Notes under the pieces: generated by a model | What the model saw: the letters and a program-made list of their open reading frames with translations, nothing else | Database searches by the model: none | What the model was told of the DNA's origin: nothing | Program-made: the position numbers and the translations under genes | From: a phage | DNA: 64,000 bases | Reading direction: 5' to 3' (one strand) | Assembly: GCA_037574385.1 (NCBI GenBank) | Contig: GCA_037574385.1_4529.1 | In this document: positions 1-64,000 of the stretch, piece after piece | Numbering within the stretch: the first letter of the stretch is position 1 | Layout of the letters: each line of letters begins with the position of its first letter

Positions 1-234
1 ACTAATACGACCATTGGTACCTCTGTTTCTAAATGTCCTGACAATACACCGATAAAAATTTGATCAGTGTGCTCAGGGTCACGAAAGTTTTTAAGAGGTT
101 CCATAGCAATATGGAATGCACCTGGGAATACTCGATTCAATTCGTCAATCACAGCTTCGTTAAAAACATCATCTGCCGGGATAACATCTTCAACTACTAG
201 TTCTTGACCATTAAAGCGAAGCATAGATTTCATA
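1..234 (-). CDS. Hypothetical protein, 5' part only (continues beyond window start)
   Basis: ATG near 234 preceded by SD GAGGAAA and an early-promoter module; open frame runs to position 1 (MKSMLRFNGQELVVEDVIPADD...). Not in ORF track because no stop in window. Confidence 0.5.
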
Positions 235-262
235 ACGTTTTCCTCATGTTGTTGATGGGATG

Positions 263-292
263 ATAGTATCACACATCCATGTGTTTGTAAAC
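263..292 (-). promoter_or_regulatory. Early promoter module (PeSL-like): -35 GTTTAC, 18-nt spacer, -10 TACTAT
   Basis: - strand reads GTTTACAAACACATGGATGTGTGATACTATCATCCCATCAACAACATGAGGAAAACGTTATG. Confidence 0.55.
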
Positions 293-2379
293 TATCCTTG
301 GACAAATTTAAACGGAACCGATTCCAAATCCATTAAAGATGCTAACAGTTTCAATCCTTTAGGTGCACTGTTTATTTCTACGAATGAGGCAAAAGATACC
401 GGCTCATCTGATTCGATTTCACCCGTCATAGCAACCACCTCGCCTGTTTCCATGAGAACATCACCGTCGTAAATGACTGCTTCATCCAACTGGTCAGAGG
501 ACATGACTTCGGCTTGAATAAATTTAAGGTTGGATTCTAAACCTGCACCAGTGTCAGATGACGCATCTGTAATTTTATTTATCTGCAAGAGAATGCCTCT
601 AGGCAAAATAATTTCTTGCTCATTAGGGTGATTACTCAACTGTCCTGGATAAATCACGTTAACTTTATGAGCACCATCAATAGCCCATCCAACGTTAACA
701 CGGATTTGTTCTGGTGCATGCATAGCTGTTCTTACTTGACTAGGAGAAATAGTAACACCTTCGTCATTATTGTCAATGTTAAGCTCTTTGCGAACTTCTT
801 CAGGAGCAAGTCCAAGGGCAACGTTTTCTTTAAACCCGCCAAAAATAATAGGAGCTAATGAAGTAGAAACATAGTTTCTGAAGTAGAATACCTTATTTTT
901 AACCATTGCTTCATAAATAGGCATTCTGATAGACTGAGCTCTATACAACGTTAGTCCTTCAGGTAAACGGTCTCCGTTTAAAAACGCTGAATCAAGACCA
1001 TCAATAGCGCGTTTAACTTCATCTTCATCTGCAACATCGTAAAAATCTGGTTTATAACGTCCTAACAACATATTATTGATATCGGTATACGCAGAAGAGG
1101 CATATTCACGAATAGCTCGTTTTTCAGCAACAGAGTATTGTTTAGGGTCCCGATTCATTGTTATATTAAAGGTGCCTCTAGCCGATTCTCGTGCATAAGT
1201 ATACATCACATTAGACAAGAACGCTGATTTACGTTGTTTCCAAGTTTTTTCAGATACTTCAGCTAAAACGTCGTCAGCCAGTTGGAAATTATCTCGTCTA
1301 AAATCTTCAAACCATTCGTCTTTAATAGAGTCTGCAATTTCGTTTGCAGCTTCAACAAAAGCAGCTAATGCTTTAACAGATGTTGTTTTTTCGGTTTTAA
1401 TTTTCTTAGCAAACTTTTCTAAAGTTGGCTTAATAACACTACCATAAGAAACTTCATCAGCAAATCTAAAGGATTCATCAATACGATTATAAATCTTATT
1501 TTCGATATCAGCAACTAAAGTGCCTTTTGCTGTGGATGATGCTTGGGCTAGTACGATTTCATATGCTTCAGGAAGTAATTCGGCTGTAGCTGGGCCACTA
1601 ACTTCTTTAGCAGAATTTTCGTATTTCTGGAATAACTCACCTTCTTGGCGGTCAGCTTCTAAAGATTGGCTTGCTGCAATAGCACGACGAGAAATTTTAG
1701 TATGAGCAATAACAGGCTTATCTTTACGTTTTTCTTCTACAGCAGCAATAGAACCAGCGATAGCAGTTTCTTTGGTGACCGTTTCGCCGGTCTTTTTACT
1801 CACATAAACTTCGCCAACATCAGAATCTACTTTCGTGTACAACTCTGTGTTAATGTTAGGGATGCCTTTAATATCTTCAATGTTGGCATTTTTACGAACC
1901 ATCATCACATAGGTGTGTTTACCTGTGAATTGATACATTGCAGACAATACTTTAAAACGACCACCAGTTTTAGTAGAAACTAAACGAGCAAGAAGAGTTT
2001 GAAGCTGCTGACCACGTCCTTTCAATTTCTTGGTAGGGAATCGGAACAGAACTGCATCCATACGAAGAGCTTTAACCTGTTCATATACTGTATTGAAAAT
2101 GGTGTTGATTGCATCAATAGGAGCAGGACCAAGGCCATTTTTCAATTCAGCGAGATTACCCTTTTCAGACAGACTCATAATAACAACATGAGCATATTTA
2201 TCGCCAAGTTTAACTTGTTTTACAGCGTCGCCTTCAGAAAGGTAAGAGAATAAGCGAACTACGATGTTTGTATCGATATCACCAATTTTCCAGACTTGTG
2301 GAACTTTAGCTTTAGGGTTCAAATTGACGACAGGAAGACTGCCTTCAGATTCAAACACTTCATTTAATTGTTCAGACAT
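292..2379 (-). CDS. alt: Alt-like ADP-ribosyltransferase (packaged internal head protein)
   Basis: 695 aa; size and sequence character match T4 Alt (682 aa); lies immediately downstream of DNA ligase as in T4. Confidence 0.8.
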   Translation of the reverse strand: MSEQLNEVFESEGSLPVVNLNPKAKVPQVWKIGDIDTNIVVRLFSYLSEGDAVKQVKLGDKYAHVVIMSLSEKGNLAELKNGLGPAPIDAINTIFNTVYEQVKALRMDAVLFRFPTKKLKGRGQQLQTLLARLVSTKTGGRFKVLSAMYQFTGKHTYVMMVRKNANIEDIKGIPNINTELYTKVDSDVGEVYVSKKTGETVTKETAIAGSIAAVEEKRKDKPVIAHTKISRRAIAASQSLEADRQEGELFQKYENSAKEVSGPATAELLPEAYEIVLAQASSTAKGTLVADIENKIYNRIDESFRFADEVSYGSVIKPTLEKFAKKIKTEKTTSVKALAAFVEAANEIADSIKDEWFEDFRRDNFQLADDVLAEVSEKTWKQRKSAFLSNVMYTYARESARGTFNITMNRDPKQYSVAEKRAIREYASSAYTDINNMLLGRYKPDFYDVADEDEVKRAIDGLDSAFLNGDRLPEGLTLYRAQSIRMPIYEAMVKNKVFYFRNYVSTSLAPIIFGGFKENVALGLAPEEVRKELNIDNNDEGVTISPSQVRTAMHAPEQIRVNVGWAIDGAHKVNVIYPGQLSNHPNEQEIILPRGILLQINKITDASSDTGAGLESNLKFIQAEVMSSDQLDEAVIYDGDVLMETGEVVAMTGEIESDEPVSFASFVEINSAPKGLKLLASLMDLESVPFKFVQG

Positions 2380-2419
2380 AGTGTTTTCCTTTTAGTAATA
2401 ATTTATATTTATGCCAAAA

Positions 2420-2435
2420 AGAGCCCGAAGGCTCT
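2420..2435 (-). terminator. UUCG-tetraloop hairpin (AGAGCC-UUCG-GGCUCU)
   Basis: Perfect 6-bp stem with UUCG loop on the - strand transcript, just after an ORF stop. Confidence 0.5.
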
Positions 2436-2644
2436 TAATCCACAATCGGGAGCAAAGTACGATAAACTTCAAAATTAGGGCCTTTTTCGTACCCATTAAC
2501 GTTATCTACGAAAACCCGATACGAATTTTCATTAGGAAAATCTAATATAATCTGAGAGCAAGAGGTGGAAACATCTCCACCATCCTTCTTAGCTACAATA
2601 ACTGTTTCTAAATAAGCTTTCATTATAAACCTGTCTGGGACCAC
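2435..2644 (-). CDS. Hypothetical small protein
   Basis: 69-aa ORF between ligase and alt; start probably an internal Met (MKAYLE) because the tracked start overlaps the ligase 3' end. Confidence 0.4.
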   Translation of the reverse strand: MVPDRFIMKAYLETVIVAKKDGGDVSTSCSQIILDFPNENSYRVFVDNVNGYEKGPNFEVYRTLLPIVD

Positions 2645-4116
2645 GGTCCAAATACGTCTTCAAACGAATCCGCTTCTGTTTTATCAAAACGGAACCCTTT
2701 AATAATTGGAAGGAAAATACCTACAGTACCTTCACGGCCTTTAGAATGAACCCAACCATTACATTCGCAATCAGCAATACGTCCGATCAATTTACCTTCA
2801 CGAGCTTCGGTCATTAATCGTTCACGGTCTAAATCATGACGCTCGTCTAAAGGAATAAGAACCTTTACACCGTCAACTGTTTTATGAGTTGTATCTTTAA
2901 AACCTGAACCACAATCGGTTGTAATACGACGACAACGTGATACGAGTTCGACACCGCCTAATTTGTTAGGGTCTTTAGAGTGTTCATAGTATCCTACAAC
3001 TTCTAAAGCGATATCAATAACTTCTTTAAATTTAATTAGGTTCTTAGAGCGTTTGTTTTCCCAATATGAATCACGGTTTTTAAGGATAATACCTTCAAGA
3101 CCTTGGTCAACATATTTTTTATAAACCACTTTAGCTTCATCAAGATTACGAACTAACTGGTTTTCGATAGGTTCAATTCGTTTAAAGCCTTCAGCCATAT
3201 TTTCAAGAGCAGCAAAACGAACATCGTATTTCTGACCTTTAATTTTGCCATCAGAATAGACTTCATCTAAAGGAACATAGTCCCAGGCTTGAAGAACCAT
3301 ACCTTCCGCTTCTTTAGGAGAAATAGTCCCTTGAAGAGATTTATTTGCTAAACCATTTGAAGTGCTACGGTCTGCAACTTGTACTTCTTCGGATTCTTCA
3401 TTATCACCAAATAAGAACGACAGGTCATTTCCTGAGCTCACAGCCTTTTTAATATCAAATGAATGATAAACTAATTCACCATCAATTAAAACCCCATTAG
3501 GGTGTCTTTCACGAGCTTCTTTAGTCATTTCCATTAGTTCATCTGCTAATAGGGTAAGACCATGGTATTCGTTACCGGCGCGAGAAAAGAATTGAACACC
3601 ATCATCGCGAACTTCAGCGAAACAACGAGCACCATCTGCTTTTAATTGGGCAAATGCGGGCCATTTAATATTTTTAGTAATCAATTTCTCATCATATGCA
3701 GATGCTAACATCTGTGGTTGCAATTGAATAAGACCAGGCCACACCTTATTCGCGATAGACACTGAAGCACCTACTTCAAGGTCGCGCATCATTACACGAC
3801 GAAGGACTTCTACATCATCAGGTTTACCATCAGCGATATAACCCATGAGCTCTTTAATTGCAGCATTACCAGTGAGTTTACGAGTGGCTAATGTGAACTC
3901 AATAAAATCCAACATGTCATCTAATTCAAGAAGACCATATGCTTGGGACCTTTCACCTGGTCCTGGCCATTTCTTAATATAATACTGGATACCACGTGCA
4001 TATGTTAAACGATACACACGTTCAAGTAATTTGTTGTCCTTATTTTTCTTAAGGATTTCCTGTTTTGTTTTAGTAGAACCGATCGCAGCTATTTGGTTTA
4101 AAATATCTAAAATCAT
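2623..4116 (-). CDS. 30: ATP-dependent DNA ligase
   Basis: 497 aa; adenylation motif KADGAR (KxDG); strong overall resemblance to T4 gp30 (487 aa). Confidence 0.85.
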   Translation of the reverse strand: MILDILNQIAAIGSTKTKQEILKKNKDNKLLERVYRLTYARGIQYYIKKWPGPGERSQAYGLLELDDMLDFIEFTLATRKLTGNAAIKELMGYIADGKPDDVEVLRRVMMRDLEVGASVSIANKVWPGLIQLQPQMLASAYDEKLITKNIKWPAFAQLKADGARCFAEVRDDGVQFFSRAGNEYHGLTLLADELMEMTKEARERHPNGVLIDGELVYHSFDIKKAVSSGNDLSFLFGDNEESEEVQVADRSTSNGLANKSLQGTISPKEAEGMVLQAWDYVPLDEVYSDGKIKGQKYDVRFAALENMAEGFKRIEPIENQLVRNLDEAKVVYKKYVDQGLEGIILKNRDSYWENKRSKNLIKFKEVIDIALEVVGYYEHSKDPNKLGGVELVSRCRRITTDCGSGFKDTTHKTVDGVKVLIPLDERHDLDRERLMTEAREGKLIGRIADCECNGWVHSKGREGTVGIFLPIIKGFRFDKTEADSFEDVFGPWSQTGL

Positions 4117-4382
4117 TTGATGTCCTCGATTTTGGTTACGGTTCTATTATAAGCCACTTCATCTAGAAGCGATTTCAGCGTTTTCTGATAAGTGGTAATC
4201 CGTTTACCGAGTCCTTCAACATAATATTCTGAAATGTAGATAAACCCTTGTTCAACACACTCTTTAAATATTTCTGCGTCTTTTACTGAACGAAACAACG
4301 GCCAGTCTCGAAAGAACATGTTAACGTGACCGTAGTCACGTATGGTATTTTTGCCATCTGTAATATCATGAACTACAAACAT
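4113..4382 (-). CDS. Hypothetical protein
   Basis: 89-aa ORF overlapping ligase start by 4 nt (translational coupling). Confidence 0.5.
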   Translation of the reverse strand: MFVVHDITDGKNTIRDYGHVNMFFRDWPLFRSVKDAEIFKECVEQGFIYISEYYVEGLGKRITTYQKTLKSLLDEVAYNRTVTKIEDIK

Positions 4383-4391
4383 AATTAACCC

Positions 4392-5210
4392 TTAACAATT
4401 TATAGTCCATTTAGACGAATCTAAAGGAAAGTTTTGAATCGTCCACCATGGCTGCATATCGGTTGGTCCTGGGGTTCGCCAGGTATATGGAGTACGTGTT
4501 GTCGAGGGGCCACCAATTTGATTAGGCCATGCACCTGGACTTGTTGCACCAGATTCTTTAAGCAAATCCGCCAATCGTTTTAAAAGGTCTTCACGATCTG
4601 AATCCGAATTATGCTCGGGTGGAACCAAACGAGATTCAATATCATCCCACGTGTGTACACGTTGTGCAGTACGAGGAATATCATCACGTTCACCACGGGC
4701 CAACCAATAAATCGGTACATTAAGAATTTCTGCCGCATGGTCACAATGATGAGCTAAATCGTCAACGTAACAAATTACGTTATATTTTGTTTTAGCTAGT
4801 TCGAATAATTGTTCCTTTGAAGAATCATGACCACACATCATTACTTCAGAGAAAGCGCCTGGGAACAAAGCATTCAAATTAAATTGTCTATTCAATCGAG
4901 CATCAATTGAATCACCTAACGCCGTTACGGCTACAAAATTATAGTCTTCTTTTAGTTTATTGATAACTCGAAGAGCATCCGAATAAGGCGCTAAGTAACG
5001 AATAAAATCAGAGCGATTATATTTTTCTATTAATTGTTTACCAAGGTTATCGTCGGTATTGAATAGTTTACCAGGAGAAATAAATTTTTCGTCCTGAATC
5101 ATTTTTAAAATATGTTCTAATGGAAGATTATATTTTTGGGCAAAATAAGGAAGTCCAGATTGCCAGCTTAAACATACACCATCAATATCAGTCAAAATAG
5201 TAGGCTTCAT
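4392..5210 (-). CDS. HAD-superfamily phosphatase-like protein with Pro/Trp/Thr-rich C-terminal tail
   Basis: 272 aa; HAD motif I ILTDIDGV near N-terminus and a DD motif (ICYVDDLAHH); 4-nt overlap with the downstream NADAR-like gene. Confidence 0.6.
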   Translation of the reverse strand: MKPTILTDIDGVCLSWQSGLPYFAQKYNLPLEHILKMIQDEKFISPGKLFNTDDNLGKQLIEKYNRSDFIRYLAPYSDALRVINKLKEDYNFVAVTALGDSIDARLNRQFNLNALFPGAFSEVMMCGHDSSKEQLFELAKTKYNVICYVDDLAHHCDHAAEILNVPIYWLARGERDDIPRTAQRVHTWDDIESRLVPPEHNSDSDREDLLKRLADLLKESGATSPGAWPNQIGGPSTTRTPYTWRTPGPTDMQPWWTIQNFPLDSSKWTINC

Positions 5211-5674
5211 AAAGAGTCTCTTAATAGGTTTAACACATCAATAAATTCAGCTTCAGTTAGTATTGTATCATCTTTTGTTAGGTGGCTGGCCATGCTATGC
5301 TTCAAAATTTTTCCTTTAGAGGCTTGTAAGGCATCGCGAAACCCCTTGTTTTGGATCGCTGCTTCAAAATATGCATTTGTGTATAATTCTTTCCACGCTT
5401 CAGAGTATCTTGAAAATGGAACTCCTAACCAGAAGAGAGTCCCATAGTCCTGAGCTCTTGCATAAGACCTTCCAGCTTGCTGTGCAGCCAATCCAGACAA
5501 CCCAAATATACGTCTTTGATGTTCAACATTTTTCACCTTACATCCTTGGAGAAATCCTTCAAGACCTCCGAATTGAATACCATCCATGACAAAAGGCCAT
5601 TGGGCGAAATTACTTAATGCACATGACGGCCATTTGAAATTACTTCTTATTTCTAATTCAGACATCTTTAACAC
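5207..5674 (-). CDS. NADAR / YbiA-like (DUF1768) domain protein
   Basis: 155 aa; LSNFAQWPFVMDGIQFGGLEGFLQGCKV aligns with E. coli YbiA FSNFAAWPIKVDGKTWPTSEHYFQAQKF; further matches downstream (RRIFGLSGLAAQQAGR). Confidence 0.65.
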   Translation of the reverse strand: MLKMSELEIRSNFKWPSCALSNFAQWPFVMDGIQFGGLEGFLQGCKVKNVEHQRRIFGLSGLAAQQAGRSYARAQDYGTLFWLGVPFSRYSEAWKELYTNAYFEAAIQNKGFRDALQASKGKILKHSMASHLTKDDTILTEAEFIDVLNLLRDSL

Positions 5675-5864
5675 TTATAATTTCAACATCAGCCCAATGA
5701 CCATAACCAGGTATACGGTCTTCGATAGATAAATTTCCGTCATTTTTAGGCATTTTAATTGACGTAATGTATGGTTCTAAACGGTTTTCTGCATAATATG
5801 GAAAAACGTCTGTTACACGATAAGTAACTTCAATCATTTCCGTACCAAACAATTTCTTAAGCAT
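5658..5864 (-). CDS. Hypothetical protein
   Basis: 68-aa ORF in gene-dense - strand array. Confidence 0.45.
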   Translation of the reverse strand: MLKKLFGTEMIEVTYRVTDVFPYYAENRLEPYITSIKMPKNDGNLSIEDRIPGYGHWADVEIISVKDV

Positions 5865-5868
5865 TTTA

Positions 5869-6156
5869 TTAGAACCTCATCTGAAAGCCATGTGATTTAA
5901 CATTACCGCCGCCAATATCAGAAATGTTAATTTCACTTGCAATCGAAGGATCGATGTCAATTTCACGATTAAGTTTAGTGATAGCTAAAGTATCATGCCC
6001 ATTTACTGTACGAAACTCCAAAGGACATACTACGTTGACATAGTGTTTAATTGACTCGCTAGTAGGTTGCAAATGGGCCGGAAGGTCTTTAGGTGCTTTA
6101 GAGAAAACAACTTCACAAAAGTTTTTGCGGGTATCAAAATAAGTGGTCATAAACAT
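5869..6156 (-). CDS. Hypothetical protein
   Basis: 95-aa ORF; SD GAGGAAA upstream; UUCG hairpin just upstream of its RBS. Confidence 0.5.
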   Translation of the reverse strand: MFMTTYFDTRKNFCEVVFSKAPKDLPAHLQPTSESIKHYVNVVCPLEFRTVNGHDTLAITKLNREIDIDPSIASEINISDIGGGNVKSHGFQMRF

Positions 6157-6173
6157 AATATTTTCCTCAATAG

Positions 6174-6189
6174 GGAGCCGAAGCTCCCA
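6174..6189 (-). terminator. UUCG-tetraloop hairpin (GGGAGC-UUCG-GCUCCC)
   Basis: Perfect 6-bp stem, immediately followed by the SD of the next gene. Confidence 0.5.
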
Positions 6190-6195
6190 GTTAAA

Positions 6196-6561
6196 TTAGA
6201 TATCGAATTCATTAAGAACTACATCAAAGATTGCTTCGAGATGTTCAGGTTTAGCTCGGTTACTCAGGATATGACGAATCCAAGTTTTAACCAAAAGTTT
6301 ACGATTGACACCGTTCCAGCAAGGATGAGTACCTAAATCACGCTGACGGAAATCATCATCTAATGCAATTTTGAAGTTGGAACCTTCCATCGTGATTGAA
6401 ACCGTGATGCCATTTTCAAATCGCATATAAACGTAATTAGGAGTCATGCACTGTTCGATTTCACAAACTGTACCGTTTTTGTGTTTCCATAAGCAAATAA
6501 CTTCAGAAGAACCAGCGATACCGTTAGAAACATATTTACGTTCGAAGTTGATGTAGTTCAT
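6196..6561 (-). CDS. Hypothetical protein
   Basis: 121-aa ORF with own PeSL-type early promoter and SD GGAGAATAAAATG. Confidence 0.55.
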   Translation of the reverse strand: MNYINFERKYVSNGIAGSSEVICLWKHKNGTVCEIEQCMTPNYVYMRFENGITVSITMEGSNFKIALDDDFRQRDLGTHPCWNGVNRKLLVKTWIRHILSNRAKPEHLEAIFDVVLNEFDI

Positions 6562-6602
6562 TTTATTCTCCAGATGTTTAAGTTGTTTGTTGGTACAGGT
6601 CT

Positions 6603-6631
6603 ATAATAACATAACCTGTACCAAAGTAAAC
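6603..6631 (-). promoter_or_regulatory. Early promoter module with 9-bp inverted repeat flanking -10
   Basis: GTTTAC-N17-TATTAT; arms GGTACAGGT / ACCTGTACC on either side of the -10; SD GGAGAATAAAATG downstream. Confidence 0.55.
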
Positions 6632-6635
6632 TGTT

Positions 6636-7004
6636 TTATGCAACTTTAATCCAATTGTCTAAATTTAAAACACCTTTGGCTTTCATTTTTTCGATAAGGT
6701 TATCTGCTGTAATGCGTCCATTTTGATACCATGTAACATCTTCAGAGTAACCAGTTTCTTCGTCAACATATGTTTCTGAACGAATTTTACCGGTAATAAT
6801 AGTTTTTAATTCGTATGTGTCACCTGTGAAAAAGTTTGCTAACACAATTTTCCAAGAGAAATCATTTGAAGGACCTTCAGGGGTCATACAACCTACGATC
6901 TCAAATTGCTCTTTGTATAACATCCATTGGAATTCTTTAATTTCGATAGCTTTATAACCGTCGTGGTCTTTACATTCGATGTATGAGTTCAGATTGATTT
7001 TCAT
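6636..7004 (-). CDS. Hypothetical protein
   Basis: 122-aa ORF with own PeSL-type promoter and SD GGAGAATAAAATG. Confidence 0.55.
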   Translation of the reverse strand: MKINLNSYIECKDHDGYKAIEIKEFQWMLYKEQFEIVGCMTPEGPSNDFSWKIVLANFFTGDTYELKTIITGKIRSETYVDEETGYSEDVTWYQNGRITADNLIEKMKAKGVLNLDNWIKVA

Positions 7005-7045
7005 TTTATTCTCCAGTTTGTTTTATTGATTAGGTGGTACAAGTC

Positions 7046-7075
7046 TATAGTAACACATCCTACAGGAGAGTAAAC
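7046..7075 (-). promoter_or_regulatory. Early promoter module (PeSL-like)
   Basis: GTTTAC-N18-TACTAT followed by AGAC and SD. Confidence 0.5.
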
Positions 7076-7110
7076 ATCTTTTTAAACTTTTTCTGCCCTA
7101 AACACACAAA

Positions 7111-7130
7111 AGGGAGACCGAAGTCTCCCT
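7111..7130 (-). terminator. UUCG-tetraloop hairpin (AGGGAGAC-UUCG-GUCUCCCU)
   Basis: Perfect 8-bp stem after the small basic protein gene. Confidence 0.5.
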
Positions 7131-7134
7131 AAAA

Positions 7135-7311
7135 TTATGCAACAACCTTTCCAAAACGAGAAGCATCATCTCGAAGAACTGCACGTGCTCTGCGCATGAT
7201 CTTCTCAACTGTTTGATTAATACGAGAGTTCGACCCACGCTTGTATCCAGCGCGTTTAGAATCACCGACTTTCTTTTCAACTGCTTTCTTTGCTTTAGTT
7301 TGTTTTGCCAT
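7135..7311 (-). CDS. Small lysine/arginine-rich basic protein (58 aa)
   Basis: Hand-called: MAKQTKAKKAVEKKVGDSKRAGYKRGSNSRINQTVEKIMRRARAVLRDDASRFGKVVA; followed by UUCG hairpin. Preferred over overlapping track ORFs 7098..7280(-) and 7213..7398(+). Confidence 0.5.
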   Translation of the reverse strand: MAKQTKAKKAVEKKVGDSKRAGYKRGSNSRINQTVEKIMRRARAVLRDDASRFGKVVA

Positions 7312-7683
7312 TATAAATTCTCTTTAAATGAAAATGCAGGACTTATTGACATTGCCTGCTCAAGCCCTCAAGGGGAACATAGGTTTTTGGATATTTAACG
7401 ACCAGGATAACCATAAACCCGTCATCATACCTTATAGCTCTTATCTGTTGCACACCGTTAGCTTAAAGGTTCCGGGTTCGATTTCTCGAGGATAAGATAT
7501 ATACTGATGGATATATAGGCCTTGAGGCGTACTCCCGATTAGCCATCACCTCGGGGTAGCATGCACTTACCGCTATAAGAACAACATTCAAGAGGTACAC
7601 CGTAAAATTGTCGGGGCGGTACTTCTAAAACATACCGATTCGCAAATCGATAATCAGACAATTCGACGGCTCCTCGATTTAAC

Positions 7684-7932
7684 TTACTTCAGGGTAATAA
7701 CAAAATGACGAACTGCTTTACGAGCTGCTGAAGCCAGAGGCTTAGCATATTTCAATTCATCTTTCTGAGCCAGGATATCACGAAGATCGGCCTGTGCTGG
7801 ATTCAGATGTTTGAAATATCGCAGGATTTCCAGTGCTTCGGCTTCAACATCAATTGACGCGCCGTAGTTTTCGTGGCCATTATTCCATGCATGGCGTTGC
7901 AGTTCAAGAGCGTGTTGTAATTGTTTAATCAT
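7684..7932 (-). CDS. rIII: rIII lysis-inhibition accessory protein
   Basis: 82 aa, same length as T4 rIII; adjacent to gene 31 as in T4. Confidence 0.7.
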   Translation of the reverse strand: MIKQLQHALELQRHAWNNGHENYGASIDVEAEALEILRYFKHLNPAQADLRDILAQKDELKYAKPLASAARKAVRHFVITLK

Positions 7933-8048
7933 TTTAAATTCTCAATTCGAGATAATATTTAGTAGCCACGTTCGTCTGAATTTCACCTTCTTTCGACAGG
8001 TCTCTCAGTTGTAGGCTACCGCTTAGAAGAGTGTTCTCTTCATATAGT

Positions 8049-8056
8049 TATTTATA
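8049..8056 (-). promoter_or_regulatory. Candidate late promoter (TATAAATA) upstream of rIII
   Basis: Exact TATAAATA on - strand, but about 115 nt from the rIII start. Confidence 0.3.
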
Positions 8057-8389
8057 TCACTTATAAAGACACGGAATAGCTTTATAGTGGCATGTTACGA
8101 ATTTCTGTTTAATTTCTTTAGGTTGTTTAAGACCTAAAGCCACAAATGGATGTGGAACATTTCGAATTTGTCCAACTGGTAGTGGAGTCAAATCACCGAC
8201 TTCAACAAAACCTTCAGGAACATCAGGACCTACAGAATGAACTACACATAGTTCAGGAACTTCACCTTGAACACGTTTACCAATCACAAGTCCTGATTCG
8301 GTAACTTCTTCATCACCTGCTTGAGCGGGTTCAGAAACCAGAATGACATATTCACCAACAGCACGAATTGGGAGTTGTACTTCAGACAT
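8057..8389 (-). CDS. 31: Gp31 co-chaperonin (GroES analogue) for capsid protein folding
   Basis: 110 aa; near-identical in character to T4 gp31 ([33 protein letters not shown]). Confidence 0.85.
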
Positions 8390-8399
8390 CTTATTTCCT

Positions 8400-8435
8400 T
8401 GTTGTTTGACGATAGATTAATAATACCATACTATT
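8400..8435 (-). promoter_or_regulatory. Candidate MotA-dependent middle promoter for gene 31
   Basis: - strand ATATGCTTTACAAATAGTATGGTATTAT: MotA-box-like TGCTTTA about 11 nt upstream of -10 TATTAT. Confidence 0.4.
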
Positions 8436-8446
8436 TGTAAAGCATA

Positions 8447-8743
8447 TTACATAAGAAGCAAACGTTCCACCGGAGTACCATCAACCGAAATTACTTTATC
8501 AAGGCGGAAAGAACGCCACTGACCTAACTTGGTATCGAATGCTCGAACTGATTCACGAGGTTCATAACGAACTTCTGTTGCCGGATTGTTATTTTCGTAT
8601 TTGACTTCAAGTTCGTCGCGCGAAGCAAACATCGTACGAACATCACCGTTAGCCTTTTCAAATACAACACAATGAACGCCTACAGACAGAATAGTTTTAA
8701 TACGTTCACGAAGAACCATAGTTTCTTGTTCAGTTAAAATCAT
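8447..8743 (-). CDS. Hypothetical protein
   Basis: Tracked ORF 8447..8755 starts with GTG; likely true start is ATG at about 8743 (MILTEQET), 2 nt after the cd stop. Confidence 0.45.
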   Translation of the reverse strand: MILTEQETMVLRERIKTILSVGVHCVVFEKANGDVRTMFASRDELEVKYENNNPATEVRYEPRESVRAFDTKLGQWRSFRLDKVISVDGTPVERLLLM

Positions 8744-8744
8744 A

Positions 8745-9326
8745 TTATTCACCACAAAAGTTTCGGATTTGTTCCCAATTCAGAGAACGAAGATTATTAC
8801 GAGAGTACTGAATTACTTCAATACCAGCTTGTTTTAGAATATCTGCCCAATTTTCAGGAGATCTGTCATATAATTCTGCGTATACAACCTTTTTAATACC
8901 TGACTGCGTAATAGCTTTAGTGCAATCAGGACACGGAGAAAGCGTCGTATATAACGTAGCACCTTCAATAGAATTACCTTTACGAGCGGCAAACAAAATT
9001 GCATTCAATTCTGCGTGGATTTCATTATTAGCAGACCATGCACTATGAGCAGCTCGATGTTCTTTAGCTAAAACAAAATTATCTACCCGTCCAAATGCTG
9101 TAGTGCCTTCTTTATGACCAGCAATGATGACAGGACTCGGCTTGTTCTTCAACCAACCTTGTTCAGTAGCATGGTCACAACAGTTTATACCACCTGCCGG
9201 GCTACCGTTATACCCAGTAGAAATGATACGTCCATCTTTTTCAATGACGGCACCTACTTTCCATGAACAACATTTTGATTCTTGAGAAATCAGATATGCA
9301 ATCTGAAGGTATGTGCTAGCTTTCAT
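8745..9326 (-). CDS. cd: dCMP deaminase
   Basis: 193 aa (T4 Cd 193 aa); zinc-binding motifs HAELNAI and SPCPDC. Confidence 0.85.
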   Translation of the reverse strand: MKASTYLQIAYLISQESKCCSWKVGAVIEKDGRIISTGYNGSPAGGINCCDHATEQGWLKNKPSPVIIAGHKEGTTAFGRVDNFVLAKEHRAAHSAWSANNEIHAELNAILFAARKGNSIEGATLYTTLSPCPDCTKAITQSGIKKVVYAELYDRSPENWADILKQAGIEVIQYSRNNLRSLNWEQIRNFCGE

Positions 9327-10318
9327 TATTGAACCTTATTAATATAAGTTAACAGCTCTTTAGTTTGTTCCCAACTGATGCACGCATCGGTAACGGAAAC
9401 GCCATAGGACATATTATCAGAAATTTTTTGATTTCCTTCATGTAGGAACGATTCTATCATAATTCCTTTGACCAAATCATTAGCTGCTAAATTTTTACCA
9501 ATACCAATTTGATTGCTATAATGCCCATCAGCGTTTGCATGGCTACAGTCAACCATCACATAATGATTCAGACCTACTGCCCTTGCTTTGTTAGAAGCTT
9601 CTTGAATATCAGAAGAATGATAGTTCGGGCCGTTGGTCCCGCCACGCAATACGATATGCGTATTCTGATTACCTTCAGCTTCAACAATGCCTACAGTACC
9701 ATCGACGTCCATACCCATATACCGATGAGGCCAGGCGGCACTATACATCGCGTCTGTAGCTACTTTAATAGAACCATTGGTTGCGTTCTTAAAGCCTACG
9801 CACATCGGTAGACCTGAAGCAATTTCACGATGTGTCTGACTTTCAGTCGTACGGGCGCCAATAGCAACCCATGAGAAAATACCAGAAAGATACTTAATCG
9901 TGAATGGGTCTAATACTTCAGTTGCTAATGGAAGTCCCATACGTAGAAGTTTACGACACAATGTTCGTGCAACTATAAGACCGTGGTTCATATCAAAACT
10001 TCCGTCAAGATATGGATCATTTACAAGACCTTTCCAACCTACGGTAGTTCGAGGCTTTTCAAAATAAACGCGCATCACTAACAGAACATTAGGAAGACGA
10101 GTTTGAAGTTCAGCCAGACGTTTGCCGTATTCAACAGCAGCAATAGGGTCATGAATTGAACAAGGACCTACAACAATAAGTTTGCGTGGGTCTTCACCGT
10201 TCATAATCGAATTAACTTGTTCGCGATGAGAAGCCACTTGTGATGCGTAAGCTTCCGACAAAGGAATAATCTCAGCCAGTTCTTTTGGAGAAATAAGTTT
10301 TCCGACGACAGGTAACAT
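9326..10318 (-). CDS. 3-deoxy-D-arabino-heptulosonate-7-phosphate (DAHP) synthase, class I AroG-like
   Basis: 330 aa; long colinear matches to E. coli AroG: VVGPCSIHDP, VMRVYFEKPRTTVGWKGLVNDP, IGARTTESQTHRE, GFKNATNGSIKVA, ESFLHEGNQ, ITDACI. Confidence 0.8.
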   Translation of the reverse strand: MLPVVGKLISPKELAEIIPLSEAYASQVASHREQVNSIMNGEDPRKLIVVGPCSIHDPIAAVEYGKRLAELQTRLPNVLLVMRVYFEKPRTTVGWKGLVNDPYLDGSFDMNHGLIVARTLCRKLLRMGLPLATEVLDPFTIKYLSGIFSWVAIGARTTESQTHREIASGLPMCVGFKNATNGSIKVATDAMYSAAWPHRYMGMDVDGTVGIVEAEGNQNTHIVLRGGTNGPNYHSSDIQEASNKARAVGLNHYVMVDCSHANADGHYSNQIGIGKNLAANDLVKGIMIESFLHEGNQKISDNMSYGVSVTDACISWEQTKELLTYINKVQ

Positions 10319-10438
10319 AACAATCCTTAGGAGATATAAACAGATTCTGATTCAACAATACCTTTAACCGGATTAGACAGGTTAAGTTGGTAGTGCTCAG
10401 ATTTATGACCATTCTCGATAGTAATGAGATAGCTCTCA

Positions 10439-10675
10439 TTATAGTGTTCCATATACTCGAGTTGCTTCAACAAGACCATCACTGCCTAATTTAAGATTAG
10501 TAATTTGGTCACCATCTTTAGGATTAACGATTATGAGAAAAGAACGTGGAGATTCTTGAATAACTCGTAATGTTGCATCCTGGAAACGTTCAGACACTTT
10601 ATTGATGAGTGCTTGAGCAAATTCTTTTACTTTAATCTGAAATTCGTGTACTGTAATTGGATTTTCACTTAGCAT
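10439..10675 (-). CDS. Hypothetical protein
   Basis: 78-aa ORF; SD GAGGAAATTGAAATG. Confidence 0.5.
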   Translation of the reverse strand: MLSENPITVHEFQIKVKEFAQALINKVSERFQDATLRVIQESPRSFLIIVNPKDGDQITNLKLGSDGLVEATRVYGTL

Positions 10676-10702
10676 TTCAATTTCCTCATTGTTGGTAGAG
10701 TC

Positions 10703-10732
10703 ATCATATCACAACTCTACGGTGTTGTAAAC
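10703..10732 (-). promoter_or_regulatory. Early promoter module with inverted repeat around -10
   Basis: GTTTAC-N18-TATGAT; arms GTAGAGT / ACTCTAC; leader CAACAATGAGGAAATTGAAATG. Confidence 0.5.
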
Positions 10733-11008
10733 TTAAATTGCAAAACATTTAATTTCTTGTGAATCGAAATCAACTTCACACTGAATTACTAGTTCAGCAT
10801 CAAGACCAAACACAACAATCACATGAGCCGAGCTGGGCAACAATGTAACAGACACAGAATCCACTTGGTCAGGCACTAGTGTATTCAAAACGTAGAGTAG
10901 TTCAGAGTGGACCTTAAGCTCGGTAGCAGTATCCAGCTTATCAAAGAAATGATTTGCGATAATCTGACTAAAAACGACCTTTACAATTTCAGAATATTTA
11001 GGGAACAT
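10733..11008 (-). CDS. Hypothetical protein
   Basis: 91-aa ORF in cd-pseT hyperplastic region. Confidence 0.45.
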   Translation of the reverse strand: MFPKYSEIVKVVFSQIIANHFFDKLDTATELKVHSELLYVLNTLVPDQVDSVSVTLLPSSAHVIVVFGLDAELVIQCEVDFDSQEIKCFAI

Positions 11009-11015
11009 AATTACC

Positions 11016-11240
11016 TCAGTGTACAGTATTTACTTTAACTCGAACAACAAATTGCTCGGTCGGTTCGCCTACAGGAACAAACTCTATATGATATTCGCCT
11101 TTGTAACGAGTATTCAGGTCGTTACGAATTTCGGTAAGCTTGTTGATTAATGTAGAACTCATATTAAGTCCTACTAGTTTACGAAGCATTTTGTATGCTT
11201 CATCTTCGATTTCATGATGTTTATCGTACATAATTTTCAT
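11016..11240 (-). CDS. Hypothetical protein
   Basis: 74-aa ORF. Confidence 0.45.
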   Translation of the reverse strand: MKIMYDKHHEIEDEAYKMLRKLVGLNMSSTLINKLTEIRNDLNTRYKGEYHIEFVPVGEPTEQFVVRVKVNTVH

Positions 11241-11411
11241 TTAACCATTCAATTGTCTGGTCGACGTTATCAAATATACCACCGTCCAAACGTTCTTCAT
11301 GCTCATAGTCCAGCACATCAATACCGAACTGTCCATTTACTAAAGGCCAGGCTACAAACAAATATTCTTTATGCTGTTCGATGGCCTCAATCACTTCATA
11401 TAATCGTTTCA

Positions 11412-11412
<1 letters not shown>
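11221..11412 (-). CDS. Hypothetical protein
   Basis: 63-aa ORF abutting pseT stop. Confidence 0.4.
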
Positions 11413-12498
<1,086 letters not shown>

Positions 12499-12499
<1 letters not shown>

Positions 12500-12798
12500 T
12501 ATTTTATTCCTAAGAAAGCTTCAAGAATACGAATGTTATGTTCGCGCCGGTCTTTATTAATTTCAGCAACGTTTTTATTAATTGACGTACTTCTAACGTT
12601 TGAAGAAATAAATTTAATCATATGACTTTTGAGTTGTTGCAAATCCAACCCTTTTTCTTTAGCAGCTTTACGAAGAGCTTTACCTGCTTCGTCTAGGGCC
12701 TTTGCTGCATCTTTATCATAATTGACAAGTGACATTCCACGGCAGATATCAATATACTCATCTGACCGTTTGATATAATTCTCTAGTAATGTTTTCAT
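12499..12798 (-). CDS. Hypothetical protein
   Basis: 99-aa ORF with PeSL-type early promoter (GTTTAC-N18-TATAAT) directly upstream. Confidence 0.5.
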
Positions 12799-12826
12799 TT
12801 AGATTTCCTCAATTATCCATAGGAGC

Positions 12827-12856
12827 ATTATACTCTGCTCCCGAGAGTTTGTAAAC
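12827..12856 (-). promoter_or_regulatory. Early promoter module
   Basis: GTTTACAAACTCTCGGGAGCAGAGTATAATGCTCC; near-identical to the module upstream of ndd. Confidence 0.55.
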
Positions 12857-13080
12857 TATTTTACTAAAGATTCAATATACTCATGAAGAGCTTTAGTCGC
12901 TACTGCCCACTTGTTCTGATATTCATTTTTCAGATTAGCACGAGACTGAACTAACAAGCGGTCGTTAGTCGGAGGCAAAGATTCTAATCGTTGAATCTGA
13001 CGGCCATAAATCATAGCCGCCATTTCAGAGTCATAGATAAGTCCTTTAAGGTATTCATGCTGTTCTTTAGTCATTGACAT
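12856..13080 (-). CDS. Hypothetical protein
   Basis: 74-aa ORF. Confidence 0.45.
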   Translation of the reverse strand: MSMTKEQHEYLKGLIYDSEMAAMIYGRQIQRLESLPPTNDRLLVQSRANLKNEYQNKWAVATKALHEYIESLVK

Positions 13081-13361
13081 TTTTCCTCTTTTAAACCACT
13101 ACGATAATAACATAACATAGTCTTCTGGTCATGTACATATCTTTTTACGTCGTTTAACCAGATACGAAATTCTTGAGAGTCTTCAAATGGCATTCCAACC
13201 CATGGATTACCATCAATAACCTTTACCTGCCATTTCTGGTTATATTCAACAATAGATTCAGGCCATTGCGGATGTAAAGTTTCTTTAGGGCTTAAGGGCA
13301 CATCTTGGGCACATCCAGCCAAAATGCCAATAGATAATACAACTGCGGTTAATTTAATCAT
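13071..13361 (-). CDS. Outer-membrane lipoprotein, o-spanin candidate (Rz1 equivalent)
   Basis: 96 aa; signal peptide with lipobox LAGC; immediately downstream of and 4-nt overlapping the i-spanin candidate; T4 spanins (pseT.3/pseT.2) map to this neighbourhood. Confidence 0.55.
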   Translation of the reverse strand: MIKLTAVVLSIGILAGCAQDVPLSPKETLHPQWPESIVEYNQKWQVKVIDGNPWVGMPFEDSQEFRIWLNDVKRYVHDQKTMLCYYRSGLKEEKCQ

Positions 13362-13714
13362 TCTGAGAGCTTCCTGAGGTCTTCTGCAAAGGAATCGAAG
13401 GACCTGTTGATTTGTTTTTCAACCAATCCTGGTTTACTTGCCACCACGTTCTTCTTCTTCGAATCCTTACGGAGCTTTTCATTTTCAGCCTTAAGTTGGT
13501 CAACTAAAACACGGTTCTTATAAGTCATTTCTTCGATTGACTGATATTGAACTTTGAAGTCGTCTAATACTTTAGCATTGTTTTTAGCAGTCTCTTTAAC
13601 AGAAGCCAATTCAGTATTCAACGAATCAACTTTGTTGTTTAAGACAACTATTGTTACAGTAGAAACTAGAGCAAAAGCTGCTACTATAGCATAAATCGGA
13701 TTTACTTTAAGCAT
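13358..13714 (-). CDS. Inner-membrane-anchored coiled-coil protein, i-spanin candidate (Rz equivalent)
   Basis: 118 aa; N-terminal TM segment (IYAIVAAFALVSTVTIVVL) followed by charged coiled-coil-like periplasmic region. Confidence 0.55.
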   Translation of the reverse strand: MLKVNPIYAIVAAFALVSTVTIVVLNNKVDSLNTELASVKETAKNNAKVLDDFKVQYQSIEEMTYKNRVLVDQLKAENEKLRKDSKKKNVVASKPGLVEKQINRSFDSFAEDLRKLSE

Positions 13715-14202
13715 GTTTTAATAATCTCAATGATTTCATCTCGGGATAATCCATTGATAAGAACGGTTTTCAAACCATCACACTGGATTTTGTACGATTC
13801 AAACAATACACACAACTCTTCTGCTGTATGATACGGGCTTGAAATTCCGAGGCGGTTGAATTTGTCGGTAAGAGGGTCGCAAATAATGTAGAATTTTATA
13901 CCTGCGATATGTACGTTTGGTTGACTAATATTAATGAACACATTAGCGTCATATTTAGTCAAATTGTTTTGAAGAAATTCTACCATGGCATTAACTGCTT
14001 CCGGCATCGCTTCGCGTTTCTCTTCGGCGTATCGAGTGGAATACTCTTTTTGTTTTACTTTCTTTTTAAGATTTTTGGCCAGTGTAACACGGAGGTCAGT
14101 AAGATAACCAACTGGACGTCCTTTCTTAAAGACTCGGATTCCGTCAGTTGTGTCTCCAAAAGCGGTTACGACCATATCGTTAGTAATCAATTGCATATTC
14201 AT
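13702..14202 (-). CDS. Hypothetical protein; positional candidate for Alc (host transcription terminator)
   Basis: Tracked ORF 13702..14265 runs through the gene 63-proximal promoter; probable start is MNMQL at about 14202 after SD GAGGAGAAAATT, giving 166 aa (T4 Alc 167 aa). Identity rests on size and position only. Confidence 0.4.
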   Translation of the reverse strand: MNMQLITNDMVVTAFGDTTDGIRVFKKGRPVGYLTDLRVTLAKNLKKKVKQKEYSTRYAEEKREAMPEAVNAMVEFLQNNLTKYDANVFINISQPNVHIAGIKFYIICDPLTDKFNRLGISSPYHTAEELCVLFESYKIQCDGLKTVLINGLSRDEIIEIIKTCLK

Positions 14203-14233
14203 AATTTTCTCCTCGTGTTGTTGATAAAAGCCA

Positions 14234-14262
14234 TAGTAACACCTTCCTTGGTGTTTGTAAAC
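14234..14262 (-). promoter_or_regulatory. Early promoter module
   Basis: GTTTAC-N17-TACTAT then ATCAACAACACGAGGAGAAAATTATG. Confidence 0.5.
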
Positions 14263-14264
14263 CA

Positions 14265-15398
<1,134 letters not shown>

Positions 15399-15399
15399 T

Positions 15400-15445
15400 C
15401 AGTTAGTTTTTTTAAATTGTACCACAATCCTTGTGGTATGTAAAC
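15400..15445 (-). promoter_or_regulatory. Early promoter module upstream of gene 63 (coordinates approximate)
   Basis: GTTTACATACCACAAGGATTGTGGTACAAT with palindrome CCACAAGGATTGTGG in the spacer. Confidence 0.5.
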
Positions 15446-15855
15446 TACTTTTTCTTATGTTGGATATTCCAAGGCGGGTTGAACTTTTTGATAAAAAGTG
15501 GTTCTTCAAGGTCCATTGTTGCGATGGTCATTGAACCAAGTTCATTGGTGACTGAAAGGTCAAAACATTGGCGGGCCCAGAATTCAACCTTTTTGCCTTG
15601 CATTAAGGCATCCAAAATCATAAGTGATTTTCTTGAATCTGAAGTCTGGTCTTTTCGATTTATGGCTGTTCGATAATAGTTAATGCGTTTCTTTAAATTC
15701 TTGGTTTTACCAATATACACAAGTTCGTCATCTATAGCAATAGCGTATATGACATTTTTCTTATTAGGGGCATCAATGGTTTTAATTGTTGCATCTTCTA
15801 ATAGCTCCAATTCTATATATTTAATAAAGGAATATTCGGCGGCAATATCTTTCAT
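15445..15855 (-). CDS. denA: Endonuclease II (GIY-YIG family)
   Basis: 136 aa, same as T4 EndoII; GIY-YIG-like motif YAIAIDDELVYIGKTKNLKKRINYY; located between gene 63 and nrdB as in T4. Confidence 0.8.
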   Translation of the reverse strand: MKDIAAEYSFIKYIELELLEDATIKTIDAPNKKNVIYAIAIDDELVYIGKTKNLKKRINYYRTAINRKDQTSDSRKSLMILDALMQGKKVEFWARQCFDLSVTNELGSMTIATMDLEEPLFIKKFNPPWNIQHKKK

Positions 15856-15863
15856 AATAAAGT

Positions 15864-15877
15864 GGGACCGAAGTCCC
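15864..15877 (-). terminator. UUCG-tetraloop hairpin between nrdB and denA
   Basis: GGGAC-UUCG-GUCCC. Confidence 0.45.
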
Positions 15878-15881
15878 GTCC

Positions 15882-17057
15882 TTAGAAATATTTTTTGTAT
15901 GAATTGATTACATTTTGGTCTACATCATTATCAATTTGTGCAACAAGATAAGAACTGATTTCAACTTCCTGAGGAGCTGCTTGAACTAAATCAGAGTTCA
16001 GATATTCACGAATCCAAGGATACGGATGTTTGGTCGGAGCATCAGTAATTGGACACGGCAAACCACACTGTTTCATACGAGACACAGTCAAGTAATCAAC
16101 AAAAGCACACATACTCTGTGTATTGATACCTGGACATGTACCGTCTTTAAAGAGGTGCGCAGCCCATTCCTTCTCTTGACTATTTACTTCCATAAAAATG
16201 TCAACTGCTTCTTGTTCACATTCTTTAGCAATTTGAACCCACTCATCGCCGTCAGTACCAGATTGAAGTTGACGGATAATGTACTGAGTACCCTTAAGGT
16301 GGAGTTGTTCGTCACGAGCAATGAACTTCATAATCTTTGCATTGCCTTCCATAATTTCCATATTTTTATGGAAGTTGAAAGTACATGCAAATGATACGTA
16401 AAAACGAATAGCTTCTAAGGCGTTGATAACGTGCAAACAGAGATAAAGAGATTTCATTAGCTCACGCTTGGCGTTAAACATTATTTCTTCGTACATCTCA
16501 ATATCATTCTGCTGGCATGAGCCTAGTGAATACTCATAATTTTCCTTAGCATTTTCCCAATGGCGAGTCTTGACTAGAACATCATCATAATATTTACCTA
16601 TTGATTCAGCTCGTTTCATGATTGCTTCGTCTAATACAATTTCATCAAATACCTTAGATGGATCGGTATAAAGATTTCGCATAATATGAGTATATGAACG
16701 AGAGTGAATAGTTTCACTGAATGTCCATGTTGCAACCCATGTATCTAATGAAGGGTCAGAAATAAGTGCCATAAGTACCGCAGATGGGGCCCTGCCTTGT
16801 ATAGAATCTAATAATGATTGATACTTAAGATTGTTTGTAAAGATGTCCTGTTGGAACTGAGGAAGCTTATTGAACTGCGCAGAGTCCAACATCAAGTTTA
16901 CCTCTTCTGGGCGCCAGAAAAACGACAATTGCTTTTCAATAAGTTCTTCGAAAACTTTATGACGCTGAATATCATACCGTGCGAGGCCAAGACCAGAACC
17001 AAAGAACATCGGTTCATTCAAAACATCGACTTGTTGCGTGTTAAAAACTGTACTCAT
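15882..17057 (-). CDS. nrdB: Ribonucleotide reductase class Ia beta subunit (uninterrupted)
   Basis: 391 aa; contiguous ORF with no intron; position and size match T4 NrdB. Confidence 0.85.
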   Translation of the reverse strand: MSTVFNTQQVDVLNEPMFFGSGLGLARYDIQRHKVFEELIEKQLSFFWRPEEVNLMLDSAQFNKLPQFQQDIFTNNLKYQSLLDSIQGRAPSAVLMALISDPSLDTWVATWTFSETIHSRSYTHIMRNLYTDPSKVFDEIVLDEAIMKRAESIGKYYDDVLVKTRHWENAKENYEYSLGSCQQNDIEMYEEIMFNAKRELMKSLYLCLHVINALEAIRFYVSFACTFNFHKNMEIMEGNAKIMKFIARDEQLHLKGTQYIIRQLQSGTDGDEWVQIAKECEQEAVDIFMEVNSQEKEWAAHLFKDGTCPGINTQSMCAFVDYLTVSRMKQCGLPCPITDAPTKHPYPWIREYLNSDLVQAAPQEVEISSYLVAQIDNDVDQNVINSYKKYF

Positions 17058-17112
17058 TATATTTTCTCACTTAGTTATTAACTCATCCATGAGTAAATTA
17101 TAATCAAAAGTC

Positions 17113-19368
17113 TTAAAGCTTACAAGCAGAGCAATCTTCGGCTTTAGGTGTTTCTAATTCATAGTCATCTGTACCTGACCCATCACGAGTGTTATGATAG
17201 TAGAGATTTTTTCCGCCAAAGTACCAGAAGTAAAGCAGATCGTCAAGCATTACTGACATTGGCACTTTACCTTTCTCAAATACTGTCGGGTCATAGTAAG
17301 TATTAGCAGAAGCAGATTGGCACACCCATTTCAACATGATAGCAACTTGGGTCAAATAAGGTTTATTACCTTTCTTAGCAAGTTTCCACGCGTAGTCGTA
17401 AAGACTCATGTTATGTTCGATATTAGGAACAACCTGACGGAAGTTGCCTTCTTTAGATTCTTTAATACTTACAGGTCCACGAGGTGGTTCTATACCGTTT
17501 GTGCTATTTGAGACTTGACTGCTTGATTCGCATGGCATGAGAGCACTAAGTGTACTGTTACGAATTCCATGTTCTTTGAGTTCAGCTCGAAGTTCTTCCC
17601 AGTCACAGACGTAGTTCGGGGCTGCGATTTGGTCAATCTTTTTATTGTACCAGTCGATAGGTAATTCGCCTCTAGACCATTTAGTGTCTGAATAATACTC
17701 ACAAGGTCCTTTTTCTTTGGCGAGTTTGATTGAAGCTTTGATAAGGCCATATTGCAATCTCTCAAACAATTCATGAGTCAAATCGTTAGCGTCTTCATAT
17801 GAAGCAAAGTTAGAAGCTAACCATGCAGCATAGTTCGTCACACCAACACCGAGATTTCGACGCTTTTTAGCTTTTAAAGCTTCTGGAACCGGATAATCTT
17901 GATAGTCTAACAGGTTATCAAGTGCACGTACTTGTACTTCAGCAAGTTCATTAATTTTATCTTGGTCTTGCCAATCAAATTTATCTAATACAAAAGCAGA
18001 TAACGTGCATAAACCAATTTCAGCATCAGGACCATTCACATCATTAGTTGGAATAGCGATTTCACAGCATAAGTTACTCTGACGAATTGGAGCTTTTTCA
18101 CGAATAAACGGAGTGTAGTTATTCGTGTTATCAACAAACTGTGGATAAATTCGAGCAGTACCAGAACGTTCAGTCATGAACAATTCAAAGAGTTCTAGTG
18201 CTTTGATTCTTTTCTTTCTGATTGTTGGGTCTTTTTCAGCTTTCTCATAAAGCTCACGGAATTTATCTTGATCTTCAAAGAATGAGTAATATAGTTCGCC
18301 TGACATTTCGTGAGGGCTAAATAAAGTAATATAATCATTTTTACCAAGGCGTTCCATCATAAGGTCATTAATCTGAATTCCGTAGTCCATATGTCGAATA
18401 CGGTTTTCATCCACACCTTTGTTATTTTTCAGAACCAACAGGTTCTCTACTTCTAAGTGCCACATCGGATAATACGCCGTAGCAGCACCACCACGAATAC
18501 CACCTTGAGAACAAGATTTTACTGCAGTTTGGAAATGTTTCCAGAACGGAATAACACCCGTATGTCGAACTTCACCCATACCGATCTTAGAACCTTCTGC
18601 ACGAAGCATACCAACGTTGATACCGATACCAGCTCGTTTAGAAATATATTCAATAATTGATGCTGAAGTTTTGTTAATAGATTTTAATGAATCACCGGCT
18701 TCAATAACTACGCAACTAGAGAACTGGCGAGTTGGAGTACGAGCACCTGCCATAATTGGGGTTGGCAATGAAACTTGATGAGTAGAAACAGCATCATAAA
18801 AACGAATAATATGTTTCAAACGGTCATGAGTTTCGTCTTGATGTAAGGCCATACCAATAGCCATGATAGCAAACTGTGGAGTTTCATAAATCTTCCCAGT
18901 TGTTTTATCTTTAACTAGGTATTTTTCTTTAAGCTGCATAGCACCAGCATAAGTCAGATCAAAATCTCGCTCATGTCTAATCCGAGAATCAAGATAAATG
19001 ATTTCTTCTGCAGAATATCTAGACAACAACTCAGGATCGTATTTGCCTTCATTAACACAATACGAGATATGGTCGATAAAAGCAGGAGGTTCAAACTGTC
19101 CGTATACATCTTTACGAAGCGCAAACATTAATCCTTTAGCGGCAACATATTGATAATCAGGTTCTTCAACAGAAATCGAGTTAGCTGCAACTTTAATACA
19201 AATCTTCTGGATATCTTTAGTGCTCATCCCATCAACCAGATGAGTCTTAATTTCTTCATATAATTCGTATGGGTCTATTTGTGTTCCTTCACATTGCCAA
19301 GTTAATACTTGAATAATTTTCTGTGCATCAAAATTTTGGGATACCCCACTGCTCTTAGTTACTTGCAT
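17113..19368 (-). CDS. nrdA: Ribonucleotide reductase class Ia alpha subunit
   Basis: 751 aa; ATP-cone N-terminus, conserved catalytic core; position matches T4 NrdA. Confidence 0.9.
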   Translation of the reverse strand: MQVTKSSGVSQNFDAQKIIQVLTWQCEGTQIDPYELYEEIKTHLVDGMSTKDIQKICIKVAANSISVEEPDYQYVAAKGLMFALRKDVYGQFEPPAFIDHISYCVNEGKYDPELLSRYSAEEIIYLDSRIRHERDFDLTYAGAMQLKEKYLVKDKTTGKIYETPQFAIMAIGMALHQDETHDRLKHIIRFYDAVSTHQVSLPTPIMAGARTPTRQFSSCVVIEAGDSLKSINKTSASIIEYISKRAGIGINVGMLRAEGSKIGMGEVRHTGVIPFWKHFQTAVKSCSQGGIRGGAATAYYPMWHLEVENLLVLKNNKGVDENRIRHMDYGIQINDLMMERLGKNDYITLFSPHEMSGELYYSFFEDQDKFRELYEKAEKDPTIRKKRIKALELFELFMTERSGTARIYPQFVDNTNNYTPFIREKAPIRQSNLCCEIAIPTNDVNGPDAEIGLCTLSAFVLDKFDWQDQDKINELAEVQVRALDNLLDYQDYPVPEALKAKKRRNLGVGVTNYAAWLASNFASYEDANDLTHELFERLQYGLIKASIKLAKEKGPCEYYSDTKWSRGELPIDWYNKKIDQIAAPNYVCDWEELRAELKEHGIRNSTLSALMPCESSSQVSNSTNGIEPPRGPVSIKESKEGNFRQVVPNIEHNMSLYDYAWKLAKKGNKPYLTQVAIMLKWVCQSASANTYYDPTVFEKGKVPMSVMLDDLLYFWYFGGKNLYYHNTRDGSGTDDYELETPKAEDCSACKL

Positions 19369-19394
19369 ATATTCCTCAGTATAGGTTGATAGAC

Positions 19395-19425
19395 ATTACT
19401 CCAAACGGGATAGTATTTATCCCGT
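19395..19425 (-). promoter_or_regulatory. 9-bp perfect inverted repeat in nrdA leader
   Basis: AACGGGATA-AATAC-TATCCCGTT between a TATAAT-like element and the nrdA SD. Confidence 0.4.
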
Positions 19426-19455
19426 TAATTTATTATACACTTTTAAACTGAAGCG

Positions 19456-19710
19456 TTAATTATTCTTAGCAATAATTTCTTTGTATTCTTTAGGTGTCAA
19501 GACCGTGATATTGAAATAAACCAACGGTTCTTTTTCCATACCGTAACCACCACAAAATTCACGATATTCATAAATTCGTTCATGTGAATAACAAACGAAT
19601 CGTTCACCTTTAACTGTGATTTCACTATTTGGTGAAGGGATATCCAGTTCACTTGGATTTTTCATTTCAAAAATTGTGGTGCCATATGAATTAATAAAAC
19701 GTAAAATCAT
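19456..19710 (-). CDS. Hypothetical protein
   Basis: 84-aa ORF between td and nrdA. Confidence 0.45.
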   Translation of the reverse strand: MILRFINSYGTTIFEMKNPSELDIPSPNSEITVKGERFVCYSHERIYEYREFCGGYGMEKEPLVYFNITVLTPKEYKEIIAKNN

Positions 19711-19711
19711 T

Positions 19712-20572
19712 TTATACCGCCATTTTAGCTTTGATAGCTGGATGTGATTCGTAATTTTTAAGAATAAAGTCTTTAGGACGAAGTTTTAATACGTATTCGA
19801 TTTGTTCTTCGGTTGATAGATGTCTAAATTTGTATGGTAATCCGTTAATAACTAATTCACACAACTCTTTAGGTTCACGACGTAAAACTTCTTTGCATTG
19901 CTCTACGTGGTTGCTGTAGATATGCGTATTGCCGCCTGAGAACACTAAATCACCCGGGATAAGGTTACACATCTTCGCTACAATATGCGTCAAGGCAGCG
20001 TACGAGGCAATGTTGAACGGCAAGCCCAAGAAAACATCAACACTTCTCTGGTACCATTGTAAATCAAGATAACCATTACGCACATTGAACTGATAGAACA
20101 TATGGCAAGGAGGAAGAGCCATTTGATTTATTTCGGCCGGATTCCAGGCAGAAACAATTTGACGACGATCAGTTGGTAATTTTTTAATACGGTCGATTGT
20201 TTCAACTAATTGGTCCACACCACCGAAATCACGCCATTGTTTACCATATATAGGACCAAGTTCACCACTATGATAACCAAGGTCTTTTGCCTGATTTTCG
20301 TAATTATCGTCCCAAATAGTTTTACCTTCAATTAGACTACCATGAGTACGAAGACGTAATTCATTAACATTAGTAGAACCTGACATGAACCACAGTAACT
20401 CGGCAATACAAGCTTTCCATGCTAATTTCTTAGTTGTTACTGCAGGGAATCCTTTAGTCAGATCCCAACGTAATTTAGTTCCGAACAGGGCAATTGTTCC
20501 TGTGCCTGTACGGTCGTCTGTTTCGTAGCCATTTTCTAGGATATCATTAATCAGGTATTGGTATTGTTTCAT
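19712..20572 (-). CDS. td: Thymidylate synthase (uninterrupted)
   Basis: 286 aa in one ORF (T4 td is split by a group I intron); ThyA-like motifs and close match to T4 Td. Confidence 0.9.
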   Translation of the reverse strand: MKQYQYLINDILENGYETDDRTGTGTIALFGTKLRWDLTKGFPAVTTKKLAWKACIAELLWFMSGSTNVNELRLRTHGSLIEGKTIWDDNYENQAKDLGYHSGELGPIYGKQWRDFGGVDQLVETIDRIKKLPTDRRQIVSAWNPAEINQMALPPCHMFYQFNVRNGYLDLQWYQRSVDVFLGLPFNIASYAALTHIVAKMCNLIPGDLVFSGGNTHIYSNHVEQCKEVLRREPKELCELVINGLPYKFRHLSTEEQIEYVLKLRPKDFILKNYESHPAIKAKMAV

Positions 20573-21156
20573 TTATATACGCTCTCAGTAATTTCGGTGA
20601 GTTCATCGATTCTGTAGTAATGAGATTCTACCATAGAACGTTGAAGCATAATATCTTGGATGAAATCTTTATCAAGTTGAACGTCTGAATTAACACGACA
20701 TTTCTTAATGATTTTAGTCATAACAATTTCATCAGCATAAGGCAATGCTTGTTTAAGTAGAGCAGGACCGCCGATAACCGAGACATCGACATGTTCAGTA
20801 GAAAGTTTAAACGGTACGTCGGTTGAAGGGCTTAACAAGTTAATTTCACTACCCATTACCAAGGTAATAAATTCTGCTTGGGTGATATAGAACCGTGCAA
20901 GTTCATCAGTTTTAGTCCTAGGCAGTTTTCTGGCCATATCAGTGACAACCACATGAGTACGATCTGGTAGTAGACGAGGTAATGATGCAAAAGTCTTAGC
21001 ACCCATAACCAATACAGTGTTTTTAGTGCGAGCAACAAAGTTACTCATATCTTGTTTGATATGCTTCCATGGAAGTCCATCACCTAATCCAAAAGCATAT
21101 TCCAGATTATCATCAACTGTTTTAGTCGGAGCACACGCGAATACTAATTTAAGCAT
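20569..21156 (-). CDS. frd: Dihydrofolate reductase
   Basis: 195 aa; 4-nt overlap with td; position as in T4. Confidence 0.8.
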   Translation of the reverse strand: MLKLVFACAPTKTVDDNLEYAFGLGDGLPWKHIKQDMSNFVARTKNTVLVMGAKTFASLPRLLPDRTHVVVTDMARKLPRTKTDELARFYITQAEFITLVMGSEINLLSPSTDVPFKLSTEHVDVSVIGGPALLKQALPYADEIVMTKIIKKCRVNSDVQLDKDFIQDIMLQRSMVESHYYRIDELTEITESVYK

Positions 21157-21158
21157 TT

Positions 21159-21407
21159 TTATTTCCTCAGATTTTTCTTAACAACTTTCCAATCAGCTTT
21201 AAACAATTCAACGTCAGAGTGGTGAATCCAGAATCCTGCACTTTCGCCGTCTTCGTAGAGTGGACATCCGTCACATTCTTCGTTCCAACCCATTTCACGT
21301 AAAGCTTCTTCAGCTTGTTCAAGGAGTTCAGCATCTTTACCAACGACGTTGAAGTACCATTTACCTTTAACTTCAGAATCTTTGATGCTCTGACGTTGTA
21401 ATCTCAT
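21159..21407 (-). CDS. Hypothetical protein
   Basis: Tracked ORF 21159..21470 starts with GTG and covers a promoter; probable ATG start (MRLQRQS) at about 21407 after SD GAAGGAGAA. Confidence 0.45.
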   Translation of the reverse strand: MRLQRQSIKDSEVKGKWYFNVVGKDAELLEQAEEALREMGWNEECDGCPLYEDGESAGFWIHHSDVELFKADWKVVKKNLRK

Positions 21408-21469
21408 TTTATTCTCCTTCACTTTTGATTTGATAGGGCTACTATAACATAACCCTATCTGATTATACA

Positions 21470-21862
21470 CTACTTTTTAAAAGTTTTTTGCAAAAGTTTG
21501 ATGATTTCGTCGACGTTGGTTTCATCTACGATACAATGGATTTTTGTTACACCTAAAGTTATACCTTCGTTAGTAGGTTGAGGCTTTACTAAATCTACCT
21601 CAGTAAAGTATTTGAACTCGTCAGGATAAATCTCAAAATAAGTTTCAATTTCACCACCGGCAGAACATACAGTACCATCTTCCATAGTTACACTTACTAC
21701 GTTTGGCGTATCATTATCATAATCAGGTTCCATTCCGTTTACAACAAAACTAGGCCCATGGAGTTCAATCAATTTTAACATCTTAGCGTTATTGTGTGGT
21801 GCTTCTTGAACAAAGTCGTCTTTAAATAAAGGGTTAATGATATAAGATTTTCCGATTTCCAT
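21470..21862 (-). CDS. Hypothetical protein
   Basis: 130-aa ORF with PeSL-type promoter and SD upstream. Confidence 0.5.
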   Translation of the reverse strand: MEIGKSYIINPLFKDDFVQEAPHNNAKMLKLIELHGPSFVVNGMEPDYDNDTPNVVSVTMEDGTVCSAGGEIETYFEIYPDEFKYFTEVDLVKPQPTNEGITLGVTKIHCIVDETNVDEIIKLLQKTFKK

Positions 21863-21890
21863 TTTGATTTCCTCATGTTGTTGATAAGTC

Positions 21891-21920
21891 TATACTAACA
21901 CATCCAGGGAAGAAGTAAAC
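21891..21920 (-). promoter_or_regulatory. Early promoter module
   Basis: GTTTAC-N17-TAGTAT-AGAC...CAACAACATGAGGAAATCAAAATG. Confidence 0.45.
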
Positions 21921-21951
21921 AACTTTTTCGGTAATTTACAGATACTCAAAA

Positions 21952-21969
21952 GGGAGACCGAAGTCTCCC
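21952..21969 (-). terminator. UUCG-tetraloop hairpin after gene 32
   Basis: GGGAGAC-UUCG-GUCUCCC directly after the gp32 stop. Confidence 0.55.
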
Positions 21970-21975
21970 GATTTA

Positions 21976-22878
21976 TTATAGACCGGCTAACAGGTCATCG
22001 AGGTCACCATCATCAGAGGATGAGGTAGAGCTCATGAAGTCATCTTCAGTTTTTGCAGAACTAAAGGCTTCCATGTCTTTATCAAAATCGTCAAGGTCAG
22101 AAGCAACTTTATCTGCAACAGAAGCTGCTGCGGCTGCTGCACCACCAAGAGCGGCAGTACCAAGAACCTTAGCGAAAGATTCATTTAATTTTTCAAAAGA
22201 TTTGAACTGGTCTTTAGCCGTCAAAGTAGTAAGGTCTACCATCTGGTCATACAGTTCTTTCTGGAATGCTTCGTCATTAATACGAGGAATTTCAGATTGA
22301 CCCAAGAATTTAGATTCGTCATAGTTGCTAAAACCGGAAACCTGCTTAGCTTTCAGAACGAAGTTAGCACCTTCAAACGGACAAGTAACATCAACTGGAG
22401 TTTCACCCATTTCGGTATCAACAGCAATCATTGCATTGATTTTGTCCCAAATCTTTTTACCGAAACGATATTTAAATACTTTACCTTCGTTATCTGGAGC
22501 TTGAGGGTCTTTAACAACCAGAATATTAGCCCAATAGGAAGTTTTACGTTTCAGTTGAGAATATTCAGTTTTGTTGGTATTGTACAGGTCATTTTTACTA
22601 ATGTACTGACATACAGGACAAGAGTCGTAATCACCATGTGTAGAAGAGCAATTTTCAATATACCATTTACCATTTTTCTTGAAACCGTGGTTAACAAGAA
22701 TTGCAAATGGTAGTGCATCATCAGTTTTTGCTGGCAAGAAACGAATTACCGCTTGACCATTACCTGATGCATCTAGCTTCAGCTTCCATTCGCCTTTATC
22801 TTCTGAAGAGAAACCTTTGTTACCGTTCAGTTTAGCCATTTGAGCAGCGAGGTCAGCAGTAGATTTACGTTTAAACAT
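21976..22878 (-). CDS. 32: Single-stranded DNA-binding protein gp32
   Basis: 300 aa; near-identity to T4 gp32 N-terminus ([35 protein letters not shown]) and acidic C-terminal tail. Confidence 0.95.
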
Positions 22879-22994
22879 TATATTTACCTTTATTTAGATT
22901 ATTTAATTTATTTACAGTTGGTTGCTACGACACTTATACCTCGTAGCTGGTATGATTTATTTATAAAGTAATTTTAACACACAAGAAATAAAGC
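22879..22994 (-). promoter_or_regulatory. Gene 32 leader/regulatory region: late promoter TATAAATA, hairpin and AU-rich unstructured leader
   Basis: - strand TATAAATA at about 22958..22965; inverted repeat GCTACGA/TCGTAGC; long A/U-rich tract before the start codon, consistent with the known gp32 translational autoregulation site. Confidence 0.45.
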
Positions 22995-23648
22995 TTAATA
23001 CTTACATGATTTGATTGTTTCTATGAACAATTTCTTAGCAGCATTTCCATCGATTTGAAGTATTTTTCGATATGCCTTTAATTTGGTAGAATAATTTTGC
23101 CAGACTAAATTGTCAGTAAGTTCGTCATGCTTATCTATAATATTCAAGAATGAATCCAACAACAAGAAGGTTTCAAACGAAATTATATTGCTTTGTAGCA
23201 ATTTAAATATGTAGCTCGACTGAACTTTATTATTATAATCAAATATCTCTTGAAGCGCACTAACTTCCACTTTCTTACTGAAATAGTAGATGTTACGTAC
23301 ATCTTCAGCAAACGTCTCCTTGGCCTGTTTGAGACGTCCAATATATTCCCTATAGAAAACTAATGCATCAGCGTCTGATATCTCACCAATCCATGCATCT
23401 TGGTTAGCAACTAAGTTACTGATGAATATCAAAGTGAGTTCCTTTAACTTATATTTCTCTGCTAGTTTCTCAAAGAAATATTTATCTCGGCGTTTTTGAT
23501 ACGCATTATCCGAAACACGCATGCACCAGTTATATTTGATTACGTCATACCGACCATTAAAATGTTGTTTGCACATCAAGTATAGTTTGTATACCGATTT
23601 TCCGTTAATATAACGTTCTCCATCAGGAGGCATGCGTATTTTAATCAT
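22995..23648 (-). CDS. 59: Helicase loader gp59
   Basis: 217 aa, same as T4 gp59; close match throughout (YKLYLM.KQH.NG.YDVIKYNWCMRVSD). Confidence 0.9.
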   Translation of the reverse strand: MIKIRMPPDGERYINGKSVYKLYLMCKQHFNGRYDVIKYNWCMRVSDNAYQKRRDKYFFEKLAEKYKLKELTLIFISNLVANQDAWIGEISDADALVFYREYIGRLKQAKETFAEDVRNIYYFSKKVEVSALQEIFDYNNKVQSSYIFKLLQSNIISFETFLLLDSFLNIIDKHDELTDNLVWQNYSTKLKAYRKILQIDGNAAKKLFIETIKSCKY

Positions 23649-23983
23649 AATAAGAAATCTAACGTATTAGTTTTTTCACCACGAGCAACTGATGGGCGAA
23701 GCATGTTTTCGTCAATTGCTTCACTTGTAATTTTTTCAACAATTCCTGTAGGAATAAATTTAGCAAATTGTGTTTCTGGAATAGAATTTTCTTCCAAGAA
23801 AGCAGTTGTTGCTTCTAAATAAGACATACCAAATTGTTCAACCATGGATTCGATAATGAATCCGTTTTCTTGACGGTCAAGCAATTTAGCGATATCATCT
23901 TTATCGTGTTTTACTGCTAATTCTTGTTCAGATAAACCGGCCTCATCAACCGGTTTAATATCACTTAGTGAAAACTGTGTCAT
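23645..23983 (-). CDS. 33: Late transcription co-activator gp33
   Basis: 112 aa, same as T4 gp33; position between 59 and dsbA. Confidence 0.6.
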   Translation of the reverse strand: MTQFSLSDIKPVDEAGLSEQELAVKHDKDDIAKLLDRQENGFIIESMVEQFGMSYLEATTAFLEENSIPETQFAKFIPTGIVEKITSEAIDENMLRPSVARGEKTNTLDFLL

Positions 23984-24248
23984 AAAGCTCGACTACCTCT
24001 TCGTTTTCAGCTTCAAATTGGTCACGAGCATCTTTATGATAAAGAGCTAACAAACGATTAAACATTTTTCCATCGACGCCAAGCTCTTCTTTAGCACGAG
24101 TACGAATGTCTTTAATCAGTTCATTATAACCAGAAATTTTAAGTTTGTTATCGGAAGCTTCCTTGACTAGTTTAGCCAGTTCTTCACCATGCACATCTTG
24201 ATTAAATTCAACTGCTTCTTTCTTAGCCATGTTTACCTCAGAATTCAT
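23961..24248 (-). CDS. dsbA: dsDNA-binding protein DsbA (late transcription enhancer)
   Basis: 95 aa; position between 33 and rnh as in T4. Confidence 0.5.
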   Translation of the reverse strand: MNSEVNMAKKEAVEFNQDVHGEELAKLVKEASDNKLKISGYNELIKDIRTRAKEELGVDGKMFNRLLALYHKDARDQFEAENEEVVELYDTVFTK

Positions 24249-25155
24249 TAATTACACTTGTTAATTTAGAAAGTCCAGATTTTACAAAGTACGAATAAAT
24301 CTTGCCTTTAGGTTGTGGTTTATATGAGTTATAATACTCTATAATGGTTGAAGCAATATTATCAGGGATATAATCAAAATCAATTAGAACCAAATTTTCT
24401 TGGTACCGTTTATATTCTTCTGCACTTAATAATACTTCAGCTTGAGAACGGTCATTAGCAATTGCTTCAATAATCGTTGTTTTCATGCTTGGAGTTCGTT
24501 CGCCTTCAACTCGAGTAAACCAGAAATCACCACGAACTCGAACAGACGCAACACCATCTTTACGGTCGCCTTTAAGAATTTTAGTCATGCAATCAATTTC
24601 GGCAGAACCATTCTTAATTTTAACCCATTTTTTCTGCGGTGGCGACCACTGTTTAACGTTAGGGTATTTGTGTAATTGTGTAAAGTCACCATCTGATGCA
24701 ACAATACACACCTTATGACCGGCTAATGACAAATATTTAGTTAATACACCGATATGGTCATCTGCTTCGTATTTGTCAATATCCATTACAACGTATGGCA
24801 TATATTTCTTAATCTCATCAACGACTTGATGGAGTGCAGTAAAATATCCTTCCCAATCCCACTTTGAAGCTTCACGATCGGTTTTACGATTTTTCTTATA
24901 ATAGTAAGCAAAGTCGCGTCGCCAATACCCAGAAGTAGCGTTATCCATGCACAATACAAATTTTGTATAACCTTGCTTACGGAACATCACTACGTTTTTA
25001 CGAATTGAATTCAAGATTACATGGCGAACCATCGGAACAGTAATTTTATCACCGTCTTCAAAGTTGTTTAATGCAGCTGCTAATGCAATGTTACTAAAGT
25101 CTGCAAGTGCAATACCTTCTTTGTAATCTTCATCCAACATCATTTCTAAATCCAT
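24238..25155 (-). CDS. rnh: RNase H / 5'-3' flap exonuclease
   Basis: 305 aa, same as T4 RNase H; divergently oriented from gene 34 as in T4. Confidence 0.8.
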   Translation of the reverse strand: MDLEMMLDEDYKEGIALADFSNIALAAALNNFEDGDKITVPMVRHVILNSIRKNVVMFRKQGYTKFVLCMDNATSGYWRRDFAYYYKKNRKTDREASKWDWEGYFTALHQVVDEIKKYMPYVVMDIDKYEADDHIGVLTKYLSLAGHKVCIVASDGDFTQLHKYPNVKQWSPPQKKWVKIKNGSAEIDCMTKILKGDRKDGVASVRVRGDFWFTRVEGERTPSMKTTIIEAIANDRSQAEVLLSAEEYKRYQENLVLIDFDYIPDNIASTIIEYYNSYKPQPKGKIYSYFVKSGLSKLTSVINEF

Positions 25156-25188
25156 ATGAACCTCTTGTTCAGTTAGTCAACTTGGACT

Positions 25189-25217
25189 ATAGTAACATAC
25201 TAGTTCGAAAGCGTAAA
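25189..25217 (-). promoter_or_regulatory. Early promoter for rnh (divergent from gene 34 late promoter)
   Basis: ATTTACG-N18-TACTAT-AGTCC on - strand in the rnh/34 divergent intergenic region. Confidence 0.4.
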
Positions 25218-25243
25218 TAGTCTTTTACTCATTTATAAATAGT

Positions 25244-25251
25244 AAAATAGA
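25244..25251 (+). promoter_or_regulatory. Late promoter (TATAAATA) for gene 34 operon
   Basis: Exact TATAAATA about 25 nt upstream of gene 34 ATG, followed by SD AAGAGGA. Confidence 0.6.
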
Positions 25252-25275
25252 ACACATAATGATAAGAGGACTACC

Positions 25276-28200
25276 ATGGTTGACATCAAACGTAAGTTCA
25301 GGGCCGAAGATGGTCTTGACGCAGGCGGTGATAAGATAGTTAACGTTGCGCTTGCTGACCGCACAGTTGGCACCGATGGCGTGAACGTTGACTTTTTGGT
25401 GCAAGAAAACACCGTACAGAATTATGACGAGACGCGCGCGTATACAAAAGATTTTATTGTTCTTTATGATAATCGTTTTTATCAAGCTTTAAACGATATT
25501 CCAGCTCCGGCAGGCCCTTTCTCTTTGGCTAAATGGAAGGCAACTCGTACAGATGCAGAATGGATTACAGTTCAAGGCGGAGATTTCCAATTATCAGTAG
25601 GTAACTCTATCGCGGTTGATACTTCAGCTGGCACTGATATTAATTTCACTTTGCCTCAAAATCCTTTAGATGGCGATACAGTTATTTTGTCTGATATTGG
25701 TGGTAGAGTAGGCTATGTAAAAGTTCAAATTACTGCAGAGGCTCAAAGTATTGTAAACTTTAGAGGACAACAGGTTCGTTCAGTTTTAATGACGCACCCA
25801 AAATCTAAAATGGTCTTCATTTTTAGCAACCGCCTATGGCAAATGTATGTTTCTGATTACGAACGTAATGCAGTCACAGTAACTCCTGCTAAGCCATATC
25901 AGGCGCAACCTAATGATTTTATCATTCGACGTTTTACATCAGCCGCTCCTATTAATATTACATTGCCTCGTAATGCTAATAATGGCGATATTATTAATTT
26001 AGTTGATTTAGACAAATTAAACCCATTATATCACACAATTGTCAAAACTTACGATGAAACAACTTCTATACGAGAAGCTGGTGTTCATGTAGCAGAAGGA
26101 CGTAATACTGCGGAAGCATTCTTTGTTTATGATTCTGCTAATAGCTTATGGCGTGTTTGGGAAGGTGACCAGAAATCTCGTTTACGTATAGTTCGTAATG
26201 ATACTGATTTACACCCTAATGAAGAAGTTCTTGTTTTTGGAACTAATAATGATACAATCTCGACGGTAAATCTTACTTTGCCTACAGATATTTTGTCTGG
26301 CGATACTGTTAAAATATCGTTGAATTATATGCGTAAAGGGCAAACTGTAAAAATTAAAGCTGCTGAAGGCGATACAATTGCTAGCAGTATTTCTTTATTA
26401 CAGTTCCCAAAACGTTCGGAGTATCCACCTGATGCACAATGGGTTTCTGTTAGTGAGCTGGAATTTAATGGTGATACTTCGTATGTACCTGTACTTGAGT
26501 TAGCTTATATAGAAGATTATTCATCTGAAACAAAATATTGGGTAGTTCAACAAAACACCGTAACCGTCGAACGAGTCGATGCATCGAGCAATACAACTAG
26601 AGCTCGTTTAGGTGTTATTGCGCTTGCTTCTCAAGCGCAAGCAAATGTTGATTTAGAAAATGCTCCTGGTAAAGAACTGGCTATTACTCCGGAAACATTA
26701 GCAAATCGTACAGCAACTGAAACTCGTCGTGGTATTGCTCGTATTGCAACAACTGCACAAGTTAACCAGAATACCGATTTTGCATTCCAAGACGACTTGA
26801 TTATTTCTCCTAAGAAATTGAACGAACGTACAGCAACTGAAACCCGTAGAGGTGTTGCTGAAGTTGCAACTCAGGCTGAAACTAATGCTGGCATAGATGA
26901 TACCACTATTATTACTCCTAAGAAATTGGATGCCCGTCAAGGTTCTGAAGTTTTATCTGGTATTGTAAAATACACATCTACGACTGGTACTACAGCTGCT
27001 ACTATTCGTGGTAATGCTGGGACTAACGTTTATAACAAAGCTGTAGATAATTTAACTATTTCTCCAAAGGCTCTTGACCAGTATAAAGCTACCCCTACTC
27101 AACAGGGCGCAGTAATTCTTGCTATTGAAAGTGAAGTTATCGCTGGCGAATCACAAGCTGGTTGGGCTAATGCTGTAGTGACCCCTGAAACTCTGCATAA
27201 GAAAACTTCTACTGATGGGCGTATTGGTTTAATTGAAATTGCTACGCAAGCAGAAACTAACACTGGAATTGATTATACTAGAGCAGTAACGCCTAAGACG
27301 TTAAATGATAGGAAAGCTACGGAAGGATTATCCGGCATAGCCGAAATTGCTACGCAAGTTGAATTTGATACTGGAACTGACGATACTCGTATCTCGTCTC
27401 CACTGAAAATTAAAACTCATTTTGATTCTTCTGACCGTACCAGTGTTAATTCTGATTCCGGACTTATTGAAGAAGGAACCTTGTGGAACCATTATACTCT
27501 TGATATTTCTAAAGCAAATGAAACACAACGTGGTACACTTCGCGTAGCAACCCAAGCAGAATCTAATGCAGGAACTTTAGATGATGTTCTTATTACTCCT
27601 AAAAAGCTTTTAGGGACTAAGTCCACTGAAACGTCTGAAGGCGTAATTAAGGTTGCTACTCAGGCTGAAACTGTAACAGGAACTTCTGCTAATACTGCTG
27701 TATCTCCTAAGAATTTAAAATGGATTGTCCAGAATGAACCAACATGGGCTGCTACTACTGCAATAAGAGGTTTTGTTAAAACTTCATCAGGTTCAATTAC
27801 ATTCGTTGGTAATGATACAGTTGGTTCAACACAACCTTTAGAATCATATGAAAAAAATAGCTATGCGGTGTCACCATATGAATTAAACCGTGTACTTGCT
27901 AACTATTTGCCATTGAAAGCTAAAGCCGTAGATAGTAATCTGTTAGATGGTCTAGATTCTCTTCAGTTCATCCGTAGAGACATCGACCAGACGGTTAATG
28001 GTTCTTTAAGTCTTACTAAGCAGACCAACCTGAGTGCTCCTTTAGTATCTACAAGCACTGCTTCTTTTGGGTCCGAAGCATCTGTTACTCGTAGATTAAC
28101 TCTTAACGACTCTAGCGGTTCTGAAATAGTTTTCACTAAAGGAACCCAATCTCTTAGTAATAAAGAGAATTTCGTTGTTAGAGCATGGGGTAATAGCGCT

Positions 28201-29109
28201 ACAGATGGTGCCCGTGATACAGTATTTGAAGCGGGTGACGAAACAGGATACCATTTCTATTCTCAGCGCGCTTCTGATAATAAAGTATCATTTAATATTA
28301 ATGGAACACTTTATTCAACAGGCATTGTTTCTACAAATGGATTAAATGTTACAGGTGTTTCTACCTTTACCGGGCCTATTAGTGCTACAGGCGAAATTGT
28401 TTCTAGTTCTCCTATTGCATTCAGAGCTATTAACGGTAACTATGGTGTTATGCTTTATAATGCTGGTGACAGTTCTTATATTGCATTAACTAACTCAGGT
28501 GACCAGACCGGGACGTTTAATAACTTACGCCCGATCACGATTAACAATGCCACAGGATTAGTTCGTCTTGACAATGGTGTTCAAATCACAAGTGGTGCAA
28601 CAATAACTACCGGTGGGTTAACTGTAAATAACAGAATTATTTCTAACGGCGTTAAAACTGCCACGGTTTATACCGATAAACCAACAGCTTCTACTGTAGG
28701 TTTTTGGTCTATTGACATTAACGATTCTGCTGTATATAGCCAATTCCCTGGATATTGGACGCGTGATAACAAAGGTAACCGTGACCAAGAAATTAAATAT
28801 CCTGGTACTTTGACTCAATTTGGTAATAGCTTAGATTCGCTTTATCAGGATTGGATTTGTTATCCTACTGGTGCAAATGGTGGTAGTATTCGATATACTC
28901 GTACCTGGCAGAAAAATAAAGATGCTTGGACCTCATTTGCAATGGTATTTGATAGTGGCAACCCACCTTCACCTAGCGATGTCGGTGCTATCCCATCCGA
29001 TAATGCTGTGATTGGAAACCTTACTGTTCGAGACTTCTTACAATTAGGAAATGTGAGAATTGTTCCAGACCCGGTTAACAAAACCGTTAAATTTATATGG
29101 GTTGAATAA
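25276..29109 (+). CDS. 34: Long tail fibre proximal subunit gp34
   Basis: 1277 aa; internal tandem about 40-aa repeats (TATETRRG-A-IAT-AQ/E..); first gene of the + strand fibre operon with late promoter TATAAATA upstream. Confidence 0.85.
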   Translation: MVDIKRKFRAEDGLDAGGDKIVNVALADRTVGTDGVNVDFLVQENTVQNYDETRAYTKDFIVLYDNRFYQALNDIPAPAGPFSLAKWKATRTDAEWITVQGGDFQLSVGNSIAVDTSAGTDINFTLPQNPLDGDTVILSDIGGRVGYVKVQITAEAQSIVNFRGQQVRSVLMTHPKSKMVFIFSNRLWQMYVSDYERNAVTVTPAKPYQAQPNDFIIRRFTSAAPINITLPRNANNGDIINLVDLDKLNPLYHTIVKTYDETTSIREAGVHVAEGRNTAEAFFVYDSANSLWRVWEGDQKSRLRIVRNDTDLHPNEEVLVFGTNNDTISTVNLTLPTDILSGDTVKISLNYMRKGQTVKIKAAEGDTIASSISLLQFPKRSEYPPDAQWVSVSELEFNGDTSYVPVLELAYIEDYSSETKYWVVQQNTVTVERVDASSNTTRARLGVIALASQAQANVDLENAPGKELAITPETLANRTATETRRGIARIATTAQVNQNTDFAFQDDLIISPKKLNERTATETRRGVAEVATQAETNAGIDDTTIITPKKLDARQGSEVLSGIVKYTSTTGTTAATIRGNAGTNVYNKAVDNLTISPKALDQYKATPTQQGAVILAIESEVIAGESQAGWANAVVTPETLHKKTSTDGRIGLIEIATQAETNTGIDYTRAVTPKTLNDRKATEGLSGIAEIATQVEFDTGTDDTRISSPLKIKTHFDSSDRTSVNSDSGLIEEGTLWNHYTLDISKANETQRGTLRVATQAESNAGTLDDVLITPKKLLGTKSTETSEGVIKVATQAETVTGTSANTAVSPKNLKWIVQNEPTWAATTAIRGFVKTSSGSITFVGNDTVGSTQPLESYEKNSYAVSPYELNRVLANYLPLKAKAVDSNLLDGLDSLQFIRRDIDQTVNGSLSLTKQTNLSAPLVSTSTASFGSEASVTRRLTLNDSSGSEIVFTKGTQSLSNKENFVVRAWGNSATDGARDTVFEAGDETGYHFYSQRASDNKVSFNINGTLYSTGIVSTNGLNVTGVSTFTGPISATGEIVSSSPIAFRAINGNYGVMLYNAGDSSYIALTNSGDQTGTFNNLRPITINNATGLVRLDNGVQITSGATITTGGLTVNNRIISNGVKTATVYTDKPTASTVGFWSIDINDSAVYSQFPGYWTRDNKGNRDQEIKYPGTLTQFGNSLDSLYQDWICYPTGANGGSIRYTRTWQKNKDAWTSFAMVFDSGNPPSPSDVGAIPSDNAVIGNLTVRDFLQLGNVRIVPDPVNKTVKFIWVE
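26690..27720 (+). repeat. In-frame tandem repeats (about 40 aa / 120 nt unit) inside gene 34
   Basis: Protein motif TATETRRG(I/V)A-(I/V)AT-A(Q/E)-N-(G/T)-D recurs at least six times with ITPKKL-type linkers. Confidence 0.6.
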
Positions 29110-29117
29110 GAGGTTAT

Positions 29118-30242
29118 ATGGAAAAATTTATGGCAAGGTTTGGACAGGGATACGTCCAAACGCCATTTTTATCGGAAAGCAATTCAGTTAGATTTAAACT
29201 AAGTATAGCGGGTTCATGCCCGCTTTCAACAACTAATCCGTATATTTTGTTCCAAAATGAGCCTTTAGGGTTGCAGTCTTTTGGTATTGGACTAAATGTT
29301 AGGGTAATAAATCCGGAAAATGGAACTATAGTTGATAGTAAATTATACAATTTTGCGCCTACAAATAATGCAACTTCAGCTGCATTTATTTCGTTTGTTA
29401 ATACATACGCAGATAATTTCATTTTCGCATTTATTTCTAATAACAAATTTAATTTGCCGCCAGAAATAATTGAATGGTTTAAAGCTGCTGGGAGTTCAGT
29501 TATACCGTCAATTGAAGTTGCTAGTCTTGTTGATATTTCATATTCAGCGTTTTATGTTTCAGGTAAAAATACTATTGCATTAGAACACATAAAATACAGT
29601 AATAAGAAAACAATTTCGGATTACTCAACTCCATTAGATATTGTATATGACTCTATTGCTGATATAGGTGCTACCGGCTATCCTAGACGTACATATGAAG
29701 CTCTAGAAACGTTTTTATCTCCTGTTGGAGGAACTAACAATGAAATAAAAAGGGTGCCTACATCATCCCTTGTTACTCCTATCGCAAACTATGGATTAAA
29801 GCCTACAGATTTTCTTTATTTGAAATTTCAATTAATGGCTGATGAAGCATTACTAGAGGAAGGAACCACAAGACTTTCAATTCGTTTCTTTAAGTCTCCA
29901 TCTAGCTCTCCTATATCGTCTAAAGATATAAACTTTGACGGAACTGCTGGTGAATGGAAGCTATATGAAGAATACGTTGAAATACCAGCTGAAGCCGATG
30001 GCTTTACAGTATATTGTTACCGTACGGCCCCAGTCGGTCAAGGTGGACTAAGAAATGTTATTTTTACTGAAGTATCATGTAACGGAAGTATAGCAAAACC
30101 TGCCGAGTTTGGCCTAAATGGTATTCGTGCTAATTACATCGATGAATCATTAACCGGTAATGATATAATGGACTTGCCTACTCAGTTATCTAACGACACA
30201 GGTAAGGTATTTGGGCAGGAATTTAAAGAGTACACAGAATAA
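29118..30242 (+). CDS. 35: Long tail fibre hinge protein gp35
   Basis: 374 aa; position and size as T4 gp35. Confidence 0.75.
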   Translation: MEKFMARFGQGYVQTPFLSESNSVRFKLSIAGSCPLSTTNPYILFQNEPLGLQSFGIGLNVRVINPENGTIVDSKLYNFAPTNNATSAAFISFVNTYADNFIFAFISNNKFNLPPEIIEWFKAAGSSVIPSIEVASLVDISYSAFYVSGKNTIALEHIKYSNKKTISDYSTPLDIVYDSIADIGATGYPRRTYEALETFLSPVGGTNNEIKRVPTSSLVTPIANYGLKPTDFLYLKFQLMADEALLEEGTTRLSIRFFKSPSSSPISSKDINFDGTAGEWKLYEEYVEIPAEADGFTVYCYRTAPVGQGGLRNVIFTEVSCNGSIAKPAEFGLNGIRANYIDESLTGNDIMDLPTQLSNDTGKVFGQEFKEYTE

Positions 30243-30265
30243 AGGAGGCTTCGGTCTCCTTTTCG
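30243..30265 (+). terminator. Intrinsic terminator-like hairpin after gene 35
   Basis: + strand GGAGGC-UUCG-GUCUCC followed by UUUUCG. Confidence 0.5.
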
Positions 30266-30267
30266 CG

Positions 30268-30275
30268 TATAAATA
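30268..30275 (+). promoter_or_regulatory. Late promoter (TATAAATA) for gene 36
   Basis: Exact TATAAATA about 27 nt upstream of gene 36 ATG, after the gene 35 terminator hairpin. Confidence 0.6.
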
Positions 30276-30301
30276 CTTTAATATTAATAAGGAGACACGA
30301 A

Positions 30302-30958
30302 ATGGCCGATTTAAAAGCCGGAAGTACAGTTGGTGGTTCCGTCATATGGCATCAAGGCAATTTTCCTTTAATGCCAGCTGGCGATGACATCCTATATAAA
30401 ACATTTAAATTATACACTGAATATAACAAGCCAAAAGCGGCTGATAACGATTTCGTATCTAAAGCAAACGGCGGGACATATCTCAAAAAGGTAATCTTTA
30501 ACGAAGGTGTTGCAGTCAAAACAGCTGATGACCAAACGAATGGTATTTTTTCTGGTGGTGGTGACGCCGCGACATTCGACCAAACAAACATGGATATTGT
30601 TTCGTGGTATGGTATTGGGTTTAAATCATCTCAAGGTACCGGTGAAAGAACTGTTGTAATTGATACTCGCACCGGTAATATAAGTTCTAAAGGCGTTATT
30701 GAAGCATCTCAATTCAGAGCCACAACGTTAGCACCTTTAAATAATTACGACCTTACTCGCAAAGATTATGTTGATAGTCAAATAAATACAGTTAATGCTA
30801 ATGCAAACAGTCGTGTACTCCGTTCAGGAGATACGATGACCGGCGCGCTAACAGCCCCAAACTTTTTCTCACAGAATCCTGCATCTCAACCCGCGCATGT
30901 TCCACGATTTGACCAAATTGTTATTAAGGATTCTGTTCAAGATTTCGGCTATTATTAA
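30302..30958 (+). CDS. 36: Long tail fibre distal connector gp36
   Basis: 218 aa; preceded by TATAAATA late promoter and SD AAGGAGA. Confidence 0.75.
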   Translation: MADLKAGSTVGGSVIWHQGNFPLMPAGDDILYKTFKLYTEYNKPKAADNDFVSKANGGTYLKKVIFNEGVAVKTADDQTNGIFSGGGDAATFDQTNMDIVSWYGIGFKSSQGTGERTVVIDTRTGNISSKGVIEASQFRATTLAPLNNYDLTRKDYVDSQINTVNANANSRVLRSGDTMTGALTAPNFFSQNPASQPAHVPRFDQIVIKDSVQDFGYY

Positions 30959-30966
30959 GAGGACTT

Positions 30967-33900
30967 ATGGCTACTTTAAAACAAATACAATTTAAAAGAA
31001 GCAAAACTGCAGGAGCACGTCCTGCCGCTTCAGTATTAGCCGAAGGTGAATTGGCTATAAACTTAAAAGACCGTGTACTTTTTACCAAAGATGACCAAGG
31101 AAATATTATTGATCTAGGTTTTGCTAAAGGCGGTAGTATTGACGGGAATGTTATTCATACAGGCAATTATAACCAAACCGGCGATTATACTTTAAATGGC
31201 GTCTTCACTCAGACTGGTAATTTTAATTTAACTGGTATTGCTCGAGTAACTCGTGATATTATCGCCGCTGGGCAGATTATGACTGAAGGCGGAGAACTTA
31301 TTACAAAAAGTTCAGGTACAGCACATGTTCGTTTTTTCGATAACAATAGCCGCGAACGTGGAATCATTTATGCCCCGGCTAATGATGGTTTAACTACACA
31401 AGTACTTAATATCAGGGTTCAAGACTACGCCGCTGGTGATGAAAGCACCTATGCATTTTCGGGCAGTGGACTATTTACTTCACCTGAAGTATCAGCATGG
31501 AAATCTATTTCGTCTCCACAAATTCTGACCGACAAAGTTATTACAAATGGGAAGAAGACAGGCGATTATGACATCTATTCATTATCAAATAACACTCCAT
31601 TGGCAGAAAGCGAAACGGCTATTAACCACCTCCGTGTTATGCGAAATGCTGTAGGAGCAGGTATTTTCCACGAAGTTAATGTTAATGACGGAATAACCTG
31701 GTATTCCGGAGATGGCTTAGACACTTATCTTTGGTCGTTTACCTGGTCCGGTGGATTGAAAGCCGGTCATTCTATCGCTGTAGGTCTTCCAGGCGGTCCA
31801 AAAGGATATTCTGAATTAGGAACGGCCTCAATTGTTCTTGGTGATAATGATACCGGATTTAAGTGGCATCAGGATGGATATTTCCATACAGTAAACAACG
31901 GAACAAAAACTTTCATTTACGGTCCTGCGGAAACACAAAGCCTTAGAAAAATGGTTATGGGTTATTCTCCAGATGGGCTTCTTATGACAACGCCACCGAC
32001 AGAAAACTATGCTTTGGCCACTGTTGTTACTTACCATGATAATAACGCATACGGCGACGGTCAAACTCTTTTAGGTTATTACCAAGGTGGTAATTATCAT
32101 CATTATTTCCGCGGTAAGGGTACTACAAACATTAATACTCACGGCGGTTTGTTGGTTACTCCTGGTAATATTGACGTTATTGGCGGTTCTGTTAATATAG
32201 ATGGTAGAAATAATTCTTCTACACTAATGTTTAGAGGCAACACAACAGGATACAGCTCGGTTGATAATATGGATATTAAAGTTTGGGGTAATACGTTTGT
32301 TGATCCAAGCGGAGGTACCCGTAAAAACATTATGGAAATTTCTGATGCAACTAGCTGGATGAGCTATATTCAAAGACTTACTACTGGCGAAGTAGAAATG
32401 AACGTTAATGGTTCATTTGAATCATCTGGTGTTACTGCTGGAGATAGAGGAGTTCACACAACAGGTGAAATTTCATCTGGAGCAGTGAATGCTCTTCGTA
32501 TTTGGAACGCAGATTATGGAGCCATTTTTAGACGTTCAGAAGGCAGTCTTCATATTATTCCAACTGCTTATGGTGAAGGTAAACACGGTGATATCGGTCC
32601 ACTTCGCCCGTTTAGTATGGCTTTAGATACTGGTAAAGTTACTATTCCAGATTTACAATCAAGTTACAATACGTTTGCTGCGAATGGCTATATTAAATTT
32701 GTTGGTCATGGAGCAGGCGCTGGTGGTTATGATATTCAATATGTTCAAGCAGCTCCTATTTTCCAGGAAATTGACGATGATGCTATAAACAAATATTATC
32801 CTATTGTTAAACAGAAGTTTTTAAACAGTAAAGCTGTTTGGTCTTTAGGTACTGAAATTAATTCGGGTACATTTGTTTTACACCATATCAAAGAAGATGG
32901 TTCACAAGGCCATACATCAAGATTTAACGCTGACGGTACAGTTAACTTCCCGGATAACGTTCAAGTCGGTGGCGGTGAAGCTACTATTGCTCGCAATGGT
33001 AATATCTGGTCTGATATCTGGAAAACGTTTACTTCTGCCGGTGATACTACAAATATTCGCGATGCTATTGCGACTCGTGTTTCGAAAGAAGGCGACACGA
33101 TGACCGGCAAATTGACTTTATCTGCAGGTAACGATGCCCTTGTTTTAACTGCAGGTGCTGGTGCTTCATCACATATCCGTAGTGATGTAGGTGGTACAGG
33201 TAATTGGTATATAGGCAAAGGCGGTGCCGACAATGGTCTAGGTTTTTACAGTTACATTACACAAGGCGGTGTATACATAACAAATACCGGTGAAATATCG
33301 CTTTCTCCTCAAGGACAAGGAACATTTAATTTTAATAGAGACCGCCTTTATATAAATGCTAGTCAATGGGTTGCACATAAATCTGGCGCTTGGGGCGACC
33401 AATGGGGCTTAGAAGCTCCTGTATTTGTGGATTTTGGCTACGTCGGTAATGATAGTTATTATCCTATTATCAAAGGAAAATCAGTTATTACTAATGAAGG
33501 ATTTGTATCAGGCGTTGATTTTGGTATGCGCCGTACCCCTAATATGTGGGCACAAGGTATTATCCGTGTAGGCAACCAGGAAAACGGTTCAGACCCACAA
33601 GCCATCTATGAATTCCACAGTAACGGTACTTTTTATGCCCCTAGCCTACTTAAGAGCAATAGAGTATCAGCAGGTGGCGGTGACCCCGTATGGGCCGGGC
33701 CATGTATTGTTCTTGGCGATAATGACACAGGTCTAGTTTGGGAAGCAGATGGTATTTTCAACGCATACGCAAACGGACAAGGCGTGTTTAGTTTTAGAGC
33801 TGGTCTCGCACAAACATTTGGTAACGTATCTTTAAACGTTAACGCAGGTATGTATGTTCGTGATAACATTGATGTTAACGACGTTTATATCCGTTCTGAT

Positions 33901-34215
33901 ATTCGCTGTAAGTCAGAAATTAAGCTTATTAAGAACGCTCAAGAGAAATCTAAACTCTTAGGCGGCTATACTTATCTGCTTAAAAACTCTGTTACAGACG
34001 AAGTTAAACCATCTGCAGGTTTAATTGCTCAGGAAGTTCAAGAAGTATTGCCTGAACTTGTTTCTGAAGATAAAGAGACCGGACTGCTTCGTTTGAACTA
34101 TAACGGTATTATTGGTTTAAATACTGCCACTATCAACGAGCATACTGACGAAATCAAGGAATTGAAATCTGAAATTGCTGAGTTGAAAGCATTAATTAAA
34201 TCATTGATAAAATAA
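30967..34215 (+). CDS. 37: Long tail fibre distal subunit gp37 with C-terminal intramolecular chaperone domain
   Basis: 1082 aa; C-terminus carries the SD-R-K auto-cleaving chaperone-type motif (SDIRCKSEIK ... GLIAQEVQEVLPELV ... coiled-coil tail). Confidence 0.8.
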   Translation: MATLKQIQFKRSKTAGARPAASVLAEGELAINLKDRVLFTKDDQGNIIDLGFAKGGSIDGNVIHTGNYNQTGDYTLNGVFTQTGNFNLTGIARVTRDIIAAGQIMTEGGELITKSSGTAHVRFFDNNSRERGIIYAPANDGLTTQVLNIRVQDYAAGDESTYAFSGSGLFTSPEVSAWKSISSPQILTDKVITNGKKTGDYDIYSLSNNTPLAESETAINHLRVMRNAVGAGIFHEVNVNDGITWYSGDGLDTYLWSFTWSGGLKAGHSIAVGLPGGPKGYSELGTASIVLGDNDTGFKWHQDGYFHTVNNGTKTFIYGPAETQSLRKMVMGYSPDGLLMTTPPTENYALATVVTYHDNNAYGDGQTLLGYYQGGNYHHYFRGKGTTNINTHGGLLVTPGNIDVIGGSVNIDGRNNSSTLMFRGNTTGYSSVDNMDIKVWGNTFVDPSGGTRKNIMEISDATSWMSYIQRLTTGEVEMNVNGSFESSGVTAGDRGVHTTGEISSGAVNALRIWNADYGAIFRRSEGSLHIIPTAYGEGKHGDIGPLRPFSMALDTGKVTIPDLQSSYNTFAANGYIKFVGHGAGAGGYDIQYVQAAPIFQEIDDDAINKYYPIVKQKFLNSKAVWSLGTEINSGTFVLHHIKEDGSQGHTSRFNADGTVNFPDNVQVGGGEATIARNGNIWSDIWKTFTSAGDTTNIRDAIATRVSKEGDTMTGKLTLSAGNDALVLTAGAGASSHIRSDVGGTGNWYIGKGGADNGLGFYSYITQGGVYITNTGEISLSPQGQGTFNFNRDRLYINASQWVAHKSGAWGDQWGLEAPVFVDFGYVGNDSYYPIIKGKSVITNEGFVSGVDFGMRRTPNMWAQGIIRVGNQENGSDPQAIYEFHSNGTFYAPSLLKSNRVSAGGGDPVWAGPCIVLGDNDTGLVWEADGIFNAYANGQGVFSFRAGLAQTFGNVSLNVNAGMYVRDNIDVNDVYIRSDIRCKSEIKLIKNAQEKSKLLGGYTYLLKNSVTDEVKPSAGLIAQEVQEVLPELVSEDKETGLLRLNYNGIIGLNTATINEHTDEIKELKSEIAELKALIKSLIK

Positions 34216-34220
34216 TAAAA

Positions 34221-34240
34221 GGGCCTTCGGGCCCTGGAGG
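34221..34240 (+). terminator. UUCG-tetraloop hairpin after gene 37
   Basis: + strand GGGCC-UUCG-GGCCC, followed by SD GGAGG of gene 38. Confidence 0.5.
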
Positions 34241-34245
34241 TTTTT

Positions 34246-35025
34246 ATGGCAGTAGTAGGAATACCTGGTTGGATTGGAACATCAGCAGTGGCTGAAACAG
34301 GTCAACGTTGGATGTCAGCAGCTTCTAGAGAATTACGTCTAGGGAACCCATCTTGGATGTCACAATTCGCTGGACGTTCAAGAGAAATTATTCACACTCT
34401 TGGAGCAGACCATAACTTTAATGGTCAATGGTTCCGTGACCGCTGTTTTGAAGCCGGTGGCGCTCCTATAGTGTTTAATATCACAGGCAACTTAGTATCA
34501 TATTCTAAAGACGTTCCTTTATTCTTCATGTATGGTGATACTCCTAACGAATATGTTACTTTGAATATTCATGGTGGTGTTCATATGTGGGGCCGAGGTG
34601 GTAATGGTAGCGTAAATGGAAGCCCAGGCACTAATGGCGGCGACGTAATCCAAAATGATATTGGTGGACGACTTCGCATTTGGAACTATGGCGTTATTGC
34701 ATCAGGTGGCGGTGGCGGGGGTGCAGTGTCGTTAAAGAATAGCTGGGATGCGTATGCTACAGCTGGTGGTGGCGGTGGCAGGCCATTTGGTCTTGGCGGC
34801 GGCGGTGTTAATTGGCCTGGTGGCAATGCTAGTTATGACGGTCCAGGTGGTGGCGGTAATACAAGTCAATTTGGTGGCGGCAATGGCGGTGATGCTGGGG
34901 GTGCTGGTGGTGACGGATGGGGCAGTCACTTATCTAGATCTGGGGGTGGTGCTCCTGGTAGAGCAGTATTCGGAAGTTCACCTTCATGGGGTGCTACAGG
35001 CACAATCTACGGCTCCTGGATTTAA
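34246..35025 (+). CDS. 38: Tail fibre tip adhesin gp38 (T2-type, glycine-rich motifs)
   Basis: 259 aa; multiple poly-Gly blocks (GGGGGG, GGGGG, GGGG) separating short variable segments, as in T2-family gp38 adhesins. Confidence 0.75.
34660..34960 (+). repeat. Glycine-codon-rich low-complexity segments in gene 38 (GGTGGCGG-type repeats)
   Basis: Poly-Gly runs encoded by repeated GGT/GGC; this also explains the spurious overlapping ORFs on both strands here. Confidence 0.6.
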
Positions 35026-35044
35026 ACGATAATACCTCTCAATT

Positions 35045-35052
35045 ATAAATAT
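35045..35052 (+). promoter_or_regulatory. Late promoter (TATAAATA) for holin t
   Basis: Exact TATAAATA immediately upstream of SD GGGAGG and the t start codon. Confidence 0.6.
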
Positions 35053-35058
35053 TGATAA

Positions 35059-35730
35059 ATGGGAGGTAATATGGCAGCACCAAAAGTATCATTTTCGCCT
35101 AGTGATATTTTATTTGGGTTGCTAGACCGCATTTTCAAAGATAACGCCTCTGGAAATATTCTTATTTCCAGAGTTGCTGTTGTAGTTCTTTTGTTCCTAA
35201 TGGCACTAATATGGTACAAAGGGAGTATTTTTATGGATTATTACGTGAGGTCGAAATATGATACTTACACAGAAGTAATTCAAAAAGAAAGAAATACACG
35301 ATTTGAATCTGCGGCTTTAGAACAACTACAAATAGTCCACGTCACATCAAGGGCGGATTTTAGTTCGGTGTATTCTTTCAGACCTAAAAATCTAAATTAT
35401 TTCGTCGACCTTATTGCGTATGAAGGTAAGTTACCTAGCACAGTAACTGAAAAATCTATGGGAGGATTTCCTGTCGATAAAACTACAGCAGAATATTCGG
35501 TCCATTTAAGTGGACTTCACTTTACTTCTAAAACAGATTTTGCTTTCTTACCTACCAAATCAAAAACTCCGGAACTGGCATATATGTATAGTTGTCCTTA
35601 CTTCAATTTGGATAACATATATGCTGGAACTGTTTCTATGTATTGGTATAAGGGGTCGGATGTGTTAAATGAAGAACGCTTGGCAGCAATATGCAACCAA
35701 GCAGCAAGGATATTAGGGCGGGCTAAATAA
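35059..35730 (+). CDS. t: Holin T
   Basis: 223 aa; close match to T4 T holin (SFSPSDILFG.LDR.FKDNA.G, YMYSCPYFNLDNIYAGT, AARILGRAK). Confidence 0.9.
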   Translation: MGGNMAAPKVSFSPSDILFGLLDRIFKDNASGNILISRVAVVVLLFLMALIWYKGSIFMDYYVRSKYDTYTEVIQKERNTRFESAALEQLQIVHVTSRADFSSVYSFRPKNLNYFVDLIAYEGKLPSTVTEKSMGGFPVDKTTAEYSVHLSGLHFTSKTDFAFLPTKSKTPELAYMYSCPYFNLDNIYAGTVSMYWYKGSDVLNEERLAAICNQAARILGRAK

Positions 35731-36003
35731 TTAGTTGTTAGAATACATCGTCAAATGGCGATAAATATTTTCAAAACCTTCATTGAATTCACTAATCAGT
35801 GTTTTCTTTTCTTCGGCAGTTAAATTTGTAATTAGTTTTCTGAACGAATTCTGATTTAGCTGCCGACCATCTTTTTTAATTCCAATCTCATTCAAGAATC
35901 CGATGAAATTTGCTCGGTCTTCAACAATATCTTCCCTAGAGAATTTAATCAAAATAGAAGCAATAGTAATAATTTCACGTACGATTTCAATGTCTTTATT
36001 CAT
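35731..36003 (-). CDS. asiA: Anti-sigma-70 factor AsiA
   Basis: 90 aa, same as T4 AsiA; near-identical sequence (VREIIT.ASILIKFSREDIVE.RANFI.FLNEIG). Confidence 0.9.
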   Translation of the reverse strand: MNKDIEIVREIITIASILIKFSREDIVEDRANFIGFLNEIGIKKDGRQLNQNSFRKLITNLTAEEKKTLISEFNEGFENIYRHLTMYSNN

Positions 36004-36009
36004 AACGTT

Positions 36010-36065
36010 TTATTCATTCCATTTGGTTGATACGAGTATAGTACCATTATCAGTGTTGATTGTAA
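36010..36065 (-). promoter_or_regulatory. Early promoter module upstream of asiA
   Basis: GTTTACAATCAACACTGATAATGGTACTATACTCGTATCAACC...ATG. Confidence 0.5.
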
Positions 36066-36250
36066 ACAGCTTTTTCTACACTTTTAACGTAATCAATGTA
36101 GTCTTCCTGTTCATACGAGTGTAAGGCCAAGAACGTGGCTAATAGTTCATTATAGACTAAAGCCTCACGCTCACGTTCTGCCTCTACTACGTTCTGAAGA
36201 TTATGGCTCATATCATTCCTTATAACTATCAATGTAGTCCTGTATGTCAA
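36050..36250 (-). CDS. Hypothetical protein
   Basis: 66-aa ORF between asiA and the arn candidate. Confidence 0.4.
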   Translation of the reverse strand: MTYRTTLIVIRNDMSHNLQNVVEAEREREALVYNELLATFLALHSYEQEDYIDYVKSVEKAVYNQH

Positions 36251-36500
36251 AGAATGACATTTCGTATTCTAGGACATTAAGAGCCCGTTCTTCAGTATAG
36301 TCAGAACCAAAGACGATAGTGATTTCACCAGGCTTCATATGATTGAAATCGACACTAAAAGGAATACGAGAACATACTTCGTCTGCCATATCTGCAACAA
36401 CACTACGATATACTTCTCGGTTAACCTGATAAAGCTCTGCAAGTTCTTCACAACGAATAACAAGTTCAGTGGCAGGATTTTCTTTGATTTTAGTAAGCAT
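36213..36500 (-). CDS. Acidic small protein; positional candidate for Arn (anti-restriction, McrBC inhibitor)
   Basis: 95 aa (T4 Arn 92 aa), strongly acidic; lies between asiA and motA as arn does in T4. Identity unverified. Confidence 0.4.
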   Translation of the reverse strand: MLTKIKENPATELVIRCEELAELYQVNREVYRSVVADMADEVCSRIPFSVDFNHMKPGEITIVFGSDYTEERALNVLEYEMSFFDIQDYIDSYKE

Positions 36501-36574
36501 AGTCTTTACCCTTATGTTTTTGTTTGCGTTTAGATTGAAGTTCTGATTTCTTCTTGTCCTTATGGACAGAAGCC

Positions 36575-36802
36575 TTATTGAAATCGTGTTTTGCTACAAG
36601 ATTGTTCATAATGATTTATAACCTCATTTAAACATTTATCGGTAAAAGAAAACTTTTTAGCCACAGAACATTCGATAATGTGCTCTTTCAAATCTTTAGG
36701 GTCGGTATAACCCATCTCAGTAATAAAGTGGCGAATTAAAGCTTTATTCTTATCATTAACAGAATTAAAATAATCTGCTTTAGAATCAATTATTCTCATC
36801 AT
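36575..36802 (-). CDS. Hypothetical protein
   Basis: 75-aa ORF. Confidence 0.45.
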   Translation of the reverse strand: MMRIIDSKADYFNSVNDKNKALIRHFITEMGYTDPKDLKEHIIECSVAKKFSFTDKCLNEVINHYEQSCSKTRFQ

Positions 36803-37067
36803 CTAATTTCCTTAATTGATATTGCAGCGAGCTAATAATTTCTTCGTTCATTTTAATATACATGTCACGCAAGAAAGGTTTTAACCCTTCACGAATAATT
36901 GCTAATGTGTCACCTTTACATAGATTGACCAAATAAGGGTGATCTAAAGCGTCCCAACCAGGCTGATTAGCATACATGCCATAGTTTTCTTCCATCATAT
37001 GATTAAGACGTTTGATATCTTGGATACGTGATTCAATAGCATCTTTCTGGAGTTGTTTAATATTCAT
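36786..37067 (-). CDS. Hypothetical protein
   Basis: 93-aa ORF. Confidence 0.45.
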   Translation of the reverse strand: MNIKQLQKDAIESRIQDIKRLNHMMEENYGMYANQPGWDALDHPYLVNLCKGDTLAIIREGLKPFLRDMYIKMNEEIISSLQYQLRKLDDENN

Positions 37068-37528
37068 TAATAAAGGTCCTCTGAATAAAGTTCTTTCTCA
37101 CTTCCACCACGTTCAATACGTACCTGTCCAGCATACGTTGCAATAATCATTGCTTCTTCACGAGTCCAGTAATTAGAGTATTGGTCAATAAAGCCTTGGT
37201 CGTCGCCACAAACTTGTTGCGAGACTAATTGAGGACCAACTATATCAAGTACTTCAGCCATATCTTTAGAGTAATGACGAACTCCAGGAATAACCAGAGT
37301 TCCACCACTCTTCAATTTAAACCTATTAGCTGCACATACTATAACACGTTGAACTTTTTGGTCATTGTTCCAATAGCACGTTTGCCAACAGATTTCAGGA
37401 ACTTCATTCATTATATCATCAGCAGAATAATTATAACCGTAGGACTGGAATTTTTCTGCTAGACTTTCAGGAGTCTCACGAGACAAGGCTAAATCTAATA
37501 GCTCTAAGCGTTCTTTAAATGATTTCAT
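37067..37528 (-). CDS. Hypothetical protein
   Basis: 153-aa ORF, Cys-containing (CWQTCYWNN ... VCAAN ... VCGDD). Confidence 0.5.
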
Positions 37529-37854
37529 TTAAACCATTCCTTAATACGTTGCCAAATAGATTTTTGTGCTTGTTTATTTACACCAATCGAACGAATAACC
37601 GGTTGTGACTGCTGATATTCTTTATAATCTTCTTTATAGATTTCGTAAGCTGCATCAACAAATGAACTGATCGCTGCCATGTAGTTTTTACGAAGGCCAA
37701 ATGGCGCATCATTATTTTCACGAATAACCATATATTGGCCTGCTTTAATCTTTACAATTGTCCCTAAATAAGCCCCGTGGTACCAAATATCCCATCCTTC
37801 CTGAGTAGGTTCTGCACATTTACGAAGTTCGTTAATAATATTCAGCTTATTCAT
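37525..37854 (-). CDS. Hypothetical protein
   Basis: 109-aa ORF, 4-nt overlap with downstream gene. Confidence 0.5.
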
Positions 37855-37864
37855 TATGTATTCC

Positions 37865-38497
37865 TCACAGTACGTTAGTTACAAGGGTAATGATTTCTTT
37901 GGACACATTAGGGAAGTCAATGTAAGTATATTTACCACCGATCTTAATCTTAACATCATTTTCAAGAGAAGTAAACAGCTTTGATTCAGCTTCTGACATG
38001 TTGTATGCAAAGATTCTAAGAGCGCCATCTCGTCGAATTTCAATTTGGCGAATACCTAGAACTCGTTTTGCAAATCGAACTTCCAAGTTACTACGGTTTT
38101 CACCAATTTCTTTAACTTCAACTTTATCTTTAATATTTTCAAAAACAAAGTTTGCTAATTCATGCATTTCAGGAGTAACTCCACGTGCTTTTCTAGTGTT
38201 ACGTTTCTGAAGAAGTTCTGGAGCATTTTCTTGAGCAAATAGGTCTGCAGCTTTTTGGATAATATCCATTGCTTCGCCGGTTGCCACAAGTCCATCACCG
38301 GATTTTTCGACTAAACCTTTCTTAATCAATACACCAATGTTAGAGTTAACAACTGATGCGTTGTATTCTGCTTCCAGAGCTTCACGGACATTGGCAGCAG
38401 TGGTGAAGTTGTTCTTAATGATATAAACCATTATTGCCGCAGTTTTTTCATTCAGAGCGTTTTCAGAAGCTTTGATGATGTAAGTAACTTTAGACAT
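37865..38497 (-). CDS. motA: Middle-transcription activator MotA
   Basis: 210 aa (T4 MotA 211 aa); N-terminus MSKVTYIIKAS..LNEKTA and NSNIGVLIKKGLVEKSGDGL match T4 MotA. Confidence 0.8.
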   Translation of the reverse strand: MSKVTYIIKASENALNEKTAAIMVYIIKNNFTTAANVREALEAEYNASVVNSNIGVLIKKGLVEKSGDGLVATGEAMDIIQKAADLFAQENAPELLQKRNTRKARGVTPEMHELANFVFENIKDKVEVKEIGENRSNLEVRFAKRVLGIRQIEIRRDGALRIFAYNMSEAESKLFTSLENDVKIKIGGKYTYIDFPNVSKEIITLVTNVL

Positions 38498-38536
38498 TTT
38501 ATTTCTCCAATTTGGTTGTTTTGTTTTGATAGGTCT

Positions 38537-38565
38537 ATAATATCACGTTTGAAGCACGTGTAAAC
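38537..38565 (-). promoter_or_regulatory. Early promoter module upstream of motA
   Basis: GTTTACACGTGCTTCAAACGTGATATTATAGACCTATC; inverted repeat CACGTG..ACGTG in spacer. Confidence 0.5.
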
Positions 38566-38574
38566 TGTTTTATG

Positions 38575-38609
38575 AGAAAAAAAAATGCACAAAAGGGAGC
38601 TTCGGCTCC
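38575..38609 (-). terminator. Intrinsic terminator after gene 52 (hairpin plus U-tract)
   Basis: - strand GGGAGC-CGAA-GCUCCC followed by UUUUGUGCAUUUUUUUUUUCUC. Confidence 0.55.
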
Positions 38610-38686
38610 CTAATCGTGATTGTCCAACCAATACAGCCAAATCACTAGTGCAGCTATTGCACCGAGAAATCCTAAGGCTAAGGCAC

Positions 38687-40012
38687 TCAAAGTGCCTCCA
38701 AGTCTTTAGTGTACTCTGTCACAACATCGGTAGACTTCCAATACTCATTTTCTTCTTTCTTAGCTTTAGCTTCTTCTGCTAGTTTACGTGCTTCATCGGA
38801 AGTGATATGGAAGATGTTAAGACCTACCAGTTTATCAACATGTTCTTTATACATTTCGATTTGTGCTAGCTCTTCAGTCAAAGCTTTACGAGTCTTGCCC
38901 TGAATCACAATTTCACCACTGATAACTTTTTTGATGAAGTGTGCCTTAGCAAAAGCAAGTTTAAATGCTTTTTCAGATTCAAGGATTTTGTTGTCAATAC
39001 GTTTCTGAACGTAAGTCTTACGGACTTCAACAAAATCTTTGATTAAGTCTACTACATTATCGTAGACCGCTAATTTACCTTTTTCATTAATCACTGTGAT
39101 GTTTTGTGAACGACGTTCGATGAGACTAAAATCTTTCATGATTTTTTCATGACGTAGCTCTTCATCGTCTGGAAGCGAGTACTCTTTACGGAACTTCACC
39201 TTAAACCCAAATCCATGTTCACCACAATCATCTTCCCATGAGATTAGACCTTTATCTTCTAATGGGTCAAGAACCTTACTCACATACGTTTCACGGTCGA
39301 ATTTATATGGGATTTCAGTTATCTGCATTTGAGTACGAGATGTGAACTTATATGTTCCGTGAATCTCATAACGCCCATCAACTTCATGTACTTCACCACG
39401 GAATTCCGGGAATTCAACTTTTGGCTTAGTGACATTTTTACCTTGAAGAGCTTGTAATACAGCCTTTTTGACTGATTTAAAACTATGAGGCAGAATATTT
39501 GTTGCATAACCGGTTGCAATACCGGAGACACCATTCAAAAGAACTGTCGGAATAATAGGAAGATAGAATTTTGGTGGAATATGTTCTTTATCTTCATGAG
39601 TTGGAGCATATTCGGTATCTTTATAGACATTATAGAAATTTTTGCTTACACGAGCAAAAATATAACGAGATGCCGCAGCTTTTTGGACTGTTCTAGAACC
39701 AAAGTTGCCTTGGCCATCTAACAGTGGATAGTTGTTGTTCCATGTGTTAGCCATTAATGCACCTGCATCTTGTGCAGAAGATTCACCATGGTGATAACCT
39801 AAATCTGCAACACCACCCGCAATTGACGCAAGTTTATGAAATTTTTCTTTATTACCACGAGCCAAATCTAACGCACGATGGACCACAAAACGTTGAACCG
39901 GCTTAAATCCATCAATCATGTTTGGGATTGCACGGTTTTCAACGGTGTACATCGCATATGCTAAGGCTTCGTTATCAATAATACTTTTTAGATTACGAGA
40001 ATTCAATTGCAT
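38687..40012 (-). CDS. 52: DNA topoisomerase II medium subunit gp52 (GyrA-like)
   Basis: 441 aa (T4 gp52 442 aa); GyrA-like N-terminal region; position next to motA. Confidence 0.8.
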   Translation of the reverse strand: MQLNSRNLKSIIDNEALAYAMYTVENRAIPNMIDGFKPVQRFVVHRALDLARGNKEKFHKLASIAGGVADLGYHHGESSAQDAGALMANTWNNNYPLLDGQGNFGSRTVQKAAASRYIFARVSKNFYNVYKDTEYAPTHEDKEHIPPKFYLPIIPTVLLNGVSGIATGYATNILPHSFKSVKKAVLQALQGKNVTKPKVEFPEFRGEVHEVDGRYEIHGTYKFTSRTQMQITEIPYKFDRETYVSKVLDPLEDKGLISWEDDCGEHGFGFKVKFRKEYSLPDDEELRHEKIMKDFSLIERRSQNITVINEKGKLAVYDNVVDLIKDFVEVRKTYVQKRIDNKILESEKAFKLAFAKAHFIKKVISGEIVIQGKTRKALTEELAQIEMYKEHVDKLVGLNIFHITSDEARKLAEEAKAKKEENEYWKSTDVVTEYTKDLEAL

Positions 40013-40016
40013 ATTT

Positions 40017-40157
40017 TCACCATATTAATGAACGAATAACCATTATAACATCTGAAATGAAAAGCACTACTTGGATTAGTCCAAACATCACACCGTAGTA
40101 CAGAACCGTAAGCAACAACAAGAGCCCGAAGGCTCCTGTTAAGATTTTCTTAATCAT
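40017..40157 (-). CDS. Small hydrophobic membrane peptide (46 aa)
   Basis: Hand-called: MIKKILTGAFGLLLLLTVLYYGVMFGLIQVVLFISDVIMVIRSLIW; start overlaps stop of the upstream small ORF (TAATG). It contains a UUCG hairpin in its coding sequence, so it may instead be non-coding. Confidence 0.35.
   Translation of the reverse strand: MIKKILTGAFGLLLLLTVLYYGVMFGLIQVVLFISDVIMVIRSLIW
40122..40135 (-). terminator. UUCG-tetraloop hairpin (lies within candidate small ORF)
   Basis: GAGCC-UUCG-GGCUC on - strand. Confidence 0.35.
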
Positions 40158-40303
40158 TACTCGCCTTTTAATACGTTAAGAAGAGCTAAGACTGCTAAGG
40201 TACCTTGTGATACGGCCTGTTGAAATACTGTTGTTTCGCCCGTAACTAAAGTGTTAACGAATAAAAACGACCAACACAGCAATGCAATAATCCATGCTAC
40301 CAT
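40157..40303 (-). CDS. Small hydrophobic membrane protein (48 aa), ac-like by size and position
   Basis: Hand-called: MVAWIIALLCWSFLFVNTLVTGETTVFQQAVSQGTLAVLALLNVLKGE; SD GAGGT upstream; T4 has the small membrane gene ac between ndd and 52. Confidence 0.45.
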   Translation of the reverse strand: MVAWIIALLCWSFLFVNTLVTGETTVFQQAVSQGTLAVLALLNVLKGE

Positions 40304-40355
40304 TTTAATTACCTCAAAAATAAATTAAAGGCCTAACTTAATAGGTCCGTATAAA

Positions 40356-40802
40356 TTAGTAACTCTGCAGAATGAATTTGAAATTATCAGCCAGAAGACG
40401 GTTCATTTCAGTGAGTGTTTGATATTCTGACGTATGGTTGCGAGTGAATGCCAGAGCCAATTGACCTTTACCATAACCAGTGGTCAGTGGTTTCATGTTC
40501 TTAGCTGCAACAAAGATTACATCATATTCAATATTGTTAGTGCCCATGGTACGGGCTAGTTGCGAACGGCCTTGACGAATGTGAGAAAGAATTGCATCCA
40601 ACCCTTGTTTAGAACGTTGACGTCCTACAAAGAATCGTGCTGCTACTTGACGCCAATCAGATGAACCTTTAACAAAGAAGTAAAAACCTTCACGAGAACG
40701 AAACTCTTTAGAAACTTCAGAACCATATTCACCATTACGAACTACTGCAACAACTTCACCGCCAACTGCCAGAAGGTCTTTACGAGTTAAATATTTGGTC
40801 AT
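40356..40802 (-). CDS. ndd: Nucleoid disruption protein Ndd
   Basis: 148 aa (T4 Ndd about 151 aa); C-terminal region ([28 protein letters not shown]) matches recollection of T4 Ndd; position near gene 52. Confidence 0.65.
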
Positions 40803-40846
40803 GCTAATTTCCTCAATTGATTAATGTTTTTGTAATCCATGAGAGC

Positions 40847-40876
40847 ATTATACTCTGCTCTCAAGAGTTTGTACAA
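40847..40876 (-). promoter_or_regulatory. Early promoter module upstream of ndd
   Basis: TTGTACAAACTCTTGAGAGCAGAGTATAATGCTCTC; GAGAGC/GCTCTC flank the -10. Confidence 0.55.
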
Positions 40877-40878
40877 TT

Positions 40879-41078
40879 TTATTCGGTCATATCAGAACGT
40901 TCAAAAAGCTCTTCAACAGTTAAACATTCGGTGTCATCCTCAATAAAGAATCGGGTCCAACACGTTGGGGCGATGCAGTTATGAGTTTGTCCAGCTATAG
41001 AAGCTACACGAATAAGCTGCTGACCATTATTCAGGACAAATTTTTCACCAATTTCAACATCTTTAAAAAGCTTAGCCA
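40879..41078 (-). CDS. Hypothetical protein
   Basis: Tracked ORF 40879..41139 uses a TTG start through the promoter; probable start MAKLFKDVEIG after SD GAGGAA (about 66 aa). Confidence 0.4.
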
Positions 41079-41139
41079 TTTTGTATTCCTCATGTTTAAG
41101 TAGGACTACTATACCATAATCATACCGTGATGTAAACAA

Positions 41140-41250
41140 TTAAATTACATTAAAATATGTTAAAGCCAACCATGTTCCAGTGAACGAACATGCAATGTAA
41201 AAAACCGTATCACAAATTGTTTTTAGTACAATAAGAAGTGCATTTTTCAT
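41140..41250 (-). CDS. Small hydrophobic peptide (36 aa)
   Basis: Hand-called: MKNALLIVLKTICDTVFYIACSFTGTWLALTYFNVI; start overlaps upstream stop (ATGA coupling). Confidence 0.4.
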   Translation of the reverse strand: MKNALLIVLKTICDTVFYIACSFTGTWLALTYFNVI

Positions 41251-41333
41251 AAGTACCTCAATGCAATTGAAAATATTATACAAATCATAGGGATACTAAG
41301 CAACCATATTCCGATCCACATTTTAGAGCTCAT
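41247..41333 (-). CDS. Small hydrophobic peptide (28 aa)
   Basis: Hand-called: MSSKMWIGIWLLSIPMICIIFSIALRYL; ATG overlaps stop of 41330..41593 (ATGA coupling). Confidence 0.4.
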   Translation of the reverse strand: MSSKMWIGIWLLSIPMICIIFSIALRYL

Positions 41334-41593
41334 ATCTCAACTTCCGCGAGTTCCATATATCCTTTGCTGATAACCTCTTTAAGGTCTTTAGAAAGAATAA
41401 CATCAAAATGGTCGTTCATATGTCCATTAACCAGACGAGTTATTTCGGCTTCAGATGACATATAAGGCACGTCTGAGTCCCAATGAGATAGACCTAAATG
41501 GGTATAAATCATCCCTTCGTCGTCTGCGGTGTTGTACATTGAAACAAACTCACCTGTCACTTTATGTTTTGCGTAGAAAAATTTAAATTTCAT
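41330..41593 (-). CDS. Hypothetical protein
   Basis: 87-aa ORF. Confidence 0.5.
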   Translation of the reverse strand: MKFKFFYAKHKVTGEFVSMYNTADDEGMIYTHLGLSHWDSDVPYMSSEAEITRLVNGHMNDHFDVILSKDLKEVISKGYMELAEVEI

Positions 41594-41661
41594 GATGTTA
41601 TCCTCTTTTAGATAGGACTACTGTATCATAGTCCTACTTAGTTGTAAACACTTTTATGAAA

Positions 41662-42282
41662 TTAAAGTTGAAGATACCACCCGTTGTAGTTGCTCTTGCG
41701 GACGATTTTCTTTAGGTCTTCATGGTCTCCCACGAACTTTATAGAATAAGAGAAGACGTCAGGTGAGGTTTCTTTGACATTCAATATAATAATACAGTCT
41801 GCAACTCGATGATTCAGGAATGGCCCTATGTTGATTCCGTTGCCACCCGGATAATCACCACTGTATCCTGTGGTAACAGAAATCCATTTAGAATCCATCT
41901 GATGTGTCTTGACTTCTACACGAATTCCACAATATTTAGGATGGGCTAACACGTCCCATGCATATGTGTACGGGTCTTCTACGTCTTCATTACCTTTATT
42001 AACATATCCGTCTAGCCAATTTGCTACTACATACTCTGCAAAGACTGCAACCTTACAACGTCGAACTACATCTTCTTTGTTTTGGTCTGGATTTTGGCTC
42101 AATGAATATCGAGCAGTGTCAGCAATCTTCACCTTCATTTCACTAGTCAAAAACTCATTCGACAGGATAAATGTCGGAAGATTCTTCAGTCTCAATAGTC
42201 CCAAGTTCGTCTTTACCATAGATACCTCTGATGTGTAGTTCGCCAAAATAAATGCGGTCTCCTTCTTCAAGATAGTTAGCAT
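41662..42282 (-). CDS. Putative PD-(D/E)xK-type nuclease; positional candidate for endonuclease IV (denB)
   Basis: Contains D...EVK (AWDVLAHPKYCGIRVEVKTH); sits between ndd and rIIB where T4 has denB. Start uncertain: the tracked start overlaps the upstream gene and internal Mets are possible. Confidence 0.4.
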   Translation of the reverse strand: MLTILKKETAFILANYTSEVSMVKTNLGLLRLKNLPTFILSNEFLTSEMKVKIADTARYSLSQNPDQNKEDVVRRCKVAVFAEYVVANWLDGYVNKGNEDVEDPYTYAWDVLAHPKYCGIRVEVKTHQMDSKWISVTTGYSGDYPGGNGINIGPFLNHRVADCIIILNVKETSPDVFSYSIKFVGDHEDLKKIVRKSNYNGWYLQL

Positions 42283-42442
42283 CTACCGGCGGGATTTCAA
42301 TAACAACTTCGTCGCATTCTAACCAGCCGTAGTGTGCATCACCAGGATGTTTTACCAATTTAGCACAATAAACTGATTTACACTTATGATGACCACGAAG
42401 ATTAGCAATTTTGGATTCTGATACGTCAAATGGATGAATCAT
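42155..42442 (-). CDS. Hypothetical protein
   Basis: Tracked ORF 42155..42493 probably starts at internal ATG (MIHPFDV) just after the rIIB terminator hairpin. Confidence 0.45.
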   Translation of the reverse strand: MIHPFDVSESKIANLRGHHKCKSVYCAKLVKHPGDAHYGWLECDEVVIEIPPVDANYLEEGDRIYFGELHIRGIYGKDELGTIETEESSDIYPVE

Positions 42443-42461
42443 AATTACCCCTAAAGAAAAA

Positions 42462-42477
42462 GGGGACCGAAGTCCCC
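42462..42477 (-). terminator. UUCG-tetraloop hairpin after rIIB
   Basis: GGGGAC-UUCG-GUCCCC just after the rIIB stop. Confidence 0.55.
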
Positions 42478-42482
42478 AATTA

Positions 42483-43418
42483 TTATTCTGCAAACAATTC
42501 AGTAACGTCTGAAATTACTTCATAACGACAAGTACGCATCTTAGCATCACCATAGTCAACTGGGATGGATACAACATCACGTGGATGAACTTTAACCTTA
42601 ACAACTTTATCTGAGCTTGAACCAAAGTGGCGAATATAAGATTTAGCACAAACGTGGAGACCACGAGAACAGGTTTGAGTATCATCGTCGTTAACTCGAG
42701 TACGAGGCATTGAAACAACTTTACCTGGGGAGTTATCAAATGTACCACTATAGCAGTCTAAATAGTCCTTACGAACTACTTTCCACGCGTAGAAATGCCC
42801 ATCTTCAGTGATTTCAATATCATTTGCAACCAAGAAGTCGAATAAACGTTGTACAGCTTTTTCGCTCGGGTTTTCTAACAGGTTTTCAAGGAACGGCAGA
42901 TAGAATTTAAAGTCTTCGCCTTTTTCCATGGAATCAATAATACGATTAACCAGACCTGAACGAATTTCTATACCTTGATAAAATAAACTACCACCTTCAA
43001 TAGTAACATTACCGTCAACAAACTTAGTAATAGCTTTCTTGACGTTAATAAGTTCAACAGCTTTACTAAGGTTTCCTGCGACCAGATTAGCTTTAATTTC
43101 TTCAAAATTTGCATGACTTGATGGGGTCGCATTGTATGCTACGCGTCCTTCAATGATTGAAATAAATTTAGATGACGCGTTCCATACGATTTCTGGACGA
43201 TGTCCGCCGATAATAGGTTCATCATTTTCTGGGATCTGTTCTTCGTCTTCAAATTCAGCTGCTTTCTCTTCAGCTTTAAAATTCTTAACAATCTTACGAA
43301 GAGTATCTGTTGAAATGTCGAAGTAATCGGCAATTTCTTTACGAGTCCATTTGCCCGATTCAACCAGGCCGTAAGCTTCTAACTGTTCTTCTTGGGACAA
43401 GCATTTAATATTGTACAT
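42483..43418 (-). CDS. rIIB: rIIB membrane-associated protein
   Basis: 311 aa (T4 rIIB 312 aa); N-terminus MYNIKCL as in T4; followed by rIIA. Confidence 0.85.
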   Translation of the reverse strand: MYNIKCLSQEEQLEAYGLVESGKWTRKEIADYFDISTDTLRKIVKNFKAEEKAAEFEDEEQIPENDEPIIGGHRPEIVWNASSKFISIIEGRVAYNATPSSHANFEEIKANLVAGNLSKAVELINVKKAITKFVDGNVTIEGGSLFYQGIEIRSGLVNRIIDSMEKGEDFKFYLPFLENLLENPSEKAVQRLFDFLVANDIEITEDGHFYAWKVVRKDYLDCYSGTFDNSPGKVVSMPRTRVNDDDTQTCSRGLHVCAKSYIRHFGSSSDKVVKVKVHPRDVVSIPVDYGDAKMRTCRYEVISDVTELFAE

Positions 43419-43427
43419 AATGTTTCC

Positions 43428-45641
43428 TTATTTGGCCGCTTCCACGGCCTTCATGAATTTAACGATTTGAGCGACTTGTTCTTTAGAAAGAGTACCACGT
43501 CGTCCCATGTATTCTGACACAATATGATAATTGGTTTCGAATTCAATAACCATTTTATCATCATTATCGTAAGCATTATCTTTAAGCTTATCGAAAATTT
43601 TAGCACACAATTCTAACTTTTTATTCAGTTCTCTGTTAGTAGCACCTGAGAATCGATTCCATCCCCAACGATTATTTACCGTTGAGAGTTTTGCAAAATC
43701 TTTACTGATTTCTTTGTTTTTAGAGCTAAAATACTTACTAAGGAAGTTAAGCTCTTCGTTACGAGTAATATGATTCAAATAAGGCTGTGCTCTACGACTT
43801 GGTGATACATACTCATCATAATCCACTTTATCAATTAGCGTAATATAGTCATTAATTGATTTTTCGAACAAGCATTCTACTTCGCCAAGTTTACGAACTT
43901 TCTTAGCAATCTGTGGACGAACTACAGTGAACTCTTTAATACCTGACAAATCAGCAATACGGGTCAAGAAATTGGAGTCATAGTTCAACCAACCTTTATC
44001 TGCGTCAAGACATTCAGCATTAGAACGATTACGAACTATAGCATAACCTTGGATTTCATCTGCTTCACTTGCTGGAATAAAGAGGTCTTCTGATACCCAA
44101 ACATCGTTTTCATTCTTAAAGAATCGATGAGCACTTGGCGATTTAGGACGAGGCTCATTAGTCCGTTTCCTGACTTCAATCCATGGCTTAACGATTTGTA
44201 AAAGCTCTGAAGTCTTGTACATGTTAATGTTGTCGCCGTCAAAGATAACTTTAAGGCGTTCCAGAAGTTTCATTGCATCTTCGTCTGTAGGGTCAACGAA
44301 TAGTACGCTTTTACCAAAACCGCGTGGAACTTTACCGGTTAATTTAACCTCGTCTTTAGACATTTCAATTGAATTAAGAGCTCGCATTAATGGAACGCGT
44401 CCCTTAACGTCGTCAATAACAATTTCAACGTTTTTAATGTTAATGCCAATCAGGCTGTTAATTGAAATAGTTGATGATGAGCTACCACTTTCACGAATAC
44501 GACGAAGACGAGGGGATTCAACGATATCGTATACGACGCCAAGATTACACCACTCAGGCCCCATTTTAAAACGTTTATACAACTCAGAATAAGTTAGTTG
44601 TTCTTTAGAGTATTTCAGTGATTCAATATTAGACCCAGCCTTTTCCATGTATTTACGAGCGGTATAGCCAAGAGAATCAATTTCACGGAACACATGACGT
44701 GGGTATTTACAATCAATCCATTTCTTAGAATCTTCAGCGAACAATTTAGCATCGATTTCTGCAACGCGTTTATGGATATTTGCTACTGTACGTTTATCAA
44801 ACGACAATGCTTCACGAGACGGAGCTACATCTAGTTCACCCATAGGGAATTTAATATAAGCTGTAGTGCATCGTGTCATCATCCATGTTTGTTCTTTAAT
44901 AACACTTCCGATTGGATAAACAATACCACCATAAACAGCCATGATATTACCACGTTCACCCCGTGGAGCTTCCTTGGCCAAATATACATCGTCAAATTCT
45001 GGGAAGTATTTAATATCTTTAACACCACGAACTTCTGCTATATCACCTAAAGGACGCATAACATATGCAATTTCAGATGCGAACTTTTCAAAATCTTCTG
45101 GGTTAACCGGTACGACTACTTCTACACCCGTACGGTCATCAGGACCCATCTTATCTACAAAGGTTGGCTTAATTTGAGGACCCGTGTCATCTTGGTAGAT
45201 TACGTAACCACGAACTTCACCGTTGTGATAAGACGTAAGGTTAAACGTATCGGTATATGCTAGCGGAGCTTTAGAGCCGAGCCCGAATCCACCAATGAAA
45301 TCGTTGCTCGATGTTTTAGTTGAAGCAAAATATGAGTTATAGATTCCTGGCTCTTCGTCATTACCTCGAATAGTGAAATCACTCATACCAGGACCAAAGT
45401 CTCGAACTACAAAACGTGGGTCTAAACGACCTGGAGCCTGAACAATAAACTTATCAGTGCAACCGTTAAGAATTTGTCCATCAATACAGTTTGTGATTAA
45501 TTCACGTACACAAGCCAATTCTTTGTTTGTATAAAGGTCATTAGACAAAATCTTATAAACTTTGCTATTGCCTTGAATAGTGAATGCTGTACTCTTACCG
45601 CCTGAACCAATAATCGTTTCTTTAGCCGTTTCAATAATCAT
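43428..45641 (-). CDS. rIIA: rIIA protein (GHKL ATPase-like)
   Basis: 737 aa (T4 rIIA 725 aa); adjacent to rIIB. Confidence 0.85.
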   Translation of the reverse strand: MIIETAKETIIGSGGKSTAFTIQGNSKVYKILSNDLYTNKELACVRELITNCIDGQILNGCTDKFIVQAPGRLDPRFVVRDFGPGMSDFTIRGNDEEPGIYNSYFASTKTSSNDFIGGFGLGSKAPLAYTDTFNLTSYHNGEVRGYVIYQDDTGPQIKPTFVDKMGPDDRTGVEVVVPVNPEDFEKFASEIAYVMRPLGDIAEVRGVKDIKYFPEFDDVYLAKEAPRGERGNIMAVYGGIVYPIGSVIKEQTWMMTRCTTAYIKFPMGELDVAPSREALSFDKRTVANIHKRVAEIDAKLFAEDSKKWIDCKYPRHVFREIDSLGYTARKYMEKAGSNIESLKYSKEQLTYSELYKRFKMGPEWCNLGVVYDIVESPRLRRIRESGSSSSTISINSLIGINIKNVEIVIDDVKGRVPLMRALNSIEMSKDEVKLTGKVPRGFGKSVLFVDPTDEDAMKLLERLKVIFDGDNINMYKTSELLQIVKPWIEVRKRTNEPRPKSPSAHRFFKNENDVWVSEDLFIPASEADEIQGYAIVRNRSNAECLDADKGWLNYDSNFLTRIADLSGIKEFTVVRPQIAKKVRKLGEVECLFEKSINDYITLIDKVDYDEYVSPSRRAQPYLNHITRNEELNFLSKYFSSKNKEISKDFAKLSTVNNRWGWNRFSGATNRELNKKLELCAKIFDKLKDNAYDNDDKMVIEFETNYHIVSEYMGRRGTLSKEQVAQIVKFMKAVEAAK

Positions 45642-45653
45642 ATTTTTCTCTCA

Positions 45654-45854
45654 TCACAAGTTACGTTTAAAAATTTCTGCTACTTCAAGAAGTTCTTCTT
45701 TAGTAGCTGTATCGGTTTGTATTTTATATCGAATTTCTTTAAAGCGTTCTTTAAAGGACTCTGCTGACTCGATATCAAAAAATCTTTGGATAAGCCGGAA
45801 TTCCCGGAGCACTGCTTTATCAAAAAGTTCCAAGTCCACGTTATATGTTCTCAT
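45654..45854 (-). CDS. Hypothetical protein (rIIA.1 position)
   Basis: 66-aa ORF immediately upstream of rIIA. Confidence 0.5.
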   Translation of the reverse strand: MRTYNVDLELFDKAVLREFRLIQRFFDIESAESFKERFKEIRYKIQTDTATKEELLEVAEIFKRNL

Positions 45855-45879
45855 AATATTCTCTTCAGTAGATTCCTAG

Positions 45880-45930
45880 GGCACTATTACTAAAGACCAT
45901 ATAATCTATCATCTTATGTGTAATAGTGCC
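45880..45930 (-). other. 11-bp perfect inverted repeat (GGCACTATTAC / GTAATAGTGCC) separated by about 29 nt
   Basis: Lies between the glycosyltransferase stop and the rIIA.1 start; loop contains a TATAAT-like element. Confidence 0.45.
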
Positions 45931-45946
45931 TCAGGCGATTCAGGAT

Positions 45947-47047
45947 TTACGCTGTGAAGATTTTATCCCACATTGCAACAACTGCATCTCGGTTATACTT
46001 CTTCCATACTGCTTCAGCACGTTTAACTCGAGCTTCGTATGTGTCAGTGAATTCTAATACAGCTTTTGTGTAAAGCGCAACTACTTCTTTCTTAGGAGTA
46101 GAGGAATCAATTTCTACACGCACAGTATCTGGGTCATATTCGAATGTCGCATGCGGATAATCCTTAAAAACTAACTGAATTACAGGGACACCTTTAGAAA
46201 TGGCTTCAATAGAACTATTCTCTACCGTACCTGTGTCAGGACACGTATTAATAAGTGCTTTAGCTGTTTTAAGACGTTCCATAATTTCACTGTGTGGAGC
46301 ATCAATAATAACAGGATACTTAGCCGGTGGTGCCCATTTACTAGGACAGTATCCTGCGCCATTTTCGCCTAGTGCTTTAATCGCTTCAAGAGCAACATCA
46401 GTACGACGCATTTTAGTGTCATAACGTTGTGCACTAATAATCAGATCAGTCGCCGGAAGAACTTCAGGTTTCTCATTCAAACAAATAACCGGATAATCTT
46501 CGGCTTCAAACAACGGATTTGCTCGCCAATAATCATAATCAATTTTGTCAGTCAGACCTGAAGTCATATAACAATATTTGCGTTCAAATTCACGGAAGGC
46601 TTTAGTAGGAGCATAACTCTTACCACCGTTCTTATGAATTTGAATAGTCTGGTCCCAAATTTGAACAATGCCACGAGATACCGGCTCAAACGGTGTTGCC
46701 ATAAAATTCTTATGAACTTTAGAGAGACCTGCGTCTTTAATTGCCTGAACGGTTAGTTTAGTCGGTTCCATTGTAACAACGAAATCGTACTCATTAATGC
46801 CGGCTAGTTCAACAATCTTACGAGCCATAGTATAACTCATACCTAGACTGAATTTAGTCAGATGACCAACAGGATGATGATTAACCTTCCAATCACCAAA
46901 CGTGTCATTATCAAAGCCGATATAATCAATATCAGCACCGATGGACACAAGATATTTCAACACATTTAAATGTACTGCTTCAAGACCACCTTGTACACGT
47001 TCTGGGTTAAACGGGACTGCGCGAGATGGGATAAACATAACTTTCAT
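45947..47047 (-). CDS. GT-B fold glycosyltransferase (GT4-like); candidate DNA hypermodification enzyme
   Basis: 366 aa; N-terminal MKVMFIPSRAVPFNPERVQGGLE and C-terminal TCPDTGTVENSSIEAISKGVPVI resemble GT4 donor-binding motifs; sits where T4 carries gene 60/mobA. Confidence 0.6.
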   Translation of the reverse strand: MKVMFIPSRAVPFNPERVQGGLEAVHLNVLKYLVSIGADIDYIGFDNDTFGDWKVNHHPVGHLTKFSLGMSYTMARKIVELAGINEYDFVVTMEPTKLTVQAIKDAGLSKVHKNFMATPFEPVSRGIVQIWDQTIQIHKNGGKSYAPTKAFREFERKYCYMTSGLTDKIDYDYWRANPLFEAEDYPVICLNEKPEVLPATDLIISAQRYDTKMRRTDVALEAIKALGENGAGYCPSKWAPPAKYPVIIDAPHSEIMERLKTAKALINTCPDTGTVENSSIEAISKGVPVIQLVFKDYPHATFEYDPDTVRVEIDSSTPKKEVVALYTKAVLEFTDTYEARVKRAEAVWKKYNRDAVVAMWDKIFTA

Positions 47048-47074
47048 AATTAAGCCTTATTAAAATTAAAATGA

Positions 47075-47090
47075 AGCTCCCGAAGGAGCT
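47075..47090 (-). terminator. UUCG-tetraloop hairpin after gene 39
   Basis: AGCUCC-UUCG-GGAGCU overlapping the gp39 stop. Confidence 0.5.
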
Positions 47091-48907
47091 TAGGACATCC
47101 ATTCTTTACGAAGTTCTGAATCATCACCCAACAACATTTCAAAGAGTTCTTTCCAATTTTCAGGAAGTTTAACTACGTCGTACACAGGGTTTTGAATCAT
47201 TTCACGATATTCTGACTTTTCAAGGGAGCCCAATCCCTTGATGTATCGAATACTATGCTTAGGCAGTGTATCTTTAGCTTCTTCATACTCAGCTACAGTA
47301 TAAAACCATTTTTGAGTTTTGCCGATTTGTGCAATAATTACAGGTGTTTTAACAAAGCGAATACGTCCTTGTTCAAACAATTCAGGCCAATTACTAAAGA
47401 AAGCAAGCAAAGCCGGATAGATACTTCCAAGACCGTCATGATCGGCATCGGTCATAATTGCAATATTACGATAGTTCGTATTCTCTGCCTTTTCACCAAG
47501 AATAAGACCTGTGATAGCACAGATATCAAAGAGCTCTTTGTTCTTCATCATATCGGCATATGACATACCCCAGCTATTCATCACCTTACCACGTAATGGG
47601 AATCCGCCGTGTAGTTCACGGTCACGAACATCAATGAGATATCCAATTGCCGAATCACCTTCTGTTAAAAACAATGTCGTATCTGCATCTTTACCGCATT
47701 GGTTAGCTTTAATATGCTTATGAACCTTAGCTTTAGTTGCCTTTTTAGCTGCTTTAGTTTCTGCAGCCTTTTCTGCTGCCAATTTACGAGCTAATGCTGC
47801 TTCAACAATAGGCATAATCAAGGCTTCGTTTTTAAGAAGTGCCTGAGCAATTTTCTTAGCATCTAATTGGATATGATTACGAATATCACCATACGTTGAC
47901 GTTAAACGTTCTTTAGTCTGAGAATCAAAACGCATGTTGCTCATGTCTCTAATAAACATCAACATTGTGAGACATTCTTTAACACGAGCTTTAGTGACTT
48001 CAATACCCTTATATTTCTTTTTAATACCCGGCAAAAGATGTTCGCAAATATCATCCATTACACATTCAACATGATGACCACCATTTTTAGTATGGATGTT
48101 ATTCACATAAGTTAAATGACGGAAGCCATCCGGTGATGTTGTGAATGCTATAGAGACTTTATCATTTTCTTGAATGATGTTATCTTCACCAAATTGTTTA
48201 GCAAATCGTTTAAAATTGCCATCAACCTTTTTACCATTAAATGTGAACTTGATATCAGGATAAACGACTGCCAATGTTTGAAGTCGGTCTAAAGTAATAT
48301 CTAAATAAATTTGAGATAAATTATGCTCTTCAAATGAAGTGAAATCAGGAGTGAAGATTACTTTAGTGCCTTTACCTTTAGATTTCTTAGAAGACCATGA
48401 TTTGTTTTCCATTCCGTTTGAACAGTTAACAGTGATTTCATTTTCGCCATCTGACGTGATGCCTGTAAACAACGTAGAGAAGATATTAGTTAAACTACTC
48501 CCGACGCCGTTCATACCACCTGTCTTGCGTTCAGAGTCGTCACCAAAGTTACCACCGGCCTTTGGAATAGTCCAGGCTGCTACAGGCCCAGGAATTTGTT
48601 CACCCGTTTGGTCGGTAACTAAACCTTGAGGAATACCACGTCCGTTATCTTCCACTGAAACTTGATTATTTTTAATTTGCACATCAATTTTATTTGCAAA
48701 CTTAAATGATGTACGAATAGCTTCATCAACCGAGTTGTCAATAATCTCATCGATTAATTTAACCAGACCAGGAACATATTCAACTTGTTGATATTTACCA
48801 AACAAAAAACGCTCATGTGCTTCTTTAGCTGAAGAACCAATATACATACCACTACGTTTCTTAATATGTTCTACATCTGACAGTACCTTAATTTCATTTT
48901 TAATCAT
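47090..48907 (-). CDS. 39: DNA topoisomerase II large subunit, fused gp39+gp60 (GyrB-like)
   Basis: 605 aa in one ORF; GHKL ATPase N-terminus (DNSVDEA, GRGIP) plus Toprim region; T4 splits this into 39 (516 aa) and 60 with a translational bypass. Confidence 0.85.
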   Translation of the reverse strand: MIKNEIKVLSDVEHIKKRSGMYIGSSAKEAHERFLFGKYQQVEYVPGLVKLIDEIIDNSVDEAIRTSFKFANKIDVQIKNNQVSVEDNGRGIPQGLVTDQTGEQIPGPVAAWTIPKAGGNFGDDSERKTGGMNGVGSSLTNIFSTLFTGITSDGENEITVNCSNGMENKSWSSKKSKGKGTKVIFTPDFTSFEEHNLSQIYLDITLDRLQTLAVVYPDIKFTFNGKKVDGNFKRFAKQFGEDNIIQENDKVSIAFTTSPDGFRHLTYVNNIHTKNGGHHVECVMDDICEHLLPGIKKKYKGIEVTKARVKECLTMLMFIRDMSNMRFDSQTKERLTSTYGDIRNHIQLDAKKIAQALLKNEALIMPIVEAALARKLAAEKAAETKAAKKATKAKVHKHIKANQCGKDADTTLFLTEGDSAIGYLIDVRDRELHGGFPLRGKVMNSWGMSYADMMKNKELFDICAITGLILGEKAENTNYRNIAIMTDADHDGLGSIYPALLAFFSNWPELFEQGRIRFVKTPVIIAQIGKTQKWFYTVAEYEEAKDTLPKHSIRYIKGLGSLEKSEYREMIQNPVYDVVKLPENWKELFEMLLGDDSELRKEWMS

Positions 48908-48956
48908 GTTGTCTCCTCGTTATGAAGGTATTCTATCATCCGAAATCTAAAGCAAA

Positions 48957-48972
48957 AAGGGCCGAAGCCCTT
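48957..48972 (-). terminator. UUCG-tetraloop hairpin
   Basis: AAGGGC-UUCG-GCCCUU. Confidence 0.45.
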
Positions 48973-49396
48973 ATTTAAATTTAATTTTCTGAAGTGCATC
49001 AATTGCAGCCAAACGCCCTTGTTCACTTTTAACTGTAATGACCACATCGCCTGATACGATCACCGAACCATCAACAAATTCTATAGAGTCTTTTTTGAAA
49101 TCGACAGCTGTATCTGGTTCCGGAACTTCTTCAAAGAATTTAAATTCTGCACCATAAATCAGAATATCACCTTGCATACTATGAATAGTTCGGCCATAAT
49201 CGCCTACGGCTTCTACAGCAATCATTGAAACACCGTAACCAATCATCTCTTCCACAATAAAATCTTTAGACAATAAAGTAGTATGCAGATTAGTATTAAG
49301 ACGTTTACCAGTCGTATTAAGAATTCTCAAGAAATTATCTTCCTGTCCTTTGATAATACGGTATTTCTTGCCAATTTCAAAACCTTTAAAAGCCAT
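48971..49396 (-). CDS. Hypothetical protein
   Basis: 141-aa ORF. Confidence 0.5.
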   Translation of the reverse strand: MAFKGFEIGKKYRIIKGQEDNFLRILNTTGKRLNTNLHTTLLSKDFIVEEMIGYGVSMIAVEAVGDYGRTIHSMQGDILIYGAEFKFFEEVPEPDTAVDFKKDSIEFVDGSVIVSGDVVITVKSEQGRLAAIDALQKIKFK

Positions 49397-49401
49397 AATT
49401 A

Positions 49402-49578
49402 TCCCTTCTTAAGTAAGTCGTAAAAACCACCGTTCACATGTTTAGGAGCAGAAACCCGACGAGTAGACAGACGATGACATTCAGGGCAAACATCGTTTTC
49501 TCGTTCAGAAATCCTTTTAATTTTTTCATATTCATGACCACAATCTTCAGATTGACATTTATAGTCGTATAACGGCAT
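49402..49578 (-). CDS. FmdB-family zinc-ribbon protein (58 aa)
   Basis: Hand-called: MPLYDYKCQSEDCGHEYEKIKRISERENDVCPECHRLSTRRVSAPKHVNGGFYDLLKKG; CxxxC...CxxC pattern; SD AGGAAT upstream. Confidence 0.55.
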
Positions 49579-49580
49579 TA

Positions 49581-50009
49581 TTATTCCTTAAAATGTGTTT
49601 TCAACATTTGATACAAAGACCATGCCTGGTCGTTATTTTCGATAGTAATCGTCATCACCGGAAATTCGGTCAATTCATCAAGTTCTTCAGAGTCTTGCTC
49701 TTCAGACGCTTGATATGGATTTCCAACTTCATCAAAAAACTCTGCTTCACTAGTAGAGAGCCAGATAAAGTTTTCATCAAGAATATCACCACCAGTTGCG
49801 TATCCAACCATGCCAGTAGATGTCACAATTTTAGTAGGTCGACCAAGATGGTCAACATCTAATACTTTAAATGGTTCCATGCCAAGACGTCGTGCATAAA
49901 TCCCATTATCAGTGTGGTTTTTAATAAACTCTTCTTGGACACGTTTATCTTTAAATTGGTACCATGAGTTAACGCGGAATTTATTAGCCATTAGTAAGTT
50001 TCCTTCCAA
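49581..50009 (-). CDS. Hypothetical protein
   Basis: 142-aa ORF. Confidence 0.5.
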
Positions 50010-50263
50010 TAAGTTGTACCATTTTCAGTGATTTCACGGAAGATACCATAGATAGGCATTTCATCACCGAGTTTTTCGTAAACGTAAACCACTTCAGTGT
50101 AGCATAAAAATTCAGTCCAGTTTTTCTGTACAACAACTAAATCAGGATTAAACAGAACATCTTCAAACTCATCGATGTTTGAATCAGTAGTTACGTTTTT
50201 AATGATTTGACGTTTCATAATATTCTCCTCTTGTTTTGATAGGTCTATAGTATCATAGACCAT
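49991..50263 (-). CDS. Hypothetical protein
   Basis: 90-aa ORF with PeSL-type promoter upstream. Confidence 0.5.
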
Positions 50264-50275
50264 AGTTGTTGTACA

Positions 50276-50800
50276 TCATTTTAGCAAAATAAAATCAACT
50301 TGTTCTGCCAATGAACGTCTGAACATTAATTGACAACTTCCGAGGATGAAATCAGGTGCTTCATAGACCGCGATGTAGTATCCTTTAGCTTTCAAGAGTT
50401 CAACATCTACCTGGTCATCAAACCATGCATAAACCGCGTCAACACTTTCAAATCCAAAATAGAACCCTTGAGCCCAATCTTCACTCAATTCAAATGTGTG
50501 CTCAATTCTATAGTATCTTAAGATATTTTGTTCAAGGAGTTTATCTTCATTTACTGTAGGACGATTAGGGACATTATAGTTGTCGCCGTGATGGTAGAAA
50601 TTACCTGAGAGTATTCCATGTTTATCAAGGAACTCCCATGTTTCTTCAGAGTTGTCGGTGCCCGACCAACCGTAAGGTGAGCGAGGTTCTTTATTCCAAG
50701 AGGTTTCCCAAATTCTGACGGCTTTACCGTCTTCGATGGCAATTCCTGGTAATGATTCACGTTGAGTACAAAAACTACGTTCTACGCGGTAAACTAACAT
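50276..50800 (-). CDS. Hypothetical protein
   Basis: 174-aa ORF with PeSL-type promoter upstream. Confidence 0.5.
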   Translation of the reverse strand: MLVYRVERSFCTQRESLPGIAIEDGKAVRIWETSWNKEPRSPYGWSGTDNSEETWEFLDKHGILSGNFYHHGDNYNVPNRPTVNEDKLLEQNILRYYRIEHTFELSEDWAQGFYFGFESVDAVYAWFDDQVDVELLKAKGYYIAVYEAPDFILGSCQLMFRRSLAEQVDFILLK

Positions 50801-50859
50801 ATTATTCTCCTCTGGTTGATACGGTTATAATATCAAAACCAGAGGAGAAGTAAACAACT
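50801..50859 (-). promoter_or_regulatory. Early promoter module with 11-bp inverted repeat pairing spacer to SD region
   Basis: GTTTACTTCTCCTCTGGTTTTGATATTATAACCGTATCAACCAGAGGAGAATATAATG; arms CTCCTCTGGTT / AACCAGAGGAG. Confidence 0.5.
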
Positions 50860-51279
50860 TTATGCGAAAGCAGCCGGGCTATATTTTTTAATTTGGAATT
50901 CAGGAACTACCATGAACTGACCAGCGAAAACGATGTTATAAAGCTTAACACCATCTTCTACCCAACGGTCGCTAATAAATCCGGCGATTTGCTTAGTTTT
51001 CCATGGCGTTCCATCGGTTGCCGCAGCAATAGTGAATTCGTGGTCTTTTTCAACAGAAACTGATCTGCATAGTCCCCATTTGAACGCTTTTTCTTCTGGT
51101 TCAATGAATTGGCTTGAGACGTAGCCAATGTTGCCATCAGCATCACGAACTTTAACTTGATGTGGACTAAAGAGTCCACAACTTACAGAAAGAACTTCAA
51201 CCAACTTCCCAGCAACTTTAGAGCGAGAAGCAACAGATACATATACGTAATCACCAATAGAGAGATTTGCAATATTCAT
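50860..51279 (-). CDS. Hypothetical protein, paralog family member 1
   Basis: 139 aa; shares N-terminal SRSKVAGKLVEV and C-terminal GFISDRWVEDGVKLYNIVFAGQFMVVPE with the next two genes. Confidence 0.55.
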   Translation of the reverse strand: MNIANLSIGDYVYVSVASRSKVAGKLVEVLSVSCGLFSPHQVKVRDADGNIGYVSSQFIEPEEKAFKWGLCRSVSVEKDHEFTIAAATDGTPWKTKQIAGFISDRWVEDGVKLYNIVFAGQFMVVPEFQIKKYSPAAFA

Positions 51280-51288
51280 AATAATTCC

Positions 51289-51774
51289 TTAAGCTTTACG
51301 AGGAGACACATAACGAGTGATTTCGGATTCTTTAACAACTCTGAAGTCACCTAAGAATACGATATTGTATAACTTTTCACCATCTTCAACCCATTGGTCA
51401 CTAATGAAGCCACACATAGTATCAGTTTTGCTTGGATAACCGTATTCATCGATGAAGTCAAATTCTTTATCAGTCTGGAATTCAACGCCTTTGCAAAGGG
51501 CCCATTTGAACTGTACATTATGCTCTGTGGATTCAACTTTTTCTCTTGAAGCAAAAGCACTACTCACAGGCGTTTCCAAGAACTTTGCACGAACATAAGC
51601 AAATTTGGTTTCCTGTGTCCCAAAACTAGGAATAATACGAACCTTTACCTCAGAATCTTCATCTTTAACGCCTTCTTTAAGTTGAATACTTACAACTTCG
51701 ACCAATTTTCCTGCGGCTTTAGAACGAGATTTGTTAGATACGCGAACGATTTCACCAATAATACCAAGATTCAT
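51289..51774 (-). CDS. Hypothetical protein, paralog family member 2
   Basis: Tracked ORF 51289..51837 over-extended; probable start MNLGIIGE at about 51774; shares SRSKAAGKLVEV and GFISDQWVEDGEKLYNIVFLGDFRVVKE. Confidence 0.5.
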   Translation of the reverse strand: MNLGIIGEIVRVSNKSRSKAAGKLVEVVSIQLKEGVKDEDSEVKVRIIPSFGTQETKFAYVRAKFLETPVSSAFASREKVESTEHNVQFKWALCKGVEFQTDKEFDFIDEYGYPSKTDTMCGFISDQWVEDGEKLYNIVFLGDFRVVKESEITRYVSPRKA

Positions 51775-51836
51775 AATTTCTCTCTCTTTGTTTAAATTGA
51801 ATTCATTATACTCCATCCATCCTTGGATGTACAACA

Positions 51837-52331
51837 TTAATTAAGGATATTAACCACAGCACTACGTGGAACTACACTAAAATCACCTGCATGAACAACG
51901 TTCAGAAGTTCAACACCGTCTTCAATCCACTGGTCAGTTACCCATCCATTTACTGGACCTGCGAAAGGACGTCGAATTGAAACATATTTACACAGCAAAT
52001 CAGTAGGCTCAATAGGCTTAATCAGAGTACCGTACATACAAGCGATATCCATATCAATACAGATGTCTTTAACGGGTTCTACTTCTTCAATCAACAGTTC
52101 AAAGTCTGTGCTTGGAAGGGCGGTAGTGGAAATTGTACCATATGAATTTTTAATTTCTAAGAATAACCAAGGGCCTTCAGCTTGTTTGATGAAGTTAACA
52201 ATAGTGAAACTATTGCCTTGAGTGGCACCTAAAATTTCACAAAACTTTTCGTAAGCTCGCACTGAAGCACTGTACCAGTTGATTTGTTTTTCGTCTTTCA
52301 GGATGTAAGTAGCCGTAGTATTGATATTCAT
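51837..52331 (-). CDS. Hypothetical protein, paralog family member 3 (divergent)
   Basis: 164 aa; C-terminal GWVTDQWIEDGVELLNVVHAGDFSVVPR aligns with members 1 and 2. Confidence 0.5.
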   Translation of the reverse strand: MNINTTATYILKDEKQINWYSASVRAYEKFCEILGATQGNSFTIVNFIKQAEGPWLFLEIKNSYGTISTTALPSTDFELLIEEVEPVKDICIDMDIACMYGTLIKPIEPTDLLCKYVSIRRPFAGPVNGWVTDQWIEDGVELLNVVHAGDFSVVPRSAVVNILN

Positions 52332-52397
52332 AATGTTTTTCCTGTTTGGTTAAGATAGAAAGATTATACTCCAACCATCCTTGGTTGTAAACTGATT

Positions 52398-53075
52398 TTA
52401 TCGCTGTTTTACACTTAACGGGTCAGGATTCTCAGGGACATCTTCAAGGCCAAGCGCATAACGCTGAGCATATTTTAACATCAAAATATCTTTAGCACAA
52501 TCATGAATACTATCATGGGCAATGAATCCTTTTAGCGTACCCATAGGTAATGGACACATACTTAATCCTCGCGTCAACGAGTAAGCTTCGATTGCCGTAC
52601 GAATATCGCGTTGAGCCCAGAATTTAACCGGTTCTAATTTATCAGTATCAATATCTGGTTCAAGAACACCTTCATCACGATAGAGGTCACGAATCAAATC
52701 GACCAAGATCGGGAAGTCAAAGCTCATACCACGGCACCACATCTGTGATTTCCATTGGTCAACTTTATTAGCTCGACAATAATCTAAAAAGATTTTAATG
52801 CCTTCAAGCGTAGTGACATCGTCTTCAGACGGAGCCAGGTTTTTACGTGCTTCTGCTGATTGTTCTTTCCACCATTTCATAGTGGATTTAGCGAAAACTC
52901 GCTTCCCTTTTTGAGAAGCTAAATTAAATTTAATTCGCTTACCTCGTTGAACAAGTTCTTCAAATGTTTCAACAACTTCAGGGTCCGAATTATATGCAAT
53001 AACCGCAAGGTCAATAACAGCCGCTTTTGATGTATTGCCGAATGTTTCAAAATCTATAATAACATCAGTGCTCAT
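52398..53075 (-). CDS. dexA: Exonuclease A (DEDD 3'-5' exonuclease)
   Basis: 225 aa (T4 DexA 227 aa); Exo I motif VIIDFETFG; immediately upstream of dda as in T4. Confidence 0.7.
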   Translation of the reverse strand: MSTDVIIDFETFGNTSKAAVIDLAVIAYNSDPEVVETFEELVQRGKRIKFNLASQKGKRVFAKSTMKWWKEQSAEARKNLAPSEDDVTTLEGIKIFLDYCRANKVDQWKSQMWCRGMSFDFPILVDLIRDLYRDEGVLEPDIDTDKLEPVKFWAQRDIRTAIEAYSLTRGLSMCPLPMGTLKGFIAHDSIHDCAKDILMLKYAQRYALGLEDVPENPDPLSVKQR

Positions 53076-53084
53076 AATTTTCTC

Positions 53085-54398
53085 TCAAATAAAATGGACG
53101 TCAAAACGACCACGAGTCGTGCCGACATACAATAACTGTTTAGCTAATTCTGAATCGGCATAATGGATACAAGGTGTATAAACAAAGGCTGTGTCAACAG
53201 ACATACCCTGAGCCTTATGGAAGGTTGATACTGGTAGTGCCTTCACCTTAGTGAACATACGTTTAGCATCCCAGAATTCGCTCCATGGAGCTTTACCACC
53301 TTTATTCCAGAATTTGTATGTTTCTGCAGTCTTAGCCAAAAACAAATTGAATTTATAAAGCTCTTCTTCAGAAGAAATAACCTTTATATCTTCGCGGATG
53401 TATTCTTCATCATCCCCATATGTTTCTACTGTAAGATTCCAGTATCGTATCATATACTCGCCAGAAACACCACGTGCTTTAACGAATGTAGACGTTTCTA
53501 CAGCATCTCGAATACGAACGAATTGCCCGTTATTGAAAAGCATTTCGGTCATATTTTTGCCATCTAGCTTATATGTCTTAGTAAATGGCTCTTGTAGAAC
53601 AATGACCTCGTCTTTAATAAATGGCTTTTCTGTTTCAAGAAGTTTTCGGCGAATAATTGAATTCAACTTATCCACCGACTTATTTGTGAATGCCATCATT
53701 CGATTTTCGAAAAGGTCTTCAGGAGTTTTAACGACGTTAAAATAGTTCATCATATACGATTTAAGGTCTGTATATCCATGAACACCGTGCCCATCAACTA
53801 CTTTATCATAAATCCATTTGCCATTACGAATATCGGTCGCAACATCAATAATTGGTGCATTGCTACGTTTAACTTCTGTAAGGTTGCATTGCACGAAGTC
53901 TTTGTGAGTGAAGAAAGGACTTAGATACGCAGTTGATTCGCCGGGGTCCACTGGACGAATCTGACATCGGTCACCAATTCCAATTACTGTACACCATTTA
54001 GGGATACTAGCTAACATTATTTTAAACAGAGAACGGTCACACATTGACGCTTCATCAAATAACAGTACACGACACAAGGCTAAGTCGGGAACCTTTTTCT
54101 GTTCAAATAATACGTTTTCTTCGTATGTAGTTGGGTTGATTTTAAGAATGCTATGAATAGTCGATGCTTCTTGTCCAGCAAGTTTGCTTAGAACCTTTTT
54201 AGCAGCGTGTGTTGGTGCTGCTAAAATAATACCTGATTCTCCAGAAGAAATAAGGGCTTCAACGATGAATCTAGTAAGGGTTGTTTTACCTGTACCCGCA
54301 GGTCCATTAATAGTTACGTGATGTTTCTTTTCTTTAATAGCTTTCATAACAACGTTGAAGGCGTTTTTCTGGCCTTCAGTCAAGTCATCAAATGTCAT
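53085..54398 (-). CDS. dda: Dda DNA helicase (SF1B)
   Basis: 437 aa (T4 Dda 439 aa); Walker A GPAGTGKTT; near-identical N-terminus MTFDDLTEGQKNAFN.VMKAIKEKKHHVTINGPAGTGKTTLT. Confidence 0.9.
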   Translation of the reverse strand: MTFDDLTEGQKNAFNVVMKAIKEKKHHVTINGPAGTGKTTLTRFIVEALISSGESGIILAAPTHAAKKVLSKLAGQEASTIHSILKINPTTYEENVLFEQKKVPDLALCRVLLFDEASMCDRSLFKIMLASIPKWCTVIGIGDRCQIRPVDPGESTAYLSPFFTHKDFVQCNLTEVKRSNAPIIDVATDIRNGKWIYDKVVDGHGVHGYTDLKSYMMNYFNVVKTPEDLFENRMMAFTNKSVDKLNSIIRRKLLETEKPFIKDEVIVLQEPFTKTYKLDGKNMTEMLFNNGQFVRIRDAVETSTFVKARGVSGEYMIRYWNLTVETYGDDEEYIREDIKVISSEEELYKFNLFLAKTAETYKFWNKGGKAPWSEFWDAKRMFTKVKALPVSTFHKAQGMSVDTAFVYTPCIHYADSELAKQLLYVGTTRGRFDVHFI

Positions 54399-54706
54399 CG
54401 TAAAGTCCCTGCAATTGGAATACTAACAATACGGCCAGTATCTAGAATTCGTTGATACAATCTTTGCGTCTCTGCATCTAGTTTAACGTGTTTCATTTCA
54501 AGCTTATTAAACCAGAACTTACGCGGAGTTTCGACCATTCTTAGAACTCCCATTTTTAAATCTGTTTTATACTGTGTTTTCAAAGTATCGAAAACTTTAT
54601 CTGCAATATCCTTTCTAAAAAATACTGCAGGACGATATTCATCAAGAGGAACCGGGACAGTAAATCCTTCCATATCTCGATAAACTATTGCATATACATA
54701 AACCAT
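54395..54706 (-). CDS. Hypothetical protein (dda.1 position)
   Basis: 103-aa ORF, 4-nt overlap with dda. Confidence 0.5.
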   Translation of the reverse strand: MVYVYAIVYRDMEGFTVPVPLDEYRPAVFFRKDIADKVFDTLKTQYKTDLKMGVLRMVETPRKFWFNKLEMKHVKLDAETQRLYQRILDTGRIVSIPIAGTLR

Positions 54707-54708
54707 AA

Positions 54709-55455
54709 TTAACCTTTAACCAATTGGAATAATGATGCGCTAAGTGGTAAGCCACGTTTCAATTTTAATTTACCAATGAAACCAATCTTTTCAAAACGTT
54801 GCAAACCTTGGATAACTTTATCATATGTATCGAAAAGCGATTCAGCGTCAGTTAATTTAGTTTTAGTTTTCCAGTCAGAGCCTTTAAGAAGAACGTTGAG
54901 TTTAGTAAGTTCATGGCCTTCTGCTTGGTGTGAACCATTAATGCGTGCTTTCAAAGCAACAATTCTAAGTTTAGATTCGTTAGATAAAGGTTGATTTTTC
55001 ATCATGTTCGCCATATGCTTAACACGATTTTCACGTTTTGCTCGGATTTTTAAAATAGTACCATAAACCTTTTTAATTTGGGCCCATTTCTTCTCGTCGA
55101 GATTAAGTTTCTCTACTTTACGGACAGAAGGATTAGCGATACGTCTTGCAATGGCATCACGTTTCTCAATAAGTTCTTCTAATGTTAAATCAGAACGAGC
55201 CGTGTTATATTTTTTCTTAACTGGGATAACATTACCTTTAATGTAGCCGATATCGTTATCAAAACGTTCTAAGGATAATTTCTCACCTTCAACAGAGTTA
55301 TTGAAAGATTCACCTGAGTAAGCGCAGACCTTTTGATCAAGAATGTTTTTAAGGTAATTAAAGTCTAAGTTAAAATCCTTAGAGCGTCTCTTCGCAGAAG
55401 CTCTGGTGTGGTCAAGACGACGATTGATTTTGTTAATTTTATTATTTGATAACAT
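54709..55455 (-). CDS. Hypothetical basic protein; positional candidate for Srd
   Basis: 248 aa; lies between dda and the Mod ADP-ribosyltransferase where T4 has srd; contains a Cys/His-bearing segment (CAYSGESF ... ERFDNDIGYIKGNV). Identity by position only. Confidence 0.35.
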   Translation of the reverse strand: MLSNNKINKINRRLDHTRASAKRRSKDFNLDFNYLKNILDQKVCAYSGESFNNSVEGEKLSLERFDNDIGYIKGNVIPVKKKYNTARSDLTLEELIEKRDAIARRIANPSVRKVEKLNLDEKKWAQIKKVYGTILKIRAKRENRVKHMANMMKNQPLSNESKLRIVALKARINGSHQAEGHELTKLNVLLKGSDWKTKTKLTDAESLFDTYDKVIQGLQRFEKIGFIGKLKLKRGLPLSASLFQLVKG

Positions 55456-55608
55456 AATATTTTCCTCTGTCTTACGGACGTTAGGTCATTTAGCTGATAA
55501 GCTTATAATATCATGCCCTCAGGTAGTGTACACTCTTTTTTTCGTAAAATGCTTTAATTTTTTATGTGTTATAATGGTTCTGAGTTCCATCCGGTTATTC
55601 CAATCCAG

Positions 55609-56217
55609 TCAGTAACTGACAATAGTCAGATTCCAGATTGTATAATTTCCATCTTGAATAATAGAATCTACACGCAGTGTAGTCCCTATAGGGAGCATAA
55701 ATTCACATTCGTCAGATATAAGTCTAGCATTAGACCGTCTTGTCGCTTCAGGGAAAGCTCCATTGAACTCACAAGACGGCGCAGCCAGAATCATATTAAG
55801 CATATGTTCACGGAAGTTGAAAGCAAATGGTGCATCTTTGATGCAGAACATATTAAATGTTCCATAAAAATTATATGAAGCAAAGTTACGTGCTACACCG
55901 AACACCGGGCTGAAGCTCATTACTCTGTCAAATTTAATAATACTACCAACGCCTTTATCATCAAGTGTGGCCATAGTTTTCTTAGAGATTCCACGATACA
56001 TTGTCTCAGGAACAGAAGACGACCAATTTCTACGAACAATTGCACTTAAATCTTGTTGGATGCTATCAGGCTTGTTTTCCATACACTGCCACAGTATACT
56101 TTGTTCAATGTCGCTGAATTGACTATCAATTTCGTACTGCAATACATCTTGATATTCGGGGTTTTGAGCACGACGAACCATTTCTTCAATTTCACACTCG
56201 TTATACGGCATAAACAT
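55609..56217 (-). CDS. Mod-type ADP-ribosyltransferase (ModA/ModB family)
   Basis: 202 aa (T4 ModA 200 aa, ModB 207 aa); ART R-S-E signature: YRGIS, SFSPVFG, and E-x-E (DECEF). Only one copy is present. Confidence 0.7.
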   Translation of the reverse strand: MFMPYNECEIEEMVRRAQNPEYQDVLQYEIDSQFSDIEQSILWQCMENKPDSIQQDLSAIVRRNWSSSVPETMYRGISKKTMATLDDKGVGSIIKFDRVMSFSPVFGVARNFASYNFYGTFNMFCIKDAPFAFNFREHMLNMILAAPSCEFNGAFPEATRRSNARLISDECEFMLPIGTTLRVDSIIQDGNYTIWNLTIVSY

Positions 56218-56274
56218 TTAGGTTTCTCCTGTGGTTGATAAAGGTATAGTATCATCGTCGGTAGAGTTTGTACA

Positions 56275-56409
56275 CTAAAAATTCAACATTTTCAAATGAA
56301 TGATTTTGTATAATCGAGATAAAGGGTCATATTCTAAGTCTTCAATTTCCACAATCTCAAATCTAGAGATACTTGAGACCATGTACTCTTGTTCAGATTG
56401 ACATGTCAT
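56275..56409 (-). CDS. Small protein (44 aa)
   Basis: Hand-called: MTCQSEQEYMVSSISRFEIVEIEDLEYDPLSRLYKIIHLKMLNF; strong SD TGGAGGT and PeSL-type promoter (GTTTAC-N17-TATGAT) directly upstream. Confidence 0.45.
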   Translation of the reverse strand: MTCQSEQEYMVSSISRFEIVEIEDLEYDPLSRLYKIIHLKMLNF

Positions 56410-56419
56410 GATAGACCTC

Positions 56420-56466
56420 CATTTAAAGATAAGCCTATCATAACACGAGAGGAGGGAATGTAAACT
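56420..56466 (-). promoter_or_regulatory. Early promoter module upstream of 44-aa ORF
   Basis: GTTTACATTCCCTCCTCTCGTGTTATGATAGGC...GGAGGTCTATCATG. Confidence 0.45.
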
Positions 56467-56629
56467 ACTTTTTAAGCTTTCCGACTAAAGGTCCATCAGG
56501 GCCAGGTTGTTCTAACATGAATGGTGATGCTTTAAGAAGCAATGCCAACCCTTTCACCATTCGATACCATATCTCAAAGTCCTTTTTCTTGGTTTCCACT
56601 AAGAATTGCTCTTTCAAATGCTCTTTCAT
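56462..56629 (-). CDS. Small protein (55 aa)
   Basis: Hand-called: MKEHLKEQFLVETKKKDFEIWYRMVKGLALLLKASPFMLEQPGPDGPLVGKLKK; ATGA overlap with upstream ORF stop; SD GGAG. Confidence 0.4.
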
Positions 56630-56817
56630 TTCCAAGGACTCCACGGTGGTGGGTCGTCATAATAAGAGGCAAGGTCTTTCAGGGCTTCAACAGGTAAACT
56701 AAAGCCATGTCGTTGTATAATACTATCTAGTTCATCAACAAGTTCACTACGATGCACTTTAGGAGCCTCAACTTCAGGCTCATCAAACATACTCATCAAG
56801 TCCATATTATTCACCAA
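56626..56817 (-). CDS. Hypothetical protein
   Basis: 63-aa acidic ORF. Confidence 0.45.
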   Translation of the reverse strand: MVNNMDLMSMFDEPEVEAPKVHRSELVDELDSIIQRHGFSLPVEALKDLASYYDDPPPWSPWK

Positions 56818-57271
56818 GATAAAAACTAGCCGGTTCAGAGAATGTTTCTAGTGCTACACCTTTTGTCTTAAAAAATTTCCAAATAGCTCGTTGCAAATGG
56901 GTTAAATCTGCTAATGATGTAATAAAGTATTTTTTGGCAAAATACTTATGGTCTCGCTTTTCAAACAGGTCTAAACGCTTTTCAGGATTCACATAAACGG
57001 CATTTTCTGTAGATTCATACCCTAAATCCTTTATGCCTTCTTCAAGACTAAACGGAGAATTTTTAGAATGAGTAATAGCTCCAACTCGCTCTACACGAAT
57101 TTTGTAACCTTTAGGAATCTGCAATTTGCAGAATTCTTCTACGATATATTGCGGATTATTTAGACTTTTGTTAATGAGAATAGCTATTTCTAGCGGAGTC
57201 TTATCTTCTACTGGTATATGTTTAAACGACTTGGCTTCAAGCAAATACATTTTAAATAGCATAGCATCCAT
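56807..57271 (-). CDS. Hypothetical protein
   Basis: 154-aa ORF in the mod-soc interval. Confidence 0.5.
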   Translation of the reverse strand: MDAMLFKMYLLEAKSFKHIPVEDKTPLEIAILINKSLNNPQYIVEEFCKLQIPKGYKIRVERVGAITHSKNSPFSLEEGIKDLGYESTENAVYVNPEKRLDLFEKRDHKYFAKKYFITSLADLTHLQRAIWKFFKTKGVALETFSEPASFYLGE

Positions 57272-57477
57272 TATAATTTCCTCAATGGTTCACCCATATA
57301 AAGTTTTACAATACGTTCGCCTTCATCTTCGACGAGCTTTTCTTCATGTTTCTGGAATTCTTTAGCCATATTCTCTTCAAGAACATCCAGCCAATCTTCT
57401 GGACCGACTCCATCATTCAAGCTTTTAAACCATTTTACTATTCTGTTCATTCGCAGCTCCCTGAGCTTGAACCACAA
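57271..57477 (-). CDS. Hypothetical protein
   Basis: 68-aa tracked ORF; true start may be internal Met (MNRIVKWF) at about 57450. Confidence 0.4.
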   Translation of the reverse strand: MWFKLRELRMNRIVKWFKSLNDGVGPEDWLDVLEENMAKEFQKHEEKLVEDEGERIVKLYMGEPLRKL

Positions 57478-57770
57478 TCAGAATAACTTGACCCAGAATC
57501 ACCAGGCCAAGACGATACGTATGAATGATTATAACTTGAAGAGCTTGAAGCATTAACCTGTTTTGTTTTTGGACGAATAACTTCTTCCATCATTCCGTCA
57601 CCGATATATTCCCAACTTTTTTCGTGTGTATCAGGAATAGGCATCATACCTTCGCCTGGTTTAACAGCAAATAACTTCTTCAGTATCGTAAGCATTAATT
57701 GTTCCTCGAACAAAACGAACACCACCATCATCCCAACGGATTTCGGCATTAAATTTGACGTCTTCACCAT
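57447..57770 (-). CDS. Hypothetical Ser-rich protein
   Basis: Tracked 107-aa ORF overlaps 57661..57888; likely starts at an internal Met (about 57647). C-terminus is Ser-rich (SSSSSYNHSYVSSWPGDSGSSYSDCGSSSGSCE). Confidence 0.35.
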   Translation of the reverse strand: MVKTSNLMPKSVGMMVVFVLFEEQLMLTILKKLFAVKPGEGMMPIPDTHEKSWEYIGDGMMEEVIRPKTKQVNASSSSSYNHSYVSSWPGDSGSSYSDCGSSSGSCE

Positions 57771-57888
57771 CCATCATGAATGAGTGTACGACTACATCAT
57801 CGTAATATCCAAGACCGTATTTCAACGAAACTTCTTGAGCAATCAAAGCACCTAATGTGTTATTAGGTTTAATCCAACGATTTAACAT
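57661..57888 (-). CDS. Hypothetical protein
   Basis: 75-aa ORF with PeSL-type promoter and SD AGAGGAGAA upstream. Confidence 0.5.
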   Translation of the reverse strand: MLNRWIKPNNTLGALIAQEVSLKYGLGYYDDVVVHSFMMDGEDVKFNAEIRWDDGGVRFVRGTINAYDTEEVICC

Positions 57889-57954
57889 ATTGTTCTCCTC
57901 TTGAGTAGGTAAGAATATCTTAACACAGTTTTTAGTGGTTGTAAACTCTAGAAA

Positions 57955-57985
57955 CGAAAAAAAAAAGGAATCCCGAAGGATTCCT
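57955..57985 (-). terminator. Strong intrinsic terminator after soc
   Basis: AGGAAUCC-UUCG-GGAUUCCU (8-bp stem) followed by a 10-nt U-tract. Confidence 0.7.
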
Positions 57986-57993
57986 TAAATTAT

Positions 57994-58230
57994 TTAACCG
58001 CTTACTGGTGTAGGGGTAAACATTGCGGCGTTCTTAGTTTTCCAAGTTGCTGCATCAGAAACGACATCAGAATAAGCTGCCTTTTCTGATGGAAAGATTT
58101 GGTAATGAGAATCTGCAATCCGATGTTCGTTTGAATAAATCTCAAACGGAACAGAAACTTCCATACCTTTAACTTCTTTACCTTCACCAGCTGGATGCGT
58201 GAAGGTTTTGATATTAACGAAACCACCCAT
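57994..58230 (-). CDS. soc: Small outer capsid protein Soc
   Basis: 78 aa (T4 Soc 80 aa); GFVNIKTF, HYQ.FPSEKAAYS match T4 Soc; followed by strong intrinsic terminator. Confidence 0.75.
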   Translation of the reverse strand: MGGFVNIKTFTHPAGEGKEVKGMEVSVPFEIYSNEHRIADSHYQIFPSEKAAYSDVVSDAATWKTKNAAMFTPTPVSG

Positions 58231-58271
58231 AATAAACTCCTTTGTTGTTTAATTACAGGTGTATTTATAAC

Positions 58272-58553
58272 TTACAATTTAGCAGCTTGGACTGCTTTAT
58301 TGGCTTCAGTCATTTTAGCTAGATTTTCAGCAGTAGGATTAGCAATGTATTCGGCTGTAGCTTGAGCAAAAACATTATGAGTTTCGATTACATTTTTAGC
58401 ATTTTCAGTATTCATATCAATTTCTTGTTTAGATAAATTTTTTAGTTGATTGGCTAAGAGTTCTACAAAGATTTCAACATTAGCGTTTTCAATTATAGCA
58501 TTAATATGCTTCTTACGAGCTTTCTTAAGCTGACGTTTATTTAAACGAGACAT
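58272..58553 (-). CDS. Hypothetical basic/alpha-helical protein
   Basis: 93-aa ORF abutting gene 56. Confidence 0.45.
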   Translation of the reverse strand: MSRLNKRQLKKARKKHINAIIENANVEIFVELLANQLKNLSKQEIDMNTENAKNVIETHNVFAQATAEYIANPTAENLAKMTEANKAVQAAKL

Positions 58554-59089
58554 TAATAACCTCGGTCCTGACGAGCAAAGTTCTCGGCGTTTTTCAGGTA
58601 ATACAGTTTAAAGATTTCTTCTGCAGTCAGTCCAAGGCCATGGAACATATTCAGAACAAAGTGGAGGATATCAATCATTTCGAATTTAATTTCGAGCTGG
58701 TCTTCAGGAGACAACTCATCAATACGACGATTACGGAATTCAGCATGTTGTACTTTCCAAGGCTTCCATACACTGCTGGCAGCTTTTTCACCATTGCTCA
58801 TACCACCAAGTGAAGTCAGCAGTTCACGGAATTCATCATCAATATAATCTTTCTGATTACGCAGCCAATCAACAACATCGCCAGCAGTGGCCAATTCATC
58901 AGGATGTTTGTTATGTTCAGGCTTGTCATTTGCCAGACGAACCTGTAAAGATTTCTGCATATCAAGCATAACTTGCAGTGGGTCTTTATCTTCGTGAATC
59001 AGAGCATTAAAATAAGCTTCTTCTGCTTTATCAACACCAGAAATAAGTTGTGAACATTCGTTAAAGTGTGCCATTATTTTTCCTTTCAA
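58553..59089 (-). CDS. 56: dCTPase/dUTPase gp56 (MazG-like nucleotide pyrophosphohydrolase)
   Basis: 178 aa (T4 gp56 171 aa); MAHFNEC, DPLQVMLDMQ, DELATAGDVV, SPEDQLEIKFE, IFKLYYLKN, NFARQDRGY match T4 gp56. Confidence 0.85.
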   Translation of the reverse strand: MKGKIMAHFNECSQLISGVDKAEEAYFNALIHEDKDPLQVMLDMQKSLQVRLANDKPEHNKHPDELATAGDVVDWLRNQKDYIDDEFRELLTSLGGMSNGEKAASSVWKPWKVQHAEFRNRRIDELSPEDQLEIKFEMIDILHFVLNMFHGLGLTAEEIFKLYYLKNAENFARQDRGY

Positions 59090-59163
59090 TTCAGTAATAA
59101 GTGAGTTAATTCTAACATTAATTTTATAAAGCGTAATAAATAATAGGTAACTAAGGAGATATT

Positions 59164-59361
59164 ATGTTTAAACTTCCATCGTTAATCAACGCTATTAAAG
59201 GCAATAAAAAGAAAACTGCTATCGCTGCAATAGTTGTAGGCGGCATTATTTCATGGAACTTCGGGATTGCACCATTGTTAGTTGCCCATGGTGTTATAGT
59301 TCCTTCTGTTCCATTGGATACTGTAGTTGATTTGGCCTTTGCTATTATAGGGCTTGTTTAA
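59164..59361 (+). CDS. Small membrane protein (65 aa), + strand
   Basis: Strong SD AAGGAGAT 5 nt before ATG; two hydrophobic segments; convergent with and 4-nt overlapping the gene 61 stop; occupies the 56-61 interval where T-even phages carry dam. Confidence 0.5.
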   Translation: MFKLPSLINAIKGNKKKTAIAAIVVGGIISWNFGIAPLLVAHGVIVPSVPLDTVVDLAFAIIGLV

Positions 59362-60380
59362 ATCTTCGAATAACGAGATAATCTCATTTTAGCATGCAAC
59401 CCACTTGAAATATTCTGTTTCATATATTCTAAAATTTCTTGTGGTGTTGCATTTTCTTTCATTACCATATCATTCACATCCTTTGATCTCCATGGAGCTC
59501 TATCCCAGAACATAACACGTTCGCCTGCATCTACTAATCGCTTCATACGAGCTATAGTATCCGGATGCCTAGGTTCATTATCCATTACCCATACCCGACG
59601 TTCTTTAAATGGTACCACATCTAAATCTATTGAGCCGCCTGTAATAGCGATTGCATTGGGTATGAATAAACTATCAATAGGGCCTTCCATTACCCAGACG
59701 TCTCCTTCCTTAACACGTTCAACACCATAAATTTTTGTTGCAGACTCAAACGCTTTAATAGTGATATATTTCTGAGGAGCATCTTTACGAAGTGCACGTC
59801 CTTGGAATGACTCGGCCTTCCCGTCTTTATTAAAAATAGGAATCACTAAACGTGGTTCAGGAATCTCTTTCTTATACGTACCAGGTTGAATTTTGTTAAC
59901 CAATTTAGGCCATTCTAATGTGAACCATAATCTGTTCCACGATTCTTTAGGAATACACCGAGACTTAACATATTTCACAATAGGATGCTCTTCAGGCAGC
60001 TTGTCCAGACGAGAACAAGACGGCAAAGAATTTATAGTCTTTTTCTCCGGTTCTGGTTTATGTTCAGGAACCTTTTCAATCTTTGGTTCCATTCTAGCTT
60101 TTTCTTTACGAACTTCCATTAGATATTCACGATAAAGATCTTCGTCATACTCTTTTAAGTATCCGGAAATTGTATTATGATATTGACAGTTATAGCAATG
60201 CACATTACCTGGAGTACCGCCATAATACCATCCGCGAGCTTTCATTGCATCTGTCTGAGAGTCGCCACAAACTGGACAACGAAACGTTAATTTAAATGTG
60301 CTTGAATTATTGATTTGTCTAAAACGAGGTAGGTGAGAAAACGCACGATAAGCAAATTCATTATCTATCCATTCAGCCAT
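59358..60380 (-). CDS. 61: DNA primase gp61
   Basis: 340 aa (T4 gp61 342 aa); N-terminal zinc ribbon CPVCGDS...CYNCQYH; Toprim-like core. Confidence 0.85.
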   Translation of the reverse strand: MAEWIDNEFAYRAFSHLPRFRQINNSSTFKLTFRCPVCGDSQTDAMKARGWYYGGTPGNVHCYNCQYHNTISGYLKEYDEDLYREYLMEVRKEKARMEPKIEKVPEHKPEPEKKTINSLPSCSRLDKLPEEHPIVKYVKSRCIPKESWNRLWFTLEWPKLVNKIQPGTYKKEIPEPRLVIPIFNKDGKAESFQGRALRKDAPQKYITIKAFESATKIYGVERVKEGDVWVMEGPIDSLFIPNAIAITGGSIDLDVVPFKERRVWVMDNEPRHPDTIARMKRLVDAGERVMFWDRAPWRSKDVNDMVMKENATPQEILEYMKQNISSGLHAKMRLSRYSKI

Positions 60381-60419
60381 AGTATTCTCCAGAGGCCTTA
60401 AATTAATAAGGCCATCATA

Positions 60420-60914
60420 TCACAACTTATTGATATTTACTTTAATTCGCTTTCTTTTCTTGGAAGGAATTTGTTCTGGACCTTTATTTACGACTGCACC
60501 TGTAGTTGTTCCTGATGCAATAGCTTGAGGACTGCCACCTGAATCACCAGCCACCATATCCTCAAATAAAGGGAGTTCTTTAAATATTTCTTTCTGCTGT
60601 TCTTCTGTAATGTTATAGCGGGATGCTACAGCACTCCAGGCAGACATCATTGAGGCCATTCCATTAAGACCCGGAACAGTGCTCATCATTCGCTTCATTG
60701 AACGAACTGAAGCATGAAAAGGTGTATAAGCCGCTTTCTCTTCAGGAGTGGAAGGACGTTTAAGAACACTTCCACGTTCGTCGATGATTTTGGCTTCATA
60801 CGCTTTCCATTCGGTAAAAGGTTTTTGCATTAGACGAATAAACTTATATGCATAAACTGAATCTATTGCAGTGTTAATAATACCCATAGGTACCTCCTGA
60901 GTATATTTAATCAA
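60420..60914 (-). CDS. Hypothetical protein (61.1 position)
   Basis: 164-aa ORF downstream of primase. Confidence 0.5.
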   Translation of the reverse strand: MIKYTQEVPMGIINTAIDSVYAYKFIRLMQKPFTEWKAYEAKIIDERGSVLKRPSTPEEKAAYTPFHASVRSMKRMMSTVPGLNGMASMMSAWSAVASRYNITEEQQKEIFKELPLFEDMVAGDSGGSPQAIASGTTTGAVVNKGPEQIPSKKRKRIKVNINKL

Positions 60915-61104
60915 TCACAAAGATCGCTTTATCACCGTTCGCATCTGTGACTTCATATGTAGTGTCTTCATAGTGTGGAATATTCCAAATTACACCGTCA
61001 TTAGCTTTTACGCTAATATGACATTGGTGTTTTGAAACAACTTCATAATCTTCAAAACTTGTAAAAACACTAATTTTAGAACCAGTGCAAATTGCAGTAG
61101 TCAT
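60907..61104 (-). CDS. Hypothetical protein
   Basis: 65-aa ORF. Confidence 0.4.
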   Translation of the reverse strand: MTTAICTGSKISVFTSFEDYEVVSKHQCHISVKANDGVIWNIPHYEDTTYEVTDANGDKAIFVID

Positions 61105-61105
61105 T

Positions 61106-61765
61106 TTAACCTCGATTCATAAATGCATTAAATATTTGGTCATCAACAGAAATTTCTAATTCGACTTCAATTGCTTCAGCCTTTTCTTCAGGTGGTAATT
61201 CGTATCCACACACTACAATTTTTTCATCGATATCAAAATATACAGAAGCAATATGATTAATGTTATTTTCAGTTAAGTCTAAATCAACATCAACATCTTT
61301 TTGACCTACACTTAAAGGATAACTAATACGGGTTATTTTATTATCTTTAACAAAGAGTCCACCAACATACTCTGTACTACGTTTGAAGTTTACACGTTTC
61401 CGAATTGAAAGATATGATGCATCTTTACCGTGAGCTCGGCTCATAGGACATAATGAATAACTAGAATAAGAGATATCAAATCCTACGCCTTCAACATGTG
61501 CCAGAGTATCATGAGTAAACCAATTATAGTCGTATGCCAAATCCATTAAATTATAATATGTGAACGGAACTGGATTAACGTCATACGTTGTACCTTTAAA
61601 ATCTGCCCAGGCAACGATTTCGTTATCTTTAACAATTACAAAAATTACACCAATATGGTATCCGTTATTATTTTCATTCGGCGTTATATTATAACATTGT
61701 GCATTAGGAAATTTACCATATTTAAATGGCGCGTTTTTGTGCATATAATAAATCATATTATTCAC
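61106..61765 (-). CDS. Hypothetical protein
   Basis: 219-aa ORF. Confidence 0.5.
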   Translation of the reverse strand: MNNMIYYMHKNAPFKYGKFPNAQCYNITPNENNNGYHIGVIFVIVKDNEIVAWADFKGTTYDVNPVPFTYYNLMDLAYDYNWFTHDTLAHVEGVGFDISYSSYSLCPMSRAHGKDASYLSIRKRVNFKRSTEYVGGLFVKDNKITRISYPLSVGQKDVDVDLDLTENNINHIASVYFDIDEKIVVCGYELPPEEKAEAIEVELEISVDDQIFNAFMNRG

Positions 61766-62051
61766 CTGTGATTTCGGTTACGATATCTTTGTTATCGAAA
61801 TTAGGGTCACAATACAAAACATAGTTGTACTGCATGATACCGCCAGACTTAAGTTGTTCAACAACTTTATTAACCATATTAGGACGGTCTCGTTTAGTGA
61901 TGTTCATGATATCAGAGAAGATTTGTTGTTCAACATCTTCTTGATTTGCAGTCATTGACCACTCACAGAGGTCTTTATCATAACCTGCTGTAACTGGAGC
62001 TGGTGCACATGATACTGCAAGTAAGATTGCTGCCAATGATAACTTTTTCAT
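61758..62051 (-). CDS. sp: Spackle periplasmic protein (gp5 lysozyme inhibitor, superinfection exclusion)
   Basis: 97 aa, same as T4 Sp; signal peptide; AGYDKDLCEWSMTA, DIMNI.KRDRP, LKSGG.MQYNYVLYCD match T4 Sp. Confidence 0.7.
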   Translation of the reverse strand: MKKLSLAAILLAVSCAPAPVTAGYDKDLCEWSMTANQEDVEQQIFSDIMNITKRDRPNMVNKVVEQLKSGGIMQYNYVLYCDPNFDNKDIVTEITGE

Positions 62052-62114
62052 TTTAACTCCTTAGTTGATTTGATAGGACTACTATACTATAGTCCATCTA
62101 TAATGTAAACAAGT

Positions 62115-62363
62115 TTATTCTTTTTCGCGAATAATAATTACTTGTTGAGGCTGCTGAGCAGATTTCTTTTCGGCAACGATAGACCAAATTAAAGTTCCAA
62201 TCCAACCAACCATCGTCCAGTTAAAGAGCAAAGATACAAAGAAGATTGCTGTTGTGCTTTTTGTGCCACGAATAAGTGCGATTACCCAAGGCAACATGTA
62301 AATGATGATTGAACCAATACCTGCGATTAAAACTGCTACTGAACTAGCTACGAATAATTCCAT
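62115..62363 (-). CDS. Two-TM inner-membrane protein
   Basis: 82 aa with two long hydrophobic segments and charged C-terminus; directly next to sp. Confidence 0.5.
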   Translation of the reverse strand: MELFVASSVAVLIAGIGSIIIYMLPWVIALIRGTKSTTAIFFVSLLFNWTMVGWIGTLIWSIVAEKKSAQQPQQVIIIREKE

Positions 62364-62424
62364 GTTAATTTCCTCTTGATTTGTTATGTTTATAGTATCT
62401 TGTTTTAACTTTGGCGTAAACCAA

Positions 62425-62793
62425 TTAATTAAATTTGTTTAAACGTTCAATACACTGGACGTAGTTATTCGCGATTTGTTTCTGGGTAGGCTCTTTACCA
62501 GTTGTTTCAATATAGCGAATGAATGCGATTTCAGTAGCCTGTAAGCAATGTTCTTTAACGCGTTGTTCTTTTGTCAATGCTACAGTATCAGAATCACGAT
62601 AACGTTGAGCATGGGCATCAGCTTGAATCATTCGATTACCTACAGTAACCGGGTCTTCCACTTCAACTTTAGGTTGGTTGTACTGTTTAACATTCGGGTT
62701 ATAAATCAATTGGCCAACATTATTAGGGATAAAGCCGTGAGCACCACATCCAGTTAATCCGAATACCATTGCTAAAGCGATTAATTTTTTCAT
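62425..62793 (-). CDS. Putative lipoprotein
   Basis: 122 aa; signal peptide with lipobox LTGC. Confidence 0.55.
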   Translation of the reverse strand: MKKLIALAMVFGLTGCGAHGFIPNNVGQLIYNPNVKQYNQPKVEVEDPVTVGNRMIQADAHAQRYRDSDTVALTKEQRVKEHCLQATEIAFIRYIETTGKEPTQKQIANNYVQCIERLNKFN

Positions 62794-62864
62794 TTCAATT
62801 TCCTCTGTAGTTGATAAAAAGATAGTAACACAGTATGTGGTGCTTGTAAACAGTTATTTTAAAA

Positions 62865-63074
62865 TTATCGAAAATCAGCTTCAAAAACTTTCTCGTCATT
62901 AATAAATGCTTTAACAAGTGCACTGTTCACTTCGGCGAGTTGTACCGCAACCCACTCGATTTCTTCACGATCACCTGATAACATGATATCTTTAGTGAAC
63001 ATCTCACCACTTTTAAACCAGCCAATAAAAGTAATTTTAGTTAATTTGCTCATATTTCCTCGCAAAATGCCCAT
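62865..63074 (-). CDS. Hypothetical small protein; weak positional candidate for Dmd (RnlA/LsoA antitoxin)
   Basis: 69-aa tracked ORF (about 62 aa from internal Met MSKLTKITFIGWF); size near T4 Dmd (60 aa) and in the 61-41 interval; identity unverified. Confidence 0.3.
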   Translation of the reverse strand: MGILRGNMSKLTKITFIGWFKSGEMFTKDIMLSGDREEIEWVAVQLAEVNSALVKAFINDEKVFEADFR

Positions 63075-63367
63075 TCAGCGTGATAAACTGTAGCACCTTT
63101 AGTATCGTTCATTTGAACTACGTCTACCGGAGAAATTACTCGATAGAGACGTGGTTCACCTCCATAAGAGCGTGCTGCTCGTCCTGCATAAATCTTTGCT
63201 AAACCGATATCTTCAGTAAAGAATACACGATTCAAGTTTTTCTTACGTCCAGTTTCAGACAGAACTCCTGTTTCTTCAGGAGGACAAAGCATGTTTTCGA
63301 TGTTAGCTGAACTACTTGAACCGTGATAAAAAATCTTAAATTCTGCTTTACAATCGATGGTTTTCAT
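63050..63367 (-). CDS. Hypothetical protein with H-G-S / Y / E pattern
   Basis: 105 aa; FYHGSSS, KIYAG and YHAEW elements occur in the order seen in H-Y-E class ADP-ribosyltransferase folds, but the protein is short; tentative. Confidence 0.4.
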   Translation of the reverse strand: MKTIDCKAEFKIFYHGSSSSANIENMLCPPEETGVLSETGRKKNLNRVFFTEDIGLAKIYAGRAARSYGGEPRLYRVISPVDVVQMNDTKGATVYHAEWAFCEEI

Positions 63368-63422
63368 TTTGTTCTCCAGTAGTTGATAGGTCTATAATAA
63401 CACAACTACTGGAGAAGTAAAC
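63368..63422 (-). promoter_or_regulatory. Early promoter module with 14-bp inverted repeat pairing spacer to SD region
   Basis: GTTTACTTCTCCAGTAGTTGTGTTATTATAGACCTATCAACTACTGGAGAACAAAATG; arms TTCTCCAGTAGTTG / CAACTACTGGAGAA. Confidence 0.5.
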
Positions 63423-63797
63423 TTAAAAACGTAATTTAGATATATCTGCGTTGATTTCGTTTTGGTTTGCGTCGTATGCAATTAAACGAACCGCTTTAGA
63501 TGGGTCATTCAATGCATAGAAATGATGGAACATTGCTCGAACGATATCACCATTTACGAGTTCTACCTGGATAGGAGAACCTTTTTCTAGTTGGAAATGT
63601 TCATAAGCTTTGATGGTTCGCAGATAATCAAGTTTTTGATTTCCGGCTCCAACAATTTGTACGATACGTTTGCCCATGTTTTCCATACGAGATACAATAG
63701 TTTTAGGAGCAAGAATAACGTAGGTTGCCAACGGAGAAACTACTTCAACAGTTGTGTTTTCGGTGATTGCAGTAAAAATTGCTTGAGACATATTCAT
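63423..63797 (-). CDS. Hypothetical protein
   Basis: 124-aa ORF with PeSL-type promoter upstream and UUCG hairpin after the gene 41 stop. Confidence 0.5.
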   Translation of the reverse strand: MNMSQAIFTAITENTTVEVVSPLATYVILAPKTIVSRMENMGKRIVQIVGAGNQKLDYLRTIKAYEHFQLEKGSPIQVELVNGDIVRAMFHHFYALNDPSKAVRLIAYDANQNEINADISKLRF

Positions 63798-63862
63798 AAT
63801 GTTTTCCTCTTGGTTGGTGTAAGTACATCATATCATGCCTAGAGGAAGATGTAAACCCCGAA

Positions 63863-63880
63863 AGGAGACCGAAGTCTCCT
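63863..63880 (-). terminator. UUCG-tetraloop hairpin after gene 41
   Basis: AGGAGAC-UUCG-GUCUCCU just after the candidate gp41 stop. Confidence 0.5.
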
Positions 63881-63893
63881 TTTTATTAAAATT

Positions 63894-64000
63894 TTAACTC
63901 ATTGGCTAAGCTATCTAGGTCAGCACGTGTTGCTTTGGCTTTACCTACGCGTTCCGTACGATTCACCTCTGCCTGACGCATCTGAGCACCTGCGTTTTCA
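63894..64000 (-). CDS. 41: Replicative DNA helicase gp41, 3' end only (continues beyond window)
   Basis: Open frame ending ...RADLDSLANELKF-stop at about 63894; identity inferred from synteny (61 cluster then 41). Confidence 0.45.

Follow-up and report, generated by a model that had tools for sequence, protein, structure and literature searches.

Is the 58-codon frame that lies immediately downstream of a long noncoding interval in this phage genome a gene, and if it is, what might its product do? The original prediction had read there, without giving a strand, a small and very basic protein that the ORF track of the window (the whole stretch of 64,000 nt analysed here) does not list, and had likened it to internal or histone-like proteins that bind nucleic acids. 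The frame is on the minus strand (Table 1). Its translated product, MAKQTKAKKAVEKKVGDSKRAGYKRGSNSRINQTVEKIMRRARAVLRDDASRFGKVVA, is indeed small (6.49 kDa) and very basic: it has 10 Lys and 8 Arg (31% Lys/Arg) for 5 Asp/Glu, and a computed pI of 11.35. It is also true that the track has no entry for it. The default cut-off of the ORF lister is 60 aa, and in the simplest reading the frame was probably missed because its 58 aa fall below this threshold. We propose, with a probability of about 0.88, that the frame is the ortholog of T4 gene 30.9, i.e., a genuine gene that is the last cistron of a unit carrying rIII, that ends at a terminator of the PeSL type, and that serves an early accessory function.

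Table 1. Features of the 30.9 locus in window coordinates.
Feature	Positions	Strand	Description
rIII, lysis-inhibition accessory protein (upstream cistron)	7684-7932	minus	phrog_1457 match, E=3.6e-42
Untranslated leader, 372 nt	7312-7683	minus	mosaic of structured RNA modules
Module X	7584-7680	minus	compensatory differences between lineages, by eye
Module A, 135 nt	7438-7572	minus	covariation
Module B	7378-7429	minus	covariation
Module C	7361-7378	minus	part of the leader mosaic
Hairpin D	7336-7359	minus	compensatory differences between lineages, by eye
Ribosome-binding region of 30.9	7317-7335	minus	Shine-Dalgarno-like GAG 7322-7320, 8 nt before ATG; read from the sequence
30.9 coding sequence	7135-7311	minus	ATG 7311-7309 to TAA 7137-7135, 58 aa (ORF listing)
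Overlapping 60-aa TTG-start ORF, not a gene	7098-7280	minus	codon score -0.41 bits per codon
Overlapping 61-aa TTG-start ORF, not a gene	7213-7398	plus	codon score -0.21 bits per codon
Intrinsic terminator (predicted)	7101-7130	minus	8-bp stem AGGGAGAC/GUCUCCCU with UUCG loop (7111-7130), U-rich tail UUUGUGUGUU (7101-7110)
T4-type early promoter for 30.8 (predicted)	7047-7075	minus	-35 GTTTAC 7075-7070, 17-nt spacer, -10 TACTAT 7052-7047

A genuine gene among overlapping frames

By its length alone, an ORF of 58 aa is within chance expectation, because the window holds 59 ORFs of 50-70 aa. We scored codon usage with a model trained on the 31 ORFs of the window that have at least 200 aa. The 30.9 frame obtains +0.446 bits per codon, to be compared with a mean of 0.338 for the long genes, and exceeds 97% of the 59 ORFs of 50-70 aa; scores are negative in four of the five other frames at this position. 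Selection was assessed in 23 distinct homologs from viral contigs, which are 60-98% identical. The dN/dS ratio is between 0.12 and 0.48 in 22 of them, and is 0.62 in the near-identical L016. Variable columns are distributed over the three codon positions as 35/28/48, so that third positions vary most. The start of the protein (MAKQ) is conserved, and the sequence upstream of it varies in frame and length among homologs.

The track lists two other ORFs that overlap this frame, and one could argue that the 58-codon frame is open by chance and that one of these ORFs, or none, is the gene. Both are slightly longer than 30.9, and the opposite-strand frames remain open over long stretches in some relatives. 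However, both begin with TTG, both have negative codon scores (Table 1), and neither has a significant family match: the minus-strand ORF matches nothing in PHROG or Pfam, and the plus-strand ORF has no PHROG match and a meaningless Pfam match at E=0.31. Their frames are not consistently open among homologs either. The open stretch shrinks to 23 codons in the frame of the former, the frame of the latter is interrupted in part of the homologs, and the open length of alternative frames falls to 23-35 codons in some of them. Given the purifying selection and the conserved start in the 30.9 frame, the probability of a chance ORF is practically negligible. The 30.9 frame is real, and the two tracked TTG-start ORFs are artefacts. 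The original prediction had already preferred the 58-aa frame over both, and had named codon statistics in favour of a rival frame as what would overturn it; the comparison of the three frames goes the other way, and its preference is borne out by codon usage, by purifying selection and by conservation in around 980 phage records. The evolutionary evidence also argues that gp30.9 is translated, and the gene has its own ribosome-binding site. A real gene hidden by a 60-aa cut-off is thereby recovered and two false ORFs are removed.

An old T4 annotation gives an extended form of the protein, with 97 aa ('11.1 kDa'). We rejected it: the extension is variable in length or absent in relatives, and it overlaps an RNA module with covariation (module B, see below). 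In the window, which differs from T4 in this respect, the extended form is excluded because an in-frame TAA closes the frame 5 codons before the ATG.

Gene 30.9 closes a unit that carries rIII

The DNA between positions 6600 and 8000 is 99.5% identical to that of Shigella phage ESh27 and 98.8% identical to that of Escherichia phage phiC120, both Mosigvirus (Tevenvirinae), and it matches 955 phage records in total. A CDS is annotated at the corresponding position in both phages, with rIII and the gp31 co-chaperonin upstream and 30.8-30.x genes downstream. The protein was found by tblastn in 984 phage records, among them T4, where the match (AF158101.6, 130364-130540, 58 aa) is annotated as '30.9: gp30.9 conserved hypothetical protein'. 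The window protein and T4 gp30.9 (UniProt P17310, phrog_1427) have the same length, the same neighbours (rIII and 30.8) and the same terminator position, and 55 of the 58 residues are identical; the three substitutions in the window are T5 for A and a C-terminal VVA for QKA. In PHROG the window protein matches two families without a known function and no others, phrog_25450 and phrog_1427; the alignment to the latter (E=1.4e-30) pairs residues 1-56 of the protein with positions 11-66 of the 75 in the profile. By this evidence, the window comes from a Mosigvirus-type T-even phage and its 58-aa ORF is orthologous to gene 30.9 of T4. The gene is not new, as the annotations of T4 and of most relatives already list it under the name 30.9, and it is one of the many conserved T-even 'hypotheticals', kept in about a thousand sequenced phages.

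The neighbourhood is also conserved. The downstream neighbour of 30.9 matches phrog_1507, which is assigned to T4 30.8 (PMC11879866 supplement), and the order gp31 - rIII - 30.9 - 30.8 is that of a Mosigvirus-type T-even phage, with 30.9 placed between rIII and 30.8 in the cd-31-rIII-30.x-ligase block. An rIII-like ORF is found 120-416 nt upstream of 30.9 in all 24 loci for which there is upstream sequence, and one also precedes the distant homologs P0072 and P0076. The order rIII-30.9-30.8 is kept even in homologs that were found by profile search alone. The genomic context is recognisably T4-like in four of the five remote-homolog contigs examined. Two remote homologs lie in the full order cd - 31.1 - gp31 - rIII - 30.9 - 30.8 - 30.7 - ligase, a third has a gp31-sized gene on one side and the ligase on the other, with no rIII, and the fourth is on a short contig with genes of the 30.7 and UvsW.1 families. 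A further remote-homolog contig has a DNA ligase just upstream as its sole recognisable context, and one other has no recognisable phage genes.

The 8-bp UUCG hairpin that had been predicted after the 58-aa ORF is present, and begins 4 nt after the stop codon of 30.9. The terminator scan reads it in DNA, from 7130 to 7111, as AGGGAGAC-TTCG-GTCTCCCT, followed by TTTGTGTGTT; five of its eight pairs are G-C. With the exception of L029, every homolog examined has a G+C-rich hairpin and a T-run directly behind the stop codon, and the stems are as different as GGGAGAC/GUCUCCC, GGACUCC/GGAGUCC, GGGAACC/GGUUCCC and GGGGCUCC/GGAGCCCC. Since the sequence of the stem differs between lineages, the terminator is maintained through compensatory change. 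A hairpin followed by a U-run, with its structure kept, is what is expected of an intrinsic (Rho-independent) terminator, and we predict this activity for it. Gene 30.9 is the last cistron of a unit that carries rIII and that is closed by a conserved intrinsic terminator.

The motif GTTTAC recurs after the terminator, at varying distances, in most homologs. In the window it forms the -35 element of a putative T4-type early promoter for 30.8, which the sigma-70 scan did not list because only 8 of the 12 consensus positions match. This arrangement is that of the PeSL cassettes (Arbiol et al. 2010, PMC2839356; Comeau et al. 2014, PMC4122927), for which the consensus of the PST/T4 pair is TTTACW-N17-TAYWAT (PMC4122927). 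The window has in common with them the stem-loop, of the AGNA-loop-TCNT type, and the T-run (7101-7110), which are followed within about 30 nt by TTTACT (7074-7069) and then TACTAT. The spacer of the predicted promoter is 16 nt when the -35 element is read as TTTACT and 17 nt when it is read as GTTTAC. The UUCG hairpin thus belongs to a type of element that has been described before, a stem-loop combined with an early promoter (PeSL). The cassette is predicted to end the rIII-30.9 unit and to start the 30.8 unit.

A mosaic of structured RNAs between rIII and 30.9

The interval between rIII and 30.9 measures 372 nt in the window and 244 nt in T4, and it is longer in the window because of an extra RNA module (module A). 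Among relatives it ranges from 120 to 416 nt, and the modules listed in Table 1 can be present, absent or reordered. The shuffled order suggests that they are independent cassettes.

Module A occurs once per genome in 407 phage records and is absent from T4 and many others. RNAalifold predicts for it six helices with a total of 38 pairs, and double compensatory changes occur in 16 of these pairs. In total, 97.4% of the cells are paired, as against 30-41% when the partners are slid by 1-3 columns, and none of 500 shuffles reaches the observed covariation. The G-U pairs place the RNA on the strand of the gene. ESh27 has an annotated CDS of 45 aa in this place, against which the module's indels of 1, 2 and 7 nt argue. 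The module has an invariant 20-mer, GCTAAYGGTGTGCAACAGAT, for which 185,579 species genomes of bacteria and archaea gave no match; its occurrences are confined to viral contigs whose size is T4-like (about 93-178 kb). The most conserved 14-mer has no match in the searchable literature, and a search of Rfam 15 at E<=10 returned no family in the leader and three weak matches elsewhere that we regard as noise.

All 25 leaders compared contain module B, which in most lineages fits an H-type pseudoknot, with 81% of the cells paired as against 29-56% after sliding, and its covariation score is 0.39, compared with 0.17 for shuffles (0 of 500 reach it). In the copies of the T4 and window types the second helix does not fit. 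The conserved AUGAUG of this module could open a frame for a small peptide, but we rejected this reading, as several lineages have a shortened frame or no start codon. ARAGORN found no tRNA, despite a T-arm-like sequence on the plus strand (GGTTCGATT).

Close to the gene, the Shine-Dalgarno (SD) sequence can pair with an upstream anti-SD in the window leader (AUUUUC / GAGAAU), forming a weak hairpin of 6 bp. A mini-hairpin between SD and anti-SD is found in most of the 21 distinct leaders folded, with another sequence in most relatives (UCUCC...GGAAGA), and the SD is unpaired about 50% of the time in the folding ensemble. The hairpin may have a regulatory role.

These structures invite the explanation that gp30.9 is an arginine-rich RNA-binding protein that regulates its own synthesis from the leader (through the pseudoknot, module B, or module A), as gp32 does in T4. 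It would account for 120-416 nt of covarying RNA structure before the gene in the enterobacterial T-even relatives, for the ubiquity of module B in the leaders compared, and for an SD that can be sequestered. Yet the leaders of distant homologs are of 29-141 nt and consist of a promoter and a ribosome-binding site, with no module that we could recognise by eye; module A is absent from T4 and from many other phages; and the order of the modules is shuffled. Autoregulation is therefore improbable in our view. The fact that remote homologs have short leaders without modules indicates that the leader RNAs are not obligatory partners of gp30.9. A broader version, in which gp30.9 and the structured leader would be a functional pair, the protein binding either ribosomal RNA structures or the covarying modules in the transcript of rIII and 30.9 and module A being an undescribed regulatory or effector RNA of T4-like phages, also seems quite unlikely. 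What the evidence establishes is the RNA structure of the leader, and not its link with the protein. The leader, and especially module A, deserves a follow-up of its own, as it contains at least one well-supported structured RNA without an Rfam family, and in this it is of more immediate value than the protein gene.

Architecture, expression and possible targets of gp30.9

The AlphaFold2 model computed from the family alignment has an overall mean pLDDT of 69, and consists of an unstructured arm rich in Lys/Arg (residues 1-28) followed by a helix (residues 29-53, with block-mean pLDDT of about 76-90). The arm itself has two parts. Residues 1-17, rich in Lys, Ala and Val, are the least conserved of the protein and are shortened in several homologs. 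Residues 18-31 (SKRAGYKRxSNxRI) are almost invariant although predicted to be disordered, and include the invariant motif S18-K-R-A-x-Y-K-(R)-x-S-N-x-R30. Seventeen columns are invariant in 30 sequences, including S18, K19, R20, A21, Y23, K24, S27, N28, R30, R41, R43, A44, V45 and R47. In the sequence and in the model, the helix has a hydrophobic stripe (I31, V35, I38, M39, A42, V45, L46, F53) opposite an arginine face, and its core RxRAVxR is invariant (RRARAVLR in the window). The window protein thus has the core of the gp30.9 family, i.e., SKRAxYK(R)xSNxR and RxRAVxR. Remote homologs (P0067-P0079) retain the N-terminal motif, and their helix core is RxARKAL.

We searched for relatives beyond this family. 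No Pfam-A or NCBIfam family matches the protein at E<=1, hence none of the HU, IHF or H-NS families does, and the models place it in neither HU/IHF, H-NS nor Fis. A single-sequence search of the PDB (query without Met1) gave no relative, and with the family profile the only similarity was one of 25 residues with a helix of SlmA, a nucleoid-occlusion factor, at E=0.19-3. We take it as chance, because it is not significant and SlmA is absent from the results of our profile search of representative proteins. In the latter, a profile of 30 family members was compared with 1.84 billion representative proteins and gave 17 matches, of which one is a repetitive false positive of 617 aa and the rest are small proteins or fragments of 20 residues. 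In those that are full-length, SKRAGYKRxSNxR[IV] precedes a helix of the QL.R.ARKAL type. No cellular homologs were found among the 1.84 billion representatives. Together with the genomic contexts, these searches indicate that the family is specific to phages and did not arise by capture of a histone-like or ribosomal protein of the host.

Data on expression come from T4. In a time-resolved transcriptome and proteome, 30.9 is of the early class (Class_Tx), and its protein is undetected (Class_P = NA; PMC9697503 Table S2). That shotgun proteomics misses the protein is to be expected, since a tryptic digest leaves only one peptide of at least 7 residues. In a dCas13d CRISPRi-ART screen its knock-down scores 0.04 (p=0.26, 'Not Fit'), compared with 4.12 for the adjoining gene 31 (PMC11879866 supplement). 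The lack of a measurable fitness cost indicates that 30.9 is accessory and not structural. By orthology, the mRNA of the window gene would also be of the early class and the gene would also be dispensable in the laboratory. Just upstream of 30.9 we saw by eye neither a T4 late promoter (TATAAATA) nor a MotA box, and the sigma-70 scan of the leader returned nothing. The remote homologs P0070, P0074 and P0076 are monocistronic, with a promoter, the gene and a strong terminator directly downstream, and their promoters are close to the sigma-70 consensus (TTGACC-N17-TATAAT, TTGACT-N17-TAATAT and TTGACA-N17-TATTAT, respectively). The early transcript, the dispensability and the promoters of remote homologs point to an early accessory function, not to a virion component. 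Wide conservation combined with dispensability in the laboratory is typical of host-takeover or host-range factors. Our literature searches found no functional study of gp30.9, and the HIDEN-SEQ preprint does not mention 30.9. The sole dedicated paper is that of Driukas and Nivinskas (Biologija, 2003; cited in PMC9409239), which reportedly deals with the expression of rIII and 30.9 and would also support translation.

These results bear directly on the original suggestion of an internal or histone-like protein. Such a protein would be packaged in the head, where it would coat or condense the phage DNA, or would be injected with it. The extreme basicity and the Lys/Ala-rich N-terminal tail, similar to the tails of the H1 type, are in favour of this reading, and since the protein was not detected in the shotgun proteome that dataset is silent on its location. 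The resemblance turned out to be one of composition. The protein is small and basic, like IPI, IPII and IPIII of T4 and like HU, IHF and H-NS, but it has no homology to any of them (PHROG and Pfam for the T4 internal proteins), and the profile search of 1.84 billion representatives returned only small phage proteins that belong to the gp30.9 family itself. phrog_1427 carries no function label, and so nothing marks it as a family of internal head proteins. Genes for head components are expressed late, whereas the T4 transcript of 30.9 is early and distant homologs have sigma-70 promoters of the early type. gp30.9 is not known to be among the catalogued contents of the T4 head (IPI-III, Alt, peptides II and VII). 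No part of the protein varies more than the N-terminus, and this argues against a conserved capsid-targeting or prohead-protease cleavage site. We consider a packaged protein very unlikely.

We tentatively favour, at somewhat less than even odds, an alternative based on charge, disorder and the pattern of conservation, in which gp30.9 binds a nucleic acid or a ribonucleoprotein such as the ribosome. Made early in infection, it would bind a polyanionic target. The variable Lys/Ala-rich tail (residues 1-17) would provide unspecific electrostatic affinity, the invariant extended segment (residues 18-31) would make specific contacts and fold on binding, and the amphipathic helix, with one hydrophobic and one Arg face, might dimerise or dock onto a partner. 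Binders with an arginine-rich motif or a basic arm (e.g., lambda N or the extensions of ribosomal proteins) also have a short, disordered and basic segment, expected to fold on binding, with a helix after it. The analogy is confined to architecture; in sequence, gp30.9 is not homologous to any of these families.

An amphipathic helix with this positive charge might just as well attach to an acidic protein or to a membrane. The protein could then act through contacts with an acidic host protein (e.g., a defence or division factor), with the inner membrane or with the holin-RIII complex, possibly as an accessory of lysis timing beside rIII. The hydrophobic face of the helix opposite its Arg face is consistent with this, as is an invariant short motif in a disordered segment, which is typical of linear docking motifs. 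The presence of rIII upstream in the 24 close relatives and in distant homologs would also fit, and RIII binds the holin and ribosomal protein S1 (PMC9409239). On the other hand, homologs persist where no adjoining rIII was called, the knock-down gives no signal on plaque fitness, and no search suggests a partner, the similarity with the SlmA helix (E=0.19) being not significant. We thus regard action through protein or membrane contacts as unlikely, and keep the binding of nucleic acid or ribonucleoprotein as the tentative reading. In either case, the defined motif SKRAGYKRxSNxRI and the architecture of a single helix make gp30.9 a cheap target for binding studies.

RNA modules of the rIII-30.9 leader

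The rIII-30.9 leader, i.e., the untranslated stretch between rIII and 30.9, is composed of several structured RNA segments. One of these segments, module A, is a multi-helix RNA of 135 nt whose pairing is accompanied by covariation: compensatory double changes were found in 16 of the 38 predicted pairs, and 97% of the alignment cells are paired vs 30-41% in slid controls. In most genomes, a short additional helix (CUUAUAG/CUAUAAG in the window) closes module A off on its flanks. We found it as a single-copy element in 407 phage records; it is absent from T4 and from the 185k bacterial and archaeal genomes searched, and no Rfam family matched it at E<=10.

All the leaders that were compared contain module B, an element of about 52 nt. 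Its sequence in most lineages agrees with an H-type pseudoknot, with covariation, in which the first helix (P1) is AUGxx/x'x'CGU and the second (P2) pairs the loop UUGUUGG with a downstream CCAACGG. P2 does not fit the copies of the window and of T4, where the pairing GGUUUAUGG/CCAAAAACC may be an alternative to it.

Two further elements, module X (a long-range helix around a UGCG-loop hairpin) and hairpin D, were compared by eye, and both show compensatory differences at this level of comparison. The stem of module X is UAUCGAUU/AAUCGGUA in the window vs UAAUGAUU/AAUCAUUA in T4, and the stem of hairpin D (GCAGG-CAAUGUCAAUAAGU-CCUGC) becomes ACUGG/CCAGU in two relatives with a similar loop.

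Features of the leader and of its surroundings (window coordinates unless indicated)
Feature	Coordinates	Strand	Basis or remark
Module X	7584-7680	minus	By-eye comparison
Module A	7438-7572	minus	Predicted pairing and covariation
Module B	7378-7429	minus	Leader comparison and covariation
Hairpin D	7336-7359	minus	By-eye comparison
45-aa CDS annotated in ESh27	7463-7600 (L001 3362-3499)	minus (window)	Overlies module A
PeSL-type cassette	7047-7130	minus	Terminator after 30.9 and GTTTAC-N17-TACTAT promoter for 30.8

An annotated CDS and a composite cassette

In ESh27, the closest GenBank record, a Phanotate call with a GTG start is annotated as a 'hypothetical protein' (URY13936.1). This CDS is very probably spurious, because homologous copies of module A differ from one another by indels of 1, 2 and 7 nt, which disfavour a real gene.

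The gene 30.9 is followed by a composite terminator/early-promoter cassette of the PeSL type. A role in the modular shuffling of T4-like genomes has been proposed for cassettes of this kind, and the shuffled modules in the adjoining leader may be a further sign of such plasticity.

Likeness and naming of gp30.9 homologs

In gp30.9, the basic protein encoded by 30.9 (window 7135-7311), the helix RINQTVEKIMRRARAVLRDDASRFG (residues 30-54) resembles a helix of SlmA, which acts in nucleoid occlusion in E. coli; the match is non-significant (E=0.19) and we take it as due to chance. The profile search gave one false hit, the repetitive 617-aa protein P0073. Several homologs of 58-68 aa in GenBank and UniRef are named '1,4-alpha-glucan (glycogen) branching enzyme, GH-13-type', an identity that is impossible for such small proteins; the name looks like an automatic misannotation that has spread. 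In P0009 (92 aa, encoded on a 570-nt ENA contig), an N-terminus like that of P-type ATPases (PF00122) is followed by the last 47 residues of gp30.9, probably owing to a chimeric assembly. P0035 is a copy with a frameshift.

Follow-up and report, generated by a model that had tools for sequence, protein, structure and literature searches.

The DNA analysed here (the window) is a 64-kb stretch of a phage genome, in which two genes of the minus strand, rIII and a 30.9-like gene, are separated by a spacer of 372 bp (7312-7683). The spacer is bounded by the rIII stop at 7684 and by the start of the 30.9-like gene at 7311. The two flanking genes are:

7684..7932, minus strand: rIII (phrog_1457, E = 3.6e-42), the gene upstream of the RNA described below and in the same orientation
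7135..7311, minus strand: 30.9-like gene for a small basic protein of 58 aa (phrog_1427, E = 1.4e-30), downstream of the RNA

We also identified the neighbouring genes 30.8 (PF06019) and gp31 (Cpn10). The spacer is the longest truly non-coding stretch of the 64-kb window; one larger gap without ORFs of at least 50 aa (40013-40355) contains two tandem small hydrophobic ORFs. All ORFs touching the spacer are at most 61 aa long and none of them is kept in the homologues, in agreement with an earlier note, made from the sequence alone, that had described this region as free of convincing ORFs. The same note had called the region GC-richer, which holds when compared to its left side (0.44 at 7400-7700 and 0.32-0.39 leftward) and not when compared to rIII itself (0.44-0.46).

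Within the spacer, a covariance model and the covariation between phages delimit a core structured RNA on the minus strand, which is the sense strand of rIII and 30.9. The model has a single match in the window, which is the core RNA (174 bits, E = 1.5e-33). The core and its parts are:

7431..7579, minus strand: core structured RNA of about 149 nt, whose two ends are those of the closing helix P1 (covariance model and covariation)
7572..7579, minus strand: 5' strand of P1, CUUAUAGC, which pairs with GCUAUAAG at 7431-7438
7543..7548, minus strand: apical loop of P3, UGAUGG (6 nt), a kissing-loop partner that covaries with 7505-7510
7505..7510, minus strand: loop of hairpin P4, CCAUCA (6 nt), the other kissing-loop partner, covarying with 7543-7548
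7478..7489, minus strand: hairpin P6, UCGA-GAAA-UCGA (covariation)
7452..7477, minus strand: P7, ACCCG/CGGUGU, with the 15-nt almost invariant loop GAACCUUUAAGCUAA (two of five pairs covary)

The predicted fold is a four-way junction of P1, P2, P4 and P5 with no unpaired linkers, whose arms would be the P2-P3 arm, the hairpin P4, and P5 carrying the hairpins P6 and P7 as a three-way subdomain. One of the short stems listed in the earlier note, CCCGA/TCGGG, is indeed present (7534-7538 / 7551-7555) and corresponds to helix P3. P2 (GGC/GCC) is invariant in all copies and is unproven because it never varies; the 'perfect' four-way junction depends on it. All five modelled pairs of P1 changed on both sides across phages (UA/AU/GC/CG), and all four pairs of P6 covary (CG/UA/UG/GC/AU). 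Most members cap P6 with a GNRA tetraloop (GAAA or GUAA), some have UAAA or UAAU instead, and the Slopekvirus/Pseudotevenvirus copies have a longer loop. P7 is directly followed by the near-invariant junction GCAACA, and the large internal loops AAGUGCAU / CUCAAG are also nearly invariant. Overall, 54 columns are invariant in the MAFFT alignment of 12 phages, mainly in junctions and loops. When read as DNA, the two strands of P1 resemble a terminal inverted repeat.

The loops of P3 and P4 join the neighbouring P2-P3 arm and P4 through a kissing interaction, which forms 6 Watson-Crick bp in all 33 distinct sequences. The interaction is detectable in five versions (CGAUGG/CCAUCG, UGAUGG/CCAUCA, CUAUGG/CCAUAG, CAAUGA/UCAUUG and UGCAUU/AAUGCA), and four of its six pairs show double changes among the 33 sequences. 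Non-cognate combinations of the loops form on average 3.7 pairs, as compared to 6 for the cognate ones. Additional pairings, UGCA/UGCA (J1/3–J7/5), GAGG/CCUC and AAGG/CCUU with the P7 loop, were rejected by eye because of variants without compensation. An all-against-all screen of column covariation was too noisy to return further pairs, as the two most divergent sequences differ at almost every column.

We measured the support for the fold in two alignments. RNAalifold on the MAFFT alignment, which is composed of 12 phages from about 12 genera and is unbiased by the covariance model, returned 44 pairs, 24 of which with compensatory double changes. When 33 distinct sequences were aligned by fitting them to the covariance model, 98.4% of the predicted-pair cells formed pairs, and 32 out of 49 pairs showed double compensatory changes, compared to 6-9 in six slid controls. 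Since this second alignment is fitted to the model, its pair counts are inflated, and the unbiased result is the one based on MAFFT. The compared sequences are phylogenetically related. None of 500 shuffles reached any of the structure measures. Among the paired cells, 71 G-U were found versus 1 A-C, which fixes the RNA strand as minus; the plus-strand cues from which the earlier note had proposed a non-coding RNA were therefore on the wrong strand. The folding energy of the single sequence is no better than that of shuffles (z = -0.31 on the minus strand and -1.06 on the plus strand), so that the stems quoted in that note are, taken alone, no more than expected by chance, and the evidence for structure is the covariation across phages. 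The folding and covariation analysis proposed there returned a fold that is conserved across about 12 genera and that strongly supports its candidate of a structured non-coding RNA.

The identity of the core between the window and JS98, Merlin, myPSH1140, JD18, PEi20 and F48 is 90-99%, while that of the flanking gp31, rIII and 30.9 is 71-90% in the same comparisons and 69-90% when taken over most genera. In Muldoon, EcL8g, Cronus and EcS1 the core is 74-85% identical, and its lead over the flanking genes is small or absent. Recent recombination, and not constraint, may account for some of the near-identity, such as the 99% between the window and JS98. On this comparative evidence, positions 7431-7579 of the minus strand very probably encode a genuine, selected, sense-strand structured RNA, and we regard the element as a candidate new functional RNA with no family in RNA databases.

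According to the covariance model, about 12 genera of T4-like phages include carriers of the RNA. It is found in 408 records, the spacer is common to 994 and rIII is found in 1,117, and the RNA occupies one place per record. In the Tevenvirinae and their relatives it lies between rIII and 30.9. In a few Slopekvirus/Pseudotevenvirus phages it is hosted at another locus, the 3' end of the uvsY operon, where uvsW, in convergent orientation, comes next in the annotation and no co-oriented downstream gene is annotated. The gap between the RNA and the start of 30.9 ranges from about 40 to 180 nt between phages. On the other side, the RNA comes immediately after the upstream stop codon in Merlin, myPSH1140 and Cronus, and is separated from rIII by 90-130 nt of other sequence in JD18 and in the window.

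The comparison with T4, also suggested in the earlier note, showed that this phage lacks exactly the core segment:

7430..7583, minus strand: segment of about 154 nt missing in T4, with the whole core RNA inside (alignment of the window, T4, JD18 and Merlin)

T4 matches 58% of the spacer as two pieces, and the covariance model has no match at its rIII–30.9 locus. The RNA is missing, with clean boundaries, from T4 and from most Slopekvirus phages. The alternative cassette of Slopekvirus 05F is unrelated to it by both covariance model and blastn. We found no copy in the rIII-downstream regions of Providencia, Acinetobacter (two phages), Aeromonas and Serratia WSPA phages, and no match in E. coli genomes (at E ≤ 1) and plasmids. 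Five exact 19-mer matches in bacterial MAGs are due to chance, with no covariance-model match. Sequence comparison establishes the RNA as a single-copy accessory module of enterobacterial T4-like phages. A pattern scan of metagenomes identified 14 loci, all 14 matched by the covariance model, and relaxed one-anchor patterns in IMG/VR returned only chance matches or 20 loci already found. The long metagenome contigs with the RNA (54-174 kb) are T4-like in size.

The rest of the spacer is composed of further modules, and a promoter box and a terminator lie beyond the flanking genes:

7580..7683, minus strand: module A, the spacer 5' of the core, common only to T4/JS98-type phages (alignments)
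7390..7429, minus strand: module B, about 40 conserved nt, UAUGAUG-(short stem)-UUGUAGGUUAUC-(stem)-GUUAAAUA, also present in T4 (alignment)
7361..7377, minus strand: hairpin C, CCCC-UUGA-GGG followed by CUUG, also present in T4 (alignments)
7336..7359, minus strand: hairpin D, GCAGG-14 nt-CCUGC followed by the U-rich AUUUUCAUUU (sequence)
8049..8056, minus strand: T4-type late promoter box TATAAATA, upstream of rIII (motif scan)
7111..7130, minus strand: intrinsic terminator AGGGAGACUUCGGUCUCCCU with a U-rich tail, after 30.9 (strict scan)

Module A contains the hairpins CGAUU-UGCG-AAUCG and GUACCG...CGGUGUAC, and the stems CGGTA/TACCG (7617-7621 / 7633-7637) and CGATT/AATCG (7637-7641 / 7645-7649) of the earlier note are both there. 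As read from the alignment, the CGAUU hairpin underwent one compensatory pair change, with C-G in the window and U-A in T4 and JS98. Module B lies downstream of the core in the window and upstream of it in JD18, F48, PEi20 and Muldoon; RNAalifold returned for it a 5-bp stem with two covarying pairs, which is a weak signal. Hairpin C is found beside the RNA in nearly all phages, mostly downstream and, in EcL8g and EcS1, upstream, and it accompanies the RNA also at the Slopekvirus locus. Its motif has no second good match in the window. A reading of hairpin C as a MotA box or a late promoter was discarded by eye, as it does not fit the consensus.

Hairpin D is the GCAGG/CCTGC stem of the earlier note (7336-7340 / 7355-7359) and lies just upstream of the ribosome-binding site of 30.9, whose Shine-Dalgarno sequence AAAGAG (about 7320-7325) is 3' of both the hairpin and the U-rich AUUUUCAUUU. 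The strict scan made no terminator call for hairpin D, which is merely terminator-like; in JD18 and Merlin an equivalent longer hairpin, GGGAGC...GCUCCC, takes its place. The TTGACA that had been read as a -35 element does occur on the plus strand (7346-7351). However, its place is the loop of hairpin D (7336-7359), on the strand opposite to every local gene, and the scan returned no promoter-like site for it.

We scanned the minus strand from rIII to the core and found no promoter-like site. The terminator at 7111-7130 is the first strict one downstream of rIII, and the core itself is not an intrinsic terminator, as it has no U-run. The lack of a promoter directly upstream, together with a first strict terminator after 30.9, suggests that the RNA would be made as part of a rIII-to-30.9 transcript. 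On the basis of the T4 late promoter consensus, the box TATAAATA is a likely source of transcripts running through the RNA.

To place the RNA among known families, we relied on Rfam 15, which has no match in the whole window at gathering thresholds and none over 7429-7581 even at E ≤ 10. The homologues in JD18, Cronus and K41P2 have no match at E ≤ 1. The Rfam scan that the earlier note had advised thus returned no family over the element. ARAGORN detected no tRNA or tmRNA gene in the window, and a tRNA-like nature was rejected; the T-arm-like GGGTTCGATTTC (7474-7485, plus strand) of the earlier note is the antisense of P6/P7. As for a base-pairing RNA acting in trans, which would need a conserved single-stranded seed, the complements of the two longest invariant single-stranded stretches, including the P7 loop, do not occur elsewhere in the 64-kb window. 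Our searches of the literature returned no account of the element.

In its architecture, the RNA resembles the lysine riboswitch (L-box, RF00168). Both have a closing P1, a multi-helix junction, two arms that kiss, invariant junction nucleotides, a further peripheral GNRA-type hairpin and a similar size (about 150-170 nt), and the kissing interaction of the lysine riboswitch is also of 6 bp. However, the lysine riboswitch has a single five-way junction, whereas the phage RNA has a four-way and a three-way junction, has no lysine genes downstream and, in one context, no annotated downstream gene at all. The likeness to the purine riboswitch is looser. The natural hairpin ribozyme and twister-sister also pair neighbouring arms of a four-way junction and have an intercistronic, patchy occurrence in mobile or viral genomes, but they dock through internal loops, while the phage RNA uses Watson-Crick kissing of terminal loops. 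The T4 species 1 and 2 RNAs (rnaD/rnaC), compared here by description, are T-even non-coding RNAs of roughly 120-140 nt with no assigned function. T4 has them in the tRNA gene cluster, whereas it lacks the phage RNA, whose place is the gap between rIII and 30.9. Fremin, Bhatt and Kyrpides (2023) collected covariation-supported RNA motifs from IMG/VR phage contigs (10,006 entries), which include cis-elements near the T4-type genes gp20 and gp32 (PMC10690425). The text of that study makes no mention of rIII, T4-like phages, Tevenvirinae or Klebsiella.

These comparisons leave several possible roles for the RNA. We tentatively favour a partner-binding, self-contained RNA over a dedicated cis-regulator of 30.9: the partner of the fold would be a protein or a small ligand, and the RNA would act while still embedded in the mRNA or once excised from it. 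The occurrence at two unrelated loci and the order relative to modules B and C, which differs between genera, are signs of such autonomy. The RNA could also be the first member of a new class of complex-folded phage RNAs with their own biochemical activity, exchanged as accessory cassettes and overlooked because T4 lost it, although we consider this less likely than not. Such an activity could be, for example, the sensing or sequestering of a small molecule of the host or of immune signalling, the action of a decoy or inhibitor on a host RNA-binding protein or nuclease such as S1, or the self-cleavage of a new ribozyme.

In every Tevenvirinae-type genome examined, the RNA lies upstream of 30.9 and on the same strand, with a spacing that varies and other modules intervening, and it is followed by hairpins C and D, the U-rich tract and the ribosome-binding site of 30.9. 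Its conserved, covariation-supported and aptamer-like fold is a general trait of riboswitches, and the likeness to large aptamers such as that of the lysine riboswitch points in the same direction. RIII was also reported to bind S1, which ties the locus to RNA biology (PMC9409239). The RNA might thus be a leader or riboswitch-like sensor in cis that binds a metabolite or a protein (for example gp30.9, RIII or S1) and controls the read-through of hairpin D or the translation of 30.9. We consider this unlikely, since T4 is devoid of the RNA and yet keeps modules B, C and D, with the putative expression platform, as well as 30.9, and the distance to the 30.9 start is not constant, with module B sometimes in between. 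Moreover, the Slopekvirus/Pseudotevenvirus locus offers no annotated co-oriented gene to control, no alternative pairing between the 3' strand of P1 and a downstream element is visible by eye, and no Rfam riboswitch model matches at E ≤ 10. In the Tevenvirinae, where the RNA is always upstream of 30.9 and of a terminator-like hairpin, an effect in cis on 30.9 keeps some probability.

Patchy intercistronic placement is typical of phage-borne self-cleaving ribozymes, and the natural hairpin ribozyme is likewise built as a four-way junction in which two adjacent arms dock. The RNA is intercistronic or within a 3' UTR, co-oriented, patchy and found in more than one context, and its internal loops AAGUGCAU / CUCAAG are large and near-invariant. 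Given these features, it may act as a self-cleaving ribozyme or processing element that separates the parts of the rIII/30.9 mRNA or trims a 3' UTR. We give little credence to this role because no Rfam ribozyme model matches even at E ≤ 10, no conserved candidate cleavage site can be named, and 150 nt is large when compared to the known small self-cleaving classes.

A position directly after the upstream stop codon, as in Merlin, myPSH1140 and Cronus, or at the end of the uvsY operon would also suit a passive stability element, a compact fold that would shield the rIII or uvsY-operon mRNA from 3' exonucleases or from scanning by RNase E. This appears improbable: a stable hairpin would suffice as a block to exonucleases, whereas the 54 mostly unpaired invariant positions and the covarying tertiary contact point to specific recognition, and in JD18 and the window the RNA is 90-130 nt away from rIII.

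It is highly improbable that the element acts at the DNA level, whether as an origin of replication, as a promoter region or as a miniature mobile element bounded by terminal inverted repeats. Such an element would account for the 8-bp terminal inverted repeat CTTATAGC...GCTATAAG, for the presence or absence with clean boundaries at two loci, and for the plus-strand TTGACA. However, the inverted repeat covaries as an RNA helix in which G-U is tolerated and A-C is not, and TTGACA has no promoter-like site in the scan. The origin or regulatory element proposed in the earlier note gained no support, and strand-specific G-U pairing is hard to reconcile with it. The same note had also listed a decayed mobile-element remnant and had named, as a refuting outcome, a frameshifted ORF remnant. 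Neither is supported: the terminal repeat acts as an RNA helix with compensatory changes, and there is no conserved frame, one copy per genome and one covariance-model match in 64 kb, no visible target-site duplication at the T4 breakpoints and no adjacent transposase or endonuclease gene. Copies are also lacking in E. coli genomes, in plasmids and in contigs of bacterial genomes.

A protein-coding sequence or frameshifted gene remnant is barely credible: although minus-strand ORFs of 27/28 aa (MANREYASRPI...) and 34 aa (MLPRGDG...) and a plus-strand ORF of 55 aa exist, and the 27-aa frame was at first backed by several synonymous differences between the window and JD18, that ORF was rejected on the more divergent copies, no ORF is common to all members, indels of 1 and 2 nt occur (Cronus, EcL8g and L033), the frame differs in the Slopekvirus/Pseudotevenvirus copies, and the variable columns distribute as 18/19/19 over the codon positions, with substitutions that are explained by paired compensatory changes.

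The T4-like phages, which find wide use in phage therapy, belong to the most thoroughly studied viruses. To our knowledge, their standard annotation contains no conserved complex-folded non-coding RNA besides the tRNAs and the species 1 and 2 RNAs. The multi-helix junction, the covarying tertiary contact and about 50 mostly unpaired invariant nucleotides are hallmarks of biochemically active RNAs, and in most comparisons the element is conserved better than the protein genes on either side. As an optional cassette, it behaves in the manner of genes for anti-defence or host takeover. Since T4 and many of its relatives are natural knockouts and closely related carriers exist, the function of the RNA is directly testable. 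Several public records annotate one to three spurious 'hypothetical proteins' over the element, and a covariance model would fix such annotations in about 400 genomes.

The window comes from a T4-like phage of the Tequatrovirus type, whose region 6600-8400 shares 99.6% identity with Shigella phage ESh27 and 98.9% with Escherichia phage phiC120. All genes around the rIII-30.9 spacer are carried by the minus strand:

8057-8389, minus strand: gp31 co-chaperonin
8049-8056, minus strand: T4 late-promoter box TATAAATA, just upstream of rIII
7684-7932, minus strand: rIII
7312-7683: rIII-30.9 spacer, 372 bp
7135-7311, minus strand: 30.9-like basic protein, 58 aa
6636-7004, minus strand: 30.8

The spacer contains only ORFs of at most 61 aa, none of them conserved. 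Since the sole larger ORF-poor gap (40013-40355) holds two small hydrophobic ORFs, the spacer outranks every other truly non-coding stretch of the window in length, as the earlier note had proposed. All four stems quoted there were found in the spacer. The T-arm-like cue did not hold up, as ARAGORN detected no tRNA, and at the plus-strand TTGACA, read as a sigma-70 -35 box, our scan called no promoter-like site. The two hydrophobic ORFs (46 and 48 aa, in tandem at 40017-40303 on the minus strand) lie directly downstream of a large topoisomerase-subunit-like ORF (38687-40012) and explain the window's other large gap without ORFs of at least 50 aa.

Using the spacer as a blastn query against 50,697 phage records, we found matches in 994. 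Only the spacer ends were matched in T4, T2, RB6 and many other Tequatroviruses (two pieces, 58% coverage), and only the central approximately 135 nt in distant genera, Klebsiella Jiaodavirus JD18 and Enterobacter ZX14 (93-94% identity); the match in Merlin was longer (positions 50-267, 83%). When the window was aligned with T4, JD18 and Merlin, approximately 154 nt (window 7430-7583) were exactly missing from T4, whose curated record has no annotated feature between 30.9 and rIII. JD18 and Merlin share this segment with the window and little other spacer sequence.

The segment hosts an element of approximately 149 nt (7431-7579, minus strand), hereafter the core. We aligned twelve copies from about twelve genera with MAFFT and obtained an RNAalifold consensus with 44 pairs, 24 of which are kept with both partners changed in at least one sequence. 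This covariation bears out the structured non-coding RNA that had been among the initial candidates. The covariance model built from this alignment matched the 64-kb window exactly once (7429-7581, minus strand, 174 bits) and did not match the T4 locus. We then considered 47 model-aligned copies, 33 of which are distinct: standard pairs, kissing loop included, fill 98.4% of 1,616 cells, and 32 of the 49 pairs show double changes in the distinct sequences, against 6-9 in six slid-register controls. None of 500 shuffles reached any pairing measure. Paired cells include 71 G-U and only one A-C, which indicates that the folded molecule is the minus-strand transcript and not its complement or duplex DNA. 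Folded on its own, the central 166-nt sequence had no better energy than dinucleotide shuffles (z = -0.31 and -1.06 for the two strands). On this comparative evidence, the core is very probably a genuine, selected structured RNA of the minus (sense) strand.

The reading of the core as a frameshifted remnant of an ORF is not supported. No ORF is common to all members, indels of 1-2 nt occur in Cronus, EcL8g and one further locus (L033), and variable columns are spread evenly over the three codon positions of the best candidate frame (18/19/19). Compared with JS98, Merlin, myPSH1140, JD18, PEi20 and F48, the window's core has 90-99% nucleotide identity, against 71-90% for gp31, rIII and 30.9; in Muldoon, EcL8g, Cronus and EcS1 it is 74-85%, and the edge over flanking genes is small or absent. 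The 'hypothetical proteins' annotated over the spacer in VAC36 and several other public records are probably wrong. Records with one to three such automatic annotations include vB_EcoM-G3G7, UPWr_E4, VAC36, YUEEL01 and AV119. In some records the spacer, or the 30.9 gene with its 58 codons' worth of product (58 aa), bears the label '1,4-alpha-glucan branching enzyme, GH-13', which is probably also a mis-annotation.

The predicted fold includes the following parts:

7579-7572 pairing with 7438-7431, minus strand: P1, 5 of 5 modelled pairs covary
Minus strand: P2, GGU/GCC in the window and GGC/GCC in most copies, nearly invariant
7548-7543, minus strand: P3 apical loop UGAUGG, 6 nt, perfect complement of the P4 loop
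7510-7505, minus strand: P4 loop CCAUCA, 6 nt, perfect complement of the P3 apical loop
7489-7478, minus strand: P6 hairpin, 4 bp, 4 of 4 pairs covary

As DNA, P1 resembles an 8-bp terminal inverted repeat. Because P2 is nearly invariant, its pairing is predicted only. P1, P2, P4 and P5 abut without unpaired nucleotides, which predicts a four-way junction without linkers. P2 leads through a highly conserved internal loop of 8 x 6 nt (AAGUGCAU / CUCAAG) to P3, a long hairpin with covariation in 8 of 10 pairs. P5 (UCUUAUC/GAUAAGA) bears P6, whose loop is GAAA or GUAA in the majority of copies but not in all, and P7, whose 15-nt loop GAACCUUUAAGCUAA is almost invariant; a near-invariant GCAACA comes after P7. 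The predicted kissing of the P3 and P4 loops involves six Watson-Crick pairs, no more and no fewer, in every one of the 33 distinct sequences, and comes in five versions (CGAUGG/CCAUCG, UGAUGG/CCAUCA, CUAUGG/CCAUAG, CAAUGA/UCAUUG and UGCAUU/AAUGCA), while non-cognate combinations reach a mean of 3.7 pairs. At one of these pairs, U-A replaces C-G in 8 sequences, and single-sided changes do not occur.

Rfam 15 gave no match at gathering scores over the whole window, nor at E <= 10 over the element, and the searchable literature holds no description of it. For these reasons we rate the core as a new RNA family without known relatives. It may or may not be one of the 10,006 unnamed motifs that a large screen for viral RNAs predicted (PMC10690425); the text of that paper does not mention the rIII-30.9 locus.

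Three traits suggest specific binding or catalysis: many unpaired nucleotides are invariant, a covarying tertiary contact locks the junction, and the core is better conserved than its neighbours. RNAs with a specific binding partner or a catalytic activity typically show such traits; simple stability hairpins and antisense small RNAs typically do not. We tentatively favour an autonomous accessory RNA that would act through protein or small-ligand binding. The late box upstream of rIII, the lack of promoter-like sites in our scan of the minus strand between rIII and the core, and a first strict terminator lying 3' of 30.9 (7111-7130) suggest that the RNA would be made as part of rIII-30.9 mRNAs. 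The large junction riboswitches (lysine, purine) are among the architecturally closest RNAs, with loop-loop contacts as in the core. A riboswitch-like leader regulating 30.9 in cis is a live but unlikely rival, given that the distance from the core to 30.9 is variable, other modules are interposed, a second core locus has no annotated downstream gene, and T4 keeps the downstream hairpins though it lacks the core. A self-cleaving or processing element is an equally unlikely but live rival. The hairpin and twister-sister ribozymes are also among the closest architectures, with the four-way junction predicted here, and, as no Rfam model matches the core, membership in these ribozyme or riboswitch classes is not supported. 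A passive stability element, also a live rival, is somewhat less likely still, given the traits described. A search of the window for complements of the core's invariant loops found none. The gene adjoining the core is itself tied to RNA metabolism: the T4 RIII protein is reported to bind S1, a ribosomal protein of the host, and to prevent the RegB RNase from being activated, thereby affecting RegB-dependent mRNA processing (PMC9409239). This hints at a possible connection between RIII-S1-RegB and the core.

The core alone is present in 408 phage records, with one copy each, compared to approximately 1,000 records sharing the spacer and 1,117 with rIII. In each Tevenvirinae-type or related genome that we fetched, it occupies the rIII-30.9 interval, in the sense orientation of the genes: JS98 (Dhakavirus), Merlin (Moonvirus), myPSH1140 and EcL8g (Karamvirus), JD18 (Jiaodavirus), PEi20 (Kanagawavirus), F48 and VAC36 (Marfavirus), Muldoon (Muldoonvirus), Cronus (Roskildevirus) and EcS1 (Kagamiyamavirus). 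No copy lies downstream of rIII in phages of Providencia, Acinetobacter (two genera) and Aeromonas, or in Serratia WSPA, a Muldoon relative. When IMG/VR and collections of metagenomes and bacterial genomes were scanned for its pattern, the core turned up on T4-like phage contigs only, and blastn found no copy in E. coli genomes and plasmids. Five bacterial MAG contigs were discarded as carriers, as they have only a 19-mer in common with the core and no covariance-model match.

Klebsiella Slopekvirus K41P2 and mtp5 and Cronobacter Pseudotevenvirus JC03 have the core at a second locus, the uvsY operon's 3' end, where it is convergent with uvsW. These copies are diverged, scoring 105-119 bits, and compensating changes occur in their P1, P3, P5 and P7 helices as well as in the kissing loop. 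The order of the core relative to two neighbouring modules also differs between genera. Module B (7390-7429, minus strand) is a conserved element of approximately 40 nt, GUAUGAUG-stem-UUGUAGGUUAUC-stem-GUUAAAUA, with two covarying pairs in its short stem; genera differ in whether it lies 3' or 5' of the core, and T4 carries it as well. Hairpin C accompanies the core at both genomic loci, upstream or downstream, is kept in phages without the core, and has no second copy within the window. Patchy presence, changed module order, a second locus and occurrence in T4-like phages only point the same way, towards an optional, movable module. Positions of the neighbouring elements are:

7361-7377, minus strand: hairpin C, CCC(C)-4 nt-GGG(G) then CUUG
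K41P2 locus (L008) 1262-1279, L005 about 1180-1200, L007 about 1125-1145: hairpin C in other loci
Klebsiella phage vB_KpnM_05F locus (L053) about 545-700, plus strand: alternative Slopekvirus cassette (compare L008 1085-1260)
JD18 locus (L002) about 2725-2755, minus strand, and Cronus locus (L006) about 1345-1376: hairpin ACGCCCACCAUGUGUACGCAUGGGUAACG

In most Slopekviruses, a different non-coding cassette of approximately 150 nt occupies exactly the core site of K41P2, mtp5 and JC03, followed by the same hairpin C, here GUACCCGAAAGGGGCUUG. This cassette, which has no covariance-model, Rfam or blastn relation to the core, may be another exchangeable non-coding RNA. A further 180 nt or so of K41P2 (L008 1260-1440), apparently non-coding, GC-rich and hairpin-forming, lies between the core and a bidirectional terminator shared with uvsW, and is conserved in 05F. 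Homologues of module B occur in other phages, T4, JD18 and Cronus among them. Adjoining it in JD18, F48 and Cronus, on differing sides of the core, the near-perfect hairpin ACGCCCACCAUGUGUACGCAUGGGUAACG is another shuffled spacer module.

Follow-up and report, generated by a model that had tools for sequence, protein, structure and literature searches.

The closest described relatives of the gene analysed here encode the E. coli isoenzymes of 3-deoxy-7-phosphoheptulonate (DAHP) synthase, AroF (PDB 6AGM/6AGL), AroG and AroH, which share the type I-alpha family with the phage enzyme and carry an allosteric site for Tyr, Phe and Trp, respectively. In AroG, the main chain of the inhibitor is bound by Q151 and S180, the variant P150L is fully feedback-resistant, and S180F as well as F209A/S are feedback-resistant, too (PMC9529685). 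Variants with substitutions of D6/D7 are active and Phe-resistant (PMC6520568). Single AroG mutations at these positions abolish Phe inhibition (PMC9529685, PMC6520568), and feedback-resistant AroG/AroF variants serve in aromatic amino acid production. A distant relative is KdsA, a TIM-barrel PEP-aldolase that has the Pfam family in common with the phage enzyme.

We analysed a window of 64,000 nucleotides, i.e. the whole stretch of DNA presented above, whose source is an RB69-like phage of the T4 family. Its minus strand encodes a protein of 330 amino acids (9326..10318, ATG start), which shares with AroF, AroG and AroH the Cys-His-Glu-Asp metal ligands, the PEP residues, the KPRT loop and the beta6a/6b insertion. 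It differs from them by an N-terminus that is 8-9 residues shorter and lacks the equivalents of Asp6/Asp7, by the replacements P150I, Q151K, D155G, S180P, F209Y and T223A, by short deletions near residues 286-290 and 311-316 (AroG numbering) and by a phage-like G+C content. It is set apart from KdsA by the KPRT motif of DAHP synthases and by its decorations at the N-terminus and at beta6a/6b. Engineered feedback-resistant enzymes (P150L, S180F, F209A/S, D6G-D7A) were changed at the same positions as the phage clade; however, in the phages the exchanges arose naturally, occur together and are strongly conserved, and their residues (Ile, Lys, Pro, Tyr) are not the laboratory ones. We propose, with a probability of about 0.62, that this is an auxiliary metabolic gene for a DAHP synthase that is expressed early and escapes feedback inhibition.

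Family assignment and catalytic residues

Profile and structure comparisons confirm the predicted product of 9326..10318 as a full-length type I-alpha (AroF/G/H-type) DAHP synthase. The start codon is the first ATG/GTG/TTG past the preceding in-frame stop, which makes an upstream extension impossible. The protein matches Pfam DAHP_synth_1 (PF00793) with residues 36-323 (E=5.2e-75, 252 bits, cutoff 25.5), the NCBIfam equivalog TIGR00034 aroFGH with residues 6-327 (427.7 bits, cutoff 173.2) and NF009395 (455, cutoff 343), while it scores under the AroG- and AroH-specific NCBIfam cutoffs (363 vs 568 and 386 vs 463, respectively). The top match among solved structures is E. coli AroF 6AGM (E=5e-105, residues 8-327), and the full-length identities to E. 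coli AroF/AroG/AroH amount to 51/47/44%. Because the identity to solved structures is 47-51%, the fold can be regarded as fixed. The protein belongs to PHROG 5045 (E=3e-182), which falls into the category "moron, auxiliary metabolic gene and host takeover". The first-pass annotation had already read the frame as a class I DAHP synthase over nearly its whole length; Pfam, TIGR00034 and 6AGM agree with this reading, and with AroF leading the solved structures the best match is not an unrelated TIM-barrel family.

The catalytic site was compared at 14 positions (AroG C61, R92, K97, P98, R99, T100, G163, A164, R165, K186, R234, H268, E302 and D326). At none of these 14 positions do the metal, PEP or E4P residues differ in the alignments of the phage protein and every clade member, and each of them is invariant across at least six genera. 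For the metal ligands, which are invariant in the alignments, the codons were verified as well:

10160..10162, minus strand: C53, metal ligand (AroG C61)
10046..10057, minus strand: K88-P89-R90-T91, E4P/PEP-binding KPRT motif (AroG K97-T100), unchanged in the alignments
9539-9541, minus strand: H260, metal ligand (AroG His268)
9452-9454, minus strand: E289, metal ligand (AroG Glu302)
9386-9388, minus strand: D311, metal ligand (AroG Asp326)

The PEP-binding residues R83, K88, G154-A155-R156, K177 and R225 (AroG R92, K97, G163-A164-R165, K186 and R234) are also kept. The loss of PEP- or metal-binding residues, which the first-pass annotation had named as the sign of a pseudo-enzyme, was found at none of these positions, and the intact catalytic residues together with the low dN/dS given below rule out a pseudo-enzyme. 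The conserved site is best explained by a catalytically competent protein, which would convert PEP and erythrose-4-phosphate into DAHP and Pi in a metal-dependent reaction.

Gene neighbourhood, distribution and age

The gene lies between a cd.2-like gene and cd, and the following features were recorded around it:

8745..9326, minus strand: cd, dCMP deaminase of 193 aa, immediately downstream (Pfam dCMP_cyt_deam_1, E=5e-26; cd in related phages)
9324..9328, minus strand: TAATG overlap of the DAHP synthase stop and the cd start, read from the sequence
9326..10318, minus strand: CDS of DAHP synthase, type I-alpha (ORF with Pfam, NCBIfam, PDB and PHROG matches)
10324..10328, minus strand: Shine-Dalgarno AAGGA, 5 nt before the ATG and overlapping the TAA of the preceding small ORF, read from the sequence
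10327..10482, minus strand: ORF of 51 aa directly upstream of DAHP synthase (DUF7320 profile positions 43-76; PHROG 15876)
10439..10675, minus strand: cd.2-like gene, first in the apparent transcription unit (Pfam DUF7320, E=1.5e-35)
10703..10731, minus strand: promoter-like TTTACA-17 nt-TATGAT with TG extension upstream of cd.2, a weak candidate early promoter
11412..12311: pseT, polynucleotide kinase (profile search)

On the minus strand, the junction reads CAA-TAA-TG, in which position 9326 is both the final A of the stop and the A of the cd ATG. Judged from the letters, such an overlap can only mean translational coupling of two separate proteins. Hence, the earlier description of the gene as fused into the cd operon holds for the abutment of stop and start in TAATG, but there is coupling only and no protein fusion. 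Its embedding in a nucleotide-metabolism operon was well seen, since the gene is co-directional within the cd-pseT block, and this strand also carries nrdA, nrdB, td and frd still further upstream. The annotation of phage Mizar places a ribosome-binding site at the corresponding position. The scan for promoters and terminators gave fewer sites than shuffled sequence and was not above chance overall, so the site upstream of cd.2 serves as a lead only. No terminator-like sites were found on the minus (coding) strand between 8000 and 13000; the single match is on the plus strand inside the DAHP synthase ORF.

The gene call itself is not new. The gene is already known and annotated in about 200 phage genomes, deposits that name the protein number well over a hundred, and about 140 Mosigvirus genomes have an identical protein in their annotation. 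The protein is 100% identical in phiC120, CCU7, p000v and the O157 typing phages 3 and 6. Other records list it as ORF64 (phiC120), "AroG" (Shf125875), "aroF" (O157 typing phages) or DAHP synthetase (Klebsiella phage KLB31). The phiC120 and KLB31 papers mention the gene, and existing records and papers go no further than naming the domain or proposing a role in supplying aromatic amino acids (PMC8022965, PMC11845039). In the records and papers on the phage gene we found no discussion of the regulatory site, the synteny or a link to arabinosylation, and our literature search for an enzyme assay, an infection phenotype or a functional study of a phage DAHP synthase found none.

The gene occurs in complete Straboviridae genomes, and the same slot between cd.2 and cd is occupied in Kanagawavirus, Kagamiyamavirus, Marfavirus, Winklervirus, Bragavirus and an uncultured T4-like contig. 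Two UNVERIFIED faecal scaffolds, short and unannotated, were excluded, and the one inspected "Acinetobacter phage MD-2021a" contig with a DAHP synthase is bacterial, as cobS and ribazole-phosphatase are its neighbours. T4-like phage DAHP synthases are monophyletic in 25 of 30 neighbour-joining bootstraps, in a tree that was built by a fast distance method, is rooted on a very divergent sequence and does not place the sister group of the clade. The nearest cellular relatives show 51-55% identity and belong to mixed phyla, and the phage gene has 41% G+C compared to 52-53% in E. coli aroF/G/H. Because the host identity is only 44-51%, the G+C content is low, the clade contains phages only and the cellular relatives are distant, these comparisons identify DAHP synthase as an old phage gene whose clade is confined to T4-like phages. 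A recent host capture is ruled out by identity, G+C and phylogeny, and the earlier label "host-like" was too strong for a gene with these properties. Furthermore, dN/dS values of 0.10-0.23 indicate purifying selection, with synonymous divergence that is saturating. Given its PHROG, its presence in bona fide phage genomes and this selection, the gene can be classed as a phage auxiliary metabolic gene.

Within Mosigvirus, 140 of approximately 151 records retain the gene. It is dispensable, because 11 records are devoid of it, among them the laboratory phage RB69, in which cd directly adjoins cd.2. This presence/absence polymorphism is a clean indel at the TAATGA junction, and RB69 lacks the 51-aa ORF as well. 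The latter repeats the 3' half of cd.2 in degenerate form and is probably a scar left by recombination of the cassette; its aligned C-terminus is closer to cd.2 of other genera than to Mosigvirus cd.2, while the complete cd.2-like gene of the window is 95% identical to RB69 cd.2. Moreover, Seg/Mob homing-endonuclease genes flank DAHP synthase in Klebsiella phage EI. The clean indel, the scar and these endonuclease genes would all suit a passenger that rides on a recombination or homing-endonuclease cassette and brings no benefit to the phage. However, the low dN/dS over saturating synonymous divergence, the catalytic residues that stayed invariant over at least six genera, the conserved position and the retention in most Mosigvirus records make such a passenger very improbable.

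The regulatory site

The first-pass annotation had proposed to check whether the feedback-inhibition residues are conserved. They are not: I141-K142, P171 and Y200 stand in their place, and the N-terminal strand is gone. The changes in detail, all taken from alignments, are:

10298..10318, minus strand: shortened N-terminus with 7 residues before the AroG L16 equivalent, without the inhibitor-binding Asp6/Asp7 strand
9893..9898, minus strand: I141-K142 for AroG P150-Q151 (inhibitor contact, hot spot of feedback resistance)
9881..9883, minus strand: G146 for AroG D155, a salt-bridge residue stabilising the regulatory segment (PMC9529685)
9806..9808, minus strand: P171 for AroG S180, whose side chain binds the inhibitor main chain (PMC9529685, PMC6520568)
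9719..9721, minus strand: Y200 for AroG F209 (PMC9529685)
9677-9679, minus strand: A214 for AroG T223

Each phage clade member has 5-9 residues before the L16 equivalent, whereas cellular sequences have 13-50. In an unbiased scan for columns that are at least 90% conserved within each group yet differ between 31 phage and 98 cellular sequences, only the six positions 150, 151, 155, 180, 209 and 223 were returned. All six fall inside the regulatory segments (hypergeometric P=2.5e-6, with segments chosen after the data had been seen). Among the clade changes, those at Asp6/Asp7, 150, 151, 180 and 209 concern positions that are experimentally implicated in feedback control. The phage protein therefore has no intact amino-acid effector site of the kind formed by the Asp6/Asp7 strand, Pro150-Gln151, Ser180 and Phe209, and it is probably insensitive to amino-acid feedback.

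Support from convergence between phage lineages was set aside. S180P together with a replaced Q151 also occurs in HJ05-like Aeromonas phages and a 262-kb jumbo contig, but Q151 or S180 deviates in 73 of 150 representatives of a broader family sample (50% identity), and since pocket variants are that common, we do not lean upon such convergence.

The rebuilt pocket varies less than the remaining protein (0.35 vs 1.01 bits); its residues I/K/G/P/Y/A are found at 94% or more among 18 non-redundant clade members of 55-100% identity. Such high conservation fits a new function of the site at least as well as a simple loss. The pocket could have become a regulatory site for an effector other than an amino acid, such as a nucleotide or a metabolite specific to the phage, which would tie DAHP synthesis to the metabolic state of the phage instead of simply deregulating it. 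The fixed residues would agree with this, as would the exchange of the neutral Gln151 for a cationic Lys (one Arg), the allosteric control of the adjoining cd product by hm-dCTP/dCTP according to the RB69 record, and the jumbo-phage homologue that adjoins thymidylate kinase. Nevertheless, the sequence permits no ligand to be deduced, the conserved residues could equally stabilise the active conformation without the N-terminal strand, and in early regions of the T4 type a gene would have nucleotide genes as neighbours by chance. We consider a new effector of this kind rather unlikely. T4-like phages of Enterobacterales would have maintained a dedicated DAHP synthase, with a strictly conserved pocket in place of the amino-acid sensor, since before their genera diverged. 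In the boldest version, which is unlikely, this pocket would not only blind the enzyme but bind a new effector that couples the entry into the shikimate/chorismate pathway to phage nucleotide or DNA metabolism.

Sugar modification, substrate drain and the proposed role in infection

A link to DNA sugar modification was speculated upon in the first-pass annotation: the enzyme might use arabinose-5-P (A5P) and PEP like KDO8P synthase and thereby feed or tune DNA arabinosylation. The idea is tempting, as the window encodes an hmC arabinosyltransferase homologue (45947..47047, 99% identical to RB69 ORF003c), and PF00793 is common to DAHP and KDO8P synthases. E. coli DAHP synthase uses A5P, albeit poorly, in vitro, which may be counted in favour. 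The motifs argue against it. KPRT and all substrate-contact residues are the same as in AroF/G/H, and the KPRT loop of DAHP synthases excludes membership of the KdsA type; there is no KdsA-type model among the NCBIfam matches of the phage protein, and BLASTP against E. coli KdsA detects no pairwise similarity (E=0.24). Gene contents are discordant, too. Arabinosyl-hmC was demonstrated in RB69 (PMC6024577), which makes it without a DAHP synthase, and the published route from Ru5P via Ara5P to UDP-Ara needs only isomerase, mutase and nucleotidyltransferase (PMC13326640). About 55 Acinetobacter phages possess arabinosyltransferase and arabinose-5-P isomerase and no genuine DAHP synthase, while 25 Klebsiella phages have DAHP synthase and at most 3 the isomerase, i.e. 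at least 22 are devoid of it. Hence, the gene is not co-inherited with arabinosyltransferase and isomerase. Furthermore, use of A5P would compete with arabinosylation. A KDO8P-like specificity is thus largely refuted and highly improbable, a detectable link between DAHP synthase and DNA-sugar modification is not supported by the comparisons, and the tempting connection to DNA arabinosylation in RB69-like phages can be removed.

The unregulated enzyme might also act by substrate drain and not by product supply. Pulling E4P and PEP from central metabolism would reroute pentose-phosphate/glycolytic flux to nucleotide pentoses and, in arabinosylating phages, also to Ru5P/Ara5P. The location inside a block of nucleotide-precursor genes is consistent with such a drain, and DAHP synthase co-occurs with arabinose-5-P isomerase in Mosigvirus, EcS1, Entb_45, phiP4-3/vB_SdyM_006 and KLB31 (PMC11845039), and at the genus level in Winklervirus (synthase in X20, isomerase in the congener CBH8). 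However, this co-occurrence is confounded by shared ancestry and fails both ways, in RB69 and the Acinetobacter phages as well as in the Klebsiella phages without isomerase. Judging from textbook stoichiometry, a drain of E4P should lower, not raise, the pentose yield of the non-oxidative branch, and each turnover costs one PEP. Altogether, a drain appears quite unlikely.

In the preferred reading, a feedback-insensitive auxiliary enzyme, DAHP synthase would be translated off one early-region message together with cd.2 and cd. The phage clade has left the catalytic barrel untouched and rebuilt the allosteric site by deleting the N-terminal Asp-Asp strand, exchanging the holders of the inhibitor main chain (Gln151 to Lys, Ser180 to Pro) and replacing Pro150, Asp155, Phe209 and Thr223 as well. 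Most likely, the phage enzyme thereby escapes being switched off by aromatic amino acids. Carbon would then go on flowing into the shikimate/chorismate pathway after the phage has brought host gene expression to a halt, and this also in rich media, in which the host's own enzymes are subject to both repression and inhibition. The end product that matters could be either the aromatic amino acids or cofactors made from chorismate, e.g. folate and quinones, and the role of the gene would be accessory and non-essential.

The potential interest lies in the regulatory detail, since DAHP synthase is the gate at which aromatic biosynthesis is classically controlled by feedback. If the phage enzyme is feedback-blind, it would represent a natural case of a virus overriding the end-product control of its host and, at the same time, a ready-made feedback-resistant enzyme for the production of aromatic compounds. 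If even the boldest reading were true, T4-like phages would have rewired the allostery of a textbook control point in a way that is specific to viruses.

The gene, its annotation and its catalytic residues

The open reading frame in question starts with ATG, 5 nt behind the Shine-Dalgarno motif AAGGA, and its stop codon overlaps the start of the downstream gene cd, coding for dCMP deaminase (CAA-TAA-TG). Upstream are a 51-aa ORF, a cd.2-like gene and pseT; nrdB, nrdA, td and frd follow further along on the same strand.

9326..10318, minus strand, DAHP synthase gene, 330 aa
10327..10482, minus strand, 51-aa ORF between cd.2 and the DAHP synthase gene, matching DUF7320 profile positions 43-76

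Among family profiles, the protein hits DAHP_synth_1 of Pfam with E=5e-75, and with 427.7 bits it scores above the cutoff of 173.2 for TIGR00034, the aroFGH equivalog of NCBIfam. Its closest solved structure is E. coli AroF (6AGM, E=5e-105, residues 8-327), and it is 51, 47 and 44% identical to E. coli AroF, AroG and AroH. What the first-pass annotation observed at this locus was thus borne out in every particular (ORF, family matches, cd overlap and neighbours), and its main reading, that a class I DAHP synthase sits within the cd operon, was right. The gene is "fused" to cd in the sense of translational coupling through the TAATG overlap; a fusion protein is not formed.

The gene is not new and has been annotated before. 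The phage of the window is a Mosigvirus, an RB69-like member of the T4 family. Over the surrounding 2 kb it shares 98.9% identity with Shigella phage ESh27, and 140 phage records match this stretch at 95-99%. With the protein, tblastn found 213 phage records, 101 of them at ≥99% identity. Fully identical copies occur in phiC120, CCU7, p000v and the O157 typing phages 3 and 6, where they are named phospho-2-dehydro-3-deoxyheptonate aldolase, AroG, aroF or DAHP synthase. The protein belongs to PHROG 5045 (category auxiliary metabolic genes), the phiC120 genome paper mentions a DAHP synthetase domain (PMC8022965), and a paper on Klebsiella phages counts the homologue of KLB31 among auxiliary metabolic genes for amino acids (PMC11845039). 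Our literature searches found no functional study of a phage DAHP synthase. What goes beyond the obvious is only the rebuilt feedback site, which is conserved across the clade and described below.

The protein was aligned with AroF, AroG and AroH of E. coli, 10 homologues from annotated phage genomes and 120 from databases. None of the 14 residues that bind metal, PEP and erythrose-4-phosphate varies (C61, R92, K97, P98, R99, T100, G163, A164, R165, K186, R234, H268, E302 and D326 in AroG numbering), and the codons of the catalytic residues were verified in the window. Pairwise dN/dS against the homologues of six other phages is 0.10-0.23. A pseudo-enzyme, i.e. the loss of catalytic residues that would have undermined the first-pass reading, is ruled out by the invariant residues together with these ratios. 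A KdsA-like enzyme can be dismissed as well, since the KPRT loop, which discriminates DAHP from KDO8P synthases, is intact and BLASTP found no similarity to E. coli KdsA (E=0.24). Judged by its residues, the gene encodes an intact DAHP synthase.

Rebuilding of the feedback-inhibition site

The conservation of the feedback-inhibition residues, raised as a point to check in the first-pass annotation, proved the most informative test run: they are not conserved. In every member of the phage clade only 5-9 residues precede the equivalent of AroG Leu16, compared to 13-50 in 98 cellular homologues, so that the Asp6/Asp7 strand is missing. An unbiased scan for columns at least 90% conserved within the phage and within the cellular group, with residues differing between both, returned just six, namely P150I, Q151K, D155G, S180P, F209Y and T223A (I141, K142, G146, P171, Y200 and A214 in the window protein). 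All six lie within regulatory segments that make up 40 of the 325 positions, with the segments delimited after seeing the result (P=2.5e-6, hypergeometric test).

In AroG, the P150L variant is completely Phe-resistant and S180F and F209A/S are feedback-resistant, Gln151 and Ser180 hold the inhibitor main chain in AroG and AroF alike, and Asp155 makes a stabilising salt bridge (PMC9529685). AroG with Asp6/Asp7 replaced is active and strongly Phe-resistant (PMC6520568). Thus, the phage enzymes combine changes at five sites for which experiments have defined a role in feedback resistance; compared to the feedback-resistant AroG variants, these changes are natural and combined, and the catalytic residues are untouched. 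The rebuilt pocket is more conserved than the protein as a whole (0.35 bits over 12 contact positions vs 1.01 bits, 18 non-redundant clade members). It is not decaying, and may stabilise the active state or bind something new. Generally, the canonical pocket is not universal in the family: Q151 or S180 differs in 73 of 150 representatives clustered at 50% identity, and none of these 150 carries the phage signature. A naturally deregulated enzyme would be expected from such a rebuilt site.

Two other phage lineages also have S180P together with a replaced Q151.

2899..4062, DAHP synthase of Aeromonas phage HJ05, 387 aa with a His-rich N-terminal extension, lineage of database proteins P0121-P0123
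2956..4005, jumbo-phage DAHP synthase on a 261,788-bp IMG/VR contig (262-kb), regulatory signature PNHPYS

The HJ05 lineage is separate (38% identity), with intact catalytic residues, AHPPVT at the regulatory positions and nearest cellular relatives at 46% identity or less. The jumbo-contig enzyme is divergent (48% identity to the window protein), and its gene neighbours a topoisomerase-IB-like gene and thymidylate kinase. Because of the background variation in the family, this recurrence is only suggestive. The canonical PQDSFT is kept by most giant-virus and other "viral" IMG/VR contigs; dozens of IMGVR GVMAG giant-virus bins hold putatively viral genes of this kind (40-48% identity, PQDSFT). 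Several database proteins (P0241 with 799 aa, others with 600-770 aa) have two stretches of DAHP synthase sequence or carry long additional domains.

Age and proposed mobility of the gene

The T4-like phage DAHP synthases (319-343 aa, 55-100% identity to the window protein) are monophyletic in 25 of 30 NJ bootstraps. The nearest cellular proteins come from mixed phyla and reach only 51-55% identity, and the gene has 41% G+C, compared to 38% for the phage and 52-53% for E. coli aroF/G/H. These features rule out a recent host capture, and DAHP synthase is an old phage gene. The label "host-like" needs qualifying in view of the phage clade and a G+C content near that of the phage. All listed lineages carry the gene in the same slot, within the cd.2-cd interval.

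Lineages with DAHP synthase in the cd.2-cd interval
Kanagawavirus (Entb_45, PEi20): cd directly next
Kagamiyamavirus (EcS1): 1-2 small ORFs or homing-endonuclease genes before cd
Marfavirus (Klebsiella phage EI): as EcS1
Winklervirus (X20): as EcS1
Bragavirus (phiP4-3): as EcS1
Uncultured T4-like contig: order frd-td-...-pseT-x-DAHPS-cd, cd directly next

Within Mosigvirus, about 140 records have the synthase and 11 do not, i.e. RB69 and ten others (ECO111 5-P, mar005P1 five times, JK42, JK36 and moha). These 11 also lack the 51-aa ORF, with cd.2 joined straight to cd at a TAATGA junction. Comparison of RB69 (NC_004928 7743..8503) with the window (8745..10675) showed a clean indel at TAATGA stop/start junctions. 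Since ORF and synthase are both missing at the same junction, their presence or absence is a clean polymorphism of the genus, and the synthase, judged from these junctions, behaves as a cassette. It is an accessory gene; RB69 grows well without it. The 51-aa ORF is a degenerate second copy of the cd.2 3' half (the C-terminal half of the protein), closer to cd.2 of other T4-like genera than to that of Mosigvirus, and is probably a recombination scar marking the cassette's entry or movement. In Klebsiella phage EI, SegB-like (981..1575) and MobE-like (3510..4048) homing-endonuclease genes flank the synthase on both sides, which suggests that the cd-pseT interval is mobilised by endonucleases.

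The cd gene itself is annotated with 169 aa in RB69 (NC_004928 7743..8252) and has 193 aa in the window (8745..9326). The N-termini are identical, and the RB69 record shifts frame near the C-terminus (ADILKPSWY* vs ADILKQAGIEVIQY...), either by a real frameshift or by a sequencing error in an old record.

DNA-sugar modification, expression and proposed role

The first-pass annotation had speculated on a link to DNA-sugar modification, an idea worth testing because the window encodes an arabinosyltransferase homologue.

45947..47047, minus strand, arabinosyltransferase homologue, 366 aa, 99% identity to RB69 ORF003c

RB69 ORF003c is the proposed hmC arabinosyltransferase; in the window, rIIA and gene 39 flank the homologue, which has no Pfam match. 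The link fails on four counts. First, arabinosyl-hmC was demonstrated in RB69 (PMC6024577), in which cd directly abuts cd.2 with no synthase between, as in the ten other Mosigvirus records named above. Second, arabinosyltransferase matches occur in about 156 Mosigvirus and 55 Acinetobacter phage records (in the latter 42-43% identity, about 55 phages, usually two places per genome), and 57 Acinetobacter phages have arabinose-5-P isomerase. The inspected "phage" DAHP synthase contig from this group (CAKLQH020000056, "Acinetobacter phage MD-2021a") is bacterial DNA with aroF beside cobS and alpha-ribazole phosphatase genes and looks like a mislabelled bacterial chromosome. Third, 25 Klebsiella phages have the synthase and at most 3 the isomerase. 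Fourth, the published UDP-arabinose route (Ru5P -> Ara5P -> UDP-Ara) does not need DAHP synthase (PMC13326640). Synthase and arabinosylation overlap in several related genera, which is what shared ancestry predicts.

Between 8000 and 13000, no terminator-like site was found on the coding (minus) strand. Upstream of cd.2 lies a promoter-like sequence, the TG-extended TTTACA-17-TATGAT, in a promoter scan that was overall not above chance. An antisense sigma-70-like match inside the synthase gene (TTTACC-17-TATAAT with TG, 9494..9522, plus strand) is likely due to chance in AT-rich DNA, because shuffled sequences gave more sites than the real one did.

The cd region of T4 is expressed early, and the phage synthase would be made early as well. 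As its sequence predicts, Phe, Tyr and Trp would be unable to shut it off, and carbon flow into the shikimate/chorismate pathway would be kept after host transcription has stopped, even with plentiful aromatic amino acids, a condition under which the host's own isoenzymes are both repressed and inhibited. The gene might pay off through aromatic amino acids, supplied for the surge in virion protein synthesis, or through cofactors made from chorismate. Folates, on which the reactions of the neighbouring td and frd and of the hydroxymethylase depend, would be one such group.

Follow-up and report, generated by a model that had tools for sequence, protein, structure and literature searches.

The pseT.3/pseT.2 gene pair of an RB69-like phage as a probable two-component spanin of the “separated” class

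In Gram-negative hosts the third and final step of lysis is the work of spanins, and the T4-family pair PseT.3/PseT.2 is the paradigm of what is termed the “separated” genetic architecture. The T4 pair was placed in this class by Kongari et al. (2018, BMC Bioinformatics 19:326; PMC6139136), which is also the source of the T4 spanin experiments referred to here. Plasmid-expressed T4 pseT.3 and pseT.2 complement the lysis defect of lambda RzamRz1am, and both cysteines of T4 PseT.2 are essential, as the C87S, C98S and double mutants are lysis-defective (PMC6139136). A disulfide-linked PseT.2 dimer forms only with PseT.3 present, and the authors suggest that an intramolecular PseT.2 disulfide isomerises to two homotypic intermolecular ones (PMC6139136). 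For the PseT.3 family the predicted layout is a transmembrane domain (TMD), a helix alpha1 with coiled-coil propensity, a short linker and a helix alpha2, and for the PseT.2 family a variable linker followed by beta1-alpha-beta2, with a conserved region W47-R90 (PMC6139136). RB69 is named in both the T4 i-spanin family (40 members, Table 3) and the T4 o-spanin family (47 members, Table 4) of that census (Kongari et al. 2018, PMC6139136). The fusion model of spanin action was derived from work on lambda Rz/Rz1 (summarised in PMC5295617 and PMC6139136), a pair with the same logic, in which a type II inner-membrane protein, helical in its periplasmic part, works with an outer-membrane lipoprotein. 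Phage T1 disrupts the outer membrane with a single protein, gp11, a lipoprotein with an N-terminal lipobox and its own C-terminal transmembrane domain.

The stretch of phage DNA analysed here, called the window (64,000 nucleotides, contig GCA_037574385.1_4529.1), comes from an RB69-like Mosigvirus (Straboviridae) at 98-99% nucleotide identity. For a 2-kb query around the pair (12300-14300) the closest record was Shigella phage ESh27 (99.0% nucleotide identity), Escherichia phage RB69 stood at 98.2%, and 149 phage records covered at least 80% of the query. The initial annotation had proposed that positions 13071-13714 hold a candidate spanin pair equivalent to T4 pseT.3/pseT.2 and located where these map, in the pseT-63 interval, with a lipobox lipoprotein as the second gene and a 4-nt overlap between the two. 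These limits are exactly those of two minus-strand open reading frames (ORFs), the overlap is seen in the sequence, and the map position is borne out by alc and rnlA upstream and pseT.1 and pseT downstream. The features of the locus are as follows.

14265..15389: rnlA (gene 63), upstream of the pair
within 13702..14265, minus strand: alc, upstream of the pair; longest ORF 187 aa, starting at the stop of rnlA
13358..13714, minus strand: pseT.3 orthologue, i-spanin; ORF of 118 aa, ATG start
13640..13696, minus strand: predicted transmembrane domain, i-spanin codons 7-25, IYAIVAAFALVSTVTIVVL (Kyte-Doolittle)
13358..13361, minus strand: pseT.3/pseT.2 stop/start overlap ATGA, 4 nt (from sequence)
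13071..13361, minus strand: pseT.2 orthologue, o-spanin precursor and predicted outer-membrane lipoprotein; ORF of 96 aa, ATG start
13311..13322, minus strand: lipobox L-A-G-C, o-spanin residues 14-17 (pattern match VVLSIGILAGC)
13077..13112, minus strand: C-terminal o-spanin segment bounded by Cys84 (13112..13110) and Cys95 (13079..13077) (alignment)
13071..13080, minus strand: start region of pseT.1 with two in-frame ATGs (ATGTCAATGACT)
12856..13074 or 13080, minus strand: pseT.1, downstream of the pair
12499..12798, minus strand: ORF of 99 aa matching phrog_2364 (function not assigned) over its full length, E 8e-49
12308..12499, minus strand: ORF of 63 aa, RB69ORF230c, matching phrog_8683, E 6e-42
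11412..12311: pseT, polynucleotide kinase, downstream of the pair

On the minus strand the junction of the two genes reads GCTCTCAGA-ATGA-TTAAA, where pseT.3 ends with ...TCA GAA TGA, so that the TGA stop of pseT.3 and the ATG start of pseT.2 both lie within the ATGA at 13361..13358. The o-spanin gene is thus immediately downstream of the i-spanin gene with an ATGA overlap, which is the arrangement of the “separated” class. The initial annotation had spoken of “unimolecular-independent” i-/o-spanins, a non-standard term, the accepted one being two-component spanin of the “separated” architecture; the two-component architecture itself was read correctly.

The same neighbourhood was compared in eight other Straboviridae loci, drawn from Tequatrovirus, Gaprivervirus, Karamvirus, Jiaodavirus, Bragavirus, Krischvirus, Angelvirus and Slopekvirus. 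A pseT.3 homologue is directly followed by a pseT.2 homologue in all eight, and the order rnlA-(alc)-pseT.3-pseT.2-...-pseT is found in seven of them; at the Aeromonas (Angelvirus) locus pseT again follows downstream of the pair, but no rnlA or alc is annotated ahead of the pair. The overlap of the two genes measures 4 nt in seven of the eight loci and 10 nt in the remaining one (Aeromonas phage AsFcp_4). The interval from pseT.2 to pseT differs in gene content in every genus examined, and in the window it holds two small RB69-specific genes, the 63-aa and 99-aa ORFs, as an insertion between pseT.1 and pseT that T4 lacks. For the 12499..12798 ORF the RB69 RefSeq entry has only a 79-aa version (RB69ORF231c) and T4 has no gene here; the 99-aa version is called “putative homing endonuclease” in BASEL phage Bas46, and Pfam finds nothing in it.

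Two start sites around the pair deserve a remark. The matches of alc to Pfam ALC and to phrog_1253 begin at residue 22 of the 187-aa ORF, and the protein is annotated with 164 aa in RB69 and 166 aa in Bas46; the true alc start is probably Met22 or Met24, which would put about 65 nt between rnlA and alc. As for pseT.1, the second of its two ATGs overlaps the o-spanin stop as ATGA (13074..13071) and is the start used in RB69, and the phrog_2347 match begins at residue 3, which fits this second ATG.

Both proteins of the window are 100% identical to their RB69 counterparts, PseT.3 (NP_861924.1) and PseT.2 (NP_861923.1), which RefSeq labels “Rz-like spanin”, and with the same gene order there is no difference from RB69 at the protein level. 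Against T4 the i-spanin shows 48% identity to PseT.3 (E 3e-33) and the o-spanin 69% identity to PseT.2 (E 5e-51), so the proposed equivalence to the T4 pair holds. In the PHROG collection the i-spanin matches phrog_739 (E 1.2e-34, residues 1-117 of 118) and the o-spanin phrog_812 (E 9.7e-43, residues 1-96), both described as “Rz-like spanin” in the lysis category. A Pfam scan gave no family at the gathering threshold for either protein and only sub-threshold coiled-coil and DUF matches. A tblastn search with the o-spanin found homologues in 1317 phage records, the most distant at about 30% identity; the hosts of these phages include Escherichia, Klebsiella, Enterobacter, Proteus and Aeromonas.

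Short ORFs of this kind could in principle be chance open frames in AT-rich DNA with coincidental transmembrane and lipobox features, the more so as this genome is AT-rich and has many spurious ORFs on both strands. The PHROG matches just given, a homologue in 1317 phage records and the invariance of the functional residues (see below) refute this explanation, the probability of which we regard as practically nil. We assign the pair, with a probability of about 0.95, as the two-component spanin, of “separated” genetic architecture, in an RB69-like phage of the T4 type, its presumed lysis function being transferred by homology from T4. The pair is already known, being annotated in RefSeq and included in the published spanin census; the initial reading was right, yet it is an ordinary one because of these prior entries (PMC6139136). 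The window carries the RB69 allele of a textbook system and has little importance beyond correct annotation, and the practical value lies in the confirmation that a spanin pair is recognisable from raw sequence alone. GenBank records of many near-identical phages still call one or both genes “hypothetical protein”.

The i-spanin has its best 19-residue Kyte-Doolittle window at residues 7-25 (mean 2.56), and is otherwise hydrophilic and charged (20 K+R, 16 D+E) and free of cysteine. In a single-sequence AlphaFold2 model (mean pLDDT 85) two helices span residues 6-88 and 96-117 with a break at 89-95 (VVASKPG), in agreement with the published TMD-alpha1-linker-alpha2 layout of the family. A single N-terminal TMD followed by a mostly helical remainder is what the general definition of two-component spanins (Summer 2007 / Kongari 2018) asks of the i-spanin, and an N-in/C-out topology is predicted. 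The initial annotation had called this gene product a membrane-anchored coiled-coil protein. The membrane anchor and the helical domain stand, but a crude heptad test of a/d positions did not support a coiled-coil, as 334 of 2000 shuffles reached the observed value; the label is owed to the helical model and to the published prediction for helix alpha1 in the T4 family (PMC6139136).

In the alignment of the i-spanin family eight of nine members have a hydrophobic N-terminal stretch aligned with the transmembrane domain, as does JSE, the ninth, after correction of its start; the segment is kept while its sequence varies. The most conserved part of the protein is K94-P95-x-L97...N103-x-S105, and the invariant residues K94, P95, L97, N103 and S105 cluster at the linker/alpha2 junction, a pattern that would fit functional constraint on a hinge or on an element for partner binding. 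Two family members depart from the common form. In the phage JSE locus (EU863408.1, region 947..1761) the annotated PseT.3 has 88 aa and lacks a transmembrane domain, and an in-frame upstream ATG gives MSKLIYIVIISVLLGVGG... back, hence the deposited start is probably wrong. The i-spanin homologue of Aeromonas phage AsFcp_4 (1109..1495) ends in ...NADCIMGAKKCK with two cysteines that are absent from the cysteine-free enterobacterial PseT.3 proteins, a hint that disulfides may be arranged differently in the Aeromonas branch.

As the initial annotation had it, the second gene encodes a lipobox lipoprotein. The o-spanin N-terminus MIKLTAVVLSIGILAGC combines a basic n-region with a hydrophobic core and the lipobox L-A-G-C, and fits the PROSITE-style lipoprotein pattern. 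Signal peptidase II would cut at MIKLTAVVLSIGILAG|C, so that the mature protein is predicted to begin with a lipidated Cys17, and as the +2 position is held by Ala18 and not by Asp, Lol-dependent sorting to the outer membrane is predicted. For the remainder the family layout is reproduced only at low confidence: a single-sequence AlphaFold2 model (mean pLDDT 60) has strand 47-56, helix 63-78 and strand 84-95 in a beta-alpha-beta pattern, with Cys84 where two consecutive predicted strands begin and Cys95 where they end. These cysteines align with Cys87 and Cys98 of T4 PseT.2, and being confined to the o-spanin they would provide periplasmic residues suited to a homotypic disulfide. Across nine aligned members from different genera Cys17, Pro31, Pro34, Trp68, Cys84 and Cys95 are invariant, with overall identity among the homologues at 35-71%. 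Since the C-terminal half is hydrophilic (KD11 negative throughout) and a separate inner-membrane partner exists, a unimolecular spanin of the T1 gp11 type is ruled out for want of a C-terminal transmembrane domain in the o-spanin.

The PseT.2 annotated in phage JSE is longer, with 150 aa, and has a strong AAGGAGG Shine-Dalgarno sequence and the ATGA overlap. Its lipobox Cys is preceded by 67 residues, among them an additional hydrophobic stretch. Either translation starts at an internal TTG or GTG, or the o-spanins of Krischvirus carry an unusual extension at the N-terminus.

Compared with T4 PseT.3/PseT.2 (UniProt SPAN1_BPT4 and SPAN2_BPT4) the window pair has the same domain plan, the same ATGA overlap and the same place between alc and pseT.1, and in both pairs the i-spanin is without Cys and the o-spanin has two C-terminal ones; the WLNDVKRYVHDQKT epitope region is identical. 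The i-spanins diverge in the transmembrane domain and in the N-terminal half of alpha1 (48% identity overall). The o-spanin of the window lacks three residues after the variable linker, which puts its cysteines at 84/95 instead of T4's 87/98. Beyond the pair, the two extra small ORFs between pseT.1 and pseT distinguish the window from T4. The distance to lambda is larger. Rz/Rz1 are embedded genes, Rz1 lying in the +1 frame of Rz, while those of the window are sequential and adjacent, no sequence similarity to the lambda proteins is detectable (no Pfam model at threshold), and membership in the Rz/Rz1 sequence family is rejected. The T4-family o-spanin is not proline-rich and is predicted to be structured (beta-alpha-beta), and the T4-family disulfides are in the o-spanin only and both required (PMC6139136). 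The relation of the pair to Rz/Rz1 is best described as one of functional analogy only.

Taking the T4 and lambda work as a guide, the pair may act as follows. PseT.3 would be anchored in the inner membrane by its single N-terminal TMD in N-in/C-out orientation, with alpha1, the short linker and alpha2 placed in the periplasm. PseT.2 would be exported, lipidated on Cys17 and cleaved by signal peptidase II, and the Lol system would then deliver it to the outer membrane's inner leaflet. By mutual binding of their periplasmic domains the two proteins would form a bridge through the peptidoglycan mesh, and Cys84 and Cys95 of the o-spanin could lock the complex as covalent homodimers. Once holin T and endolysin E have destroyed the peptidoglycan, the complexes would be free to move laterally, oligomerise and collapse, and in doing so they would fuse the inner and outer membranes and take away the last barrier to progeny release.

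The holin and its promoter motif lie elsewhere in the window.

35059..35730, plus strand: holin gene t, the unlinked lysis partner, matching phrog_860, E 4.8e-101
35044..35051, plus strand: late-promoter motif TATAAATA before holin t (motif search)

Gene t is on the plus strand and far from the spanin pair, as had been stated, at a distance of about 21.3 kb, and a tblastn search of the window with the T4 lysozyme sequence found no homologue of the endolysin gene e. We searched upstream of the pair on the minus strand for the T4 late motif TATAAATA, both exact and with one mismatch, and for the MotA-box middle promoter. The exact late motif is absent from the minus strand between 13715 and 22957, a stretch of some 9 kb ahead of the spanin pair; six exact copies occur in the whole window, no more than expected by chance. 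A MotA-like sequence occurs upstream on this strand only once, overlapping the start codon of pseT.3, and this match is probably due to chance; sigma-70-like matches are no commoner than in shuffled sequence.

A small phage-encoded predicted outer-membrane lipoprotein such as PseT.2, sitting among early/middle-type genes away from holin and endolysin and with no late promoter motif nearby on its strand, could also be read as a superinfection-exclusion or receptor-masking factor, with or without the membrane partner, like the Llp of T5 or the Cor lipoproteins. To our knowledge, exclusion lipoproteins are not expected to show lambda complementation, a co-conserved inner-membrane partner or an essential cysteine pair. 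The T4 orthologues, in contrast (69% identical for the o-spanin and 48% for the i-spanin), fully replace lambda Rz/Rz1 in lysis (PMC6139136), the helical inner-membrane partner is strictly co-conserved with the 4-nt overlap, and the essential cysteine pair is conserved, on which grounds we hold an exclusion role to be highly improbable.

The genes overlap by 13 nt at alc/pseT.3, by 4 nt at pseT.3/pseT.2 and by 4 nt at pseT.2/pseT.1 if the second ATG is used, and this chain suggests that alc, pseT.3, pseT.2 and pseT.1 are translationally coupled along one transcript. With this chain and no recognisable late promoter in the roughly 9 kb ahead of it, it is conceivable, with a small likelihood in our estimation, that the pair is made from early/middle transcripts, is pre-assembled across the envelope during most of the infection and has a second role before lysis, for example in envelope integrity during lysis inhibition. 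Early/middle synthesis as such would do no harm under the spanin model, because intact peptidoglycan would hold the complex in check.

The pair might also be a genuine spanin by descent with a minor part in lysis here, where the outer membrane ruptures without it in shaken culture or some other factor takes over, perhaps with an added role such as in lysis inhibition. Lambda spanin mutants are lysis-defective only when divalent cations stabilise the outer membrane, which speaks for this view. The spanin genes are in addition unlinked from t and e (PMC6139136). Against it, at least nine Straboviridae genera show strong conservation of both proteins with their membrane signals and cysteines, which argues for selection on the spanin function itself, and we give a minor role little chance.

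The best sigma-70-like match in the region is found at 12827..12855 on the minus strand (TTTACA, a 17-nt spacer and TATAAT; 11/12). It lies within the 57-nt gap just downstream of pseT.1, and from it the downstream ORFs and pseT could be transcribed separately.
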